Shown: piece by piece, positions 1 through 34,227 of the stretch | Layout: every line of letters starts with the position of its first letter | How positions within the stretch are numbered: the stretch's first letter is position 1 | NCBI GenBank assembly: GCA_013204395.1 | Contig: JABMNZ010000010.1 | Coordinates: 1 to 34,227 of the forward strand | DNA from: Parcubacteria group bacterium | GTDB taxonomy: Bacteria; Patescibacteriota; Patescibacteriia; UBA9934; GWF2-40-263 | DNA length: 34,227 nucleotides | Direction: 5' to 3' | Made by a program: the position numbers and the translations under genes | Notes under the pieces: generated by a model | Database searches by the model: none | What the model saw: the letters and a program-made list of their open reading frames with translations, nothing else | Told to the model about the DNA's origin: nothing

Positions 1-9676: not shown

Positions 9677-10489
9677 TCAGAGTGAGAGCAACTTGTTGCC
9701 GAAGCGCTCTGCTGTCTTGAGGTACTCCAAGTGGAACTTCTTGCCGATCCTTGCGAACGGGAAGGAGAAGGACACGCTATCCATCTCGATGGTTTGCTCG
9801 CATCCCTGGAGGAATTCTCGGTGAGCTCCGATGTCGTAGAAGTCAGACTCTCGCATCCAAGCCTCGACCATCTTGAAGGATGGAATACCGAAGCCGCCGT
9901 CAGTCTGGATAATGCTCTCAGTCCAGAGTGTCACCCAAAGCTTGTTCTGAGCGTCGTAGTTGGTGATCTGCTCTTCACAGAAGTCGCTGGGTGCGTGTTC
10001 TCCGTTGACGATCTGCCATCGCCTCCACCGGGCGTAGTGCTCGATGTTGCCGGGCATGATGCGATCGTTCTGCCGTGGGTCCTTCAGAATCCTGTCGGCC
10101 CAGATCTCGAAGTTGAAGGTCTGCTCGCGCAGTTCGGGGTGGATCAGGTAGACGAGAACTTCGGTGACGAAGCTTGCATCGAATTCCTGGCTGATCATCC
10201 GGGCGCGCCATTGGGACCAGGCGGGAGCTCGGAGGTCCTGTGATCGCGCTTGCTTCAGCAGCATCATGTGCCAGAGTTCGTGGAGGTACCAGAGGTCTCC
10301 GATGTAGGGATTCCACGAATAGTCACGGGTTGTGATCACGCCGAACATGGCCGTGAAGTGTCCCTTGAAGGGCTCTTCATCTGTCACATAAACGCGCGGA
10401 CAGGCTCTGCACACGCGCTGCACCAACGGAGAGTTGCGCATCAGGTCTGTCTGAAACAGGTTTCGTGAATCGACTTCTTGGATCTGCAT
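9677..10489 (-). CDS. HExxH-motif protein (putative zinc-dependent hydrolase/peptidase), 271 aa
   Basis: YLHELWHMML motif; start MQIQEV at 10489 with GGAGGA RBS (listed ORF extends to 10570 from an upstream Met without RBS). Confidence 0.6.
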   Translation of the reverse strand: MQIQEVDSRNLFQTDLMRNSPLVQRVCRACPRVYVTDEEPFKGHFTAMFGVITTRDYSWNPYIGDLWYLHELWHMMLLKQARSQDLRAPAWSQWRARMISQEFDASFVTEVLVYLIHPELREQTFNFEIWADRILKDPRQNDRIMPGNIEHYARWRRWQIVNGEHAPSDFCEEQITNYDAQNKLWVTLWTESIIQTDGGFGIPSFKMVEAWMRESDFYDIGAHREFLQGCEQTIEMDSVSFSFPFARIGKKFHLEYLKTAERFGNKLLSL

Positions 10490-10547
10490 TCGTTCCTCCA
10501 GTCCATGGAGTGGACAAGTCAAGATAGCGGAGAGTGGACTAAGTGTC

Positions 10548-10575
10548 AACCAAAAAGACCGCGTGGACAACGCGA
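10548..10575 (-). terminator. rlmN terminator; right boundary of island 1
   Basis: minus: gatcgcg-ttgtcca-cgcggtc + tttttgg just after rlmN stop (10584). Confidence 0.5.
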
Positions 10576-10583
10576 TCTTTGTG

Positions 10584-11624
10584 TTATTTAGTCTTATTAT
10601 TTTCTACAATCAATTGCCCGCAAGCCGCTGCGATATCATCTCCCATGGTGTGACGGATGGTCGTGACCACACCTTTCTCCTTTAGAATTTTTTGGAAGAG
10701 ATCTGTCGCAGATCCGGTTGAGCATTGGAACTCTACCCCCGTAAGGTTGTAGGGAATAAGGTTGACTCGCACGTTCCCGATTCTTTTTACAAAGTTTGCC
10801 AAGGTCCTGGCATGCTTCTCAGAATCATTCACATCCTTGAGCATCACATATTCAAAAGTGAGATGATGTCGACGGTTACCAAACTTCTTGAGATAGGCCT
10901 TTGCCCAGGCTTCTATCTTTGGAAGAAACTCGTCATAGGAAGTAGGGACGATCTCTTTACGCGTTGCCGGTATGGCACTGTGTAGTGAGACAGCCAAACG
11001 GATATGTGGCCAGTCATCATCTGTAAGAATTTGCTCTAGTCGAGGGAGGACGCCGACCGTTGAAACAGTAATGCGTGTGCGTCCAATGTCTGTGTGTTTC
11101 AAAATAGCATTAAGAGATTCTTTTACGGCACCGTAGTTTGCCAGTGGCTCACCCATACCCATGAAGACGATGTTACTAATTCGTCCTTCTAATTCTGGAC
11201 GCTCATCCAAGTATCTTTGCCAGAAGCGATATTGATCAATGATCTCGTCGGCAGTAAGGCTTCGGCTTAGGCCCATCTTTCCAGTTGCACAGAAACCGCA
11301 GCGCATGGCACAACCGATTTGTGATGATACACAGATGGTCCATGCTTCACGTTTGTTTTTCATCAGGACAGATTCGATCTCCTTATCGCCCTCAACTTTT
11401 AAGATGACTTTGTGTGTGTCGCCATTACCGCTTTTCAAAATATTTTCTGGTTCAACCGTTGAGAAGGGGATACTGGAGATTTTCTCTCTAATTTCTTTTG
11501 AAAGAGAGGTGAGATCCTCCCAAGATTCAGCGGTCGAAAAAAGACCCTGTTCAATTTGTTTCCAACGGAAAGCTGGCTGGTCAGGAAAGAGTGTTTCAAA
11601 TTGTTCGCGTCGTGACTTAATCAT
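10584..11624 (-). CDS. rlmN: 23S rRNA/tRNA (adenine-C2)-methyltransferase, radical SAM
   Basis: CAMRCGFCATG CxxxCxxC motif, ...GMGEPLAN..., full-length similarity to RlmN; ATG at 11624 (listed ORF starts at TTG 11633). Confidence 0.9.
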   Translation of the reverse strand: MIKSRREQFETLFPDQPAFRWKQIEQGLFSTAESWEDLTSLSKEIREKISSIPFSTVEPENILKSGNGDTHKVILKVEGDKEIESVLMKNKREAWTICVSSQIGCAMRCGFCATGKMGLSRSLTADEIIDQYRFWQRYLDERPELEGRISNIVFMGMGEPLANYGAVKESLNAILKHTDIGRTRITVSTVGVLPRLEQILTDDDWPHIRLAVSLHSAIPATRKEIVPTSYDEFLPKIEAWAKAYLKKFGNRRHHLTFEYVMLKDVNDSEKHARTLANFVKRIGNVRVNLIPYNLTGVEFQCSTGSATDLFQKILKEKGVVTTIRHTMGDDIAAACGQLIVENNKTK

Positions 11625-11667
11625 ACAAACCAATAGGCGAGAGCAAATGCTCTCGCCCAGGTAAATG

Positions 11668-12171
11668 TTATTTTGCAGCTTCTTCCCCGGCGGAGCCGGG
11701 TCCGGCTTCGCCGGAAGCCTCTGCTTCTTCTGCAGGTGCTTCTACCTCTTCTGCAGGTGCTTCCTCTACAACAGGCTTTTCGAGTTCAGCTTTTGCCGCC
11801 TCAGCAGCAGCAGCCTTCTCTTCCTCTGCCTTAGCCTTCTTTTCTTCTTCCTTCTCCTTTGCTTCTACCACCTTCTGTTCCAACTTACCTTTTCGTTTTT
11901 TGGTTAAGTGGGTGGCTGTACGCTTTTCTCCCTCAATAACCTTTTGGTCAACAAGGAGGTTCCACACACTGTCAGATGGCTGCGCACCTTGCTTGATCCA
12001 GTACTTTACGCGATCAGCATTGATGACAACTTCTTTTGGTGTTGAACGTGGGTTGTAGTGGCCAAGAATTTCGTTTGAGTTGGCCCATGGGTCACGATGC
12101 TTAGGCATAACCACAATGCGGAATACCGGTCGCTTCTTTGATCCCACACGTGAGAATCGAATTGAGAGCAT
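11668..12171 (-). CDS. rpsP: 30S ribosomal protein S16 with long A/E/K-rich C-terminal extension
   Basis: MLSIRFSRVGSKKRPVFRIVV...NRVKYWIKQGAQPS; C-terminal ~80 aa low-complexity AEK-rich. Confidence 0.9.
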   Translation of the reverse strand: MLSIRFSRVGSKKRPVFRIVVMPKHRDPWANSNEILGHYNPRSTPKEVVINADRVKYWIKQGAQPSDSVWNLLVDQKVIEGEKRTATHLTKKRKGKLEQKVVEAKEKEEEKKAKAEEEKAAAAEAAKAELEKPVVEEAPAEEVEAPAEEAEASGEAGPGSAGEEAAK

Positions 12172-12210
12172 AATAAATTGATGTTTTTTGTCTTAAGTGA
12201 GCGCTTAGAC

Positions 12211-12239
12211 AGTGCCGGCAGTATAAAAGGGAAGCGGAT
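12211..12239 (-). promoter_or_regulatory. sigma70-like promoter for rpsP (TTGACT-17-TATACT)
   Basis: minus strand TTGACT (revcomp 12234-12239), 17-nt spacer, TATACT (revcomp 12211-12216), ~40 nt upstream of rpsP ATG. Confidence 0.55.
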
Positions 12240-12348
12240 CCAAGTCAATGAGTAGTGTCCAACAATTGCGTTATTTATTATGTTTAGATCAGCTGACACG
12301 TACAAGAAAAGTGACTAAAATTAGTGCAGAATCCGTCAGTTAGTCTTG

Positions 12349-12528
12349 ACAAAAGTGGCAAAAAGTGGTAGTATGACCACGCAATATGAGAGTAGGTAAG
12401 AGGACCTAACTCGATCAATACAATCAAATATTCTCTGGGGAGAGAGTACAAATAAAGCCTAGATTTTAGATCTAGAGCCGATTGTTGTGTATTTCTTTCC
12501 AGAAGTAACCACCAATCGGCTTTTTTGT
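12349..12528 (+). ncRNA. candidate small RNA unit: promoter TTGACA-17-TAGTAT then ~140-nt hairpin-rich transcript ending in intrinsic terminator
   Basis: TTGACA at 12349; terminator gccgattg...caatcggc + tttttt at ~12480-12528; no ORF; internal hairpins tctctggggagaga, ctagat..atctag. Confidence 0.35.
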
Positions 12529-12598
12529 TCGCTAGGCATGGACTGAAGATTTCGTCTTCAGTCTTGTCCTAACGAGCATATACCTGGAGGTACCGCTC

Positions 12599-12832
12599 AT
12601 GTCCCGTTTTGCCATCATCCTGTCTCTCATCGTCGCAACGATCACCGCCACCACCGTCAACTCGTCCCTCGACCAGCTCCACGAGCAGTTCCAGGCCACG
12701 GAGCTGACCTTTCACCCCGTCAGCGTGACCATTCAGGTCGAGTCATCGGACGAGACCACGGTCACCTACGACGACGCTGACAACGGCGTCACCGAGATCG
12801 ACTTCCACCAGCCCTTGTTCATCGAGGGCTGA
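12599..12832 (+). CDS. small secreted/anchored acidic protein (77 aa), first gene of high-GC island 2
   Basis: GGAGG RBS; N-terminal hydrophobic MSRFAIILSLIVATITATTV; GC3 ~85%. Confidence 0.55.
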   Translation: MSRFAIILSLIVATITATTVNSSLDQLHEQFQATELTFHPVSVTIQVESSDETTVTYDDADNGVTEIDFHQPLFIEG

Positions 12833-12875
12833 TCAAACCGGACCGCAAGGTCCACACGGAGCCCCCGGCTAACGC

Positions 12876-12932
12876 AAGCCGAGCCTGCCCGCCATCGCCC
12901 TGATGTCAGCTTTGCTGACTGATGGGCGACGG
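12876..12932 (+). repeat. long imperfect inverted repeat (structured element after 12599 gene)
   Basis: gcccgccatcgccctgatgtcagc-ttt-gctgactgatgggcgacggtgggc. Confidence 0.5.
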
Positions 12933-13355
12933 TGGGCTCTCCAACTGAGTTTCTGAGTTTACTCGGAAACTCCGCGGGGAGTCACATGACTCTGGTCATT
13001 ACAACTGAATACTTCCAAGGCTCACAACGATGTTGTGCATCTTGGAAGGCTGGTGAGTGTGATTCCTATCATCGCTCGCCAGCCCGTTCTTTCCATGAAT
13101 CCGGAAGAAGATACTTTGTCCTTCGTGGTGGCCCCAGAGGGGAGCCTGCCAAGGGGGAGAGAGACAACCGTCCAGTTCGACCGCTATGCGGAAGTCTGGC
13201 GGTGAAGATCAAATGGTTTGACTAGGCTCCGGCTTGCTCACTCCATACTCAGATCTTCTCGCATGACACTCAGCTTGCTGAGTCACTCACGCATTTCTTC
13301 TCCGGATTCTTGGAAAGAATACAAGACCGACGAAACCTTCCCACAAGACAGGAAA

Positions 13356-13625
13356 ATGATTTTGAACAAGTTAACTCGAATGATCGGTTCCAAGGCAGGT
13401 TTCTGCCTCACGGGGATGACGTTTCTTACATTCATGATGGCGACCCATCCGTTCGATACGTGCTACACCCTGAGCTTCGATCACATCGAGCACGTCGGGA
13501 AGTACCTGATCCAGAACTACGTCACCAGCCGCCTGATCCTTCTCATTGGCCTGGGGGTTACGTTCGTGCTCGGTGCACGCATTTACTTCTCTGTTGAGAA
13601 GCTTAGTGACTGGTGGAAAAACTGA
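13356..13625 (+). CDS. small membrane protein, 2 TM (89 aa)
   Basis: start MILNKL within ORF 13218..13625; TM segments FCLTGMTFLTFMMA and LILLIGLGVTFVLGARIYF; high GC3. Confidence 0.55.
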   Translation: MILNKLTRMIGSKAGFCLTGMTFLTFMMATHPFDTCYTLSFDHIEHVGKYLIQNYVTSRLILLIGLGVTFVLGARIYFSVEKLSDWWKN

Positions 13626-13668
13626 GCGTAGAGAAGAAGAGTCTACTGCTAATTGCTGAACCTGCTGA

Positions 13669-13863
13669 ATGCTGGAGCTGAACATGCTGCTGAACATGCT
13701 GAAGACCCTGGGTCACGTCCTCGTGATCCTTCTCATTCTCACCCCCTGCGCGGTCATGCCGTACTTCACCTTGGATGGAGACATTAACCTCCTGTCCATG
13801 GTGGTCTGCATGGCATCGCTTTCTCGTACTGTCTCTGGGCCTTCAGCGAGAAGCTGGGCCTGA
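13669..13863 (+). CDS. small hydrophobic peptide (64 aa); 3' end uncertain, GC3 suggests frame continues in +2 frame to 13886
   Basis: MLELNMLLNMLKTLGHVLVILLILTPCAV...; begins in tandem 12-nt repeats. Confidence 0.3.
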   Translation: MLELNMLLNMLKTLGHVLVILLILTPCAVMPYFTLDGDINLLSMVVCMASLSRTVSGPSARSWA

Positions 13864-13916
13864 AGTGGGAGCACATCAACTTCTAGCTCGCAGAGGAGAA
13901 CGTCCTCAACAGCGGG

Positions 13917-13985
13917 CTCCTCAACTGAGAGGTCGACCACGTAAAACCCTTTGGGTCACGTGACAAGTCGAAACTTCAGTTGGGG
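13917..13985 (+). repeat. attC-like imperfect palindrome (CTCAAC-TGAGA ... CTTCA-GTTGGGG)
   Basis: outer arms ctcaactgaga / cttcagttggg with nested hairpins cacgtaa..tcacgtg and accc-ttt-gggt. Confidence 0.5.
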
Positions 13986-14049
13986 AAAACGATTCGACAA
14001 AATTCGCAGGCGTCGTCCTGCAATCCCATAACATGGGAGAAAGGTTCAC

Positions 14050-14256
14050 ATGAACCAGTTCTACACCGTCGGTACTGATTTCTGGTACCTCATGTTGGCC
14101 GCGTACCTGGGATGGTTCCTCATCGTGCGCGAGGCTCGTCTCGTGCGTGAAGGTGGTCTGCGGCGGGAGGCTCTCGTCCTCTTCTGCATGCTCGCGGCCA
14201 CCACAGCCGTCACCTGTTTCATGGGTGACGTGGTCTGCTGGGTGTTCAACACCTAG
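14050..14256 (+). CDS. small membrane protein, 2 TM (68 aa)
   Basis: GGGAGAAAGG RBS; MNQFYTVGTDFWYLMLAAYLGWFLIV... Confidence 0.5.
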   Translation: MNQFYTVGTDFWYLMLAAYLGWFLIVREARLVREGGLRREALVLFCMLAATTAVTCFMGDVVCWVFNT

Positions 14257-14272
14257 GGACCACATACAAACC

Positions 14273-14410
14273 CCCACCAGGAATCCGCCTGGTGGGTACG
14301 ATCGAGCTAAACTTGCCTACCGGCAGGCATGCTCGACACGCCTCAAGCAAACGCAAAGCTTGAGGACCGAACTGAGAGGTTGATTGCAATAATCGAAACT
14401 TCAGTTGGGG
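14273..14410 (+). repeat. repeat family C copy 1: two hairpins (ccaccagg..cctggtgg; cctcaagc..gcttgagg) + attC-like palindrome ending GTTGGGG
   Basis: near-identical to 17785-17880 apart from a 42-nt insert. Confidence 0.7.
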
Positions 14411-15407
14411 ATCTAGATATTTTTCCTCTCGTAGAATCTCTTTCAACTAGAAAGCGTCTCCCTGCCGGCGCGAAACCCTATTAGGCAGGGGGGTCTAGCC
14501 ACCTAGACTTTTATCATCGATTCCAAGCTCGTGGTGGTGCGAGTGTACAGGAGGGCCAATGCCCAAGAGATAGAGGGAAGCATCTGGAGGTCTTTGACCA
14601 AGTTATCGACCAGGTGTGGATCATACAGGTAACCCGGCGTACTATGCGTGGATTTTTTAAGCGGAGAGTGGGGAACGGAAAGGAGCTAGAAACTCTGAGT
14701 ACAAGTACGAAGCAATCCCGTTTAATTATCCCTCCGGAATCTCCGGAACGTCGGTGAGCAGCAATGCTCTAAAGGGTCGCGCTAAAGCATGGGAGCCATT
14801 TGATTGATAGGGCTCTAAGGTCTGGCAAACCAATTCGATCAAAAAGGTCTTCTGACTTAGACCTCCTGACTCGTCAGGTTAAATGAAGTCTCCTCTTGCA
14901 CGTGGAGGTCAATGTGCACTGTGGTCGGCTGAGCCAACTCGTCTGGATGGGTTGCGCCCATATCCCGTTGTCCGAATACGTAAACGGTCGACTTGCTGCA
15001 CAGCATCCGTCTAGGGTCCTGTGTGAGTGAGCAACAAGTATCGGTGACCCTTGCTAAACGTCATCATTGAAAAAGGAGAGGTCGCGTGACCTTCCCCCTG
15101 CTGTTCTACGAGTCTTGATGTCGCGTCTCCCAGTGGCTCGCGCCAAAAAGCACTGGAGGGTGAGTCGCTGCATCCAAACGTCAGCGTCTGAGGCCCCGGA
15201 AAGCTCGTCATGAGCGACCGGGGTCTCGAACGATCCCGGTCGCCATGCACGTTGCCGACCGGGTCCTCAACAGAGAAATTGATCCAGGTGATGGATGTCT
15301 CTGTTGAGGGCACGAGGCCCTACCTTGAGACTCTGCACATTTGGTTATGTGTGGATCGAAAGCGGTGTCATATTTCAGAATTCGAGAATATTTGAACCGG
15401 AGGAACG

Positions 15408-15746
15408 ATGTCTGAATTGACCGGAGCCTATTACGTCGCGTTGCTCGTCGACCGACGAGTGGTGAACGCGAAGGTAGCCATCATCGATGGTGATCGCACC
15501 AAGGTCGAAATCGGCGGGATGACGCTGTGCCTGGACTTCATCAGTGAGGGTCATGTTGGGGTCATCCGTGAGCCGTACGACATCAGCGACTACTTCGGAA
15601 CCGTTGTGGCCAACCAGGAGCCCACACGCTTCTCTCGTGGAGTCGTGGTCGGGTTCTACCCCGGCGAATCCGGACAGGAACTCGCTCAGTGGTGGTCCGA
15701 GAGCATCGGGTCCATGAACCTGATTCTGGATGCCGACGGCTTCTAG
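15408..15746 (+). CDS. hypothetical protein (112 aa)
   Basis: GGAGGAACG RBS; high GC3; no recognisable motif. Confidence 0.6.
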   Translation: MSELTGAYYVALLVDRRVVNAKVAIIDGDRTKVEIGGMTLCLDFISEGHVGVIREPYDISDYFGTVVANQEPTRFSRGVVVGFYPGESGQELAQWWSESIGSMNLILDADGF

Positions 15747-15915
15747 AGATCACAAAACGTGTCACCCGGGTCCGGAGCTGCCCCACTCCTTCTGGAGAAA
15801 ATCAGCGATCCCTACTGGTGCAGGTGAACCTTTAAGTCAAGATCTCTGTGACGTGGATACGCCACCGCACAGAGAGCCACATTTCGTGGCACGGTCTCGA
15901 GTTCTGACACGACTC

Positions 15916-15961
15916 GAGATTCCAACGTAGATCTCAAGTTTCCTTGAGACCTGCGTTGGGG
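15916..15961 (+). repeat. repeat family A copy 1 (attC-like: CCAAC-GTAGA-TCTCAAG-tttc-CTTGAGA-CCTGC-GTTGGGG)
   Basis: 45-nt imperfect palindrome; second copy at 16383-16427. Confidence 0.7.
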
Positions 15962-15966
15962 AAAAC

Positions 15967-15990
15967 AAAACAACCCCTTATGGGGTTGTG
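15967..15990 (-). terminator. terminator of the low-GC coiled-coil gene
   Basis: minus: caaccccataaggggttg + ttttgtttt. Confidence 0.6.
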
Positions 15991-16001
15991 GAGTCGGTCT
16001 G

Positions 16002-16337
16002 CTAAAAGTCGAGTTGAATATTGGCATGTTTTGCCAGCAGGAGCACATGCGATTCAAGCCTTTCGTATTTGGCTCGCAAGGCGGCCAGTTCTGTGTCGAG
16101 TTTTTGATGAAGGATTATAATCCCATCTACATGAGTGATAATATCGGATTTTACCTCCGTCAGCTTCTCATCAACGGTATGCTTGAAATCATGTAAGTCA
16201 GAGCGAACCTGAGTAACTTCATCACGAACCTGAGTAACTTCATCACGAACCTCACCTAGCTCATGGCTGGTTGCAGCAGTTTCCTTGATGAACTGAACGG
16301 TCTCAAGGATATCTTTAATCATTTCTTCTTGTCCCAT
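16002..16337 (-). CDS. coiled-coil protein (111 aa) with in-frame 21-nt tandem repeat (VRDEVTQ x2); low-GC module inside island 2
   Basis: GC ~42%; own promoter TTGAGC-17-TATGAT (16346-16374, minus) ending 8 nt before ATG (leaderless-like); own terminator. Confidence 0.6.
   Translation of the reverse strand: MGQEEMIKDILETVQFIKETAATSHELGEVRDEVTQVRDEVTQVRSDLHDFKHTVDEKLTEVKSDIITHVDGIIILHQKLDTELAALRAKYERLESHVLLLAKHANIQLDF
16204..16256. repeat. 21-nt tandem direct repeat x2.5 inside coding sequence
   Basis: cgaacctgagtaacttcatca repeated at 16204-16224 and 16225-16245, partial third copy. Confidence 0.8.
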
Positions 16338-16382
16338 ACTCAGAAATCATAGCACGGAGTCGTTCTCTGCTCAATTATCATT

Positions 16383-16427
16383 GAGATTCCAACGTTGAGC
16401 TCAAGTTTCCTTGAGACCTGCGTTGGG
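16383..16427 (+). repeat. repeat family A copy 2
   Basis: gagattccaacgttgagctcaagtttccttgagacctgcgttggga; 2 substitutions vs copy 1. Confidence 0.7.
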
Positions 16428-16499
16428 AAACCACACAGGAAACCCAAACCAAACTGAAACCGTGAGCTTAGGCTCACACCACCAGCCCTTAGGAGAAAC

Positions 16500-16661
16500 A
16501 TGCTGCTTTTCATTCGATGGATCCTTGGCTTGGAAGAGCCCGAGACCTACAACTGGGATGAATTGATGGCCGCGGCGAGAGCAAAGGGTCCGGTGAATCC
16601 GGTCACCCATTGCTACTGCGAGCCACACCCCGATTGGGGTGACTCCTGTCAGTGTGACTGA
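16500..16661 (+). CDS. Cys-rich small peptide P1 (53 aa)
   Basis: AGGAGA RBS; MLLFIRWILGLEEPETYNWDELMAAARAKGPVNPVTHCYCEPHPDWGDSCQCD; paralog of P2. Confidence 0.5.
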   Translation: MLLFIRWILGLEEPETYNWDELMAAARAKGPVNPVTHCYCEPHPDWGDSCQCD

Positions 16662-16677
16662 GCCACGCGCTCGCCAT

Positions 16678-16783
16678 GAGGACGCTCCTCATCGCGCGCC
16701 TGCCGCGTAACAGGTACCCTGAGGGTCTCGTTTTACGCGGCTCCTCAACGTAGAAGTTGATTCATTCGACACTTACGTTGAGG
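16678..16783 (+). repeat. repeat family B copy 1 (80-nt structured element + attC-like palindrome cctcaacgtagaag..cttacgttgagg)
   Basis: gaggacgctcctc, ccgcgtaa..ttacgcgg with inner accctgagggt; copy 2 at 16999-17107. Confidence 0.7.
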
Positions 16784-16807
16784 ATCCATAATTTATCAGG
16801 AGATTCC

Positions 16808-16972
16808 GTGACTAAGTTCATTGTTTGGCTATTGGCCTTAATCGATGGTCCAGCGCCGATGCCAGAAATGCTGCGTGATCGCCCGAAGGGCAGGAACCGC
16901 ATCTACCCAGAGACGGGGTGCACCTGCGCCCCTGAAATTGAGTGGCAGGATTCCTGTCACCATCATCACTGA
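16808..16972 (+). CDS. Cys-rich small peptide P2 (54 aa, GTG start)
   Basis: AGGAGATTCC-GTG; (M)TKFIVWLLALIDGPAPMPEMLRDRPKGRNRIYPETGCTCAPEIEWQDSCHHHH; shares FIxWxLxL N-term and C.C.P...W.DSC core with P1. Confidence 0.5.
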   Translation: MTKFIVWLLALIDGPAPMPEMLRDRPKGRNRIYPETGCTCAPEIEWQDSCHHHH

Positions 16973-16998
16973 GTCAGCCCAGCTCGTAAGCCCGCACC

Positions 16999-17107
16999 GA
17001 GGACGCTCCTCATCGCGGGCACGCCGCGTGACGAGTACCCTGAGGGTCTCGTTTTACGCGGCTCCTCAACTGAGAGGTTGATTGCTACAATCGAAATCTC
17101 AGTTGAG
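16999..17107 (+). repeat. repeat family B copy 2 + attC-like palindrome ctcaactgaga...tctcagttgag ending GTTGAGT
   Basis: perfect 11-bp arms around ggttgattgctacaatcgaaa. Confidence 0.7.
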
Positions 17108-17135
17108 TGACGCTTTGTCACTAAGGAAGGTGAGT

Positions 17136-17264
17136 GTGGAAAAGAGTTCGAAAGAGCAGGTGGACTGGTTTCAGGTGCTCGTGTGGATGGGGATTGTCCT
17201 GTTTGGTGTGAGTTTCTGGACGATTGTCTACTACGGGATCTGCAAGGTTGCAGACCTGCTTTGA
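17136..17264 (+). CDS. single-TM mini-protein (42 aa, GTG start)
   Basis: AAGGAAGG RBS; ...VDWFQVLVWMGIVLFGVSFWTIVYYGICK... Confidence 0.35.
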   Translation: MEKSSKEQVDWFQVLVWMGIVLFGVSFWTIVYYGICKVADLL

Positions 17265-17284
17265 TGAACAGAAGGAACGAGGTG

Positions 17285-17770
17285 ATGATGGACATTTATC
17301 GCGTACTAGGAAAACTCTCGTGGGGCATGAAGATGCTCTTCTCGGGAATCGTTCGTGTGATCGAGAAGCCGTCCGTCTGGCTTGTCGAAAACATCAAGGA
17401 GATGACCGGCTGCCGGACCTACCACGTGGAGAATTCCGCTGTGGCTCTGGTCCTGGTGATCGTTCTTCTGAGCACGGGAAACTGGAGTCACCCCTTCAAG
17501 TGGGTCGAGGCGCTTGCCGTGCTGATGACCTTCGGGCACGCCGGGATCGCCCAGCGACTCGAGGAGCAGCAGCGACAACAGTTGGACCTCCATGGGGAGG
17601 CGCAGGTACCGTGCTTCTACAAACTGGAGCCGATGTTCGTCGGCAAGGAGACCCTCTGGATGATCACGTTCGCCGTGGCAGGACTCTGGTCCGCACTCGC
17701 TGGCGTCTTTGTCTTCCTGATGTACTATCCCTGGCGGGAAGCCTGGCGACACCAGCATCCGCTCAGGTAG
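17285..17770 (+). CDS. hypothetical membrane protein (161 aa)
   Basis: start MMDIYRVL with AAGGAACGAGG RBS; TM segments AVALVLVIVLLSTG, MITFAVAGLWSALAGVFVFLMYY. Confidence 0.55.
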   Translation: MMDIYRVLGKLSWGMKMLFSGIVRVIEKPSVWLVENIKEMTGCRTYHVENSAVALVLVIVLLSTGNWSHPFKWVEALAVLMTFGHAGIAQRLEEQQRQQLDLHGEAQVPCFYKLEPMFVGKETLWMITFAVAGLWSALAGVFVFLMYYPWREAWRHQHPLR

Positions 17771-17784
17771 ATGCATCGTAAACT

Positions 17785-17880
17785 CCACCAGGAATAGGCC
17801 TGGTGGAAACGCCTCAAGCTAACGCAAAGCTTGAGGACCGAACTGAGAGGCCAAGAGAAATCTTGGAACCTCGGTTGGGA
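17785..17880 (+). repeat. repeat family C copy 2
   Basis: ccaccaggaataggcctggtgg...cctcaagctaacgcaaagcttgagg accgaactgagagg...cggttggga. Confidence 0.7.
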
Positions 17881-17904
17881 ACTAGATATTGGTGAGAATC
17901 AAAA

Positions 17905-17938
17905 AACACATCTCATAAGAGGTGTGTTTTTTGATTGG
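17905..17938. terminator. bidirectional terminator, right boundary of island 2
   Basis: aaaaaacacatctcataagaggtgtgtttttt. Confidence 0.6.
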
Positions 17939-17962
17939 GTGATGTGGTTGGCAGTTAGTATA

Positions 17963-18084
17963 TGGTGGCAGATGCGATGGCAGGCTGAAGCCAGGCTCTA
18001 CATTCCAAGTACGGTGGCAGGCTGAAGCCAGCCTCTACATGCGTTCGATGATACATGTGATGTAGCGGCGGGCTTCAGCCCGCC
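17963..18084. repeat. REP-like hairpin block, left end of Y1-transposase unit
   Basis: two ggcaggctgaagccagcctct hairpins + ttcgatgatacatgtgatgtagcggcgggcttcagcccgcc; same block repeated in direct orientation at 18603-18721. Confidence 0.75.
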
Positions 18085-18101
18085 ATGTCTCTGCGCTAAT
18101 T

Positions 18102-18566
18102 CTATAACTCATCAACGTCACAAACGAATGATCCCAGATATGGATAGTTCCTCCAATCATCAACGAGACCACCCCTTTGAGGGTTTAAGAGAATGTAGGC
18201 TGCGACATCCTTTATGGATTCTTCGTTTCTTAATATGTGGTCGTAATAGCCTTTTTGCCAGAGGGGTGTCCCTGTTGTTTTTTTGAAATGGAAGCCGGTT
18301 AATTGCTTGAATGTTGCAATTGTTTTAATCAAATTTTGATCCTCATTGGTGGGGGCCATCAAGAGGTGCAGATGATCTGGCATGAAACAATAGGCATAGA
18401 TCTCCCAACTTTGCTTACAGGCACTCTTTAGATGATTGAGACAAAACTCTACGTGAGATGGTGATAGAAAATGTCGTTGACGGTTGAATGTGCAGATGGT
18501 TACTGAGTAGGCTCGCTGTTGGTTGTAGACGTCATGGGGGAGCCGGTTTTGTTTTCTTGTGAACAT
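18102..18566 (-). CDS. HuH Y1 transposase, REP-associated tyrosine transposase (RAYT)/IS200-like
   Basis: MPDHLHLLM (HuH) and LWQKGYYDHILRNEES...YILLNPQRGGLV (RAYT WQ..Y.DH signature); listed ORF extends to 18725 by reading through the repeat block. Confidence 0.75.
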   Translation of the reverse strand: MFTRKQNRLPHDVYNQQRAYSVTICTFNRQRHFLSPSHVEFCLNHLKSACKQSWEIYAYCFMPDHLHLLMAPTNEDQNLIKTIATFKQLTGFHFKKTTGTPLWQKGYYDHILRNEESIKDVAAYILLNPQRGGLVDDWRNYPYLGSFVCDVDEL

Positions 18567-18602
18567 AGGTGGTGGGTGTGACAGCGGGACGTTACGCATA
18601 TG

Positions 18603-18721
18603 ATGGCAGGCTGAAGCCAGCCTCTGCATTCCAAGTATGGTGGCAGATGCGATGGCAGGCTGAAGCCAGCCTCTACAGCGTTCGATGATACATGTGATGT
18701 AGCGGCGGGCTTCAGCCCGCC
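18603..18721. repeat. REP-like hairpin block, right end
   Basis: see left block. Confidence 0.75.
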
Positions 18722-18734
18722 ACATGTGTGTACA

Positions 18735-20999
18735 TCATCGTCTCGCTGTACCACCTTGAGCCACTTCTTCTAGATGAACTGAAAGCAGGTTTGAGATTCC
18801 CTCGTCACCCATAGTCACACCGTAGAGTACGTCAGCTTGTTCCATGGTGGCGCGGTTGTGTGTGATGATCACGAACTGTGAGTTTTTGGAAAGCTCTGAG
18901 AGAATGCCGGCGAACCGGACGGTGTTTGATTCGTCCAAGGCGGCGTCCACCTCGTCGAGAACGACGAAAGGGGAAGGGTTCACGGCCATGATGGCACTGA
19001 TCAGAGCGATCGATGTTAGTGCTCGCTCTCCACCTGATAGTAAGTTCAGGGCTTTGAGTTTCTTGCCCGGAGGAGTTGCTTGTATGTCTACGCCGATCAC
19101 TGGGTCTGTGTGTTTTTTAACTTTGGTTTCTATGGCATCTTCTTTGTCCCTTTGCCCCTCTCCCGTATCGGCAAAAGCTCGGTCAGCAGAGACTCCTTCA
19201 CTCTCATCTTCTTCAGGAATATCTTCTTTGGTGAGTTTAACCAGACGACAACTTCCACCACCAAAGAGCATCTTGAAGTACTTTTCAAACTCGGTGTTTA
19301 TTTTACCAAAGACTTTTTTGGATTGTTTTTCAATTTGCTCATCCAGTTCAACTATGACTTTCTCTGTAGACCTGAGAGCTTTGTGAAGATCCTTTACCTG
19401 GTCATCTAGGAATTGGAAACGCTCGTTGGTTTGCTCGTACTCCTGAACAATCTCAGGATCGATGCCACCAATGAGTTCTAGTTTATACCTAAGGCGTTGA
19501 ATCTCAGGATAGGTATCAGTGCCAGGTGAGTTTTCTGGTCTGTTAGATCTAACCTCGATAGCTCGATCTTTCATGAACTCGTCCATCTCTCGGATCAGGG
19601 CTCCTTGTCGCTCTTCAAAGCGGGCTAAGTCGATCTCAAGTGTCCCACGTCGGTTTTCATACAAGTGAATCTCTCGCTGTTTCTCGCGGAGAAGCTTTTG
19701 CATCTCAATGAGCTCAGTACGCTCAGTTTTTTCTTTTGTGGCGTATGAGTCAATCTGTCCCTCTAGCTTCTCAAGTTCCTTAGCAAGCTTCTGTTCATCG
19801 ATACCAAGACTTTTTAGTTTGGCAACGAGCGTTGGATCTGACTTGATGTCTTCTGGGTTTGGACGCTGAAGCTTTTTATTGAGATCCGTCGAATGTTTTA
19901 ATAGAGCCTCAACTTCTGAGTGGAGCTCGGTGACATCCTTAATCTTCTTTAGGCCCGTTAGACCTTTTACAATAGCGCCAACTTGCTCGACGATTCTAAT
20001 AAGAGGTAGTGGAGCCCAGTTGCTCTGCGCCCTCACACGTGTGAGTTCTATTTCTTTTTCTGTTTGGAAATGTTCGTCTCGGAGAGATCGTCGTTTCTTT
20101 TGCAATTCTCGATAGGTCGTCTGTAGCGCAACCAGTCCTGTGTCTGGTGTCACATCAACTCTTTCAACTGCATCAACTTTCTTTTCCAAACTATCTAATT
20201 CTCTGCGCTCGGCAATGATCGTCTTGTCTGCCTCGTCAAAATCTTTCTTTACAGTCTGCAGGCTGTCGACCAAGTTCCACCATTGATCTCCATAATACTG
20301 TCCTTCAAGTATGTGGAGGCTCTCTTCAATGGCACCACGTTTTTCAAGACGGCTCGCTTGGCGCTTGAGGGATCTTAGGCGTGGCTCGATTTCTCTGAGC
20401 AACATTTCTACGTCAGCAAGATTTTCATGTGTACGCTTGAGTTTCAATATGGAGTTATGGCGTTTGATCTGGAACGGCTTTACCCCCGTGGCGTCATCAA
20501 AGAAAGCTTTGCGCTCCTCTGGCGTGGAAACCAAAATATGATCAATCATGCCCTGACCCACTACCGAATAAGATCTCTGGCCAACGTTCGCTTGAGCCAA
20601 TAATAACTGAATGTCGTTAAGACGAACCTTTGAATCATTTAATAGATACTCAGAGCTGCCATCACGAAAGAGACGACGGGTGATCGTTACTTCGCTGTAA
20701 TCGATGGGCATGGCCCTATCCTCATTGTTAAAAGAGATGCTGACTTCTGCAAATCCAGCTCTACTCTTCCCTTCAGATCCAGAAAAAATAACATCCTCCG
20801 ACTTTTTACCACGGAGGAGCTTTAAGCTCTGCTCGCCAAGCACCCATCGGATAGCATCAGCAAGATTTGATTTTCCAGAGCCATTTGGGCCCACAACAGC
20901 TGTAATTGGGGATCGATCTGCCTGTGGTGGCAAGAAACTAAGACTCGTTTTTTTCGCAAAGGTCTTGAATCCCTGTATTTCAAGCTTGGTCAGGTACAT
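18735..20999 (-). CDS. smc: SMC-family chromosome segregation ATPase, short (754 aa, hinge-less/abbreviated coiled coil)
   Basis: N-terminal Walker A GPNGSGKSN, C-terminal LSGGERALTSIA signature + Walker B VLDEVDAALD; long coiled coil. Confidence 0.8.
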   Translation of the reverse strand: MYLTKLEIQGFKTFAKKTSLSFLPPQADRSPITAVVGPNGSGKSNLADAIRWVLGEQSLKLLRGKKSEDVIFSGSEGKSRAGFAEVSISFNNEDRAMPIDYSEVTITRRLFRDGSSEYLLNDSKVRLNDIQLLLAQANVGQRSYSVVGQGMIDHILVSTPEERKAFFDDATGVKPFQIKRHNSILKLKRTHENLADVEMLLREIEPRLRSLKRQASRLEKRGAIEESLHILEGQYYGDQWWNLVDSLQTVKKDFDEADKTIIAERRELDSLEKKVDAVERVDVTPDTGLVALQTTYRELQKKRRSLRDEHFQTEKEIELTRVRAQSNWAPLPLIRIVEQVGAIVKGLTGLKKIKDVTELHSEVEALLKHSTDLNKKLQRPNPEDIKSDPTLVAKLKSLGIDEQKLAKELEKLEGQIDSYATKEKTERTELIEMQKLLREKQREIHLYENRRGTLEIDLARFEERQGALIREMDEFMKDRAIEVRSNRPENSPGTDTYPEIQRLRYKLELIGGIDPEIVQEYEQTNERFQFLDDQVKDLHKALRSTEKVIVELDEQIEKQSKKVFGKINTEFEKYFKMLFGGGSCRLVKLTKEDIPEEDESEGVSADRAFADTGEGQRDKEDAIETKVKKHTDPVIGVDIQATPPGKKLKALNLLSGGERALTSIALISAIMAVNPSPFVVLDEVDAALDESNTVRFAGILSELSKNSQFVIITHNRATMEQADVLYGVTMGDEGISNLLSVHLEEVAQGGTARR

Positions 21000-21064
21000 A
21001 CGAAAATGATTATATCACGGTTGACGCACAAGATAAGGTACGATAGTGTCACTCGCTACTTGAT

Positions 21065-22060
21065 ATGGAAAACTACCTACATCGACAAATTCACGACTTA
21101 CTCATGAGCGCTAAGCGCCCCGTGTTTATTTCTGACGAGAGAATCGACGGTGACAGTCTTGGGGCATCTCTTGCCATGGCAGACTTTATGGCACAGCGGG
21201 GGGTTCGTGTTCCGGTTTACGTTCCGACAGATATTCCAGAGCAGTATGTAGGTTTGCCACGTATAGATCTATGCACATTCGATAAGGGGGTGTTTGATGA
21301 TACGGAGATTGATGTTGTGGTTGTGTTCGATTGTTCTGACGATCAGTACGTGAAAAGCCTTGTGGACTTAATTCCCGGGACTCCAACGGTTGTGAACATT
21401 GATCATCACGCCACAAACAATCGCTTTGGAGATATTAACCAAGTGATCGTTGGTGCCCCAGCTACAGCTTACGTCGTCTACCACTTTTTTGAGACGAATA
21501 ACATTCTTCCTTCACGAGATGCGGCAACCTGCATGTTAACCGGAATTTGCTTTGACACCTCAGCGTTTTCAAACGCAGCCACAAATGATTCTGCACTCGA
21601 TATTTCCTCTAAGCTCGTGCTTCATGGAGCCAGAATTCAGGATGTGATCCGTACGATGTTTATGAATCGATCTGTATCGGCTCTTAGAGTGTGGGGAGCA
21701 GCTTTGGAGCGCCTTACTGAGCACGACAGCATAAACGCTGTTACTACATACCTCACACGCAAAGATATTGACGATAATTTTGTTACGGATGATGAAATTG
21801 ATGGTCTGTCTAACTTCTTGAACCTGGTCACTGATACAGACACGCTCTGTGTGTTGCGTGAAACGTTACAGGGGGACGTGAAAGCGTCTATGCGATCACT
21901 TACACAGGATGTAAGTGAGATTGCAAAGCGTTATAACGGAGGGGGACACAAACGCGCGGCGGGTTTTACTCTGTCGGGTGCTAATCTACACTGTGATGAG
22001 GAAGGTAGGTGGTGTGTACTATCTACAGATGGAAAGGAAATTGAAATTAAGTTATCCTAA
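21065..22060 (+). CDS. nrnA: DHH-family phosphoesterase NrnA (nanoRNase/pAp phosphatase)
   Basis: NIDHHATN DHH motif; DHHA1 GGGHKRAAGF. Confidence 0.8.
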   Translation: MENYLHRQIHDLLMSAKRPVFISDERIDGDSLGASLAMADFMAQRGVRVPVYVPTDIPEQYVGLPRIDLCTFDKGVFDDTEIDVVVVFDCSDDQYVKSLVDLIPGTPTVVNIDHHATNNRFGDINQVIVGAPATAYVVYHFFETNNILPSRDAATCMLTGICFDTSAFSNAATNDSALDISSKLVLHGARIQDVIRTMFMNRSVSALRVWGAALERLTEHDSINAVTTYLTRKDIDDNFVTDDEIDGLSNFLNLVTDTDTLCVLRETLQGDVKASMRSLTQDVSEIAKRYNGGGHKRAAGFTLSGANLHCDEEGRWCVLSTDGKEIEIKLS

Positions 22061-22066
22061 TGTCGT

Positions 22067-22681
22067 ATGAATACTATTCAATCAATACACGAAGAACCAT
22101 CAGATTCGATTCTCGTTCCCATGGTGATCGAAAAAACACACACGGGGGAGCGAGCGTATGACATTTATTCACGTTTGCTGAAAGACAGAATCATTTTTCT
22201 TGGTACAGCCATTGATGACACGGTGGCAAATCTCATTATTGCTCAAATGCTTTTCTTGGAGAGCCAGGACAAAACAAAAGACATTAAGTTGTACATAAAC
22301 TCTCCAGGTGGTTCCGTTACCTCTGGACTAGCAATCTACGATGCCATGCAGTATGTAAAGCCTGACGTTTCAACTATTTGCGTTGGAATGGCAGCGTCTA
22401 TGGGGGCTGTGTTACTTGCCTCTGGGGCAAAGGGAAAACGTTTTGTTCTACCAAACTCTGAGGTGATGATTCACCAGGTCTTAGGTGGGGTGCAGGGTCA
22501 GGCGACAGATATAAAGATCCATGCGGAGAGAATATTAAAGATAAAGGATCGCCTGAATAGCATTTTAGCCAAGCATACAGGCAAGAAAAAGAGCCTTGTG
22601 GAGACGGATACAGAGAGAGATTACTTCCTAGATGCGTCTGAGGCTGTAAAGTACGGACTGGTTGATAAGGTGATCAAATAG
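22067..22681 (+). CDS. clpP: ATP-dependent Clp protease proteolytic subunit
   Basis: ...[19 protein letters not shown]...[11 protein letters not shown]...MIHQ... Confidence 0.9.
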
Positions 22682-22717
22682 TGGAAGAACAGTGGATGTA
22701 ACAGGGATAACCAACAA

Positions 22718-22745
22718 AAAACCAGGCGCTTTGCCTGGTTTTTGG
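22718..22745 (+). terminator. clpP terminator
   Basis: aaaaaaccaggcgctttgcctggttttt. Confidence 0.7.
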
Positions 22746-22778
22746 ATATTTCTAGAGTTGCACATTAATACCTTGTCC

Positions 22779-23042
22779 AGATGCCGAAAATGCGGTATCA
22801 TAGTCTTGTTCAGTCACTTGACAACTTTACGCTCAGCATGTAGACTTCGGCCTTAACCTGAGTTTACTTTTTACTAAGTACGTCCATTGCAGCCAGTGAT
22901 CTGCAGGCACGACAAGCATGGGATTTCATATCGTGGATACATCAGGCTTCCGGGCTCGATCTCTCCTCGACTGAAATTTCTTGCCTGCAGGTCATTGACC
23001 GTAAGGGTCAAAAAACGATTCGCAACCGCGTGTCGTTTTTTT
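22779..23042 (+). ncRNA. candidate non-coding transcript: promoter TTGTCC-17-TATCAT to bidirectional terminator, ~225 nt, no convincing ORF
   Basis: promoter at 22779-22812; terminator acgattcgcaaccgcgtgtcgt flanked by A6/T7 at 23009-23042; ORFs 22874..23074 and 22887..23225 unconvincing. Confidence 0.25.
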
Positions 23043-23103
23043 GATATCAAGATCTTACGTCTGATCGAATTCACTGCGCAAGTTTTTTTTGTGGATAAGA
23101 CAA

Positions 23104-25002
23104 TTACTCAACTTCGACAAGTTGCTCTTCAGTCTCCACAACAAGATCTTCATCTTCAATTATTTCAGCGTCTGGATCAATTCCCACTAAACAAATTTTT
23201 GGTAGTGGGCGGTAGTGTGATGTGAATTCTGTTTCTTCTACTTCTCCATCTGTGCGCGCAATGGAATAAACAAACGATGCGTCTGCACCAATATGCGCCT
23301 CCTGACATTCTTCTTCTCCTGGTTCCAAATCTTCAGTTTCAATGTATTGAGTTTCTCCGACTGGAATCCAACGTAAAACAACTGGTGGTTCATATGAACC
23401 TCGACGCCCATCCGATGTACCCCAAAAAGTAAATCTTAGATCTTGTTCATCTGCAAAATTCTCTGCCTGAAAGAGCACATAAGAATCCGTGTCGTTGGTG
23501 AATTTGTAATCAGGTGCTGGTTCATAGATTGTTGCGTCTGTACCAGGTAGTCCATTGGATGGATCGTTGTAATAAGAAACTACAAGTGAGTGGTTGCGTC
23601 TTTCTGTAACAGCCAATCCTGCATTCATTGTCGCCCTAAACGTTGTGGTGCCGATTTGGCACAAACCTCCAGCCATCTCAGGTTCAATCTTGTCTCCCTT
23701 GATAACAAGCTCTGGCAGGTATCCATTTTCAGCAGTGAATGGAGATAGAGCATCAATGAGTGAGAATGTTTCACCAGGGGCAATAAGCAATCCATCTAGA
23801 AGATCTACACCGTTTTGAATGTTTTGTCTTCGATTCCAGGGGCTCCATCGATAGCTCGATGTACCCGTGCCAAGAATTTCTGTAATACCAAGATCATTTA
23901 CATCACTTGTGTTAACGGCTGGTTGTTCAAGTATGATAGTGAGTTCGATGGGATCCTCTGTGGGTTGTCTGACGAGGGTCAAGAGGTCTTCATGAAGAAT
24001 GTCTGTGTCGACTTTGCGACCTTCTTCGCTTTGAGTAAAATGAGTGACTCGTCCGTCCGTGAGTTCTAGTCTTGCGTCCACTGAATTTTTGTTGATGGTG
24101 CTTGTGATCGTAAGAATCCATTCAGCAAGAAGATTATCATCAAGAGTAAGAAGGCCATCCTCACCAGGCAGGAGCATGTCGCTTAACTGATCGGTCGTCA
24201 TCCACCATGTCTCGTCTTCATAAGAGAACGTGATTTGTATTGGGGCAAGCGAAAGAGTGACTAAAGCCGTTTCGATTTGAGATTCCGCGTTTTCAACAGA
24301 TACCCTAGGGACCTGTTCTTTCAAGGGAATTTCTATTGTGGTTGTGTCTAGTGCAGCTAGTTGTTGTGCCAATGTTTCAAAAAAGGGTTCCCAGATAAAT
24401 TCTCGACCAGGTTCGCCTGGAAGTACGTCTATCTTCCATCCCTCAGAAGTTAATGTTGGCATGAAACGAGCACTAAGAGAAAGGGTTTCAGCCGCTGGAA
24501 ATAGTTCGAGAATACGCTCATGAACAAGATTTTCTTGCATACTTACTAGTGCGGTTGAGTACGTTGGCTCAAAGCTCATCTGAAGCATTCTTAGTGCATC
24601 CGTGTATGCTGATGTTCCGTGAAAGGCCATAAGAGTATCGAGTGTTTCATCGAGAAAGAACTCAACATCCTCTCTGAGATCTGAGTCGACAAGTGTGACA
24701 AGGGACAGGGCCTTTTCTTCGTCATCAACTCGAATCACAAGTCCCCCTGTTACAATCAGATCTATCCGCTCTTCCAGTAGCATGCGTGCCTGTTCCGGAT
24801 CTAATCCACCCAGGTCTAACTCACCAATATGCACATTGGGTGGAATTTTGCCCTCATAGCCCTGTGCCCAGACGTAGATTCCAGCACAGAGAATAATGGT
24901 GAGGGTGATAAGTGTGATGCAAAGAAAAGTGAAAGCTTTCCAAAAACCTCTCGATGGTTTGGTCGAGAGGAAATTATGAGATGTATGAAGATTGTCTGAC
25001 AT
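23104..25002 (-). CDS. VanW-family protein with N-terminal TM anchor
   Basis: ...GGLCQIGTTTFRATMNAGL...ERRNHS... VanW core; ATG at 25002 (listed ORF starts at TTG 25014). Confidence 0.7.
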   Translation of the reverse strand: MSDNLHTSHNFLSTKPSRGFWKAFTFLCITLITLTIILCAGIYVWAQGYEGKIPPNVHIGELDLGGLDPEQARMLLEERIDLIVTGGLVIRVDDEEKALSLVTLVDSDLREDVEFFLDETLDTLMAFHGTSAYTDALRMLQMSFEPTYSTALVSMQENLVHERILELFPAAETLSLSARFMPTLTSEGWKIDVLPGEPGREFIWEPFFETLAQQLAALDTTTIEIPLKEQVPRVSVENAESQIETALVTLSLAPIQITFSYEDETWWMTTDQLSDMLLPGEDGLLTLDDNLLAEWILTITSTINKNSVDARLELTDGRVTHFTQSEEGRKVDTDILHEDLLTLVRQPTEDPIELTIILEQPAVNTSDVNDLGITEILGTGTSSYRWSPWNRRQNIQNGVDLLDGLLIAPGETFSLIDALSPFTAENGYLPELVIKGDKIEPEMAGGLCQIGTTTFRATMNAGLAVTERRNHSLVVSYYNDPSNGLPGTDATIYEPAPDYKFTNDTDSYVLFQAENFADEQDLRFTFWGTSDGRRGSYEPPVVLRWIPVGETQYIETEDLEPGEEECQEAHIGADASFVYSIARTDGEVEETEFTSHYRPLPKICLVGIDPDAEIIEDEDLVVETEEQLVEVE

Positions 25003-25006
25003 AACT

Positions 25007-25393
25007 CTAATCAATTTCTAGAACCGGAACAGTTTTCTCTCTCTCAGATTTTTCCATGGTGACGGTTAGTATGCCGCGCTTGAGTGTTGCGTCCACATTT
25101 TCTCCGTCTACGTGACAGGGGAGGATTATGGTTCGAGAGAAAGTGCCCCAATGACACTCTTGTACATGTAGTTGTTCATTTGATAGTGCTTCGCATCCAT
25201 GACCACGGTTTCCTCTAATGGTGATGGTGTCGTCTGAAAGCGTAATTTCAAGATCTTCAGCACGTACACCTGCAATAGCTGAGCGCACGATGATCTCATC
25301 ATTGCTTTCAAGTACATCAACAGAAAGCTTGCCTTCTTCAGTGGAAAGCCATTCATTACCAGTTGCACTTATGAATCCGTGGGTATATTTCAT
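25007..25393 (-). CDS. Hsp20/alpha-crystallin small heat-shock protein
   Basis: 128 aa; ...ITIRGNRGH...GTFSRTIILP...GILTVTMEK. Confidence 0.8.
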   Translation of the reverse strand: MKYTHGFISATGNEWLSTEEGKLSVDVLESNDEIIVRSAIAGVRAEDLEITLSDDTITIRGNRGHGCEALSNEQLHVQECHWGTFSRTIILPCHVDGENVDATLKRGILTVTMEKSEREKTVPVLEID

Positions 25394-25402
25394 AGGTATA
25401 CT

Positions 25403-26185
25403 TTATTGTACCTCATCTTCCACAAGAGTTTCCATTTTTCCAGAGACCGTCCAGAGCAAATTGAATATCTGCTCCATCATTTCACGTAAAGGACGGCTTT
25501 CTACCATCCAATGCACTCCTTCAGGCGCAGTGGTAAAAAAGGCTACTGTGTCGTCCCAAAAAGAAATATTTGTTCGGAATGTGAGTTCACGCGGGAGAAA
25601 GCGTGCCTCTCTTAGCTCTCGGGCATGACTTTTTACGCTGTACTTCTTAATCTCATGCTCACGCACACGCAGGCTTTTCAATTTCACATCTTCTTTTATG
25701 CGCCTGCGAGTGTAGTGATATTTTTCTCCAATGACATCTTGAAAATCCTTTGCCGAGACTATCTCGTATACAAGACCACTCTTGCTTGCCAAAGAGGCAT
25801 TAAAGATTTCGGTGACCCGCTCTCTTGTAAAGACTGTTAGGCGAGGGGTTGTAAGGGGATCTTGCTTAACCTTTTCCAAGAGTGGGAGTATGCCGGCGAT
25901 TCCTCTGGCTTGCTCGGTAAGTATTTGTTTAAAGACATTTGGGTCGCTTGGTGTTAGTACTGAACGACTTTTTTGTTTACTTAAGTTCACTACGCCACGT
26001 TTAACCAGTCTTGAGACGGTTGATTGAACCGTACTTACTGGCAAGCCTAAAGACTTAGCTAGGGGAGTGAGAGTGGTTTGTCCTAGTGCTAAAAGGCCCA
26101 AATAAACCTGCTGGTCTTTAGGGTTAAAGCCAAAACCAGAGAGCACTTCAGTTATTTCTTTTTTGTTTGCTGCAGAAAGAGACAT
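25403..26185 (-). CDS. TrmB-family transcriptional regulator (wHTH)
   Basis: N-terminal LTPLAKSLGLPVSTVQSTVSRLVKRGVV wHTH; 260 aa. Confidence 0.7.
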   Translation of the reverse strand: MSLSAANKKEITEVLSGFGFNPKDQQVYLGLLALGQTTLTPLAKSLGLPVSTVQSTVSRLVKRGVVNLSKQKSRSVLTPSDPNVFKQILTEQARGIAGILPLLEKVKQDPLTTPRLTVFTRERVTEIFNASLASKSGLVYEIVSAKDFQDVIGEKYHYTRRRIKEDVKLKSLRVREHEIKKYSVKSHARELREARFLPRELTFRTNISFWDDTVAFFTTAPEGVHWMVESRPLREMMEQIFNLLWTVSGKMETLVEDEVQ

Positions 26186-26352
26186 ATTTACGACGATTTT
26201 CGTAGAAGTTTAGATCGATCATTTACCTAAATTATAGGCTTTTTCTTAGATTTGTCAATCCCACATCGAAATTTTAAGGCAAAAAGATTTCTTTAATGCG
26301 ATTATGACTGTGCGCCAAGACGGTGCAAACGTTCATTACAACGGAGGTAGTC

Positions 26353-26628
26353 ATGGCCAAGGTCGTTGAAGGAGAAGAGAAGTGGTCTGCCGTGATTCGT
26401 TGTGCCCACCCCACGTGTGGATATGGACTGAATCGCGTTGATGGGTGTTTCGCCATGATCCGGATCGAGCTGGAAGACATTCAGCACGTGACGGATTGGG
26501 AGGGTGACTCGACCTTCTGGGTCAATTGCCCCTCCTGCGGACAGAAGCTGTACCCCGAGTGGCAGATCGGCAACGGGCCGCTCAACGCCATATTGAACAA
26601 GGAAAACAACTCACGGAGGTCGTCATGA
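26353..26628 (+). CDS. zinc-ribbon small protein A (91 aa), island 3
   Basis: ACGGAGGTAGTC-ATG; CAHPTCG...NCPSCG; stop overlaps next ATG (ATGA). Confidence 0.5.
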   Translation: MAKVVEGEEKWSAVIRCAHPTCGYGLNRVDGCFAMIRIELEDIQHVTDWEGDSTFWVNCPSCGQKLYPEWQIGNGPLNAILNKENNSRRSS

Positions 26629-26888
26629 AGGTTCTCACTCCAGGTCGCGCCCAGAAGGGTTGGGCGCAGGAATACGAATGCACTGGTAAGGGCAACGGCA
26701 ACGGCGGCTGTGGAGCGAAGCTCCTGGTCGAGTACAGCGATCTGTACAACACGTACCGGCACTGCCTGCACGAGACCGACACATTCATCACTTTCAAGTG
26801 TGCTGCGTGTGGCGTCGAAACCGACATCACCAATTACCGAGGGCCGAGCCTGCGCAAGCGGCATCTGGTCGATCAGGGATGGGGGTAA
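26625..26888 (+). CDS. zinc-ribbon small protein B (87 aa), paralog of A
   Basis: CGGAGGTCGTC-ATG; ...GNGGCGAKLLVEY...KCAACGVE. Confidence 0.5.
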   Translation: MKVLTPGRAQKGWAQEYECTGKGNGNGGCGAKLLVEYSDLYNTYRHCLHETDTFITFKCAACGVETDITNYRGPSLRKRHLVDQGWG

Positions 26889-26891
26889 ATC

Positions 26892-27314
26892 ATGACCGCT
26901 GATCGTTTCACTGTCGATGGTGTACTCACCGACGGCACTCATGTCCTGCTCATCAGGCGCGCAAAGGATCCTTACAAGGGAATGCTCGCGTTCCCTGGTG
27001 GACGTGTGGATCCTGGAGAGGATCTGCTCACGGCGGTCGTGCGCGAACTAGATGAGGAAGTGGGGCTCGTGCTCGATCCGACGCTCTTGCTCCCGCTCAC
27101 CGTACTCAACGCTCCTGGTCGAGACCCACGTCCCGGCCATGTGGCAGCGCATGTCTTCTGCACACACGTTGATCGCACCGTGCTCGAGTCTGCCCGTGCT
27201 GCCTCGGACGCAAAGAGTGTTCACATCATGAGACTCGACGAGATCGACAAGGTGGACATGGCCTTCGATCACTACCTCGCAATCGAGAAGCTCCGCGAGC
27301 TGCTCGATCACTAA
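26892..27314 (+). CDS. NUDIX hydrolase
   Basis: Nudix box GGRVDPGEDLLTAVVRELDEEVG. Confidence 0.75.
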   Translation: MTADRFTVDGVLTDGTHVLLIRRAKDPYKGMLAFPGGRVDPGEDLLTAVVRELDEEVGLVLDPTLLLPLTVLNAPGRDPRPGHVAAHVFCTHVDRTVLESARAASDAKSVHIMRLDEIDKVDMAFDHYLAIEKLRELLDH

Positions 27315-27359
27315 ACGCCGGACCCTGGAATGCATCCTGGGTCTTTTTCTTTGAAACAA

Positions 27360-27400
27360 AAAAACGGCTCCGGTTACCCGAAGCCGTTTTGTTTATTTTA
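27360..27400. terminator. bidirectional terminator between NUDIX operon and membrane-protein gene
   Basis: acggctccggttacccgaagccgt flanked by A- and T-runs; an additional hairpin + ttttt at ~27318-27345. Confidence 0.65.
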
Positions 27401-28106
27401 GTTCAATTCGTCTTAGCCATTCGTAGAGTGGTCCTATGGCGAAACCGACTGTGGCTGCCCAGATAAGTTCCTGTAGTGGTACTCCACCAATAAGGAATGT
27501 TGCGGCAGCATCTAGTTGCCAGAAACTTGCTGCGTCAAGAGGGAATAGGCGTACAAAGAAAATTTGTTCGGTCATGAACACCAAGGCGGCGAGGAATAAC
27601 CCTGACAGTAAGGCATTCATCATAAGGTCGTGTCTGTCTGCAATGATGTAGATGCCCACAAGCAGACCACCGACTATCAGAGCGTTGATGCTAGAGATTG
27701 CAAATACGTGAATAAACAAGAGTGAGGCGAATGCCCAGATACCTAGAACGAGAATCAGGTGACCGATCCAGTGTCCAACATGTTTCATTTCATATCGCCC
27801 TTTACGGAGCTTGTGTGCATGCTTACCAATAAGAACTTGATAGATCACTGCTGCGATTCCGAATAGTGAAAACGCAAAGATCAAATCTTCGATCCCTACT
27901 GCACTTGCTGTATCAGATACCATTTGTCGATAATCTTCCGCAACAATAATGAGCACGGCAGGTGAGAGAATGAGTCCCACCACTGACATGATTACTTGCT
28001 CTCTTCTTGTCTCATTAGAAAAAAGAAGTATCGCGAGCCAGATGATGAAAAAGACTATCGAGGTTAAAAGAAAGGCTGTCATATGAGAGAAGTGTACCGC
28101 ATCCAT
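27393..28106 (-). CDS. polytopic membrane protein, unknown function (237 aa)
   Basis: ~7 hydrophobic helices. Confidence 0.6.
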   Translation of the reverse strand: MDAVHFSHMTAFLLTSIVFFIIWLAILLFSNETRREQVIMSVVGLILSPAVLIIVAEDYRQMVSDTASAVGIEDLIFAFSLFGIAAVIYQVLIGKHAHKLRKGRYEMKHVGHWIGHLILVLGIWAFASLLFIHVFAISSINALIVGGLLVGIYIIADRHDLMMNALLSGLFLAALVFMTEQIFFVRLFPLDAASFWQLDAAATFLIGGVPLQELIWAATVGFAIGPLYEWLRRIELK

Positions 28107-28176
28107 TTATAATCGGCTACGTTTATATGTGAATTTTGTTTACAAGTTCATTGTGGTCGGGCATTCTATTGAGCAT

Positions 28177-28794
28177 ATGTATACAGGAATTATCCAAGCG
28201 CTTTGTCCGGTTGTGGAACTTACGGACAAGCCAGGACTTAAAAGTTTTATTGTTGAGCTGCCTGAGAATCTTTTGGATTGCCTAAAGCTCGGGGCAAGTG
28301 TCTCGATCGATGGGACTTGTTTTACCGTCACTGCAATAGAGGGTCAGCGTGTGAGCTTTGATGCTATGTTTGAGACACTCAAGATGACGACCATTGGCAC
28401 GCTCAAGCAAGGGGATTCGGTTAACATCGAGCGCTCAGCTAAAATGGGTGACGAGATTGGTGGGCATCCCATGAGCGGACATGTTTCTACCATGGCTGAG
28501 ATCATCAAGATCCAGGAGAGTGAGAACAATCGCTCTATGACATTCAAAGTCTCTGCAGAGTGGATGCGTTTTATCTTTTCAAAAGGGTTCATTGGATTAG
28601 ATGGGTGTTCGCTAACTGTTGTTGATGCAGATAAGGATGCTGAAACCTTTGTTGTACATTTTATTCCCGAGACGCTCCGTGTCACCCGCTTTGGAACAAA
28701 GAAGGTGGGGGACATGGTGAATGTCGAGATTGATCCCCAGACGCAGGTGATCGTCGAGACGGTGGAGCGTGTTATGTCACAAACTAATCAATAG
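28177..28794 (+). CDS. ribE: riboflavin synthase (alpha subunit)
   Basis: MYTGIIQ... duplicated lumazine-binding halves; ...GDSVNIERS...GHVS...; listed ORF 28129 start likely too far upstream. Confidence 0.85.
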   Translation: MYTGIIQALCPVVELTDKPGLKSFIVELPENLLDCLKLGASVSIDGTCFTVTAIEGQRVSFDAMFETLKMTTIGTLKQGDSVNIERSAKMGDEIGGHPMSGHVSTMAEIIKIQESENNRSMTFKVSAEWMRFIFSKGFIGLDGCSLTVVDADKDAETFVVHFIPETLRVTRFGTKKVGDMVNVEIDPQTQVIVETVERVMSQTNQ

Positions 28795-28799
28795 AAAAT

Positions 28800-29198
28800 A
28801 TGCCAAAGAAAATCGCACTAGTGATGGGGTCCTTTCATAAAGCGGAAGTTACAACTATGCTCGAGGCTGCTCGCGCGCAGGCTGCAGAGTTGGATCTTGA
28901 GATCGTCGAAGAAGTTTGGGTGATGGGTTCAATTGAAAAGCCACTGGCTCTTAAGAGGTTGCTCATGCGCGATGATGTTGATGGGGCCGCCGTATTGGGC
29001 ATCATTGAAAAGGGGGAGACACAACATGGATTTGTTATGGGACAGGTTGTGTACGATGCCATTATTCAACTCCAACTTGAGTATATGAAACCGGTGGGCT
29101 TAGGAATTTTAGGACCTGGAATCCTTCCAGATCAGATCCAGCCACGCCTTAAAGGGTATGCGCAGGCAGCAGTTGTAGCATTGGCCGACATGCTCTAG
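28800..29198 (+). CDS. ribH: 6,7-dimethyl-8-ribityllumazine synthase family protein (short, 132 aa)
   Basis: ...IALVMGSF...GAAVLGIIEKGETQHGFVMGQ... resembles RibH core; adjacent to ribE. Confidence 0.6.
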   Translation: MPKKIALVMGSFHKAEVTTMLEAARAQAAELDLEIVEEVWVMGSIEKPLALKRLLMRDDVDGAAVLGIIEKGETQHGFVMGQVVYDAIIQLQLEYMKPVGLGILGPGILPDQIQPRLKGYAQAAVVALADML

Positions 29199-29230
29199 AG
29201 ATCAGTTATTGACATGTATACTATTCAAGT

Positions 29231-31126
29231 ATGAAAAAATACGGGACAGATCCATCAAGAGAAGAACGCGGGGCACTTAGTGAGATCGTTTCAGGTCTTC
29301 CAGGAGCTGAACTTTTTTCTTCCCTTGAACAAGCGCAAGAAGTGTGGCCAAAGGAGGTGGCAGAGCGTCCAGAATTTATTGAGCAGGTACAAGAGCGCCA
29401 GCAACTGCGTGAGCGACTTGATGTGGTGCTTCATGCACTTCCAACTCCTGACACACATGTGCTCGCTGCAATTGAAAGTAGCGAACTTTCTGAAGATCAA
29501 GTAGCTGAGCTATTTGATTCTCTCTCAACACTTCTTGGTCCGGACTCAGAATATTATAGGGCCATGCTTTATCTTCCATTTGAATTACTCCCAATTTCTG
29601 ACTGGGAGCCAAAGACGGAAGGTTTGCAGAAGTCACTGGAGACGTTTCGTCAGGTATATCTAGAAACATGGGAAGCCTCTTTGTTGGTTCATGACGTGCG
29701 AGCCAATTTTGTCGATGGTGATGTGTTGGAGGTGGAGAAGCGTGAGGGGGATTTTGATCGAGTGGTTAAAGCGGCTCATCTTATTCCAAAGTTGGTTGAA
29801 GCTGGCTTGCTCACGGTTGAGGATGTAGTGGAGCGAACGAACAGCACAACTGATCCTGTGCTTCGTCAAAGTCTTGTAGATGTTCTGCCGGTGCTCAGGG
29901 ATATGGGGTATCTAGATGATGGTGGACCAGTTTATCTTCGCGGAGAAACTGGTGTTGAGAGTAAAGATTGGGATGTGGGTGGATTGGATGATCGACTCGC
30001 CGATGGATTCGCTGAGGTTGACGCAAAAGACTACGGTGACGCATCGGACAAACGCCTTTGGTGGCTTAAGAAGGTAGGTAAGGCCGAGGTGGTTGATCTG
30101 GAAGGTAGACAGATTGCGGTTGCAATTGCCCGTGGAGAGCTTCGAGAACCTGAAGAGTCACACGGCTTCCTGGAAATGAGTCTTCCAGCTCAGCAAGCCT
30201 TTATAGAGGGGGTGCGCGTGGCTTTGGAGAATCAAGCAAAAGAAGATCTGGTGAATGCACAAGAGACGTTCGGTGTTTATAAAGACACTCTCGACGCTTT
30301 GTGGACATTGGATCAAACAGATCTTCATGGGTCACTATCTAAGTTGTTTCATAGGCTCAATGCAATCGGGGTCATTACAGACAATCAGTTGTCAGACAAA
30401 GGGATTAAGCGTCCTGAGCTCGCCGGACCATTTTCTGAGAATCTCAAACAGCATGAGGCTGAGCTGGCAGAGGTCAAGAGGGTAGCACTTGAGCTAGAAC
30501 GAGATCCATTTTTATCAAAACATGTTTTACCGGTGGTGCTCGCCTATGGTTCACGGTTGAAAGGCTACGCTCATCTAGAGTCGGACATTGATACATCCGT
30601 GTTTATTCGTCCTGGTGTAGACCCAGCTGAGGGGCCTGCCATTCGCGCTGCTCTTCACAAGTTATTCGGGGCAGATGTACTTGGTGGTGAAACCAATGAG
30701 TTCTGGCTTGATGAGGGTGAGGAAGGGGAGTTGAAAATTGCGAACCCTGAATCCTATGATAAGTACCGTGGTGAGAACTATTGGGTGAACACATTATTTA
30801 TTAGCTCGTGGGAAGGAAGGAAAAAAGAGGTTGAGGCACTGCGACAGAAAATCCTTACAGAATATTTTTACGATGATCATCCTGAGCAGTTTGGACGAGA
30901 TTCGAGAAAAGTATATTTTGAAGGAATGGAGCGAGATCTACTTCAGTACAGATTGATGCACGATGGCTATGAGCGATTCCATCCGCCCTATGGGGGAATC
31001 GATGTGCCAAGTGCGGCATCCATCGACGGTGAGAGCACCTTCTACGATTCAGGATATCGGCATACAGCAATCCAGCTCTTTGCTAGACAGATTTTCCTGC
31101 CAAAACTTGAAAGAGAATCAGAGTAA
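29231..31126 (+). CDS. large hypothetical protein with C-terminal Pol-beta-type nucleotidyltransferase domain
   Basis: 631 aa; YGSRLKGYAHLESDIDTSVF fits hG[GS]-x10-DxD NTase motif; N-terminal 430 aa unassigned. Confidence 0.6.
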   Translation: MKKYGTDPSREERGALSEIVSGLPGAELFSSLEQAQEVWPKEVAERPEFIEQVQERQQLRERLDVVLHALPTPDTHVLAAIESSELSEDQVAELFDSLSTLLGPDSEYYRAMLYLPFELLPISDWEPKTEGLQKSLETFRQVYLETWEASLLVHDVRANFVDGDVLEVEKREGDFDRVVKAAHLIPKLVEAGLLTVEDVVERTNSTTDPVLRQSLVDVLPVLRDMGYLDDGGPVYLRGETGVESKDWDVGGLDDRLADGFAEVDAKDYGDASDKRLWWLKKVGKAEVVDLEGRQIAVAIARGELREPEESHGFLEMSLPAQQAFIEGVRVALENQAKEDLVNAQETFGVYKDTLDALWTLDQTDLHGSLSKLFHRLNAIGVITDNQLSDKGIKRPELAGPFSENLKQHEAELAEVKRVALELERDPFLSKHVLPVVLAYGSRLKGYAHLESDIDTSVFIRPGVDPAEGPAIRAALHKLFGADVLGGETNEFWLDEGEEGELKIANPESYDKYRGENYWVNTLFISSWEGRKKEVEALRQKILTEYFYDDHPEQFGRDSRKVYFEGMERDLLQYRLMHDGYERFHPPYGGIDVPSAASIDGESTFYDSGYRHTAIQLFARQIFLPKLERESE

Positions 31127-31132
31127 ATAAAA

Positions 31133-31175
31133 AGGCCCGAGACTACTTGCGTAGAGTCTCGGGCTTTTGAGTTGG
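31133..31175. terminator. bidirectional terminator; left boundary of island 4
   Basis: aaaaaggcccgagactacttgcgtagagtctcgggctttt. Confidence 0.7.
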
Positions 31176-31209
31176 AGCGCGTTTGCTCCTTCCCAAGTGT
31201 GTGTCCCGT

Positions 31210-32394
31210 TCAGCGGATGGGACGACGCTCCTGGCTGCCGATGCCGGAGAGCCTGCCGACGCCGTTGCTTCCGGCGTCCAGCTCGCTCCAGGTGATCTGG
31301 GATCCGAGCATGAACAGCGCTCCGAAGTACTGCACTTCGTCGTCGCTCCGCTCTTTGCCCTCGAGAATGCCCAGGACGTACCGGACGAGGTTCTGCTCCA
31401 GACGCGGGTAGGTGGCGGGAACCACCAGGCCAAGCTTCTTGAGCATGATTTCGCGGCTGGCCGCACCGACCATGGCCGGCAGGCGCGGGTTGGTGAGCGT
31501 CTCGCTGATCTGCGTGGCCTCGTAGGCAAGCGCCGAGGCGATCTGGACTCCCGTCCCCTTGAACACGCGGTTCACCGCATCAGCGACGGCGTCGCCGGCG
31601 TCGCGAACGACGCCCGTGTCGGGCGGAGACATCACTCCCGGAGGCATTGTCATGCCGGTTCCTTTGCCCATCATCATCATCATCATCATGTTCGGGTTGC
31701 TCGTGCCTTGCATCCAGGCTTCCTGCCACCCCTTGAGGGTCTCGTGGAAGGTCAGGATGGCGGGCCAGAGCTCATCGTCCAAACGCCTGAGCAAGACGTC
31801 CTTGCGGGCCTTGGTGACGAAGTTGCCGTCCATGCCGTCGATGGCATCGAACAGATCTCCGTAGCTGCGACGGGTGAGCAGCTTGCGCAGGGCGAAGAAT
31901 TCGGGCGGAACCTGCTCCTCGGACTCGTCGGTGAAGGCTTCCATCGCCTGGACCAGCCGTTCGGGGGCCTGGAAGAGGCCGGCACGGTTGGCCATGGCAG
32001 CGCGGATGGCGGCGATCACGGTCGACTGGTCGACCTTGAGGACACCGCCGGAGCGCAGGGCCATCAGCCAGGACTCGTTGCTGGGAACCGCTGGCAGCAG
32101 GGAGTCGATCGACACCGCGCTGACTTCCGCTGCGTGATCCCTCGGGCCGGCGGCCGGGGCCGGCTCGGGCTCGGGTACCTTGACCGCGGCGAGCAGCTTG
32201 CGGGCCGGGATGGCCTTCATGCCGACGTCGGTGAGGTCGCTTTCGGTGAGCATGGCCAGGTCGGCCACGCTGGTGACGCCCAGCTCGTCCACGATCTTCG
32301 TGGCGATGTCTTCGGCGACGCCCAGGGCGACGATCTGCTCGAGCAGGGTGGGTTCGGCGGTCTTGGTCTCTTCGGTCTTCTTCTTGGCAGCCAT
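31210..32394 (-). CDS. hypothetical protein with N-terminal helical DNA/RNA-binding-like segment and an M7 poly-methionine tract
   Basis: start MAAKKKTEETK with GGAGG RBS; NPNMMMMMMMGKGTGMTMPP encoded by (CAT)7 on the plus strand; the plus-strand ORF 31183..32412 (G/D/H/R-rich, His7) is judged the antisense artefact. Confidence 0.6.
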   Translation of the reverse strand: MAAKKKTEETKTAEPTLLEQIVALGVAEDIATKIVDELGVTSVADLAMLTESDLTDVGMKAIPARKLLAAVKVPEPEPAPAAGPRDHAAEVSAVSIDSLLPAVPSNESWLMALRSGGVLKVDQSTVIAAIRAAMANRAGLFQAPERLVQAMEAFTDESEEQVPPEFFALRKLLTRRSYGDLFDAIDGMDGNFVTKARKDVLLRRLDDELWPAILTFHETLKGWQEAWMQGTSNPNMMMMMMMGKGTGMTMPPGVMSPPDTGVVRDAGDAVADAVNRVFKGTGVQIASALAYEATQISETLTNPRLPAMVGAASREIMLKKLGLVVPATYPRLEQNLVRYVLGILEGKERSDDEVQYFGALFMLGSQITWSELDAGSNGVGRLSGIGSQERRPIR

Positions 32395-32408
32395 GATGGC
32401 CTCCACTT

Positions 32409-33788
32409 CTAGTTGAGTACTTTGTCGGCTTCCGTTGGTCCAAGCGAGAGCATTCTCACAGGGACCTTTAGGCAATCGTCGAGGACTGCCTTGACCAGAC
32501 GGAAGAGCTGGTCGGATGTGGCGCCACTTGGGACGTCCACGGATGTGATGTCAGGCGTGCAGGCGTTCACCTTTTCACCTAACGCTTCTGTGTAGCGCAT
32601 CTGCTCTTCGTCATTGCCTGTGCGCTGACGAAGTTCACCTTCCTGTGTGAAGTAGGTGGGGTCCTGCGTGCCGGATTGGTACCGGTGGCAGATGTTCCAT
32701 GTTCCGTTGCTTGCTACCTGGTCAAACCAGGTCAGGCACAGTCCATCGTAGGCACTTGGGCCACCGCTTGCCGCGATTGCATATCGCAGAAGTGGAAGGT
32801 CCAGGGGGCCAACGCGGATTGAGCCTTGCCAACGGTTCTCATCCTTGTGCGAGCCGGGCAGTAGATGTTCGCCCATCGCAGGGTCTGCGGTGGGCATTGG
32901 TCCGGCCCCATGACGGATCGTGTATGCGCGGTGAACCGCGATGTTGACGATTTGTCCGTTGTAACCAGCCTCTTGAAGCATTCCTTGGGCGAACCGAGGG
33001 AGTGTCCGAATGGCGCTGGTGTGGGGGTGAAATCCTGTGAAGGCGTCCGTCAGGATGCCGTGTGAGCTTTCGCCCACCAGGATTTGATCTCGGCGAAGGA
33101 TGTCGCTGAATTGATCGGCGCTTGTGATGTCCAAGCTGTGGCCAACGATCTGGAATCGACGGATGACGAAGTCCAAGAACCTGTCATCGTCGATTAGGTC
33201 GAATTCCTTCTGAGCCAGCGGACGATCCTCTGGCAAGAAGGGGAACTCACGAAGCCGCTGTAGATCTGTTCGGATCTGATCCCTTACGGCCGCAAGGCGG
33301 TCGCGTAGGTCCAGACCATTGAGATCACCTGCACGTATGGAGAGCTCGGGGTGTGATTGGTCGTAGCGCACGCTTTCACCTACGCCCGTACCGATCGTTC
33401 CTCTCGGGTTGTTCCCCCGAGCGAGCTCCTTGATGTGCGAGGCAATTCCGTGCAGCGGCGTCGCACACAGGCAAGCTTCGTGCGCCCGCATGAGGGCAAA
33501 GGGGTCGGCGACCCCAGCCTCACGCAGAGCTTTGGCTTCATTTAGCAGTCCTTCCGGATGCGCAATGAAGCGCGGGCTCATGAGGGTTGGTATTCCCTCG
33601 AAGGTGCCGCACCCCCACTGGCTGAACGCGAATTCATTACCAGAGGAGGTGCGCACACCATGACTTCCCTGGGCACCACCGATCTTGAGGATCAGTGCGG
33701 CGCCCATGGCGGTGGCAATCCTGTGAACTGCCCCACCCTTGCCACCGTCCCCAGGTCCCAGGTCGGTGACGATGTAGATCTTCTTCAT
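32409..33788 (-). CDS. adenylosuccinate synthetase family protein, divergent (PurA/PurZ-like)
   Basis: 459 aa; GDGGKGG (vs GDEGKGK), GGAQGSHGV (vs GGHNAGH), GTIGTGVGESVRYD (vs GTTGRGIGPAYEDK), TIRHGAGPMPT (vs STRVGAGPFPT), QGSIRVGPLDL (vs TTGRRRRTGWLD). Confidence 0.75.
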   Translation of the reverse strand: MKKIYIVTDLGPGDGGKGGAVHRIATAMGAALILKIGGAQGSHGVRTSSGNEFAFSQWGCGTFEGIPTLMSPRFIAHPEGLLNEAKALREAGVADPFALMRAHEACLCATPLHGIASHIKELARGNNPRGTIGTGVGESVRYDQSHPELSIRAGDLNGLDLRDRLAAVRDQIRTDLQRLREFPFLPEDRPLAQKEFDLIDDDRFLDFVIRRFQIVGHSLDITSADQFSDILRRDQILVGESSHGILTDAFTGFHPHTSAIRTLPRFAQGMLQEAGYNGQIVNIAVHRAYTIRHGAGPMPTADPAMGEHLLPGSHKDENRWQGSIRVGPLDLPLLRYAIAASGGPSAYDGLCLTWFDQVASNGTWNICHRYQSGTQDPTYFTQEGELRQRTGNDEEQMRYTEALGEKVNACTPDITSVDVPSGATSDQLFRLVKAVLDDCLKVPVRMLSLGPTEADKVLN

Positions 33789-33828
33789 CGTACTCTCCTG
33801 TTACTGGGAACGGTGGCGTGTGAGTGGT

Positions 33829-34227
33829 TCAGACCCAGTCGACCGCCGGGGGCGCTTCCTCGACGGGCGTGGTGCCCAGCTCGGTCAGCTCCTCGGCGGT
33901 CAGCGGCCAGAGGTCCGTCTTCTCACGGAACAGGTCACCGGCCTTGGGCCGACGGCTGTAGTTCTCCAGAGCCGCCTGGGCCCCGATGGGGATGTTGGAC
34001 ACCGATTCGGTCACCAGAGCCGCGTCCCGCTGGTCCAGTCCGTTCTCGGTCAGGAAGTCGCTGACACCCGTCAGAGCGAGGGTTCCTTCGGTCAGGCCCA
34101 CGATGGCGGCCTGTACCTGGGGAAGCACCTCGGTGCTCGGAAGGAGGATGACCCGATCGGGCCCGTACAGATCCTTCCAGAACGCCGTGGTGTCGCGATG
34201 GCTCCGCATCGCAAACGACATCGGAAC
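33829..34227 (-). CDS. hypothetical protein, 3' part (N-terminus beyond window end)
   Basis: open frame continues to window edge; high GC; no motif recognised. Confidence 0.4.
   Translation of the reverse strand, partial: VPMSFAMRSHRDTTAFWKDLYGPDRVILLPSTEVLPQVQAAIVGLTEGTLALTGVSDFLTENGLDQRDAALVTESVSNIPIGAQAALENYSRRPKAGDLFREKTDLWPLTAEELTELGTTPVEEAPPAVDWV

Follow-up and report, generated by a model that had tools for sequence, protein, structure and literature searches.

Between the housekeeping genes rpsP and smc of an uncultured Candidatus Uhrbacteria-like CPR bacterium lies a run of tiny orphan genes, each unit of which is closed by a hairpin repeat. The question raised by this locus is whether the repeats are the recombination sites of a gene-cassette array and, if they are, whether the array is an integron. 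The DNA analysed here (the window) is the whole of a 34,227 nt contig. Genomes of the CPR group are of the roughly 1-Mb class, and the host genome size is taken from this. The initial annotation compared the region to a sedentary integron array, with a novel attC-like repeat system as the fallback. The fallback is the reading that survives; the cassette-array organization is supported (one same-polarity palindrome per unit, small units, strain-variable content) but the identification of the sites as attC is not.

Organization of the array

The array occupies positions 12599–17880 and includes eight strong imperfect palindromes and one decayed one (12939–12979). The features are listed below, with bit scores from R1, a covariance model built from these sites. 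Related contigs are referred to by L numbers.

12346–12374, +, putative sigma-70-like promoter upstream of the array, TTGACA-17-TAGTAT, TG-extended (consensus scan)
12476–12527, +, terminator-like hairpin with T-run, between promoter and first ORF (inverted repeat I14 and sequence)
12599–12832, +, first small ORF, 77 aa, orphan; L003/L005 homolog 47 % identical
12929–13319, +, conserved non-coding block holding S0 and long-range inverted repeat I11 (13087–13105/13301–13319)
12939–12979, +, S0, decayed; 14.8 bits, E=2.2; left CCAAC arm kept, GTT arm lost
13356–13625, +, ORF89, membrane-type orphan; divergent allele in L003 (46 % amino acid identity), absent from L005
13684–13886, +, ORF67-family membrane peptide gene with a frameshift in the window (1 nt gap near 13813)
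13919–13985, +, S1; 47.9 bits; long loop is an inserted mini-hairpin of ~31 nt (13937–13967)
14050–14256, +, ORF68, membrane peptide; dN/dS relative to L003, 0.37
14366–14410, +, S2; 52.6 bits; follows two conserved 3′-UTR hairpins (14274–14296, 14340–14365)
14460–15265, +, candidate large structured non-coding RNA, roughly 800 nt
15265–15309, +, S2b, inverted repeat I9; 45.3 bits; abuts the RNA 3′ end
15408–15746, +, ORF112, orphan; single homolog cluster
15920–15961, +, S3; 46.3 bits
15970–16374, −, reverse-oriented cassette content: T-run terminator 15989–15970, ORF111 16337–16002, promoter-like site 16374–16346
16387–16428, +, S4; 44.5 bits; 94 % identical to S3; between divergently oriented genes
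16500–16661, +, ORF53, Cys-rich peptide; paralogs or orthologs in L003, L005, L009 and L010
16743–16783, +, S5; 48.2 bits
16808–16972, +, ORF54, Cys-rich paralog of ORF53 (30 % amino acid identity; 3′ UTRs of the pair 86 % identical, D3)
17064–17108, +, S6; 54.4 bits
17136–17770, +, two-gene unit: ORF42, membrane peptide (17136–17264), and ORF160, membrane protein (17288–17770)
17837–17880, +, S7, last site; 50 bits; preceded by the same 3′-UTR hairpins as S2 (D4, D10, D19)

Unit length is 325–1000 bp, and the content is a tiny orphan gene or a pair of them, a gene in reverse orientation or a large non-coding RNA. Every ORF is provided with a ribosome-binding site, and the palindrome of a unit is close to the start codon that follows. 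There is one palindrome per unit, and all have the same polarity regardless of gene orientation; no hairpin separates ORF89 from ORF67 or ORF42 from ORF160. Within the window, sites are confined to 12939–17880, and ~28 kb of flanking genes contain none.

All seven palindromes reported in the initial annotation were recovered, with coordinates within 2–4 nt, and its three repeat families are real (D3, 16669–16762 and 16990–17083, 86 % identical; D6, 15916–15963 and 16383–16430, 94 %; D4, 14325–14400 and 17796–17871, 80 %). Other conserved 3′-UTR hairpins that are not site-like are also present (D3, D4, D10). However, the eighth strong site, at 15265–15309, had been overlooked, and what was described as a cassette of up to 1550 bp is therefore two units. 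Nor are all of the genes on the plus strand, as had been stated, because ORF111 (16002–16337) is encoded on the minus strand, where it has a T-run terminator and a promoter-like site of its own. ORF111 encodes a coiled-coil protein in a unit of ~45 % GC. Five related arrays contain homologs, all antisense but at depths that differ between arrays.

T-run terminators adjoin the array at 15989–15970 (flagged by the scan), and at 12476–12527 and 17897–17936 (from sequence and repeats I14 and I17). The 12476–12527 region is 93 % conserved in L003 and L005, and this hairpin may serve as a leader/attenuator or terminate a small RNA.

Structure and specificity of the sites

The sites are 41–67 nt long, with an outer stem of 11–12 bp, an internal loop of 2–3 nt and a terminal loop of 3–7 nt. 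Common to all of them are YYYSAAC...GTTGRGD, the internal loop and a TYGA/TCGA inner box, and compensatory changes are present. Their loops are symmetric, and no extrahelical bases were found in the folded sites. In an alignment of 22 distinct sites from five lineages (the window clade), 84.7 % of cells are paired compared to 73.3 % in shuffles, and none of 500 shuffles was as high. Changes on both sides were seen in 13 of 20 pairs, with AAC:GTT invariant. Across these 22 sites, the palindrome fold is conserved through compensatory change.

Strand bias differs between arrays. In the window clade, G:T wobbles are over-represented on the sense strand (23 versus 5 in minimum-free-energy folds), G:U pairs occupy ~40 alignment cells (12 of the 22 sites have T:G at column 16:56) and the sense strand is the more stable in 15–18 of the 22. 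In L104, 11–12 of 13 sites fold better on the strand antisense to the genes, and L103 shows no clear preference.

The fourth R-box position is non-complementary in four of the 22 sites (GAAC in the left arm, GTTG in the right), and judging from their arms these may possibly be hybrids. In two cases the base that ends the right arm varies with the unit downstream, being A in S4 and L3X before ORF53/58 and T in S6 and L3b before ORF42. No cross-type hybrid arms were found among roughly 33 sites in L103 and L104. Most L103 and L104 sites carry CGA/TCG or GTC/GAT in the AAC/GTT position, and hence there is no invariant cleavage motif across the wider family. The outer arms of types P, Q and R have different sequences but the same geometry, and several palindrome families lie side by side in one array.

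R1 had no match at E≤10 in 76 unrelated bacterial loci totalling ~1.3 Mb. Nor did it match class 1 integrons (135 kb), in which it detected no real attC. It does match sites on which it was not trained in related arrays (L010 2898–2938, L099 10869–10911, L102 558–601, and L101 5048–5092 and 6133–6175). No site was found outside the arrays in roughly 65 kb of flanking DNA from the window and related loci.

A fixed locus with variable content

Arrays at the rpsP-smc locus were found in at least eight related contigs, adjacent to smc, rpsP or both (L003/L004, L005, L009, L010, L101, L102, L103 and L104). They range from 5 to at least 17.5 kb and differ in cassette content, the longest being in L103 (at least 17.5 kb, with at least 30 orphan ORFs), while that in L104 is at least 13 kb. 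Site polarity is uniform along each array. Hypervariability is specific to this locus.

The comparison of individual units illustrates this. ORF67 is an intact 67-aa gene in L003 and L004 and has homologs in L005 and L009. The S1 mini-hairpin is also found in L003 at 8906–8976 and, free-standing, at about 11172–11202, a place where it is missing in L005. In L005, an unrelated 154-aa ORF replaces ORF68 between 5′ and 3′ flanks that are visibly the same, and this ORF also precedes the corresponding S2-type site in L009. At the S3 position in L003 and L005, the outer arms are kept and the core is different. ORF42 has homologs in L003 and L005, both without ORF160, and in L005 the ORF that precedes an S7-type site (2308–2351) is a different one. 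Equivalents of S0 are at the same place in L003, L005 and L009, and S2b is identical in L003 and L005, with an equivalent site after the RNA in L010, L101 and L102.

An ORF71 unit in L005 lies between a site at 1833–1877 and the S7-type site. The sequence after the latter is that found after S1 in the window, which places the junction within GTTGGG, and this is a whole-unit insertion bounded by sites.

Blocks of the island are 96–100 % identical, compared to ~88 % for core genes. The non-coding block 12929–13319, in which the reading frame is not conserved with L009, is 96 % identical to L003. For ORF112 (dN/dS, 0.45), the synonymous divergence between the window and L003 is 0.075, about six-fold less than for rpsP (0.42) and SMC (0.46), and the ORF112 cassette has recently passed between lineages. 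Together with the near-identical blocks, this indicates recent exchange of at least one unit. However, the borders between blocks of high and low identity and the swap of ORF68 for the 154-aa ORF fall inside units and not at sites, which points to homologous recombination. Gene order is largely colinear between lineages, and units have been reshuffled much less than would be predicted if an integrase were active.

A candidate structured RNA in the ORF-free unit

The region 14404–15400 had been interpreted as a non-coding cassette. It is ORF-free, but it is not empty DNA. The segment at about 14460–15265 is 74.8 % identical to L010 over 580 nt (blastn) and nhmmer detected relatives in L101 (E=7e-122) and L102 (E=1.6e-99). 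A consensus fold of six sequences (RNAalifold) has 170 pairs, 44 of them with compensatory changes, and folding is more stable on the forward strand (−213.7) than on the reverse (−190.4). Substitutions show no 3-base periodicity, and no Rfam family matches. We consider this segment to be a candidate conserved structured RNA, on the basis of comparative sequence and fold prediction. A site abuts its 3′ end in every lineage, and in L101 and L102 a single palindrome separates the convergent RNA and ORF111-family genes.

Search for a recombinase

The earlier observation that the window lacks a tyrosine recombinase gene holds. Neither such a gene nor a remnant was found in the 34 kb contig (Pfam on the window ORFs), tblastn detected no IntI-like sequence in the window, L003–L005 or L009–L011, and no tyrosine recombinase is listed for L103 or L104 in their precomputed Pfam gene tables. 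A RAYT (REP-associated Y1 transposase) gene flanked by REP doublets borders the array in the window and in L005; in L104, REP doublets are also found inside the array. L003/L004 have no RAYT, and the ORF lists or gene tables for L009, L010, L103 and L104, which all have arrays, contain no Y1 transposase.

Cassette sites or other palindromes?

We tentatively interpret 12599–17880 as a sedentary, non-canonical, integrase-less gene-cassette array fixed between rpsP and smc. The main rival explanation, though somewhat doubtful, is that the palindromes act in RNA, as processing sites or stabilizing end hairpins, with the families persisting by descent and gene conversion and the variation arising via homologous recombination between dispersed repeats. 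The sense-strand wobble excess and stability, the site at the RNA 3′ end in every lineage, the single palindrome at the convergent junction in L101 and L102, the further 3′-UTR hairpins that are not site-like, the breakpoints inside units, the variable outer arms on a constant geometry and the failure to find a recombinase are all consistent with this. However, sites are also found between genes transcribed divergently, and no transcript ends at such places (S4, L103 9926–9966 and L104 9905–9948); an RNA 3′-end hairpin has no reason to be there, and this counts in favour of cassette sites. The reversed or unclear strand preference in L104 and L103, the absence of sites from the ~28 kb of window flanks and the flanks of related loci, and the adjacent genes with no hairpin between them also argue against hairpins acting in RNA. 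Intrinsic (Rho-independent) terminators, like the sites, are GC-containing stem-loops downstream of genes. However, the sites have no T-run, whereas the true terminators beside the array do, and they are also found upstream of divergent genes, which speaks against their being the terminators of a duplicated operon. An array of RNA hairpins shuffled by homologous recombination would be similar to the promoter-stem-loop 'mobile regulatory cassettes' in the hyperplastic regions of T4-type phages, in which small novel ORFs are flanked by repeated regulatory hairpin modules. These modules seem to mediate modular gain and loss by repeat recombination, with mosaic identity as seen here, but the present array is chromosomal and between housekeeping genes, and its repeat lacks a promoter motif and conserves a geometry of two stems and a TCGA inner box.

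The array resembles CALINs (integrase-less integron cassette arrays; Cury et al. 2016, PMC4889954) and the sedentary integrons of chromosomes. In all of these, small, mostly promoter-less and mostly co-oriented orphan genes form a row, and each unit is closed by an imperfect palindrome of constant polarity. The outer stem of this palindrome has AAC...GTT at its base and is followed by an internal unpaired zone, an inner box and an apex that varies. Units in reverse orientation keep the site polarity, and content varies between strains at a fixed chromosomal place. A strict CALIN, with IntI encoded elsewhere or lost and the sites being very short attC, would account for the YYYSAAC/GTTGRGD arms invariant in all 22 window-clade sites and for the unit size, ribosome-binding sites and site placement, and about half of CALINs are in genomes without intI (PMC4889954). 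We nevertheless regard it as very improbable, and assignment of the sites to canonical attC is not supported. R2, a surrogate attC model trained on eight real attC sites, found no array site at E≤10 but recovered 13 real attC sites, including one untrained, so that neither model recognizes the other's sites. The array sites lack extrahelical bases, their internal loop is 4–5 bp inside the triplet and not next to it, the R-to-L spacing is off by ~2 nt, the terminal loops are far shorter than the 20–100 nt given for attC (PMC4889954), and the eight real attC sites favour the strand opposite to the one preferred in the window clade. Sister arrays mostly use non-AAC outer arms, and the array has no IntI. 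Integrons are rare in genomes of <2 Mb (PMC4889954), and the literature searched contained no report of one in CPR bacteria. It is also improbable that the palindromes are selfish REP/MITE-like elements spread by a trans-acting transposase and piling up in a permissive, fast-evolving, intergenic-rich locus. Like REP/BIME elements, the sites are ~40 nt imperfect palindromes in intergenic spacers, with several families coexisting and a RAYT gene physically adjacent in two lineages, and the ~31 nt mini-hairpin is polymorphically inserted in site loops and elsewhere. However, the REPs beside RAYT (GTAG plus CGGCGGGCTTCAGCCCGCC) are unrelated in sequence to the array sites, which have no GTAG-type head, are confined to one locus (none in the ~65 kb of flanking DNA) and number exactly one per unit with a single polarity, and several arrays lack a RAYT.

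Under the cassette-array interpretation, the palindromes would be cassette-boundary recombination sites of a distinct, non-canonical family with an attC-like layout. Folded as hairpins or cruciforms, they would allow units to be gained, lost, duplicated and exchanged between lineages. We infer that recombination takes place at the sites and is enzymatic rather than ordinary homologous recombination, and the enzyme acting on them would be encoded elsewhere. The candidate structured RNA in the seemingly empty unit would be one that has not been described previously.

Location and content of the array

The array (12599-17880) is flanked by rpsP and rlmN on one side and by smc on the other. It has a G+C content of about 55 % and is packed with small orphan ORFs that belong to no Pfam family; Pfam searches with every cassette protein in the window and with ten from relatives returned no credible family. 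The core genes of the window are listed below.

Core genes in the window (G+C content about 45 %)
10584-11633, rlmN
11668-12171, rpsP
18735-20999, SMC-like gene
Elsewhere in the window, DHH, ClpP, VanW and riboflavin genes

The window is a complete JGI metagenome contig, and its 5' end falls inside a 16S rRNA gene. Among GTDB species genomes, the closest RlmN proteins are from Candidatus Uhrbacteria MAGs (74 and 63 % identity), with Peregrinibacteria and Patescibacteria next, which places the host in the CPR.

The same locus was recovered from several related lineages. ORF112 (orphan ORFs are named by their length in amino acids) has a single homolog cluster, and the contigs that carry it, L003, L004 and L005, are syntenic, in the order rpsP-array-smc. 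L009 came from a DNA-pattern scan of JGI metagenomes. L010, found with an RlmN scan, is from a different Uhrbacteria MAG and has the same smc-array-rpsP order. Contigs L101 to L104 were reached through homologs of the minus-strand ORF111. The array adjoins smc in L101 and rpsP in L102. It also adjoins smc in L103 (GCA_964538435.1; 2713-20038), where it is at least 17.5 kb long with at least 30 orphan ORFs, and in L104 (GCA_900089805.1; 7054-20284), where it is at least 13 kb long with at least 27 small ORFs without a Pfam family. In L104, a gene for a 95-aa GIY-YIG nuclease (6418-6705) is located between smc and the array. The next relatives in the RlmN scan, L011 to L013, in which an empty site was sought, are without rpsP/smc synteny, and L105 (the context of P0015) is unrelated.

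Ahead of the first ORF are a promoter-like site (12346-12374), a T-run terminator-like hairpin (12476-12527) and a second imperfect palindrome (12526-12578), and this region could be a small RNA or an attenuator-type array leader. A non-coding block at 12929-13319 exceeds the core genes in identity, both to L003 (96 versus about 88 %) and to L009 (85 versus 78 %). It includes a 19-nt long-range inverted repeat (13087-13105 and 13301-13319) and could represent another RNA or have a regulatory role. A gene for a REP-associated Y1 transposase (RAYT; Pfam Y1_Tnp; 18102-18725, minus strand) is located between the array and smc; it is present in L005, absent from L003 and L004, and was not seen in L009 or L010. 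It is flanked by REP doublets of the GTAG plus CGGCGGGCTTCAGCCCGCC type (17976-18095 and 18602-18722), and similar doublets occur within the L104 array.

On the other side of rlmN, a second variable spot without hairpin sites (8383-10570, minus strand) holds two orphan genes between rlmN and a PNP_UDP_1 phosphorylase-family gene (7364-8083); one encodes 388 aa and the other, which contains an HELWH motif, 297 aa. Neither orphan is present in L003, where a 154-aa ORF takes their place. A SAM riboswitch (8160-8264, minus strand; 57.3 bits) is upstream of the phosphorylase gene, and a high-GC stretch contains a major-vault-protein-like gene (3459-5201, minus strand) with Vault, MVP_shoulder and Band_7 domains.

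The hairpin sites

The seven palindromes reported in the initial annotation all exist, as do its three families of near-identical 3'-UTR-plus-site repeats (D3, D4 and D6). An eighth strong site is found at 15265-15309, together with a decayed site (12939-12979) that is conserved in four lineages. The description of all genes as plus-strand was wrong: the ORF at 16002-16337 is on the minus strand, with its own T-run terminator (15989-15970) and promoter-like site (16374-16346).

The alignment comprised 22 distinct sites, taken from the window and from four lineages related to it. From the outside in, a site consists of a YYYSAAC left arm, four to five further pairs, 2-3 mostly unpaired nucleotides, an inner TYGA/TCGA box and a loop of 3-7 nt, and the mirror arm ends in GTTGRGD. 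Paired cells make up 84.7 % of the alignment compared with 73.3 % after shuffling, none of 500 shuffles reached the observed value, and sliding the partner columns reduced pairing to 26-45 %. Both sides have changed in 13 of the 20 pairs, and AAC:GTT is invariant (22/22 sites, from the window clade and L010).

These sites were also modelled by covariance, and the model was searched against 1.5 Mb, among them 76 loci from unrelated bacteria and nine with class 1 integrons. Its matches were confined to Uhrbacteria arrays, with sites not used in training recovered in L010, L099, L101 and L102, and it matched none of the real attC sites in the nine integron loci. No sites were found outside the arrays in all the flanking DNA examined. 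The repeat family is real and locus-specific. Rfam (whole window, E<=10) has no family for the sites. The pattern AACTGAGAGKN{12,42}GRAAYYTYRGTTGRG gave no matches in GTDB species genomes or in viral contigs and two in JGI metagenomes, namely the genuine related array of L009 and a match in L008, which was rejected as due to chance, the sequence being no palindrome.

A mini-hairpin (about 31 nt; CCACGTAAAACCCTTTGGGTCACGTG...) is present at 13937-13967 and in L003 at 8927-8957 and about 11172-11202. Two different sites carry it as an insertion in their loops, and it is free-standing near the end of the L003 array, a spot at which L005 lacks it. It resembles a small hairpin that is mobile or prone to insertion.

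Comparison with attC sites

An attC site is defined by R and L boxes, unpaired central spacers, extrahelical bases and conserved AAC/GTT triplets, and has a variable terminal structure of 20-100 nt (PMC4889954). Eight real attC sites from class 1 integrons, located via IntI1, were folded as the window sites were; for the dfrA27 attC no hairpin fold was obtained. Compared to the R''/R' consensus (RYYYAAC/GTTRRRY), the left arms here are CCTCAAC, ACCGAAC, TTCCAAC and similar, and the right arms are GTTGGGG, GTTGAGG, GTTGGGA, GTTGGGT and GTTGAGT. The purine run fits GTTRRRY but the first and last positions mostly do not.

The folds also differ. The spacer is directly inside the triplet in 7 of the 8 real attC folds, whereas in window-clade sites it follows four to five further pairs. 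Bulges in real attC sites are single bases on one arm, and such extrahelical bases determine strand choice; the window-clade sites have mostly symmetric 2-3-nt loops (alignment columns 12-14) and no consistent single-base bulges. In place of the long terminal structure of attC, 20 of the 22 sites have a 3-7-nt loop, and the extra length of the two long ones is an inserted mini-hairpin. In 7 of the 8 real attC sites the bottom strand, antisense to the cassette ORFs and the one that recombines, equals or exceeds the top strand in stability (aadB is tied), with 9 G:T pairs on the bottom strand versus 4 on the top, whereas the sense strand is favoured in 15-18 of the 22 window-clade sites.

The arms of the eight class 1 sites were used to build a surrogate attC model, which recovered 13 real attC sites, including aadA16, a site not used in training. 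This model is narrower than the attc_4.cm model of IntegronFinder; at E<=10 it gave no match in the window, L003, L005, L009 or L010. The statement that the window has no tyrosine recombinase was borne out, as Pfam gave no Phage_integrase match for any sizeable window ORF and IntI1, compared by tblastn with the window and with six related loci, gave nothing better than noise (E>1). A complete integron would have intI beside the array, together with attI and Pc; the genes beside this array are rpsP/rlmN and smc.

Palindromes of the L103 and L104 arrays

The intergenic palindromes of L103 (about 20) and L104 (13) share the length, geometry and inner (C)TCGA(G) box of the window sites. Their outer arms are of three types.

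Outer-arm types in the L103 and L104 arrays
Type P, CCACCGATC...GGTCGGTGG
Type Q, TCYCCGTCTGAG...CTCGGAYGGAGA
Type R, TCCTCAACTGAG...CTCGGTTGAGGA, the sole type with AAC/GTT

AAC/GTT is found in one site in each array, and the remaining sites have CGA/TCG or GTC/GAT there. Because only type R has AAC/GTT, an IntI-like enzyme cutting at AAC cannot serve arrays of this kind. At 11-12 of the 13 L104 sites, the better fold is that of the gene-antisense strand, and L103 shows no clear preference. Given the sense preference in the window clade, polarity is therefore inconsistent across the family, and the L103 and L104 results mean that strand preference is not tied to mRNA either.

Unit-level differences and exchange between lineages

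Each unit consists of one or two genes, or an RNA, closed by one site. The suspected cassette organization is reflected in the comparison of array copies across genomes, which differ by whole units (ORF71, ORF111 and Cys-rich units). The extra ORF71 unit in L005 is exactly between a site and an S7-type site (like S7, the last site of the window array), past which the sequence resumes that follows site S1 (13919-13985) in the window. The ORF111 unit of the window is bracketed by sites S3 (15920-15961) and S4 (16387-16428), which are 94 % identical. At the corresponding place, the window has two Cys-rich peptide units and L003 has one; a profile search found no members of this peptide family beyond the related array loci. 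L009 has a 205-aa ORF at the position of the others' non-coding unit.

Two of the small genes contain local changes. A 1-base gap at 13813-13814 relative to L003/L004 frameshifts an ORF67-family membrane peptide gene (13684-13886), which is either a pseudogene or an assembly error. The ORF111 coiled-coil gene includes a perfect 21-nt tandem duplication (two copies of CGAACCTGAGTAACTTCATCA; 16204-16245, minus strand), which repeats the seven-residue stretch VRDEVTQ in the protein.

Core genes of the window and L003 are about 88 % identical in DNA, with synonymous divergence of 0.46 (SMC) and 0.42 (rpsP). Blocks of the array are 99-100 % (13670-14064), 96 % (12929-13319) and 97-98 % (14800-15931) identical. 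For ORF112, synonymous divergence is 0.075 and dN/dS 0.45, and it is therefore a real gene that was recently shared. The ORFs beside the high-identity blocks are only 61-84 % identical, and the borders between high and low identity are frequently inside units. In L005, ORF68 is swapped for an unrelated 154-aa ORF with the 5' and 3' flanks unchanged, and this ORF is also in L009, upstream of its S2-type site (like S2, 14366-14410). As these borders and the ORF68 swap fall inside units, much of the exchange looks like homologous recombination rather than crossover at a fixed point.

A single fixed crossover point was also considered, and was dropped as hybrid sites gave no answer and no single-event model was found to fit. 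S3 and the site L3X have common outer arms and different cores, and S3 and S4 are near-identical where simple insertion models predict a difference. The fourth R-box position is non-complementary in 4 of the 22 sites, and the base that ends the right arm varies with the unit downstream in two cases. These few non-complementary positions might fit hybrids arising from right-arm exchange.

A candidate structured RNA in the non-coding unit

The stretch at 14404-15400, annotated initially as a non-coding cassette, indeed has no long ORF, but it is not empty and contains a conserved structured RNA candidate.

Copies of the candidate RNA
Window, about 14460-15265, plus strand, about 800 nt, bounded by sites like any unit
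L003, about 9020-9861
L005, about 3040-3850
L010, 5710-6616, minus strand
L101, 5086-5922, minus strand
L102, 595-1293, minus strand

It is a recurrent component of the arrays (6 of 10 related contigs examined), and a hairpin site is always directly 3' of it. This region is the sole part of the island conserved as DNA in the more distant L010 (74.8 % over 580 nt), and the L101 and L102 copies were found by nhmmer with E values of 7e-122 and 1.6e-99. Substitutions show no codon periodicity, and protein coding of 14420-15270 was rejected, with no long ORF under codes 11, 4 or 25. The forward strand gives the better consensus fold. For six sequences, RNAalifold predicted 170 pairs, 44 of them with compensatory changes on both sides, clustered in several helices. 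No Rfam family for the RNA was found at E<=10 in the window, 14380-15330, L101, L102 or L010. Class C group II introns insert after hairpins; this identity was dropped because no Rfam intron model matched at the same cut-off. On this evidence, 14460-15265 is a strong candidate for a large structured RNA of a new kind.

Possible mechanisms

Sites are found between divergent genes in three lineages (S4 in the window, 9926-9966 in L103 and 9905-9948 in L104). At each, the reversed gene and one site make up one unit in the array direction, and site polarity is uniform within each array, around reversed genes too. We tentatively read the locus as a non-canonical cassette array without an integrase, in which the palindromes would be recombination sites at unit boundaries, and put this at a little short of an even chance. 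Strand exchange would occur at the sites, presumably through a dedicated enzyme. Cassette arrays are a known kind of array, and we rate this one as a variant of them.

That the sites are instead RNA hairpins, with shuffling left to homologous recombination, appears possible but doubtful. The excess of sense-strand G:T wobbles in the window clade, the site that adjoins the non-coding RNA at its 3' end in each lineage, the single palindrome between convergent units in L101 and L102, the presence of other conserved UTR hairpins, the mosaic identity with breakpoints within units and the failure to find an enzyme are all in keeping with it. However, no transcript ends at the sites between divergent genes, and a role in RNA alone does not sit well with the uniform polarity along arrays that include reversed genes, or with the absence of sites from all flanking DNA examined. 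The wobbles are not decisive proof of RNA function, because polarity is reversed in L104 and related copies do not count as independent events. The sites do not behave as ordinary terminators either: a terminator scan called none of the eight and none has a T-run, whereas the true terminators beside the array do, and the three sites in three lineages between divergent genes are at odds with that role. Selfish REP-like palindromes are improbable, as the REPs flanking the RAYT gene are unrelated to the sites in sequence, and the sites are confined to arrays in the DNA examined, unlike the genome-wide dispersal of a REP/RAYT system. Least probable is a strict integron or CALIN with intI located elsewhere. 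Of the features that define a CALIN (at least two model-called attC sites within 4 kb, no intI), the spacing and, in the loci searched, the absence of intI are seen here. IntegronFinder surveys place integrons mainly in Gammaproteobacteria and rarely in small genomes, and in the literature searched neither integrons nor attC arrays are reported from CPR, Patescibacteria or Uhrbacteria.

A more specific form of the cassette-array reading, which we consider rather unlikely, is a CPR-specific platform independent of integron integrases, with hairpin-bounded units recombined by a putative structure-specific enzyme. Such a platform would comprise arrays of 5 to at least 17.5 kb at the rpsP-smc locus, and its sites would be two-stem hairpins of minimal size that have the TCGA inner box in common and differ in their outer arms by lineage or type. 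The RNA of about 800 nt might be part of the cassette machinery.

Implications

To our knowledge, no well-understood system other than integrons stockpiles gene cassettes that lack promoters. The array described here is cassette-like and hypervariable, and occupies a fixed housekeeping locus in several Uhrbacteria-like lineages, with sites that mimic the attC layout but break the attC rules. It has also exposed a candidate large structured RNA, previously undescribed, for which covariation support is strong. Either cassette platforms may be broader than the IntI/attC paradigm, or rows of small genes punctuated by hairpins may arise convergently through RNA-level constraints and homologous recombination. 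Both possibilities bear on how ultra-small symbionts diversify their repertoire of membrane and secreted peptides.

Follow-up and report, generated by a model that had tools for sequence, protein, structure and literature searches.

The window analysed here is the whole stretch of 34,227 nt on the forward strand of contig JABMNZ010000010.1 (GCA_013204395.1) from a Parcubacteria group bacterium, placed by GTDB in Patescibacteriota; Patescibacteriia; UBA9934; GWF2-40-263. The host of the contig belongs to Candidatus Uhrbacteria (CPR/Patescibacteria). In the window, a 6.6 kb array with at least eight attC-like sites on the same strand fills the interval from rpsP to an SMC-family gene (SMC). The same locus is occupied in at least eight relatives by arrays of orphan, high-GC3 ORFs, which range from 2.7 to 23 kb (L024, 2.7 kb; L008, 3.1 kb; L040 and L041, 4.5 kb; L001+L019, 16.5 kb; L005+L021, 23 kb). 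Uhrbacteria genomes carrying such arrays measure about 1 Mb. The array and its surroundings comprise the following features:

12346–12374, + strand: candidate array-proximal promoter, TTGACA-17 nt-TAGTAT, directed into the array from the rpsP side
12476–12527: strong hairpin with a T-run, downstream of the candidate promoter
12599–17886, + strand: cassette array containing the focal module (same-strand sites, orphan ORFs, unit-level indels relative to L016 and L042)
13010–13048 and 13087–13319: further hairpin sites of the array
13913–13991, 14360–14416, 15259–15315 and 15914–15967, + strand: first four attC-like sites (covariance model)
16381–16434, 16737–16789, 17058–17114 and 17831–17886, + strand: last four attC-like sites (covariance model)
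18102–18725: RAYT gene (103 bits against NF047646)

Sites were called with a covariance model in combination with a generic palindrome scan. These replaced a strict AAC/GTT palindrome filter (R box at least 6/7), by which only three sites were found and the strands were indistinguishable. AAC and GTT are invariant in all eight window sites, with GTTGRG as the right core, while the arms vary; the two helices are separated by a 3-nt internal loop, and compensatory changes occur in 8 of 17 base pairs. The sites are 45–80 nt long (typically 45–55 nt) and score 50–64 bits on the + strand versus 14–32 bits on the minus strand. In canonical attC sites, extrahelical bases arising from arm asymmetry mark the recombinogenic bottom strand. 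The arms of the window sites are equally long and fold with symmetric internal loops or mismatches, without bulges and hence without extrahelical bases; both strands fold about equally well. Most of the sites carry no terminator-type T-run. Site sequence families are specific to each genome, and the outer cores in L001 and L005 are often not AAC/GTT (CCACCGA...TCGGTGG, CTCCRTC...GAYGGAG). The canonical attC of aadA1 on plasmid R100 was missed at E ≤ 10 by the model built from the window sites.

Spacing between sites in the window is 321–899 bp, and most units contain one small ORF or none. The array ORFs were orphans in comparisons with Pfam, NCBIfam, PADLOC and PHROGs; for the ORF at 15408–15746, next to the focal module, a single homolog cluster was found among 5.8 billion proteins. 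L016 shares the region of the candidate array-proximal promoter at 88% identity, and the region is also conserved in L017 and L008; from its sequence, this promoter may drive transcription into the array.

A minus-strand gene between two attC-like sites

An earlier note on this DNA had described 15916–16427 as a self-contained, low-GC gene module within a high-GC island, bracketed by 45-bp direct repeats. The module consists of the following features:

15914–15967, + strand: left attC-like site, family A, 54 nt by covariance model R1 (repeat, fold, covariance model)
15960–15989, - strand: intrinsic terminator, hairpin ACAACCCC-ATAA-GGGGTTGT (15989–15970) followed by TTTGTTTT
16002–16337, - strand: focal gene, encoding a 111-residue single-helix coiled-coil protein (ORF, homologs, AlphaFold2)
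16204–16252, - strand: exact in-frame 21-nt tandem duplication (2.3 copies, 100% identical), encoding VRDEVTQ twice
16346–16374, - strand: promoter of the focal gene, -35 TTGAGC, 17 nt, extended -10 TGcTATGAT
16381–16434, + strand: right attC-like site, family A (repeat, fold, covariance model)

Both repeats are present, but they are longer than the 45 bp given earlier: about 48 nt (15916–15963 and 16383–16430, 94% identical), or 54 nt as delimited by the covariance model. Each is an imperfect palindrome (CCAACG...CGTTGG). The left copy has the core TTCCAAC...GTTGGGG with the inner hairpin TCTCAAG/CTTGAGA, and the right copy the core TTCCAAC...GTTGGGA. When folded as single-stranded DNA, they reached −13.6 kcal/mol (z = −5.6) and −9.8 kcal/mol (z = −3.2), respectively. 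Model R1 gave the left site 57.6 bits on the + strand versus 19.3 on the minus strand, and the right site scored 54.7 bits on the + strand. The focal repeats are two consecutive attC-like sites, oriented like the rest of the array. At least four further copies of family A occur in the array of L017, which has at least ten same-strand sites at intervals of 330–740 bp. A pattern scan of metagenomes for the family-A site retrieved nothing, the contig of the window included. A transposon or MITE with a target-site duplication was rejected, because the 48-nt repeats are copies of a site family recurring throughout the array and at least four times in L017, and not a duplicated unique target.

The composition of the module bears out the description in the earlier note. 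Its GC content is 43.5% compared with 54.6% in the rest of the array, so that the island is indeed richer in GC, and it appears to be an integron-like cassette array. GC3 of the focal gene is 0.42 versus 0.62–0.89 for the eight + strand cassette ORFs of the window; across five genomes the focal gene has housekeeping-like values of 0.36–0.49 and the cassette ORFs 0.56–0.93. The composition is thus host-like, as had been proposed. The focal gene is also the sole minus-strand gene among the cassette ORFs, which agrees with the orientation opposite to its neighbours noted earlier.

The minus-strand coiled-coil gene was confirmed as an ORF with homologs, and AlphaFold2 modelled its product as one helix spanning residues 3–104 with a mean pLDDT of 92. 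A word-indexed search yielded 17 homologs and an exhaustive search 546 cluster representatives at E ≤ 1e-3 across the CPR. A metagenome protein scan added only distant groundwater contigs. Most members of the family, which is widespread in CPR genomes, are located outside arrays, and the neighbours of the gene are inconsistent in distant genomes. Comparisons with Pfam, NCBIfam, PADLOC and PHROGs gave only sub-threshold coiled-coil matches, a PDB profile search gave only coiled-coil noise (e.g. MafG, JIP3), and the longer members contain no informative extra domains. The product is predicted to form a rod-like, long alpha-helical coiled coil with a conserved motif at either end (N-terminal DILEtVqFiK, C-terminal HVDGxxxLHQKLDTELAALRAKYxRLE). 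The 21-nt duplication, which is exact, adds one heptad to the predicted rod, and P0002 and P0003, the nearest homologs of the window protein, are 7 residues shorter. Independent in-frame duplications of 21 or 33 nt (7 or 11 residues) are found in 6 of 12 orthologs. The idea that the tandem repeat is a source of length variation is thus supported on an evolutionary scale, whereas no polymorphism within the population was seen; protein length would drift through heptad or hendecad duplications.

The promoter (TTGAGC-17-TATGAT, 16374–16346) lies as described previously and carries in addition a TG extension. Only 8 nt separate its -10 element from the ATG at 16337, pointing to a leaderless mRNA. 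This geometry (TTGA / TGnTAnnnT / 8 nt / ATG) is kept in six orthologs, some of them outside arrays. The terminator postulated earlier is likewise in place, and its T-tract runs directly into the core of the left site; the same abutment occurs in L001, L005, L024 and L025. No promoter-like match was found just upstream of the neighbouring + strand cassette ORFs. Judging from their sequences, the promoter and terminator of the focal gene are probably active, and a gene equipped with both would be expected to be expressed at any array position.

Related genomes and the search for a recombinase

The earlier note had suggested that the module was a cassette gained by site-specific recombination at the palindromic site, or a host-derived insertion, and that relatives be searched for an empty site. 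The closest relatives, L040, L041 and L042, show 96% (SMC), 95–96% (RlmN) and 99% (ClpP) protein identity to the window. By tblastn and the family HMM, the focal gene is absent from all three, in which the whole rpsP–SMC interval is covered. Where the window has site–gene–site, they carry a single site, flanked by a cassette of the 15408 type (96.7% identical) on one side and by an allele of the 16500 type on the other. This supports the suggested site-specific recombination, with the following reservations. The difference from the window is a block of four versus two cassettes and not a clean single insertion:

15932–17886, no strand assigned: strain-specific block of the window, comprising the focal cassette and the cassettes with ORFs 16500–16661, 16845–17081 and 17183–17770

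In L040–L042, about 670 bp with two cassettes take the place of this block, whose left and right flanks are 96.7% and 93% identical, while its interior is either missing or no more than 73% identical. High identity ends at 15931 within the left site, so that the breakpoint maps to the left arm, a non-canonical position. The leader to the right of the right site (16441–16460) matches that to the right of the single site in L040–L042, which shares its outer arms with the window copies but differs from both in the inner hairpin. A simple canonical crossover in the right core would not be expected to produce this mismatch. Gain and loss of the focal cassette are indistinguishable from this comparison.

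Indels of whole units were also evident between the window array and those of L016 and L042. L016 carries a two-ORF block of 1,235 bp that starts right after a hairpin ending in CTTGGAAG and ends with its own ...CTTGGAAG, being bounded by the shared 7-nt core TTGGAAG. Taken over all comparisons, breakpoints occur on either arm of the sites. A minus-strand orientation of the sites would fit the left-site junction, but as a general rule it is contradicted by the junctions in L016 and L042.

Pfam scans of the larger window ORFs revealed no integrase or tyrosine recombinase (no Phage_integrase match), and a tblastn search with IntI1 (E ≤ 1) gave no match in the window, nor in any of 20 or more loci. 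Among the called genes of the full intervals of L001+L019, L005+L021, L040 and L041, Pfam likewise detected no integrase domain. Neither array end contained intI or a recognisable pseudogene of it across at least eight rpsP–SMC loci, and no attI was identified at the window array, a candidate outward promoter lying at 12346–12374. A complete integron was rejected on the grounds that intI is missing beside the array and no attI was identified.

Interpretation and alternative explanations

We regard 15916–16427 as probably one gene cassette of an integron-like, CALIN-like array without a nearby integrase. Recombination at attC-like sites would add, remove or swap whole units, which would explain why close relatives lack the gene and show just one site at the position of site–gene–site in the window. 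The cassette interpretation is supported because L040–L042 lack the gene and hold a single site with matching flanks. An integron-integrase-type tyrosine recombinase would act in trans on folded single strands. The focal cassette carries a gene of the host-lineage compositional type, oriented opposite to the orphan + strand ORFs of high GC3 around it.

The best-known integrons are those of Proteobacteria whose genomes are of medium size. In our literature search, no paper was found that mentions both integrons and Uhrbacteria, and the integron surveys examined made no mention of CPR or Patescibacteria. Clusters of attC sites lacking an integrase (CALINs) are an established category (Cury et al. 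2016, 10.1101/030866; Neron et al. 2022, PMC9024848), as are cassettes with their own promoters (Richard et al. 2024, PMC13108822). A CALIN comprises two or more clustered attC sites with no integrase within about 4–10 kb. Clustering and absence of a nearby integrase are both observed here, for sites that are attC-like by the model built from the window. As in sedentary chromosomal integron arrays and CALINs, small, co-oriented and mostly orphan ORFs are each followed by an AAC...GTT imperfect palindrome, site families are genome-specific, units measure 0.3–1 kb, and whole units are present or absent between strains with breakpoints at the sites. Unlike described arrays of this kind, the window array resides in a CPR bacterium, and arrays of its type are fixed at one locus, rpsP–SMC, in at least eight genomes.

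The window sites have the outer cores of canonical attC, R'' (RYYYAAC) and R' (GTTRRRY), and it is their structure rather than their sequence that is conserved, with an unpaired central spacer and a terminal loop that varies in length, which is also a canonical trait. They differ from canonical attC in being short and free of extrahelical bases; moreover, cores in sister genomes depart from AAC/GTT (many sites in L001 and L005), and one junction is unfit for right-core exchange. Gain or loss of whole units, as known for canonical cassettes, is seen in L016 and L040–L042, although the left-site breakpoint lies on the left arm. Like the toxin-antitoxin cassettes of the Vibrio cholerae superintegron (PMC13108822), the focal cassette would bring its own promoter and position-independent expression into a largely silent array. 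In contrast to these cassettes, it consists of a single coiled-coil gene with no toxin or antitoxin domain, its mRNA would be leaderless, and in other CPR genomes its family mostly occurs as a normal chromosomal gene. A toxin-antitoxin cassette was rejected for the single ORF and its sub-threshold coiled-coil matches.

It is unlikely, in our view, that the focal gene is instead a resident, non-mobile gene, ancestrally located just downstream of SMC, around which the array grew, and that relatives deleted or replaced the block. In L008, L024 and L025 the gene does follow SMC immediately and in the same orientation, as an ordinary resident would, a full site towards SMC is missing from L008 and L024, and all six mid-distance relatives in which that end of the interval is visible possess the gene. 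Housekeeping-like GC3, operon-like ordinary contexts in distant CPR genomes, an ancestral promoter geometry and a divergence that scales with that of the flanking genes point in the same direction. However, array-family sites of the same genome bracket the gene on both sides in the window, L001, L005 and L025, its position in the array varies among genomes, and relatives at 96% SMC identity have a single site in its place. The two explanations overlap, since the features of both would be expected in a resident gene turned into a cassette. A further, quite unlikely scenario is that Uhrbacteria run an integron-like cassette system without an integron integrase. The lineage's own genes would then be turned into cassettes, promoter and terminator included, the focal gene would capture cassette genesis as it occurs in nature, and the conserved, structured ORF-less unit of about 450 nt described below could belong to the machinery. 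The fixed locus, the ~1 Mb genomes and the recombinase-free ends are pointers to such a system, as are the lack of extrahelical bases, the non-AAC/GTT cores and the breakpoints on either arm.

By analogy with the self-promoted toxin-antitoxin cassettes of chromosomal integrons, a known precedent (PMC13108822), the focal unit might be an addiction or stabilising cassette guarding the array. A promoter of its own, in an array whose other ORFs have no such match just upstream, and homologs adjoining HicB/HicA genes in L008 and L004 would suit this role, which we nevertheless consider very unlikely: Pfam, NCBIfam and PADLOC recognised no toxin or antitoxin domain in the single gene, AlphaFold2 predicts a plain coiled coil, the family resides mostly outside arrays, and close relatives that lost or never had the gene retained their arrays. 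It is highly improbable that the palindromes are generic REP- or terminator-type repeats, subject to homologous recombination, slippage or gene conversion with no dedicated site-specific system. Such repeats would account for the near-symmetric hairpins without extrahelical bases, the failure to find a recombinase, the inner-hairpin mismatch, which resembles gene conversion, the extended homologous modules (D3, D4) beside some sites, and the RAYT gene with REP hairpins that adjoins the array. The REPs flanking this gene (GGCAGGCTGAAGCC...ATGTAGCGG), however, belong to a sequence family different from that of the array sites, most of which also lack a T-run. Invariant AAC/GTT cores with variable arms, units in a single orientation with mostly one ORF or none, and an insertion in L016 that starts and stops exactly at the shared 7-nt core also argue against generic repeats; integron cassette arrays are known to be built in this way, REP arrays are not. 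Finally, the chance that the repeats and the composition shift, which the earlier note had named as a possible artefact, stem from a chimeric assembly is vanishingly small. Mis-joins at repeats are possible in a metagenomic contig, but an independent Logan assembly of the public run SRR28106091 (L023) matches window positions 14690–16743 at 100% identity, including both focal repeats and the 21-nt duplication, and a gene between two sites is found again in L001, L005 and L025.

In these CPR bacteria as much as about 23 kb at a single conserved locus is taken up by a rapidly changing array of compositionally distinct orphan genes, with no integrase in view, and one cassette holds a lineage-type gene with native expression signals. 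If the cassette interpretation is correct, cassette-array biology extends to the CPR, a host group for which no published report was found. The loci would also provide a comparative series for the conversion of a chromosomal gene into a cassette (array-edge gene, site-bracketed gene, absent gene), which bears on the origin of cassettes and sites and on how integrase-less clusters stay dynamic. Beyond this, the analysis draws attention to an uncharacterised, widespread coiled-coil protein of the CPR and to a candidate large non-coding RNA.

Neighbouring elements

The unit at 14417–15258, a neighbour of the focal module, contains no ORF, yet it is conserved across genomes with a core of about 450 nt at 14550–14998 and covariation in multiple helices. 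It resembles a structured RNA of this size. Rfam detected no family in the array at E ≤ 1 and none in the orthologous loci at E ≤ 5, which excludes group II introns, RNase P, tmRNA and known large RNAs. Integron cassettes without ORFs but with promoter or RNA functions have been described (10.1101/2023.11.21.568050; PMC6557892) and resemble this unit in the lack of an ORF, whereas its core is far larger than described promoter-type cassettes and shows multi-helix covariation.

The GC-rich hairpins flanking the RAYT gene contain GTAGCGG and form a separate family. As they show no similarity to the focal repeats, a REP/RAYT system was rejected as the source of the latter. The L004 locus, considered as a case of cross-phylum transfer, exhibits the same low/high GC mosaic as the window and may therefore itself derive from a CPR bacterium.

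The focal module and the attC-like sites

The window is a complete metagenomic contig of 34,227 bp, whose 16S fragment is approximately 75% identical to E. coli 16S. The radical-SAM gene (10584-11633) encodes RlmN, with Candidatus Uhrbacteria as best named relatives, and homologs of the focal protein were found in Uhrbacteria, Magasanikbacteria, Parcubacteria and other Patescibacteria MAGs. The focal segment (15916-16427) lies in a 6.6-kb interval with the following features.

Features of the rpsP-SMC interval
11668-12171, minus strand: rpsP, one border of the interval
13913, 14360, 15259, 15914, 16381, 16737, 17058 and 17831, plus strand: starts of palindromic sites
15916-15963 and 16383-16430: two direct repeats, 48 nt each, 94% identical
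15989-15970, minus strand: intrinsic terminator of the focal gene, followed by a T-run
16002-16337, minus strand: focal ORF (111 aa), between the two repeats
16374-16346, minus strand: promoter with extended -10 (TTGAGC, 17 nt, TGcTATGAT); 8 nt from the -10 end to the ATG
18102-18725: REP-associated tyrosine transposase (RAYT; NF047646, 103 bits), between array and SMC
18735-20999, minus strand: SMC-family gene, other border

The elements described in the earlier note, namely bracketing direct repeats and a minus-strand ORF with a promoter 8 nt from its ATG, a terminator and a 21-nt duplication, are all present. The low GC content was confirmed as well: the module has 43.5% GC (GC3 0.42) compared with 54.6% GC for the remaining array and a GC3 of 0.62-0.89 for the plus-strand cassette ORFs. 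An assembly artefact as the cause of this structure was ruled out, since window 14690-16743 recurs at 100% identity in L023, assembled independently from the public run SRR28106091. The finding is real, and its earlier interpretation, a cassette acquired by site-specific recombination or a host-derived insertion, was largely correct: judged from sequence, the module is probably a cassette, self-expressed from its own predicted promoter, and belongs to an integron-like array without an integrase in the genome of a CPR bacterium.

The interval holds at least eight palindromic sites of approximately 45 to 80 nt. Only the left AAC and the right GTTG are invariant in their alignment, and the arms vary with compensatory changes. 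Both 48-nt repeats are imperfect palindromes that fold far better than shuffled controls. With a covariance model built from the window sites, each site scored far higher on the plus than on the minus strand; therefore the sites share one orientation. They are spaced by 321-899 bp, and most units contain no more than one small ORF. The cassette ORFs had no match in NCBIfam, PADLOC or PHROGs, and the ORF adjoining the focal gene has one homolog cluster among 5.8 billion proteins. Sites, spacing and unit content appear to be those of an integron cassette array, and repeat family A appears to be one attC-like site family, with at least four further copies in the array of the related locus L017.

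No recombinase domain was found in the larger window ORFs scanned, apart from RAYT. IntI1 of plasmid R100, searched by tblastn at E<=1, matched neither the window nor any of the loci examined, and no integrase domain was recorded among called genes across the fully covered intervals. The rpsP-SMC array is a conserved locus without integrase, hypervariable in size and content: the interval spans about 2.7 kb in L024, 3.1 kb in L008, 4.5 kb in L040 and L041, 6.6 kb in the window, at least 9.4 kb in L017, about 16.5 kb in L001 with L019 and about 23 kb in L005 with L021. With attC-like sites and no integrase it is CALIN-like by structure (CALIN as defined in 10.1101/030866), but differs from known integrons and CALINs in its CPR host. 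Unlike canonical attC, the window sites show no extrahelical bases in their folds, and non-AAC/GTT cores occur in sister genomes, e.g. CCACCGA...TCGGTGG; the canonical aadA1 attC was not recognised by the model trained on window sites. We found no literature linking integrons to Uhrbacteria, and the integron surveys checked are silent on CPR/Patescibacteria. The architecture is that of an integron or CALIN; new are its host group, its fixed position with no recombinase, its atypical sites and a cargo of lineage type.

Presence and absence of units in related genomes

Compared with the window, L016 (RlmN 92.5% identical) contains an extra block of 1,235 bp with two ORFs. The block starts directly after a hairpin ending CTTGGAAG and closes with its own hairpin ending CTTGGAAG, beyond which homology resumes; the crossover falls in the shared 7-nt core. 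Several further units are present or absent between the window and L042.

The rpsP-SMC interval is fully covered in the close relatives L040, L041 and L042 (96% identity to the window for SMC, 95-96% for RlmN and 99% for ClpP). The focal gene was not detected anywhere in their intervals by tblastn or the family HMM. Instead, a single site lies between the 15408-type cassette, 96.7% identical to the window, and a 58-aa ORF, a diverged allele of the window 16500 ORF. Left-flank identity extends through GAGATTCCAACGTAGA, and the leader right of the single site matches the leader right of the window's right repeat. This arrangement is the empty-site configuration sought in relatives. However, high identity returns only from 17887, and window 15932-17886 with four cassettes corresponds to approximately 670 bp with two cassettes in the relatives. 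The proposal of a cassette exchanged by site-specific recombination is thus supported by the single site, but the difference is that of a multi-cassette block and no clean single insertion.

The single site of the relatives has both outer arms in common with the window's two copies, and its inner hairpin is AATTGATCTAATGATCGATGG compared with TCTCAAGTTTCCTTGAGAC in the window (window 15916-15961 and L041 5068-5117 were compared). If canonical integron exchange took place in the right core, the left site should retain the 15408 cassette's inner hairpin. This is not so here, and the relatives' site looks as if only the inner hairpin had been swapped. This junction could be accommodated by a reversed site orientation, which is contradicted by the junctions in L016 and L042. 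The mismatch could be due to gene conversion between adjacent family-A sites or to independent site turnover. The presence and absence of the gene do not distinguish a gain on the window's lineage from a loss on that of the relatives.

The focal gene family and its expression signals

The focal protein is predicted to form one continuous helix (residues 3-104, pLDDT 92). Its family comprises 546 cluster representatives (E<=1e-3) of 65 to 217 aa, without informative domains; the termini are conserved and the middle varies in length. H69, L76, Q78, E83 and L84 are invariant, and D71, H77, D81, R88 and K90 nearly so. Distant CPR genomes carry the homolog as an ordinary gene whose neighbours vary, such as rplA and a deaminase (two genomes) or PfkB and an aldolase (one other). 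In L008, L024 and L025 it directly follows SMC at the array edge, with a site on either side in L025; the copies of the window, L001 and L005 lie inside the array, bracketed by each genome's own site family. Its GC3 of 0.36-0.49 in five genomes tracks the housekeeping genes (cassette ORFs, 0.56-0.93). From these contexts and this composition, the focal gene is the lineage's own gene type existing in cassette form, which reconciles the two earlier alternatives.

GC3 is stably bimodal across the window, L001, L005, L019, L021, L024 and L040, with housekeeping genes at 0.34-0.59; the 0.56-0.93 group consists of cassette ORFs and a number of syntenic accessory genes (MVP-like, PNP, NUDIX). The bimodality holds even where SMC is only 72% identical, and high GC is therefore not in itself a sign of recent import. 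HicB/HicA-type toxin-antitoxin genes directly follow the focal homolog at L008 10302-10780 and L004 6365-6861; in L008 both are closed by near-identical AAAACACACCTGAAT.CAGGTGTGTTTT terminators.

The arrangement -35 TTGA, extended -10 TGnTAnnnT, 8 nt and ATG is kept in six orthologs, in and out of arrays, and the conserved N-terminus M-x-Q-E starts at the first ATG. This suggests that the leaderless layout was already present in the gene's ancestor. The exact 21-nt tandem repeat within the window ORF adds one extra heptad, and a coiled coil stays in register with two periodicities, 7 and 11 residues. TRF revealed independent in-frame duplications in 6/12 orthologs, of 21 nt (window, 2.3 copies; L024, 2.1; L025, 2.0; L006, 2.6) or 33 nt (L001, 4.5; L007, 2.2). 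Recurrent duplications of 7- or 11-residue units argue for an evolutionarily labile rod length. The suggestion that the repeat mediates length variation therefore holds among orthologs, but within-population polymorphism was not observed.

Further elements of the locus

The neighbouring cassette 14417-15258 is ORF-less. Four genomes (the window, L008, L024 and L025) share its conserved core of approximately 450 nt (14550-14998, plus strand), in which hairpins of differing length break up the invariant patches. Of the 99 pairs in the consensus predicted fold, 32 show compensatory changes; the array strand is favoured by folding energy (-95 vs -69 kcal/mol) and by invariant G-U pairs. Tblastx matches contain stop codons in every frame, and Rfam gave no match at E<=1. 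The core is a candidate for a new large structured RNA.

Homology between sites reaches 40-70 nt upstream of the palindrome, including extra small hairpins (16669-16762 vs 16990-17083, 86% identity; 14325-14400 vs 17796-17871, 80%); therefore some cassettes share a 3' module larger than the attC-like site alone. A 233-nt block (13087-13319), whose ends pair in a 19-bp long-range stem (TTCTTTCCATGAATCCGGA / TCCGGATTCTTGGAAAGAA) with compensatory changes in L008, is 71-93% conserved in L008, L016 and L017, and unit indels begin directly after its right arm. This block may be either an attC-like site of giant size or a further structured element. In the stretch separating rpsP from the first cassette, 12346-12527 (plus strand) carries a strong consensus promoter (TTGACA, 17 nt, TAGTAT), followed after approximately 100 nt by a 21-bp hairpin and its T-run. 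Conservation of this region extends to L016 (88% identity), L017 and L008, and it could be a Pc-like array promoter or a small RNA.

RAYT is flanked by GC-rich REP hairpin doublets with GTAGCGG (17977-18086, 18602-18723); it is present in L042 and absent from L040 and L041, and similar doublets occur in the L001 array. Ribosomal protein S16 (the rpsP product) has a C-terminal extension of approximately 80-100 residues rich in Ala, Glu and Lys, which contains 21-nt repeats (11812-11853) and is common to relatives (S16 of 167-182 aa). A SAM riboswitch (8160-8264, minus strand; 57 bits, gathering threshold 44.4) lies upstream of a PNP_UDP_1 phosphorylase-family gene (7364-8083). The 5' part of the 16S rRNA gene (1-868, minus strand) is truncated by the contig end, with trmD approximately 0.9 kb away, an unusual neighbourhood. 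Finally, 3459-5201 (minus strand) encodes a 580-aa protein with the major vault protein domains MVP_shoulder, Vault repeats and Band_7, unusual for a CPR bacterium and syntenic in L019, L021 and L040.

Follow-up and report, generated by a model that had tools for sequence, protein, structure and literature searches.

The peptide genes P1 and P2 each form the cargo of an independent gene cassette, and the two cassettes are neighbours in a chromosomal integron-type array of the window (the whole stretch of DNA that was analysed, 34,227 nt in length). Taking the evidence together, we consider it likely that these are two cassettes of a CALIN-type array, that they carry a rare and probably zinc-binding peptide family, and that the hairpins lying between each gene and its attC site are a lineage-specific extension of the attC module.

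The array (12600-17882, + strand) was recognized from matches to an attC covariance model (R1), from Pfam assignments in its flanks and from synteny with a related genome (contig L008), and it is made up mostly of small ORFs on the + strand. It is flanked on one side by rpsP (11668-12171, - strand) and on the other by the smc terminator. Nine attC sites were found, starting at 12937 (a weak match), 13917, 14364, 15263, 15918, 16385, 16741, 17062 and 17835; the first of these is degenerate and fused (12937-12981, 22 bits). Matches to the model are confined to the arrays of the window (nine), of L008 (12) and of a third contig, L006, and the flanks are free of them. The order radical-SAM gene, rpsP, array, smc, DHH and ClpP is the same in L008, where the array is syntenic with that of the window and the cassettes are partly different, some being common to both and others not. 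A predicted near-consensus promoter (12346-12374) points toward the array. No tyrosine-recombinase or integrase domain was detected in the large ORFs of the 34-kb contig or in the L008 gene list, and no intI, attI or Pc was identified within the 34 kb. Because there are nine attC sites without an integrase on the 34-kb contig, the array is termed CALIN-type. The name integron is given to it for its attC structure and array anatomy. Most of the cassette genes in the array are ORFans. A 16S fragment showed unusual probe regions.

The attC sites contain R'' and R' boxes (RYYYAAC/GTTRRRY) and inner L''/L' pairing, with the last position of R' often G and not Y. Alignment of 21 sites gave the consensus nTCCTCAAC-nTAGAG-nTCGA-loop-TCGA-nACCTG-nGTTGGGGA, and in this alignment the R and L boxes are separated by a conserved 2x2 internal loop (columns 14-15/57-58). 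AAC/GTT is present in 19 of the 21 sites and the compensatory AAT/ATT in two, while compensatory changes were observed at 10 of the 16 attC base pairs. Some sites (such as that of the P2 cassette), although not all, have an extra base in L', and the canonical extrahelical bases are inconsistently visible. The top strand of attC folds more stably than the bottom strand by 5.5 kcal/mol, a difference that exceeds the background bias. Based on the covariance model and on this covariation, the "attC-like palindrome" that an earlier note on this DNA placed after each peptide is a bona fide attC-type site, and the cassettes proposed there are of the integron type, each ending in attC.

Cassette limits were placed at the G|TT of the R' boxes, the crossover position expected from the canonical integron mechanism. 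P1 is preceded by the only cassette of the array in reverse orientation (15964-16430), which includes a promoter of its own as well as a canonical terminator where its gene ends. The attC of this cassette (16385-16430, + strand; R1 50.9 bits, E 6.5e-11) contains the R' box GTTGGGA (16422-16428), at which the P1 cassette starts. The P1 cassette (355 nt, 16423-16777, + strand) has its attC at 16741-16785 (+ strand; R1 53.3 bits, E 1.6e-11), with R'' CCTCAAC at 16743-16749 and R' GTTGAGG at 16777-16783, an assignment consistent with the alignment and its covariation. The P2 cassette follows directly (325 nt, 16778-17102, + strand) and, like its neighbour, was delimited from the sequence and the attC matches; its attC (17062-17110, + strand; R1 49.5 bits, E 1.5e-10) has R'' CCTCAAC at 17064-17070 and R' GTTGAGT at 17102-17108.

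The P1 gene (16500-16661, + strand) encodes 53 aa from an ATG preceded by an AGGAG Shine-Dalgarno sequence 6 nt upstream, contains C-x-C-x9-C-x-C and is called as a gene in a public collection. The P2 gene (16808-16972, + strand) encodes 54 aa from a GTG, also with AGGAG upstream, and contains C-x-C-x9-C-H-H-H-H. A 71-aa version of P2 starting from a TTG at 16757 was rejected, as this start lies inside the preceding attC and the homologues start at the position equivalent to the GTG. The motifs quoted in the earlier note (F-I-x-W-[IL]-L-x-L and C-x-C-x-P-x3-W-x-D-S-C, with an HHHH tail on P2) are correct. P1 and P2 align without gaps with 15 identities in 48 positions (31%; BLASTP E 5e-8), and with a profile built from P2 and two foreign relatives P1 was the sole extra match among 1,636 six-frame pieces (E 1.3e-4). 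Against a profile of P2 and these relatives (P3 and P6, below) P1 scores 18 bits, a weak similarity on which its membership of the family depends. The coding parts of the two genes are 44% identical at the nucleotide level and 29% identical at third positions (pS 0.82), while P2 has 61% and 50% amino acid identity with its relatives in other genomes, far above its identity with P1. Because synonymous sites are saturated and P2 is closer to foreign relatives than to P1, the pair did not arise by a recent tandem duplication, and we infer that P1 and P2 are old paralogues. Of the tandem duplicated peptides described earlier, the paralogy and the coding status are upheld, and a recent duplication is not.

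Four members of the family are known, namely P1, P2, P3 (P0003) and P6 (P0006). These are 53-56 aa in length, and each is encoded by a single-gene cassette; the four cassettes are distributed over three contigs (the window, L006 and L008), with the P3 and P6 genes both sitting between attC sites. When about 15 billion proteins were searched, only two relatives were found beyond P1 and P2. An exhaustive HMM search of 1.84 billion representatives recovered P1, P2 and P0003 (E 6.8e-9), together with two weaker matches that proved to be repetitive proteins of 550-580 aa and were rejected, and P0006 was added by a word-indexed protein search; the word-indexed searches returned nothing beyond the four members. 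A scan of metagenome contigs with the peptide alignment gave no relative, its single match being a spurious one of 12 residues (L007), and a scan of viral contigs with the peptide profile likewise gave none.

In both cassettes, the stretch from the stop codon to the core attC contains two stem-loops (H1 and H2), which fold independently and are located 5' of R''. The first copy of H1 (16667-16699, + strand) has the core GAGGA-CGC-TCCTC and is a relative of the hairpins designated type A, with which it aligns at the invariant GAGG..ACG; the second copy (16990-17020, + strand) was identified from the repeat alignment, its fold and the type A alignment. The first copy of H2, designated type D (16702-16741, + strand), has the arms GCCGCGTAA...TTACGCGGC and an inner ACCC-TGA-GGGT, and its 3' end is found 5 nt ahead of the R'' AAC. 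The second copy (17023-17062, + strand) is evident from the repeat alignment and fold. The 3' repeat (16669-16762 compared with 16990-17083) is 86% identical over 94 nt, the window holds exactly two copies each of its 19-mer and 27-mer cores, which were absent from all of 100 shuffles, and each 3' region contains three consecutive hairpins with folding z-scores of -6.8 and -6.9 relative to dinucleotide shuffles. The structured 3' repeat reported in the earlier note is therefore real. Rfam contained no relevant match to 16300-17300, even at E ≤ 10. Intrinsic terminators were considered and rejected for H1 and H2, which have no T-run, are followed by GC-rich sequence and attC, and are not called by a terminator scan; the same scan does call T-run terminators elsewhere in the array (15989-15970 and 12476-12527). 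A scan of genome contigs for the H1...H2 pattern gave four matches, all of which were chance occurrences inside coding sequence of unrelated taxa. Viral contigs searched for the type A plus R'' and H2 patterns yielded no relative, only two chance DNA matches without attC.

Stem-loops at this position are not specific to the peptide genes. Across three independent contigs, on which this generality rests, 23 of 24 attC sites are preceded by a stable hairpin, the end of which is 0-13 nt (in most cases 4-6 nt) upstream of the AAC of R''. Hairpins with a dG of -10 kcal/mol or lower abut 20 of the 24 sites; among background 4-nt intervals the proportion is 22% (binomial P about 3e-10). They fall into a few sequence families that are common to cassettes with unrelated genes, both within and between genomes, and a second two-hairpin module is likewise common to cassettes with unrelated ORFs. 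In L008, a homologue of H2 (11380-11422, 78% identical) abuts an attC after an unrelated 94-aa gene and a small ORF, and the H2 stems of the window and L008 differ by an A-T to C-G exchange. Conversely, the P3 cassette has a single type A hairpin and the P6 cassette a different long hairpin, neither having H1 plus H2. No strong hairpin precedes the attC of the one reverse-oriented cassette, and this speaks against a strict need for the hairpin in recombination. Because the P1 and P2 modules are 86-91% identical while the synonymous sites of the genes are saturated, the modules have been either homogenized or constrained; gene conversion or module exchange between neighbouring cassettes could account for the near identity, as could strong constraint on the module.

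Most likely, the stem-loops would work jointly with attC in single-stranded DNA, where they could, for instance, keep the short 45-nt attC from pairing with the cargo. A role at the RNA level, as 3'-end or insulator structures, is nearly as likely. In this possible alternative, H1 and H2 would protect the mRNA from 3' exonucleases, or would act as insulators or attenuators of read-through and of translation that continue into the next cassette, and they would travel with attC merely through adjacency. This would fit the location of the hairpins between stop codon and attC on the sense strand in 23 of 24 forward cassettes, and it would fit the lone reverse cassette, in which a promoter and canonical terminator of its own are found in place of a strong hairpin. 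In addition, attC hairpins in mRNA are known to impede the translation of downstream cassettes (reviewed in PMC8876359). On the other hand, neither H1 nor H2 is followed by a T-run or called by the scan, even though canonical terminators exist in the same array. The near-constant spacing to R'' would be unexpected for 3' ends that belong to individual genes, and the same hairpin families occur beside unrelated genes. The top strand of the hairpins is 1.9 kcal/mol more stable than the bottom strand; because background windows show a similar bias (1.5 kcal/mol), this asymmetry lends the RNA reading no support and does not separate RNA folding from DNA folding.

It seems less probable, and on balance unlikely, that the hairpins have no present function and are relics of cassette genesis or decay, that is, former terminator stems joined to attC or the remains of collapsed, fused cassettes. 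Tandem H1 and H2 might then be the product of a deletion by which a cassette with a type A hairpin was joined to the hairpin and attC of a cassette downstream of it. A group IIC-attC intron model of cassette formation was reportedly put forward by Leon and Roy in 2009. According to the accounts in PMC7923331 and PMC3001079, this model has a gene joined to an isolated attC through the region of the gene's terminator stem-loop. Consistent with a relic origin, the type A core GAGG...CCTC is similar to the R'/R'' boxes GTTGAGG/CCTCAAC, two of the module families include hairpins in tandem, and the first attC of the array is itself degenerate and fused. Against it, the stems are intact at 23 of 24 sites on three contigs and different sequences occupy this one position, and the exchange between the window and L008 H2 stems replaces one base pair with another. 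The contrast between near-identical modules and saturated synonymous sites likewise suggests constraint or active homogenization and not decay. It is largely refuted, and most improbable, that H1 and H2 form a cis-regulatory or functional RNA dedicated to the peptide family (antitoxin-like, for example) and that P1 and P2 result from a recent duplication of gene plus element: both window copies do carry the element directly after the stop codon, but two other family members lack it, the H2 homologue of L008 follows unrelated genes, the coding sequences have diverged to saturation around an element that is 86-91% identical, and Rfam has no match. The idea of an 80-nt peptide-associated RNA is thus abandoned in favour of the general association of stem-loops with attC.

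Returning to the reading in which the hairpins extend the attC module, a stronger version can be formulated, to which we attach little confidence. The functional unit would be a composite recombination site consisting of a minimal 45-nt attC and its abutting stem-loop, the modules would be exchanged independently of the cargo, and the cargo would be a new family of zinc-binding mini-proteins. The stem-loop might then serve in folding, in the choice of strand or orientation where extrahelical bases are unclear, or in binding a factor of the host or one associated with the integrase. Binding of a factor would fit the conserved GAGG-GAAC-G loop of the type A hairpins.

With respect to the peptides themselves, the comparisons indicate that the family is truly coding and under purifying selection at the protein level. 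The frame is kept in the four cassettes on three contigs, and AGGAG or GGAGG precedes all four genes. For P2 and P6, pS is 0.71 and pN 0.29 (dN/dS about 0.16), and in the C-terminal core there are 10 synonymous and four non-synonymous differences. At the N-terminus the members share a hydrophobic helix (F-[IF]-x-W-[IL]-L-x-[LI]), which is followed by a linker that is basic and rich in proline and then, at the C-terminus, by C-x-C-x9-C-x-[C/H]. The four Cys/His ligand positions of this motif are kept in all four members, the fourth being occupied by C in P1 and by H in the other three (P2, P3 and P6). An AlphaFold2 model from the four-sequence alignment is of low confidence (pLDDT 60, pTM 0.21) and predicts the helix at residues 2-12. 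Metal binding is the best reading of the conserved Cys/His pattern, and the peptides are probably small cytoplasmic zinc-binding proteins with these four positions as ligands. In small zinc-knuckle or zinc-ribbon-like mini-proteins, the ligands are Cys/His at four positions, grouped as two pairs with close spacing. P1 and P2 resemble them in this arrangement, in the interchange of C and H at one position, in a size of about 55 aa and in the adjacent basic region, while the C-x-C-x9-C-x-[C/H] spacing matches no Pfam, NCBIfam or PDB sequence family.

Among the roles that the earlier note had suggested, metal binding is thus the one that best fits the Cys/His pattern, and RiPP precursor, bacteriocin and membrane toxin are without support. 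That the two ORFs are chance frames in non-coding cassettes, or that they encode RiPP or bacteriocin precursors or small membrane toxins, is very improbable. Such readings draw on the shortness of P1 and P2, the absence of a family match in Pfam, NCBIfam and PDB sequence searches, the Cys-rich composition, the hydrophobic N-terminus and the presence of a radical-SAM gene 5 kb upstream. Three points argue against them. First, chance ORFs would not be expected to show a frame conserved in four cassettes, pN well below pS and Shine-Dalgarno sites. Second, a search for modification enzymes and transporters near the peptides found none in the cassettes, the neighbours differ in the window, L006 and L008, and the radical-SAM gene is not part of the array but belongs to a conserved housekeeping synteny that is also seen in L008. 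Third, the hydrophobic run is only 9-11 residues long and is followed by D/E-G-P, as compared to about 18 or more residues for a transmembrane helix, and a membrane toxin role is therefore unlikely.

With the peptides, the largely unknown cargo of environmental integron cassettes gains a bona fide family of proteins of about 55 aa that is supported by selection, and P1 and P2 illustrate how genes under the usual ORF cut-offs are overlooked. How attC becomes attached to genes is an open question in integron biology, and near-universal abutting stem-loops that are exchanged among cassettes suggest either an unrecognized accessory part of the recombination site or a footprint of that attachment. 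If the hairpins are inert, the finding is that of an ordinary pair of ORFan cassettes. No description of stem-loops upstream of attC was found in the literature, and a literature search for the accession numbers gave no match.

The arrangement can be compared with several known systems. The group IIC-attC intron model offers a likeness in that the process could leave a junction of this kind, with a stem-loop beside attC; it differs in that the window has no intron and the hairpins lack T-runs and belong to families common to unrelated genes. Because of these last two properties, the hairpins are not each gene's own terminator. In Vibrio cholerae repeats (VCR), which are about 120-126 nt in length, the entire repeat lies between R'' and R' and forms one long hairpin. 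The module described here is similar to such long attC sites in that about 100-130 nt are conserved at the 3' ends of cassettes with unrelated genes and are far better kept than the cargo. In contrast to VCR, H1 and H2 are independent hairpins 5' of R'' that belong to several interchangeable families, and R'' and R' do not enclose the whole repeat. Integron attC sites are defined by one hairpin. The array departs from a typical integron in its very short core attC (about 45 nt), in having no intI, attI or Pc identified in the 34 kb, and in the one or two separate stem-loops that almost always precede attC outside the R''-R' pairing. It agrees with CALIN or sedentary chromosomal integron arrays in its short, mostly co-oriented single-gene units ending in R''...AAC/R' GTT palindromes with L''/L' pairing, in occupying one chromosomal site in related genomes with differing content, and in cassette genes that are mostly ORFans.

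The region at 16500-17107 was described in an earlier note as two tandem genes for paralogous Cys-rich peptides, each followed by a structured 3' element, and this account matches the sequence as read. P1 (16500-16661, + strand) is an ATG ORF of 53 aa, while P2 (16808-16972, + strand) has a GTG start and lies in the frame of a mechanically called ORF at 16757-16972. Judged from its sequence context, GTG 16808 is almost certainly the true start of P2, because AGGAG precedes it and because TTG 16757, the rejected start, falls inside the preceding palindrome. A Shine-Dalgarno-like AGGAG or GGAGG is found 5-8 nt upstream of all four family genes (P1, P2 and their relatives P0003, or P3, and P0006, or P6). 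The two peptides align without gaps (15/48 identical, E-value: 5e-8 as a single comparison), and when a profile of P2 and the two foreign relatives was run on 1,636 six-frame pieces from the available loci, its sole extra match was P1 (18.4 bits, E-value: 1.3e-4). The note had taken lack of conservation of the peptide frame in homologous loci as evidence against its reading. Between P2 and P6, pN (0.29) is well under pS (0.71), with a dN/dS of about 0.16, and the 21-codon C-terminal core has 10 synonymous and 4 non-synonymous differences; the frame is therefore conserved. P1 and P2 are genuine genes, and their family is very rare.

When 1.84 billion cluster representatives were searched exhaustively with an HMM, P1, P2 and one more member, P0003 (56 aa, E-value: 6.8e-9), were recovered; the other two matches are repetitive proteins of 550-580 aa. 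P0006 (55 aa) was added by a word-indexed search of 5.8 billion clusters. Each relative is the sole gene of an attC-bounded cassette, P0003 at 842-1012 of a 2-kb contig (L006) and P0006 at 10001-10168 in a syntenic array on a 138-kb contig of GCA_041294345.1 (L008). The family has an N-terminal hydrophobic helix (F-[IF]-x-W-[IL]-L-x-[LI]), a proline-rich, basic linker and a C-terminal T-[GH]-C-x-C-x9-C-x-[C/H] motif. The fourth motif position is Cys in P1 and His in P2, P3 and P6, and such an interchange at one of four putative ligand positions is the pattern that would be expected of a zinc site. The family has no annotated relative: no match was found in Pfam, NCBIfam or PDB sequences, and an AlphaFold model of the peptide is of low confidence (pLDDT 60). 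Functional statements on the peptides and hairpins are throughout what we infer. Two proposals of the earlier note fared poorly. With 9-11 residues, the hydrophobic stretch falls short of what a transmembrane toxin needs, and there is no support for a RiPP or bacteriocin precursor, since genes for modification or export are not linked and the neighbouring genes change from locus to locus. The radical-SAM gene at 10584-11633 is outside the array, in the conserved flank.

Imperfect palindromes of the design found after P1 and P2 repeat from 12.9 to 17.9 kb. When 21 attC sites from the window and the two related contigs were aligned, the consensus was nTCCTCAAC-nTAGAG-nTCGA-loop-TCGA-nACCTG-nGTTGGGGA, with near-invariant AAC and GTT triplets and two-sided changes in 10 of the 16 predicted pairs. 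A covariance model built from these sites has 9 matches in the window (all at 12937-17882), 12 in L008 and 3 in L006, and none in the housekeeping DNA on either side. Two minus-strand genes, rpsP (11668-12171) and smc (18735-20999), enclose the array. Because no integrase domain is found among the large ORFs of the window, it is by the usual definition a CALIN (a cluster of attC sites lacking an integron integrase) and not a complete integron. With crossover taken at G|TT of the R' box, the P1 cassette spans 16423-16777 (355 nt) and the P2 cassette 16778-17102 (325 nt). L008 has the same gene order (radical SAM, rpsP, array, smc, DHH, ClpP), and the cassettes of its array, with about 20 small plus-strand genes, are partly common to the window and partly not.

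Across the three contigs, attC is more stable on its top strand by an average of 5.5 kcal/mol (22 of 24 sites), well beyond the background bias of -1.5 kcal/mol, with 53 G.U pairs against 11; the bottom strand therefore carries A.C mismatches, and these may take the place of canonical unpaired features. The first attC (12937-12981) is degenerate (R' GCGGGGA in place of GTTGGGG, 22 bits) and the hairpin ahead of it is the most stable one in the array (-36 kcal/mol). The first cassette is probably fixed, as it is kept in place in L008. At 12346-12527, in a region syntenic with L008, a near-consensus promoter (TTGACA-17-TAGTAT, extended -10 TG) points into the array, with a T-run hairpin about 100 nt beyond it (12476-12527); possible readings of this region are a Pc-like promoter, a leader and a small RNA.

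The 3' repeats of P1 and P2 (16669-16762 and 16990-17083) are 86% identical over 94 nt, and each of their two cores is present exactly twice in the window but was absent from all 100 shuffles. Either 3' region folds into a row of three hairpins: H1, H2 and the palindrome at its end (z-scores -6.8 and -6.9). The central idea of the earlier note, a structured RNA specific to the peptide, is not supported: the attC of P3 is directly preceded by one type A hairpin (CCCGATGAGGTGAACGACTTTATCGGG) and that of P6 by another long hairpin, both cassettes lacking H1 and H2, and an H2 homologue (78% identity; its stem shows an A-T to C-G exchange) adjoins the attC of an L008 cassette carrying an unrelated 94-aa gene. 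When the 60 nt upstream of each attC were folded, a stable hairpin was found next to 23 of the 24 sites. Similarly, when the arrays were scanned position by position, 20/24 sites had a hairpin of dG <= -10 kcal/mol ending within the 4-nt interval where attC starts, compared with 22% of background intervals from these arrays (binomial P about 3e-10). At 21 sites the hairpin ends 0-7 nt from the AAC triplet, usually 4-6 nt from it. As P3 and P6 lack H1 and H2, H2 accompanies an unrelated gene and hairpins are general at attC among the three independent contigs on which this generality is based, the 3' element belongs to attC and not to the peptide.

These hairpins fall into sequence families. 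Type A has an invariant GAGG...ACG, with which H1 of both P1 and P2 aligns, type B is CCTCAAGC...GCTTGAGG and type D is H2, so that the P1 and P2 3' ends consist of a type A-like hairpin, a type D hairpin and attC. A second two-hairpin module, 'E+B' (CCACCAGG..CCTGGTGG, then CCTCAAGC..GCTTGAGG, then attC), is found at 14269-14412 and 17780-17882 of the window and at about 4895-4993 and 7340-7438 of L008, and is common to cassettes with unrelated ORFs (68 aa versus 158 aa), within and between genomes.

Synonymous sites of P1 and P2 are saturated (pS 0.82, third-position identity 29%), and P2 protein is 61% identical to P6, 50% to P3 and only 29-31% to P1; by these measures P1 and P2 appear to be old paralogues. 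Their 3' modules are 86-91% identical, including a 36-nt stretch without any difference. To our knowledge, integrase-mediated exchange at G|TT always keeps a gene together with the hairpins and attC that follow it, and the shared module would therefore need homologous exchange or gene conversion between adjoining cassettes, unless its nucleotide sequence is very strongly constrained. The attC spacers differ by compensatory changes (GTAGAAG/CACTTAC versus TGAGAGG/AATCTCA), so the homogenised tract ends inside attC.

H1 and H2 were rejected as canonical terminators: no T-run lies behind them and a terminator scan makes no call. The same scan detects T-run terminators in the array, such as the canonical one at 15989-15970 in the reverse-oriented cassette (15964-16430), the only cassette without a strong pre-attC hairpin. 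This cassette has its own promoter (16374-16346) and encodes a 111-aa coiled-coil protein (16002-16337, minus strand) with a 23-nt tandem duplication.

We tentatively favour a role in which the hairpins would work alongside the short attC in folded single-stranded DNA. A role in RNA, as 3'-end or insulator stem-loops, seems nearly as likely. The lone reverse cassette is a single case favouring a link to sense-gene 3' ends, whereas the tight abutment to R'' at constant spacing and the hairpin families common to unrelated genes point to the attC module. The top strand of the hairpins is 1.9 kcal/mol more stable, but random array windows show 1.5. It is less likely that the hairpins are left over from the formation or fusion of cassettes. 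The group IIC-attC intron model, as summarised in PMC7923331 and PMC3001079, joins a gene's terminator region to attC.

Other features of the window were also observed. The cassette of roughly 900 nt at 14413-15311 (L008 8152-8933) is a conserved non-coding cassette, with no + strand ORF >50 aa, 81% identity between the two genomes (above 90% in the core, 14740-15010), frame-breaking indels, no Rfam match and an MFE z-score of about 0 on both strands. Between the array end and smc, an insertion that is missing in L008 (17976-18725) carries an IS200-like Y1 transposase (RAYT-like, 18102-18725, minus strand) with REP-like repeats on its two sides (17976-18086 and 18602-18722). A 580-aa ORF (3459-5201, minus strand) combines a major-vault-protein shoulder, vault repeat domains and an SPFH/Band 7 region, an architecture that is uncommon in a bacterium. 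The minus strand also has a SAM-I riboswitch (8160-8264, 57 bits) and a partial 16S rRNA gene (1-868, 5' 865 nt), the universal-probe regions of which (CCTACGGGGGACTGCAGT; CAGCAGCTGCGG) are atypical.

The cassettes, attC sites and CALIN context are of already known kinds, and ORFan genes are the rule among integron cassettes. No description of a composite 3' end of hairpin plus attC was found in the searchable literature, by which measure it may be new. This 3' end is unusual in joining a minimal attC of about 45 nt to one or two separate, family-structured stem-loops. In contrast to long attC sites of the VCR type, in which conserved sequence lies inside the pairing, the extra stem-loops here lie outside the R''-R' pairing.

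Follow-up and report, generated by a model that had tools for sequence, protein, structure and literature searches.

The window, which is the whole 34,227-nt stretch analysed here (contig JABMNZ010000010.1 of a Parcubacteria group bacterium), carries at its right end the genes designated B, C and D on the minus strand and the convergent gene E on the plus strand. The features are listed below, with the basis of each in brackets:

33829..34227, minus strand: gene B, C-terminal 132 aa (tblastn; partial hypothetical protein of NCBI on the same strand)
32409..33788, minus strand: gene C, PurA-superfamily protein of 459 aa (PF00709, homologues, AF2 model)
32395..32408, minus strand: spacer of 14 nt between C and D, with a GGAGG Shine-Dalgarno sequence inside (sequence read directly)
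31210..32394, minus strand: gene D, 394 aa (exact identity to the NCBI protein P0121)
31669..31689, minus strand: (CAT)7 on the plus strand, which is (ATG)7 in gene D and codes for M236-M242 (TRF)
31121..31168: bidirectional intrinsic terminator, common to the convergent genes D (minus) and E (plus) (hairpin computed)
29231..31126, plus strand: gene E, 631 aa, convergent partner of D (cluster neighbour, nucleotidyltransferase motif)

Direct reading of the sequence confirmed the PurA-like ORF, the Met-tract ORF and the spacing between them, all on the minus strand; the TAG stop of gene C (32411-32409) is followed by the 14 nt aagtGGAGGccatc and then by the ATG of gene D at 32394. The original prediction of a PurA-like gene co-operonic with that of a poly-Met protein, 14 nt apart, was borne out. 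The poly-Met protein is real, but has 394 aa (32394..31210, identical to P0121) and not 395; the partial high-GC gene placed after it also exists, but its position (34227..33829) is upstream of the PurA-like gene. A competing plus-strand ORF of 409 aa with an H7 tract is also present and was picked by one automatic gene caller. The minus-strand reading is the real one, as shown by more than 290 homologues with E<=0.001 (identity 52-62% for the best 120 listed), the Pfam match and the Shine-Dalgarno sequence. The operon ends in a strong bidirectional hairpin (31130-31168; dG -20.2 kcal/mol, z -4.8), with an A-run before it and UUUUUAUUU after it. At the other side, the contig terminates within gene B, and the position of gene A falls past the contig end. 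The same contig encodes 16S rRNA, SMC, ClpP, TrmD and other housekeeping genes, and the neighbours of the cluster in the window are riboflavin genes and a Nudix hydrolase.

Gene C is a subunit of a conserved five-gene cluster, A-B-C-D with the convergent E, which is widespread in the Patescibacteria (CPR), bacteria of ultra-small size. This order is kept in the loci L002-L006 and in 80 GTDB loci. When all ORFs were clustered, C was recovered in 79 of 83 loci, against 75 for E, 73 for B, 72 for A and 54 for D; four more loci have a variant D, and in the others the gene was annotated on the opposite strand, overlooked, or truncated at the contig end. Each CPR genome sampled has the cluster at one syntenic locus; the cluster evolves slowly, gene C being 42-68% identical between classes.

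Gene A presented a fold-level profile match to CK2 at 3e-6. Gln stands in place of the VAIK Lys, there is no alphaC Glu, and the HRD motif has no conserved Asp (HGA..DN in the phage version), which leaves the protein without the full catalytic set of a eukaryotic-like protein kinase; it is kinase-like, probably a pseudokinase or an atypical kinase. In tblastn, the gene B fragment aligned at 48% identity with residues 254-379 of the full-length, 379-residue B encoded at other loci. Full-length relatives, of about 379 aa, have an invariant LDTTGSMG and an acidic tail ending in W-L/V; the D-x-T-x-S never varies, and further on there is a conserved SDE/GDE strand, both also in the phage homologue. 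Searches against Pfam and PDB profiles gave no match for gene B, and hhalign aligned its MIDAS motif, and the motif only, with the corresponding vWA motifs of ViaA from E. coli and of the phage Ro protein, so that by its motifs the protein appears MIDAS/vWA-like. Pseudokinase-like and vWA-like proteins are unusual partners for a metabolic enzyme, which counts against the NAD-enzyme explanation considered below. Gene E has an uncharacterised N-terminal region of ~400 aa followed by a Pol-beta-type nucleotidyltransferase core (GS..x10..DxD; GSRLKGYG..SDIDxAV, with G440, S441, D452 and D454 invariant). It gave profile matches to the HI0073/MNT and GLD-2 nucleotidyltransferases and a weak one to Pfam Polbeta, and its G-S-x(9-11)-D-x-D motif assigns it to the Pol-beta superfamily.

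Gene D encodes an N-terminal (HhH)2/SAM-like domain, a Pro-rich linker and a novel, all-alpha domain of ~300 aa, for which no structural neighbour was found, with a Met-rich loop; the C-terminal tail ..SGIGG is conserved. The M7 tract encoded by (CAT)7 is present as predicted (residues 236-242; 7.0 copies at 100% match in TRF). It had been proposed as a slippage-prone length switch, against which stand its replacement, at equal length, of the conserved Met-rich loop (ANPAMMMSA..MPPGMMQPPDTG) and the occurrence of seven copies in each of two independent assemblies (the second being Logan L001). The longest Met run is 1-4 among the 120 gene D homologues listed, and a run of seven occurs only in the present protein; M7 is a lineage-specific version of the conserved loop.

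The GC content rises at about 31.1 kb from about 0.47 to 0.59-0.66, and the region had been taken for an island of foreign DNA. This does not hold, since the GC of the operon exceeds that of its flanks by 5-19 points in nearly all Patescibacteria lineages (mean of ABCD minus flanks, +7.8 points), mostly at third codon positions (GC3 excess of +0.19 for D and +0.13 for B, and none for E). In the window, GC3 is 0.84 in gene B and 0.41 in gene E, whose GC equals that of the rest of the genome. In L002, high GC3 is also seen in the genes for ribosomal protein S15 and PNPase. The high GC is a GC3 codon bias of the operon, not foreign DNA, and this bias is consistent with high expression of the operon.

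In gene C, residues 10-20 read LGPGDGGKGGA and residues 36-46 IGGAQGSHGVR, where E. coli PurA has GDEGKGK and GGHNAGH; the altered P-loop (E14G and K18G relative to E. coli) and the GSHG motif are as first described. The protein scored 102.8 bits against Pfam PF00709 (cut-off 27) and 55-66 bits against the NCBIfam purA equivalogs (TIGR00184, NF002223 and others; cut-offs 395-700), a 6-7-fold shortfall against every one of them. Its AF2 model (pLDDT 86) has the long-form PurA fold, with a TM of 0.74-0.80 to PurA structures in Foldseek. The Pfam match, the fold and the low equivalog scores agree with the proposal of a non-canonical member of the adenylosuccinate-synthetase superfamily. The best 120 homologues listed are 54-68% identical and bear Patescibacteria names; identity is 22% to E. 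coli PurA, 20% to phiVC8 PurZ and 31-32% to the Bixzunavirus "PurA-like" protein. As judged from these comparisons, gene C forms a separate clade within the superfamily.

The GTP site and the catalytic Asp/His (E. coli Asp13/His41, gene C Asp14/His43) are present, in GDGGKGG, GSHG, LTWFD and SLGPTE; the 30 family members compared all have G13, D14, K17, H43, S-x-G-P and the guanine-specificity Asp of LTWFD. Gene C shares with PurA (EC 6.3.4.4; PF00709; E. coli b4177) the long-form fold, the P-loop Gly/Asp/Lys, the catalytic His, the guanine-specificity Asp and the C-terminal S-x-G-P, and probably also the GTP-dependent phosphotransfer step. The roles of Asn38, Thr129, Arg143' and Gln224 in IMP binding are established by structural work on E. 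coli PurA. This IMP-binding set, around which the original note proposed to check the substrate specificity, is not conserved in gene C (N38Q, T129I, Q224H, and no equivalent of the inter-subunit Arg143'). The aspartate-loop residues T300, T301, R303 and R305 are also absent: the E. coli loop GATTGRRRR is NRWQGSIR in gene C, with the family consensus NR(W/Y)QG(K/S)(I/V)R. At the former substrate sites there is a new invariant set, formed by H243, R261, H293, K315, R319, Q321, R325 and W354. Since the residues that clamp the 5'-phosphate of IMP, read its hypoxanthine and bind aspartate are replaced by this set, the product is predicted to be neither adenylosuccinate nor the dZ precursor. The remodelled loop does contain K315, R319 and R325, to which an acidic amino acid might still bind, and aspartate use is possibly retained.

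PurZ and PurZ0 (6FM1, 7ODX, 7VF6) belong to the same superfamily and also have a non-canonical P-loop, and gene C had been likened to them. This likeness fails on several counts. The catalytic Asp is replaced by Ser in 100% of 147 phage PurZ/PurZ0 sequences (PMC12884076), whereas Asp14 of gene C is kept and invariant in its family. PurZ/PurZ0 are short-form proteins of about 340-370 aa, against 459 aa for gene C, whose model gave a TM of only 0.45-0.58 to 7ODX, 7VF6 and 6FM1; PurZ was absent among its PDB sequence matches. PurZ retains an aspartate site, and its companion genes are datZ/mazZ/dpoZ or dutZ/dmtZ. Genes of the datZ, mazZ/DUF550, dpoZ, dutZ or dmtZ type, some of which the original note had suggested looking for beyond the window edge, were not found in the window, and none was recurrent across the 83 neighbourhoods.

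The closest relative of gene C outside Patescibacteria is the "PurA-like adenylosuccinate synthetase" of Bixzunavirus (cluster C mycobacteriophages). Proteins gp094, gp093 and gp091 of phage Bigswole match the HMMs of A, B and C at 1e-21, 4e-18 and 3e-73, in the same kinase-like, MIDAS-like, PurA-like order; the two upstream genes are annotated as a "kinase" (phrog_3043) and phrog_2971. The loop (N/G)xWQG(K/S)xR in place of GATTGRRRR is common to gene C and the Bixzunavirus protein. On the other hand, the phage protein retains Gln224 (EGAQG), which gene C lacks, and the phages have an additional 88-aa gene between B and C. No homologue of D or E was found within the 56 kb of Bixzunavirus genome examined. 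Genes resembling A and C were also found on an IMG/VR phage contig of 224 kb. The A-B-C module, a WQG(K/S)xR protein after MIDAS-motif and kinase-fold proteins, is represented in the window by gene C and the C-terminus of B.

Across the 83 loci, the commonest non-core neighbours are NrtR (12-13 loci), PncB (6) and NadD-like proteins (6), followed by isochorismatase/PncA-like proteins (6), NadE (5) and ADP-ribosylglycohydrolase (4). NrtR lies directly beside A or E in L004, L009, L012, L015, L031 and L038. In 1.42 Mb there are 26 copies of the palindrome [AT]AGTGT-N7-ACACT[AT], where shuffled sequences give 0.4: 11 copies are upstream of A, 3 upstream of E, and 6 of the other 12 upstream of nadB, nadD, nadE, a pncA-like gene or nrtR. 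The motif agrees with the NrtR operator described in the literature (PMC2330246), which is palindromic over 21 bp with GT-N7-AC at its core. In a PWM scan, 24 of 74 loci, the nearest relative (L006) among them, had a 21-bp NrtR-type palindrome before gene A, and about two thirds of the 74 had no recognisable box. The window itself has no NrtR box, since the promoter side of the operon is past the contig end, and no nrtR gene or pnc/nad salvage genes. The NAD-gene neighbours and the palindrome before gene A in relatives suggest that the cluster belongs to an NAD/ADP-ribose regulon. In these relatives it resembles the NrtR regulon of Rodionov et al. (2008), which includes the unexplained nrtX-nrtY, in operator type and GT-N7-AC core and in the co-localisation of nrtR, pncA, pncB, nadD and nadE. 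The logic of responding to ADP-ribose is common to this regulon, the phage NARP1-3 pathways and our reading of the cluster; none of the five proteins belongs to a family known from NAD biosynthesis or from NARP (PRPP-synthetase-like Adps, NAMPT-like Namat, NadR, PnuC).

Then, we propose that gene C is a neofunctionalised adenylosuccinate synthetase paralogue in a conserved five-gene cluster, co-expressed with NAD salvage and acting on an NAD-related substrate, an explanation that, taken whole, we find somewhat more probable than its being wrong. ADP-ribose would presumably relieve NrtR repression and turn the operon on together with NAD salvage, a co-expression predicted from the operator and the pncA, pncB, nadD, nadE and ADP-ribosylglycohydrolase neighbours. 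Gene C would bind GTP, use Asp14 as catalytic base and His43 as acid, and move the GTP gamma-phosphate onto an oxygen of a nucleotide-type substrate, after which a nucleophile would displace the phosphate. As the GTP site and the catalytic pair are kept, the gamma-phosphate transfer is most likely retained. The genomic context suggests an NAD- or ADP-ribose-related nucleotide as the most likely substrate, and our best guess for the activity is the GTP-dependent activation of an NAD-related nucleotide. The products of A to D may form a complex. It counts against the proposal that the genes pncA, pncB, nadD and nadE already make up a complete salvage route, so that NAD metabolism presents no obvious gap for a new enzyme.

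It is unlikely that gene C has instead left metabolism and serves as a GTP-driven switch, or as an assembly factor, in an abundant complex that is structural or associated with nucleic acids, and in which D would be the HhH nucleic-acid binder, B a peptide binder and A a scaffold. PurA is a dimerising NTPase of the SIMIBI class, and distant Foldseek matches of gene C are SRP/ArsA; a gene A without the kinase catalytic Lys, Glu and Asp, the (HhH)2 domain of D and the extreme GC3 of B and D, which suggests abundant proteins, would suit such a role. The retention of Asp14 and His43 argues against it, as does the invariant polar and aromatic set lining the former substrate sites, which favours a small-molecule substrate.

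Quite unlikely, too, is that gene C is the real, highly divergent adenylosuccinate synthetase of the organism, making AMP from salvaged IMP. NCBI and JGI annotate it as such; the PF00709 score is above gathering, with a full-length PurA fold; the protein retains its GTP site and the catalytic Asp/His; basic residues persist in the remodelled loop; and CPR bacteria depend on nucleotide interconversion (PMC11665869). However, the equivalog scores are far too low, and other invariant residues take the place of R143, T129, Q224 and the whole TTGR(R)R aspartate loop. In place of the purine-pathway context of PurA, gene C has fixed kinase-like and MIDAS-like partners and, in relatives, an NAD-regulon operator; an adenylosuccinate-lyase-like gene is not among the recurrent neighbours, and the nearest non-CPR relatives are in mycobacteriophages.

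A conflict module, of defence or counter-defence against NAD depletion and mobile between CPR bacteria and phages, is just as improbable; it might, for example, rebuild NAD+ from ADP-ribose and nicotinamide. Phages are known to reconstitute NAD+ by the NARP1-3 pathways, the A-B-C order is found in Bixzunavirus and A-like and C-like genes in the 224-kb contig, and the operon GC3 is unlike the host genome. Pairings of a kinase with vWA and of NrtR-like regulators with ADP-ribosylglycohydrolases are typical of predicted conflict systems (PMC9503650). In particular, the ARG-centred Nudix/WYL-regulated vWA-chaperone systems (Iyer et al. 2022, PMC9503650) share with the CPR cluster an NrtR-like regulator, a vWA-like component and ADP-ribosylglycohydrolase, which is an occasional neighbour of the latter. 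But those conflict systems are patchy and fast-evolving, built on ARG and phosphatases, whereas the CPR cluster is syntenic and slow, one locus per genome sampled, with a PurA-like enzyme at its centre. Furthermore, no CPR protein had a PADLOC match, the variable accessory-gene pattern is absent, and the GC3 excess is found in nearly all lineages and is not sporadic.

The Z-base reading, with gene C as a PurZ/PurZ0-type enzyme of the 2-aminoadenine pathway on a mobile island, is already contradicted and has next to no probability left: the altered P-loop, a match to phrog_1211 at 1e-36 under a PurZ name, the PurZ label of RefSeq on the Bixzunavirus homologues and the GC anomaly of the region speak for it, and against it stand the kept Asp, the long form with its higher TM to PurA and low PurZ identity, the lack of recurrent companion genes, a chromosomal setting with synteny across classes, and a GC anomaly general to the operon across lineages.

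Returning to the NAD-related explanation, a bolder version of it is tentative and rather less likely than not. The genes A-B-C-D and E may constitute an unrecognised, core and highly expressed machine of NAD/ADP-ribose turnover, in which a pyridine or ADP-ribose nucleotide would be the substrate of gene C in a GTP-dependent reaction of a new kind, and of which A-B-C would have been captured by large actinophages. If so, the reaction of gene C could be, for example, activation by phosphate followed by displacement with a nucleophile other than aspartate, or the rebuilding or repair of NAD, and the large actinophages would use the captured A-B-C core to manipulate the NAD of their hosts.

The window is a whole contig of 34,227 bp. 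Its first gene is a partial 16S rRNA gene, and among its ordinary housekeeping genes are those for TrmD, SMC, ClpP, riboflavin synthase and a DHH phosphoesterase. The genes considered here lie at its other end and are read as follows:

34227..33829, minus strand: gene B, C-terminal part, partial at the contig end
33788..32409, minus strand: gene C, PurA-like ORF of 459 aa
Between the 459-aa and 394-aa ORFs, minus strand: C–D spacer of 14 nt, containing GGAGG
32394..31210, minus strand: gene D, 394 aa
Past gene D: strong hairpin terminator
29231–31126, convergent to C: gene E, 631 aa

The motifs quoted in the original prediction are present in the 459-aa protein, as GDGGKGG and GGAQGSHG, and the M7 tract lies at residues 236–242 of protein D, where its codons form an uninterrupted (CAT)7 (31669–31689). 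The second protein has 394 aa rather than the 395 claimed, and the partial high-GC gene, which had been placed downstream of the PurA-like gene, is located upstream of it. A plus-strand ORF of 409 aa with an H7 tract spans gene D (window 31183–32412 (+); 1800–3011 in L001, the Logan assembly of this locus); it is spurious and was dropped for the minus-strand gene D. The Logan gene caller picked this antisense ORF over gene D and likewise miscalled the partial gene B, and the antisense calls over D and B are an artefact of high GC at third codon positions (GC3). Apparent in-frame stops in loci L009 and L018 are a product of ORF extension, not recoding.

The M7 tract had been suggested as a slippage-prone element that could act as a length switch, for which no support was found. 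It aligns, with length unchanged, to a conserved Met-rich loop (ANPAMMMSAxMAASG..MPPGMMQPPDTG), which makes it an equal-length loop replacement, and Met runs of 2–4 are the rule in 120 D homologues. Seven copies are also present when the locus is read from the independent Logan assembly, with one mismatch elsewhere in 11.3 kb.

Protein C belongs to the adenylosuccinate synthetase superfamily as an altered member, as had been predicted. It scores 103 bits on Pfam PF00709, above the family threshold, and 55–66 bits on the NCBI purA equivalog models, whose cut-offs are 395–700. Its closest PDB sequence matches are true PurA (E ~1e-12), and superposition of its AF2 model (pLDDT 86) gives a TM of 0.74–0.80 for long-form PurA, but only 0.45–0.58 for PurZ, PurZ0 and the short PurA of archaea. 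Identity is 22% to E. coli PurA and 20% to phiVC8 PurZ. Residues were compared in an alignment of C with these two proteins, read against the invariant columns of the family. The P-loop Gly/Asp/Lys, the catalytic His, the guanine-specificity Asp (LTWFD) and the C-terminal S-x-G-P are retained, while the P-loop is changed at Glu14 (to Gly) and Lys18 (to Gly). Around the IMP site, Asn38 is replaced by Gln and Thr129 by Ile, Arg143 is lost, and Gln224 of PurA is an invariant His in the C family. The aspartate loop GATTGRRRR of PurA is replaced by NR(W/Y)QG(K/S)xR, and the rebuilt acceptor and nucleophile sites contain the invariant set H243, R261, H293, K315, R319, Q321, R325 and W354.

Protein C resembles PurA in its long-form fold and intact phosphotransfer apparatus, and differs from it in a rebuilt acceptor site. 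That it is a genuine but divergent PurA agrees with the fold and the Pfam score, but with the IMP-site positions replaced or lost it is not an ordinary PurA, and we consider this reading quite unlikely. The PurZ-like reading of the original prediction is scarcely conceivable: the PurZ group is defined by a Ser where PurA has its catalytic Asp, found in 100% of phage members in a 2026 survey (PMC12884076), whereas protein C has an invariant Asp, and both its identity and its fold similarity to PurZ are low.

A protein search with C returned 917 homologues (E<=0.001), the best 120 of which are 54–68% identical. Among the listed homologues with a source name, nearly all are from Parcubacteria, Patescibacteria or 'Candidatus ...bacteria' lineages. 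For protein D, over 290 homologues were found, on contigs shared with C; the best 120 are at 52–62% identity. An identical gene arrangement was present on five long contigs, and a further 80 loci came from scanning the GTDB species representatives; judged from record titles, they cover Paceibacteria/Parcubacteria groups, Saccharimonadia (including the animal-associated Nanosyncoccus) and Daviesbacteria. The core was defined from 83 non-redundant loci, by tblastn and by clustering all their ORFs against one another.

Core genes of the cluster (name; length; loci; orientation)
A; ~273 aa; 72/83; strand of C
B; ~379 aa; 73/83; strand of C
C; ~459 aa; 79/83; reference strand
D; ~400 aa; 54/83, with a variant form in 4; strand of C
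E; ~590–630 aa; 75/83; convergent

Gene order is constant across the Patescibacteria classes sampled. We hold with high confidence that protein C is neither PurA nor PurZ and that it is a member of this five-gene cluster, four of whose genes have no assigned function. No published description of the C clade or of the cluster was found in the searchable literature, and neither PF00709 nor adenylosuccinate appears in the Tn-seq tables of Southlakia epibionticum. A cluster of the Patescibacteria type also occurs in MAGs labelled 'uncultured Gammaproteobacteria', 'Fibrobacteres' or 'Omnitrophota' (L009, L013, L018, L020, L022, L035, L037 and L046); these labels are probably submitter mislabels or mis-binned contigs. 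The ribE and ribH genes adjoining E in the window were considered as a riboflavin link, but they stand beside E in only three closely related loci and so represent lineage synteny, with no general association.

Protein A has a profile match to the protein-kinase fold (CK2, 3e-6), without the VAIK Lys, the alphaC Glu and a conserved HRD Asp. Protein B matched nothing among Pfam or PDB profiles, and a homology search with its 132-aa fragment returned just 7 short proteins. Its invariant LDTTGSMG, with a (S/G)DE strand further on, follows the MIDAS pattern of vWA domains, and hhalign matched B to the vWA domains in ViaA and Ro at the MIDAS motif only; from these motifs, B is likely of vWA type. 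In protein E, the Pol-beta nucleotidyltransferase motif is intact (GS..x10..DxD, all invariant). None of the five proteins has transmembrane segments. Members of the B family (for example L003 8830–9984; window 33829–33870) close with (D/N)W(L/V), just after a stretch of conserved acidic character, and D ends in ..SGIGG and a short basic tail; these ends look like docking or processing motifs. The variant D (L005 9420–10505, L010 11428–12414, L032 11412–12383, L045 11411–12388) retains the HhH/SAM-like domain at its N-terminus and the GIG tail at its C-terminus, with the ~300-aa alpha-helical body replaced by an unrelated ~200-aa sequence (..GVDAQSIYDADPL..RVNW..PRRR).

Genes A–D are richer than their flanks by 7.8 GC points on average across loci (up to 19), and E is not richer. 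Most of this excess falls at third codon positions, with GC3 higher by +0.19 for D, +0.13 for B, +0.09 for A and +0.04 for C. The original prediction had called the region an island, but the operon is GC3-enriched over its flanks in more than 70 loci and the adjacent E is not. A foreign island or horizontal transfer was therefore not accepted as the chief reason for the GC step, which we infer to be the codon bias of a highly expressed operon. In L002, the genes for ribosomal protein S15 and PNPase, which are highly expressed genes, also have elevated GC3.

GC3 is bimodal over the whole window, at 0.35–0.50 for most genes and 0.65–0.87 for a subset that includes B (0.84), C (0.65), D (0.87), an MVP-like gene, the ORFs 8383–9549 and 9677–10570, and a PNP gene. 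The several islands noted earlier are probably this codon-bias class. The MVP-like gene (3459–5201 (-), 580 aa, GC3 0.76, comparable to the A–D operon) encodes a major-vault-protein-like protein with Vault repeats, a Band_7/SPFH core and MVP_shoulder (1.8e-27). It is unusual for bacteria to have MVP homologues; as a cluster partner the gene was rejected, since it is co-located with the cluster in none of the other loci. The PNP gene, of the PNP_UDP_1 phosphorylase family (7364–8083 (-)), has a SAM-I riboswitch (57 bits; 8160–8264 (-)) immediately 5' of it, and probably encodes an MTA/SAH nucleosidase or phosphorylase. An IS200/Y1-type transposase gene (18102–18725 (-)) adjoins the SMC gene.

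Flanking families were counted outside the five core genes in the 83 loci, and the six most frequent are listed here.

Most frequent non-core neighbours of the cluster (family; loci)
NrtR (Nudix and NrtR winged helix); 12–13
Nicotinate phosphoribosyltransferase (PncB); 6
NadD-like cytidylyltransferase-fold protein; 6
Isochorismatase/PncA-like protein; 6
NAD synthase (NadE); 5
ADP-ribosylglycohydrolase; 4

NrtR is often immediately 5' of A or E with other NAD genes absent nearby (L009, L012, L015, L031, L038). A de novo inverted-repeat search 5' of gene A recovered AGTGT-N7-ACACT. The strict 19-nt form, [AT]AGTGT-N7-ACACT[AT], has 26 sites in 1.42 Mb, where shuffles of matched composition give 0.4; 11 are within 320 bp upstream of A and 3 upstream of E, and 6 of the other 12 precede nadB, nadD, nadE, a pncA-like gene or nrtR itself. 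With a weight matrix, 24 of 74 loci have a site 5' of A, where ~0.7 would be expected at the chosen threshold; L006, the nearest relative of the window, is among the 24. The published NrtR operator is a 21-bp palindrome with a GT-N7-AC core, from which ADP-ribose releases NrtR (PMC2330246), and the motif at the cluster, TTAGTGT-N7-ACACTAA, has exactly this architecture. No NrtR-type box occurs within the window, as expected with the promoter side of the operon beyond the contig end. The cluster is probably linked to NrtR and NAD.

The top phage matches of C are not Z-genome phages; they comprise 204 records (31% identity, E 1e-32), all but one from mycobacteriophages, which where inspected belong to cluster C (Bixzunavirus). 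RefSeq gives their PurA-like genes the label used for true PurZ, which is a name only and no evidence. The Bixzunavirus protein and C have the WQG(K/S)xR loop in common. In phage Bigswole, the PurA-like gene matches the C family HMM at 3e-73 and is preceded by genes for a 'kinase' and a hypothetical protein, which match the A (1e-21) and B (4e-18) family HMMs, so that the A-B-C order is preserved. D-like and E-like genes are absent from the 56 kb of this genome examined, and a BFVD fold search with D gave no match. Among the other genes of Bigswole (L090 30734–32392, L007 5290–5811) are those for a polynucleotide kinase, a protein with an RF-1 domain and an RNA-binding Ro/TROVE protein that contains a vWA domain, along with a tmRNA and over 30 tRNAs; the phage A-B-C module may have an RNA-related role. 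An IMG/VR contig of 224 kb has A-like and C-like genes. The 30-kb contig L095 (IMGVR_UViG_3300028454_000294), filed as viral in IMG/VR, carries a full A-B-C-D-E at 6043–11762 that scores at the CPR level (C 1.6e-196), and is probably a chromosomal or prophage-bearing fragment of Patescibacteria, not a phage.

As read from its sequence, protein C keeps all that PurA needs to bind GTP-Mg and transfer the gamma-phosphate, with the acceptor and nucleophile sites rebuilt. We propose, tentatively as regards the specific chemistry, that C would still phosphorylate an oxygen of a nucleotide-type substrate, and that a nucleophile other than aspartate would then displace the phosphate. The substrate may be related to NAD or ADP-ribose; C could form a complex together with A, B and D, and E, by nucleotidyl transfer, would modify or regulate something in the same process. 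Alternatively, C could serve as a GTP switch within a complex of structural or nucleic-acid type, which we regard as unlikely. It is rather improbable that the cluster is a mobile NAD-conflict module: none of its CPR proteins matches the PADLOC defence-system models.

Protein C is a new version within a known superfamily, and the five-gene NrtR-linked system as a whole fits no described system. The constant gene order, the operator of an NAD regulon and a codon bias like that of S15 and PNPase point to an unrecognised piece of NAD/ADP-ribose physiology, probably a central one. Patescibacteria with the cluster do not synthesize nucleotides de novo. Many of the Patescibacteria records found bear the NCBI and JGI label 'adenylosuccinate synthetase', and metabolic reconstructions that give these bacteria IMP-to-AMP conversion from C alone are probably wrong. 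For the unexplained kinase-like, MIDAS-like and PurA-like genes of Bixzunavirus, the CPR context offers a testable lead, namely NAD, and a PurA scaffold with intact phosphotransfer and a rebuilt acceptor site is a defined target for finding a new reaction.
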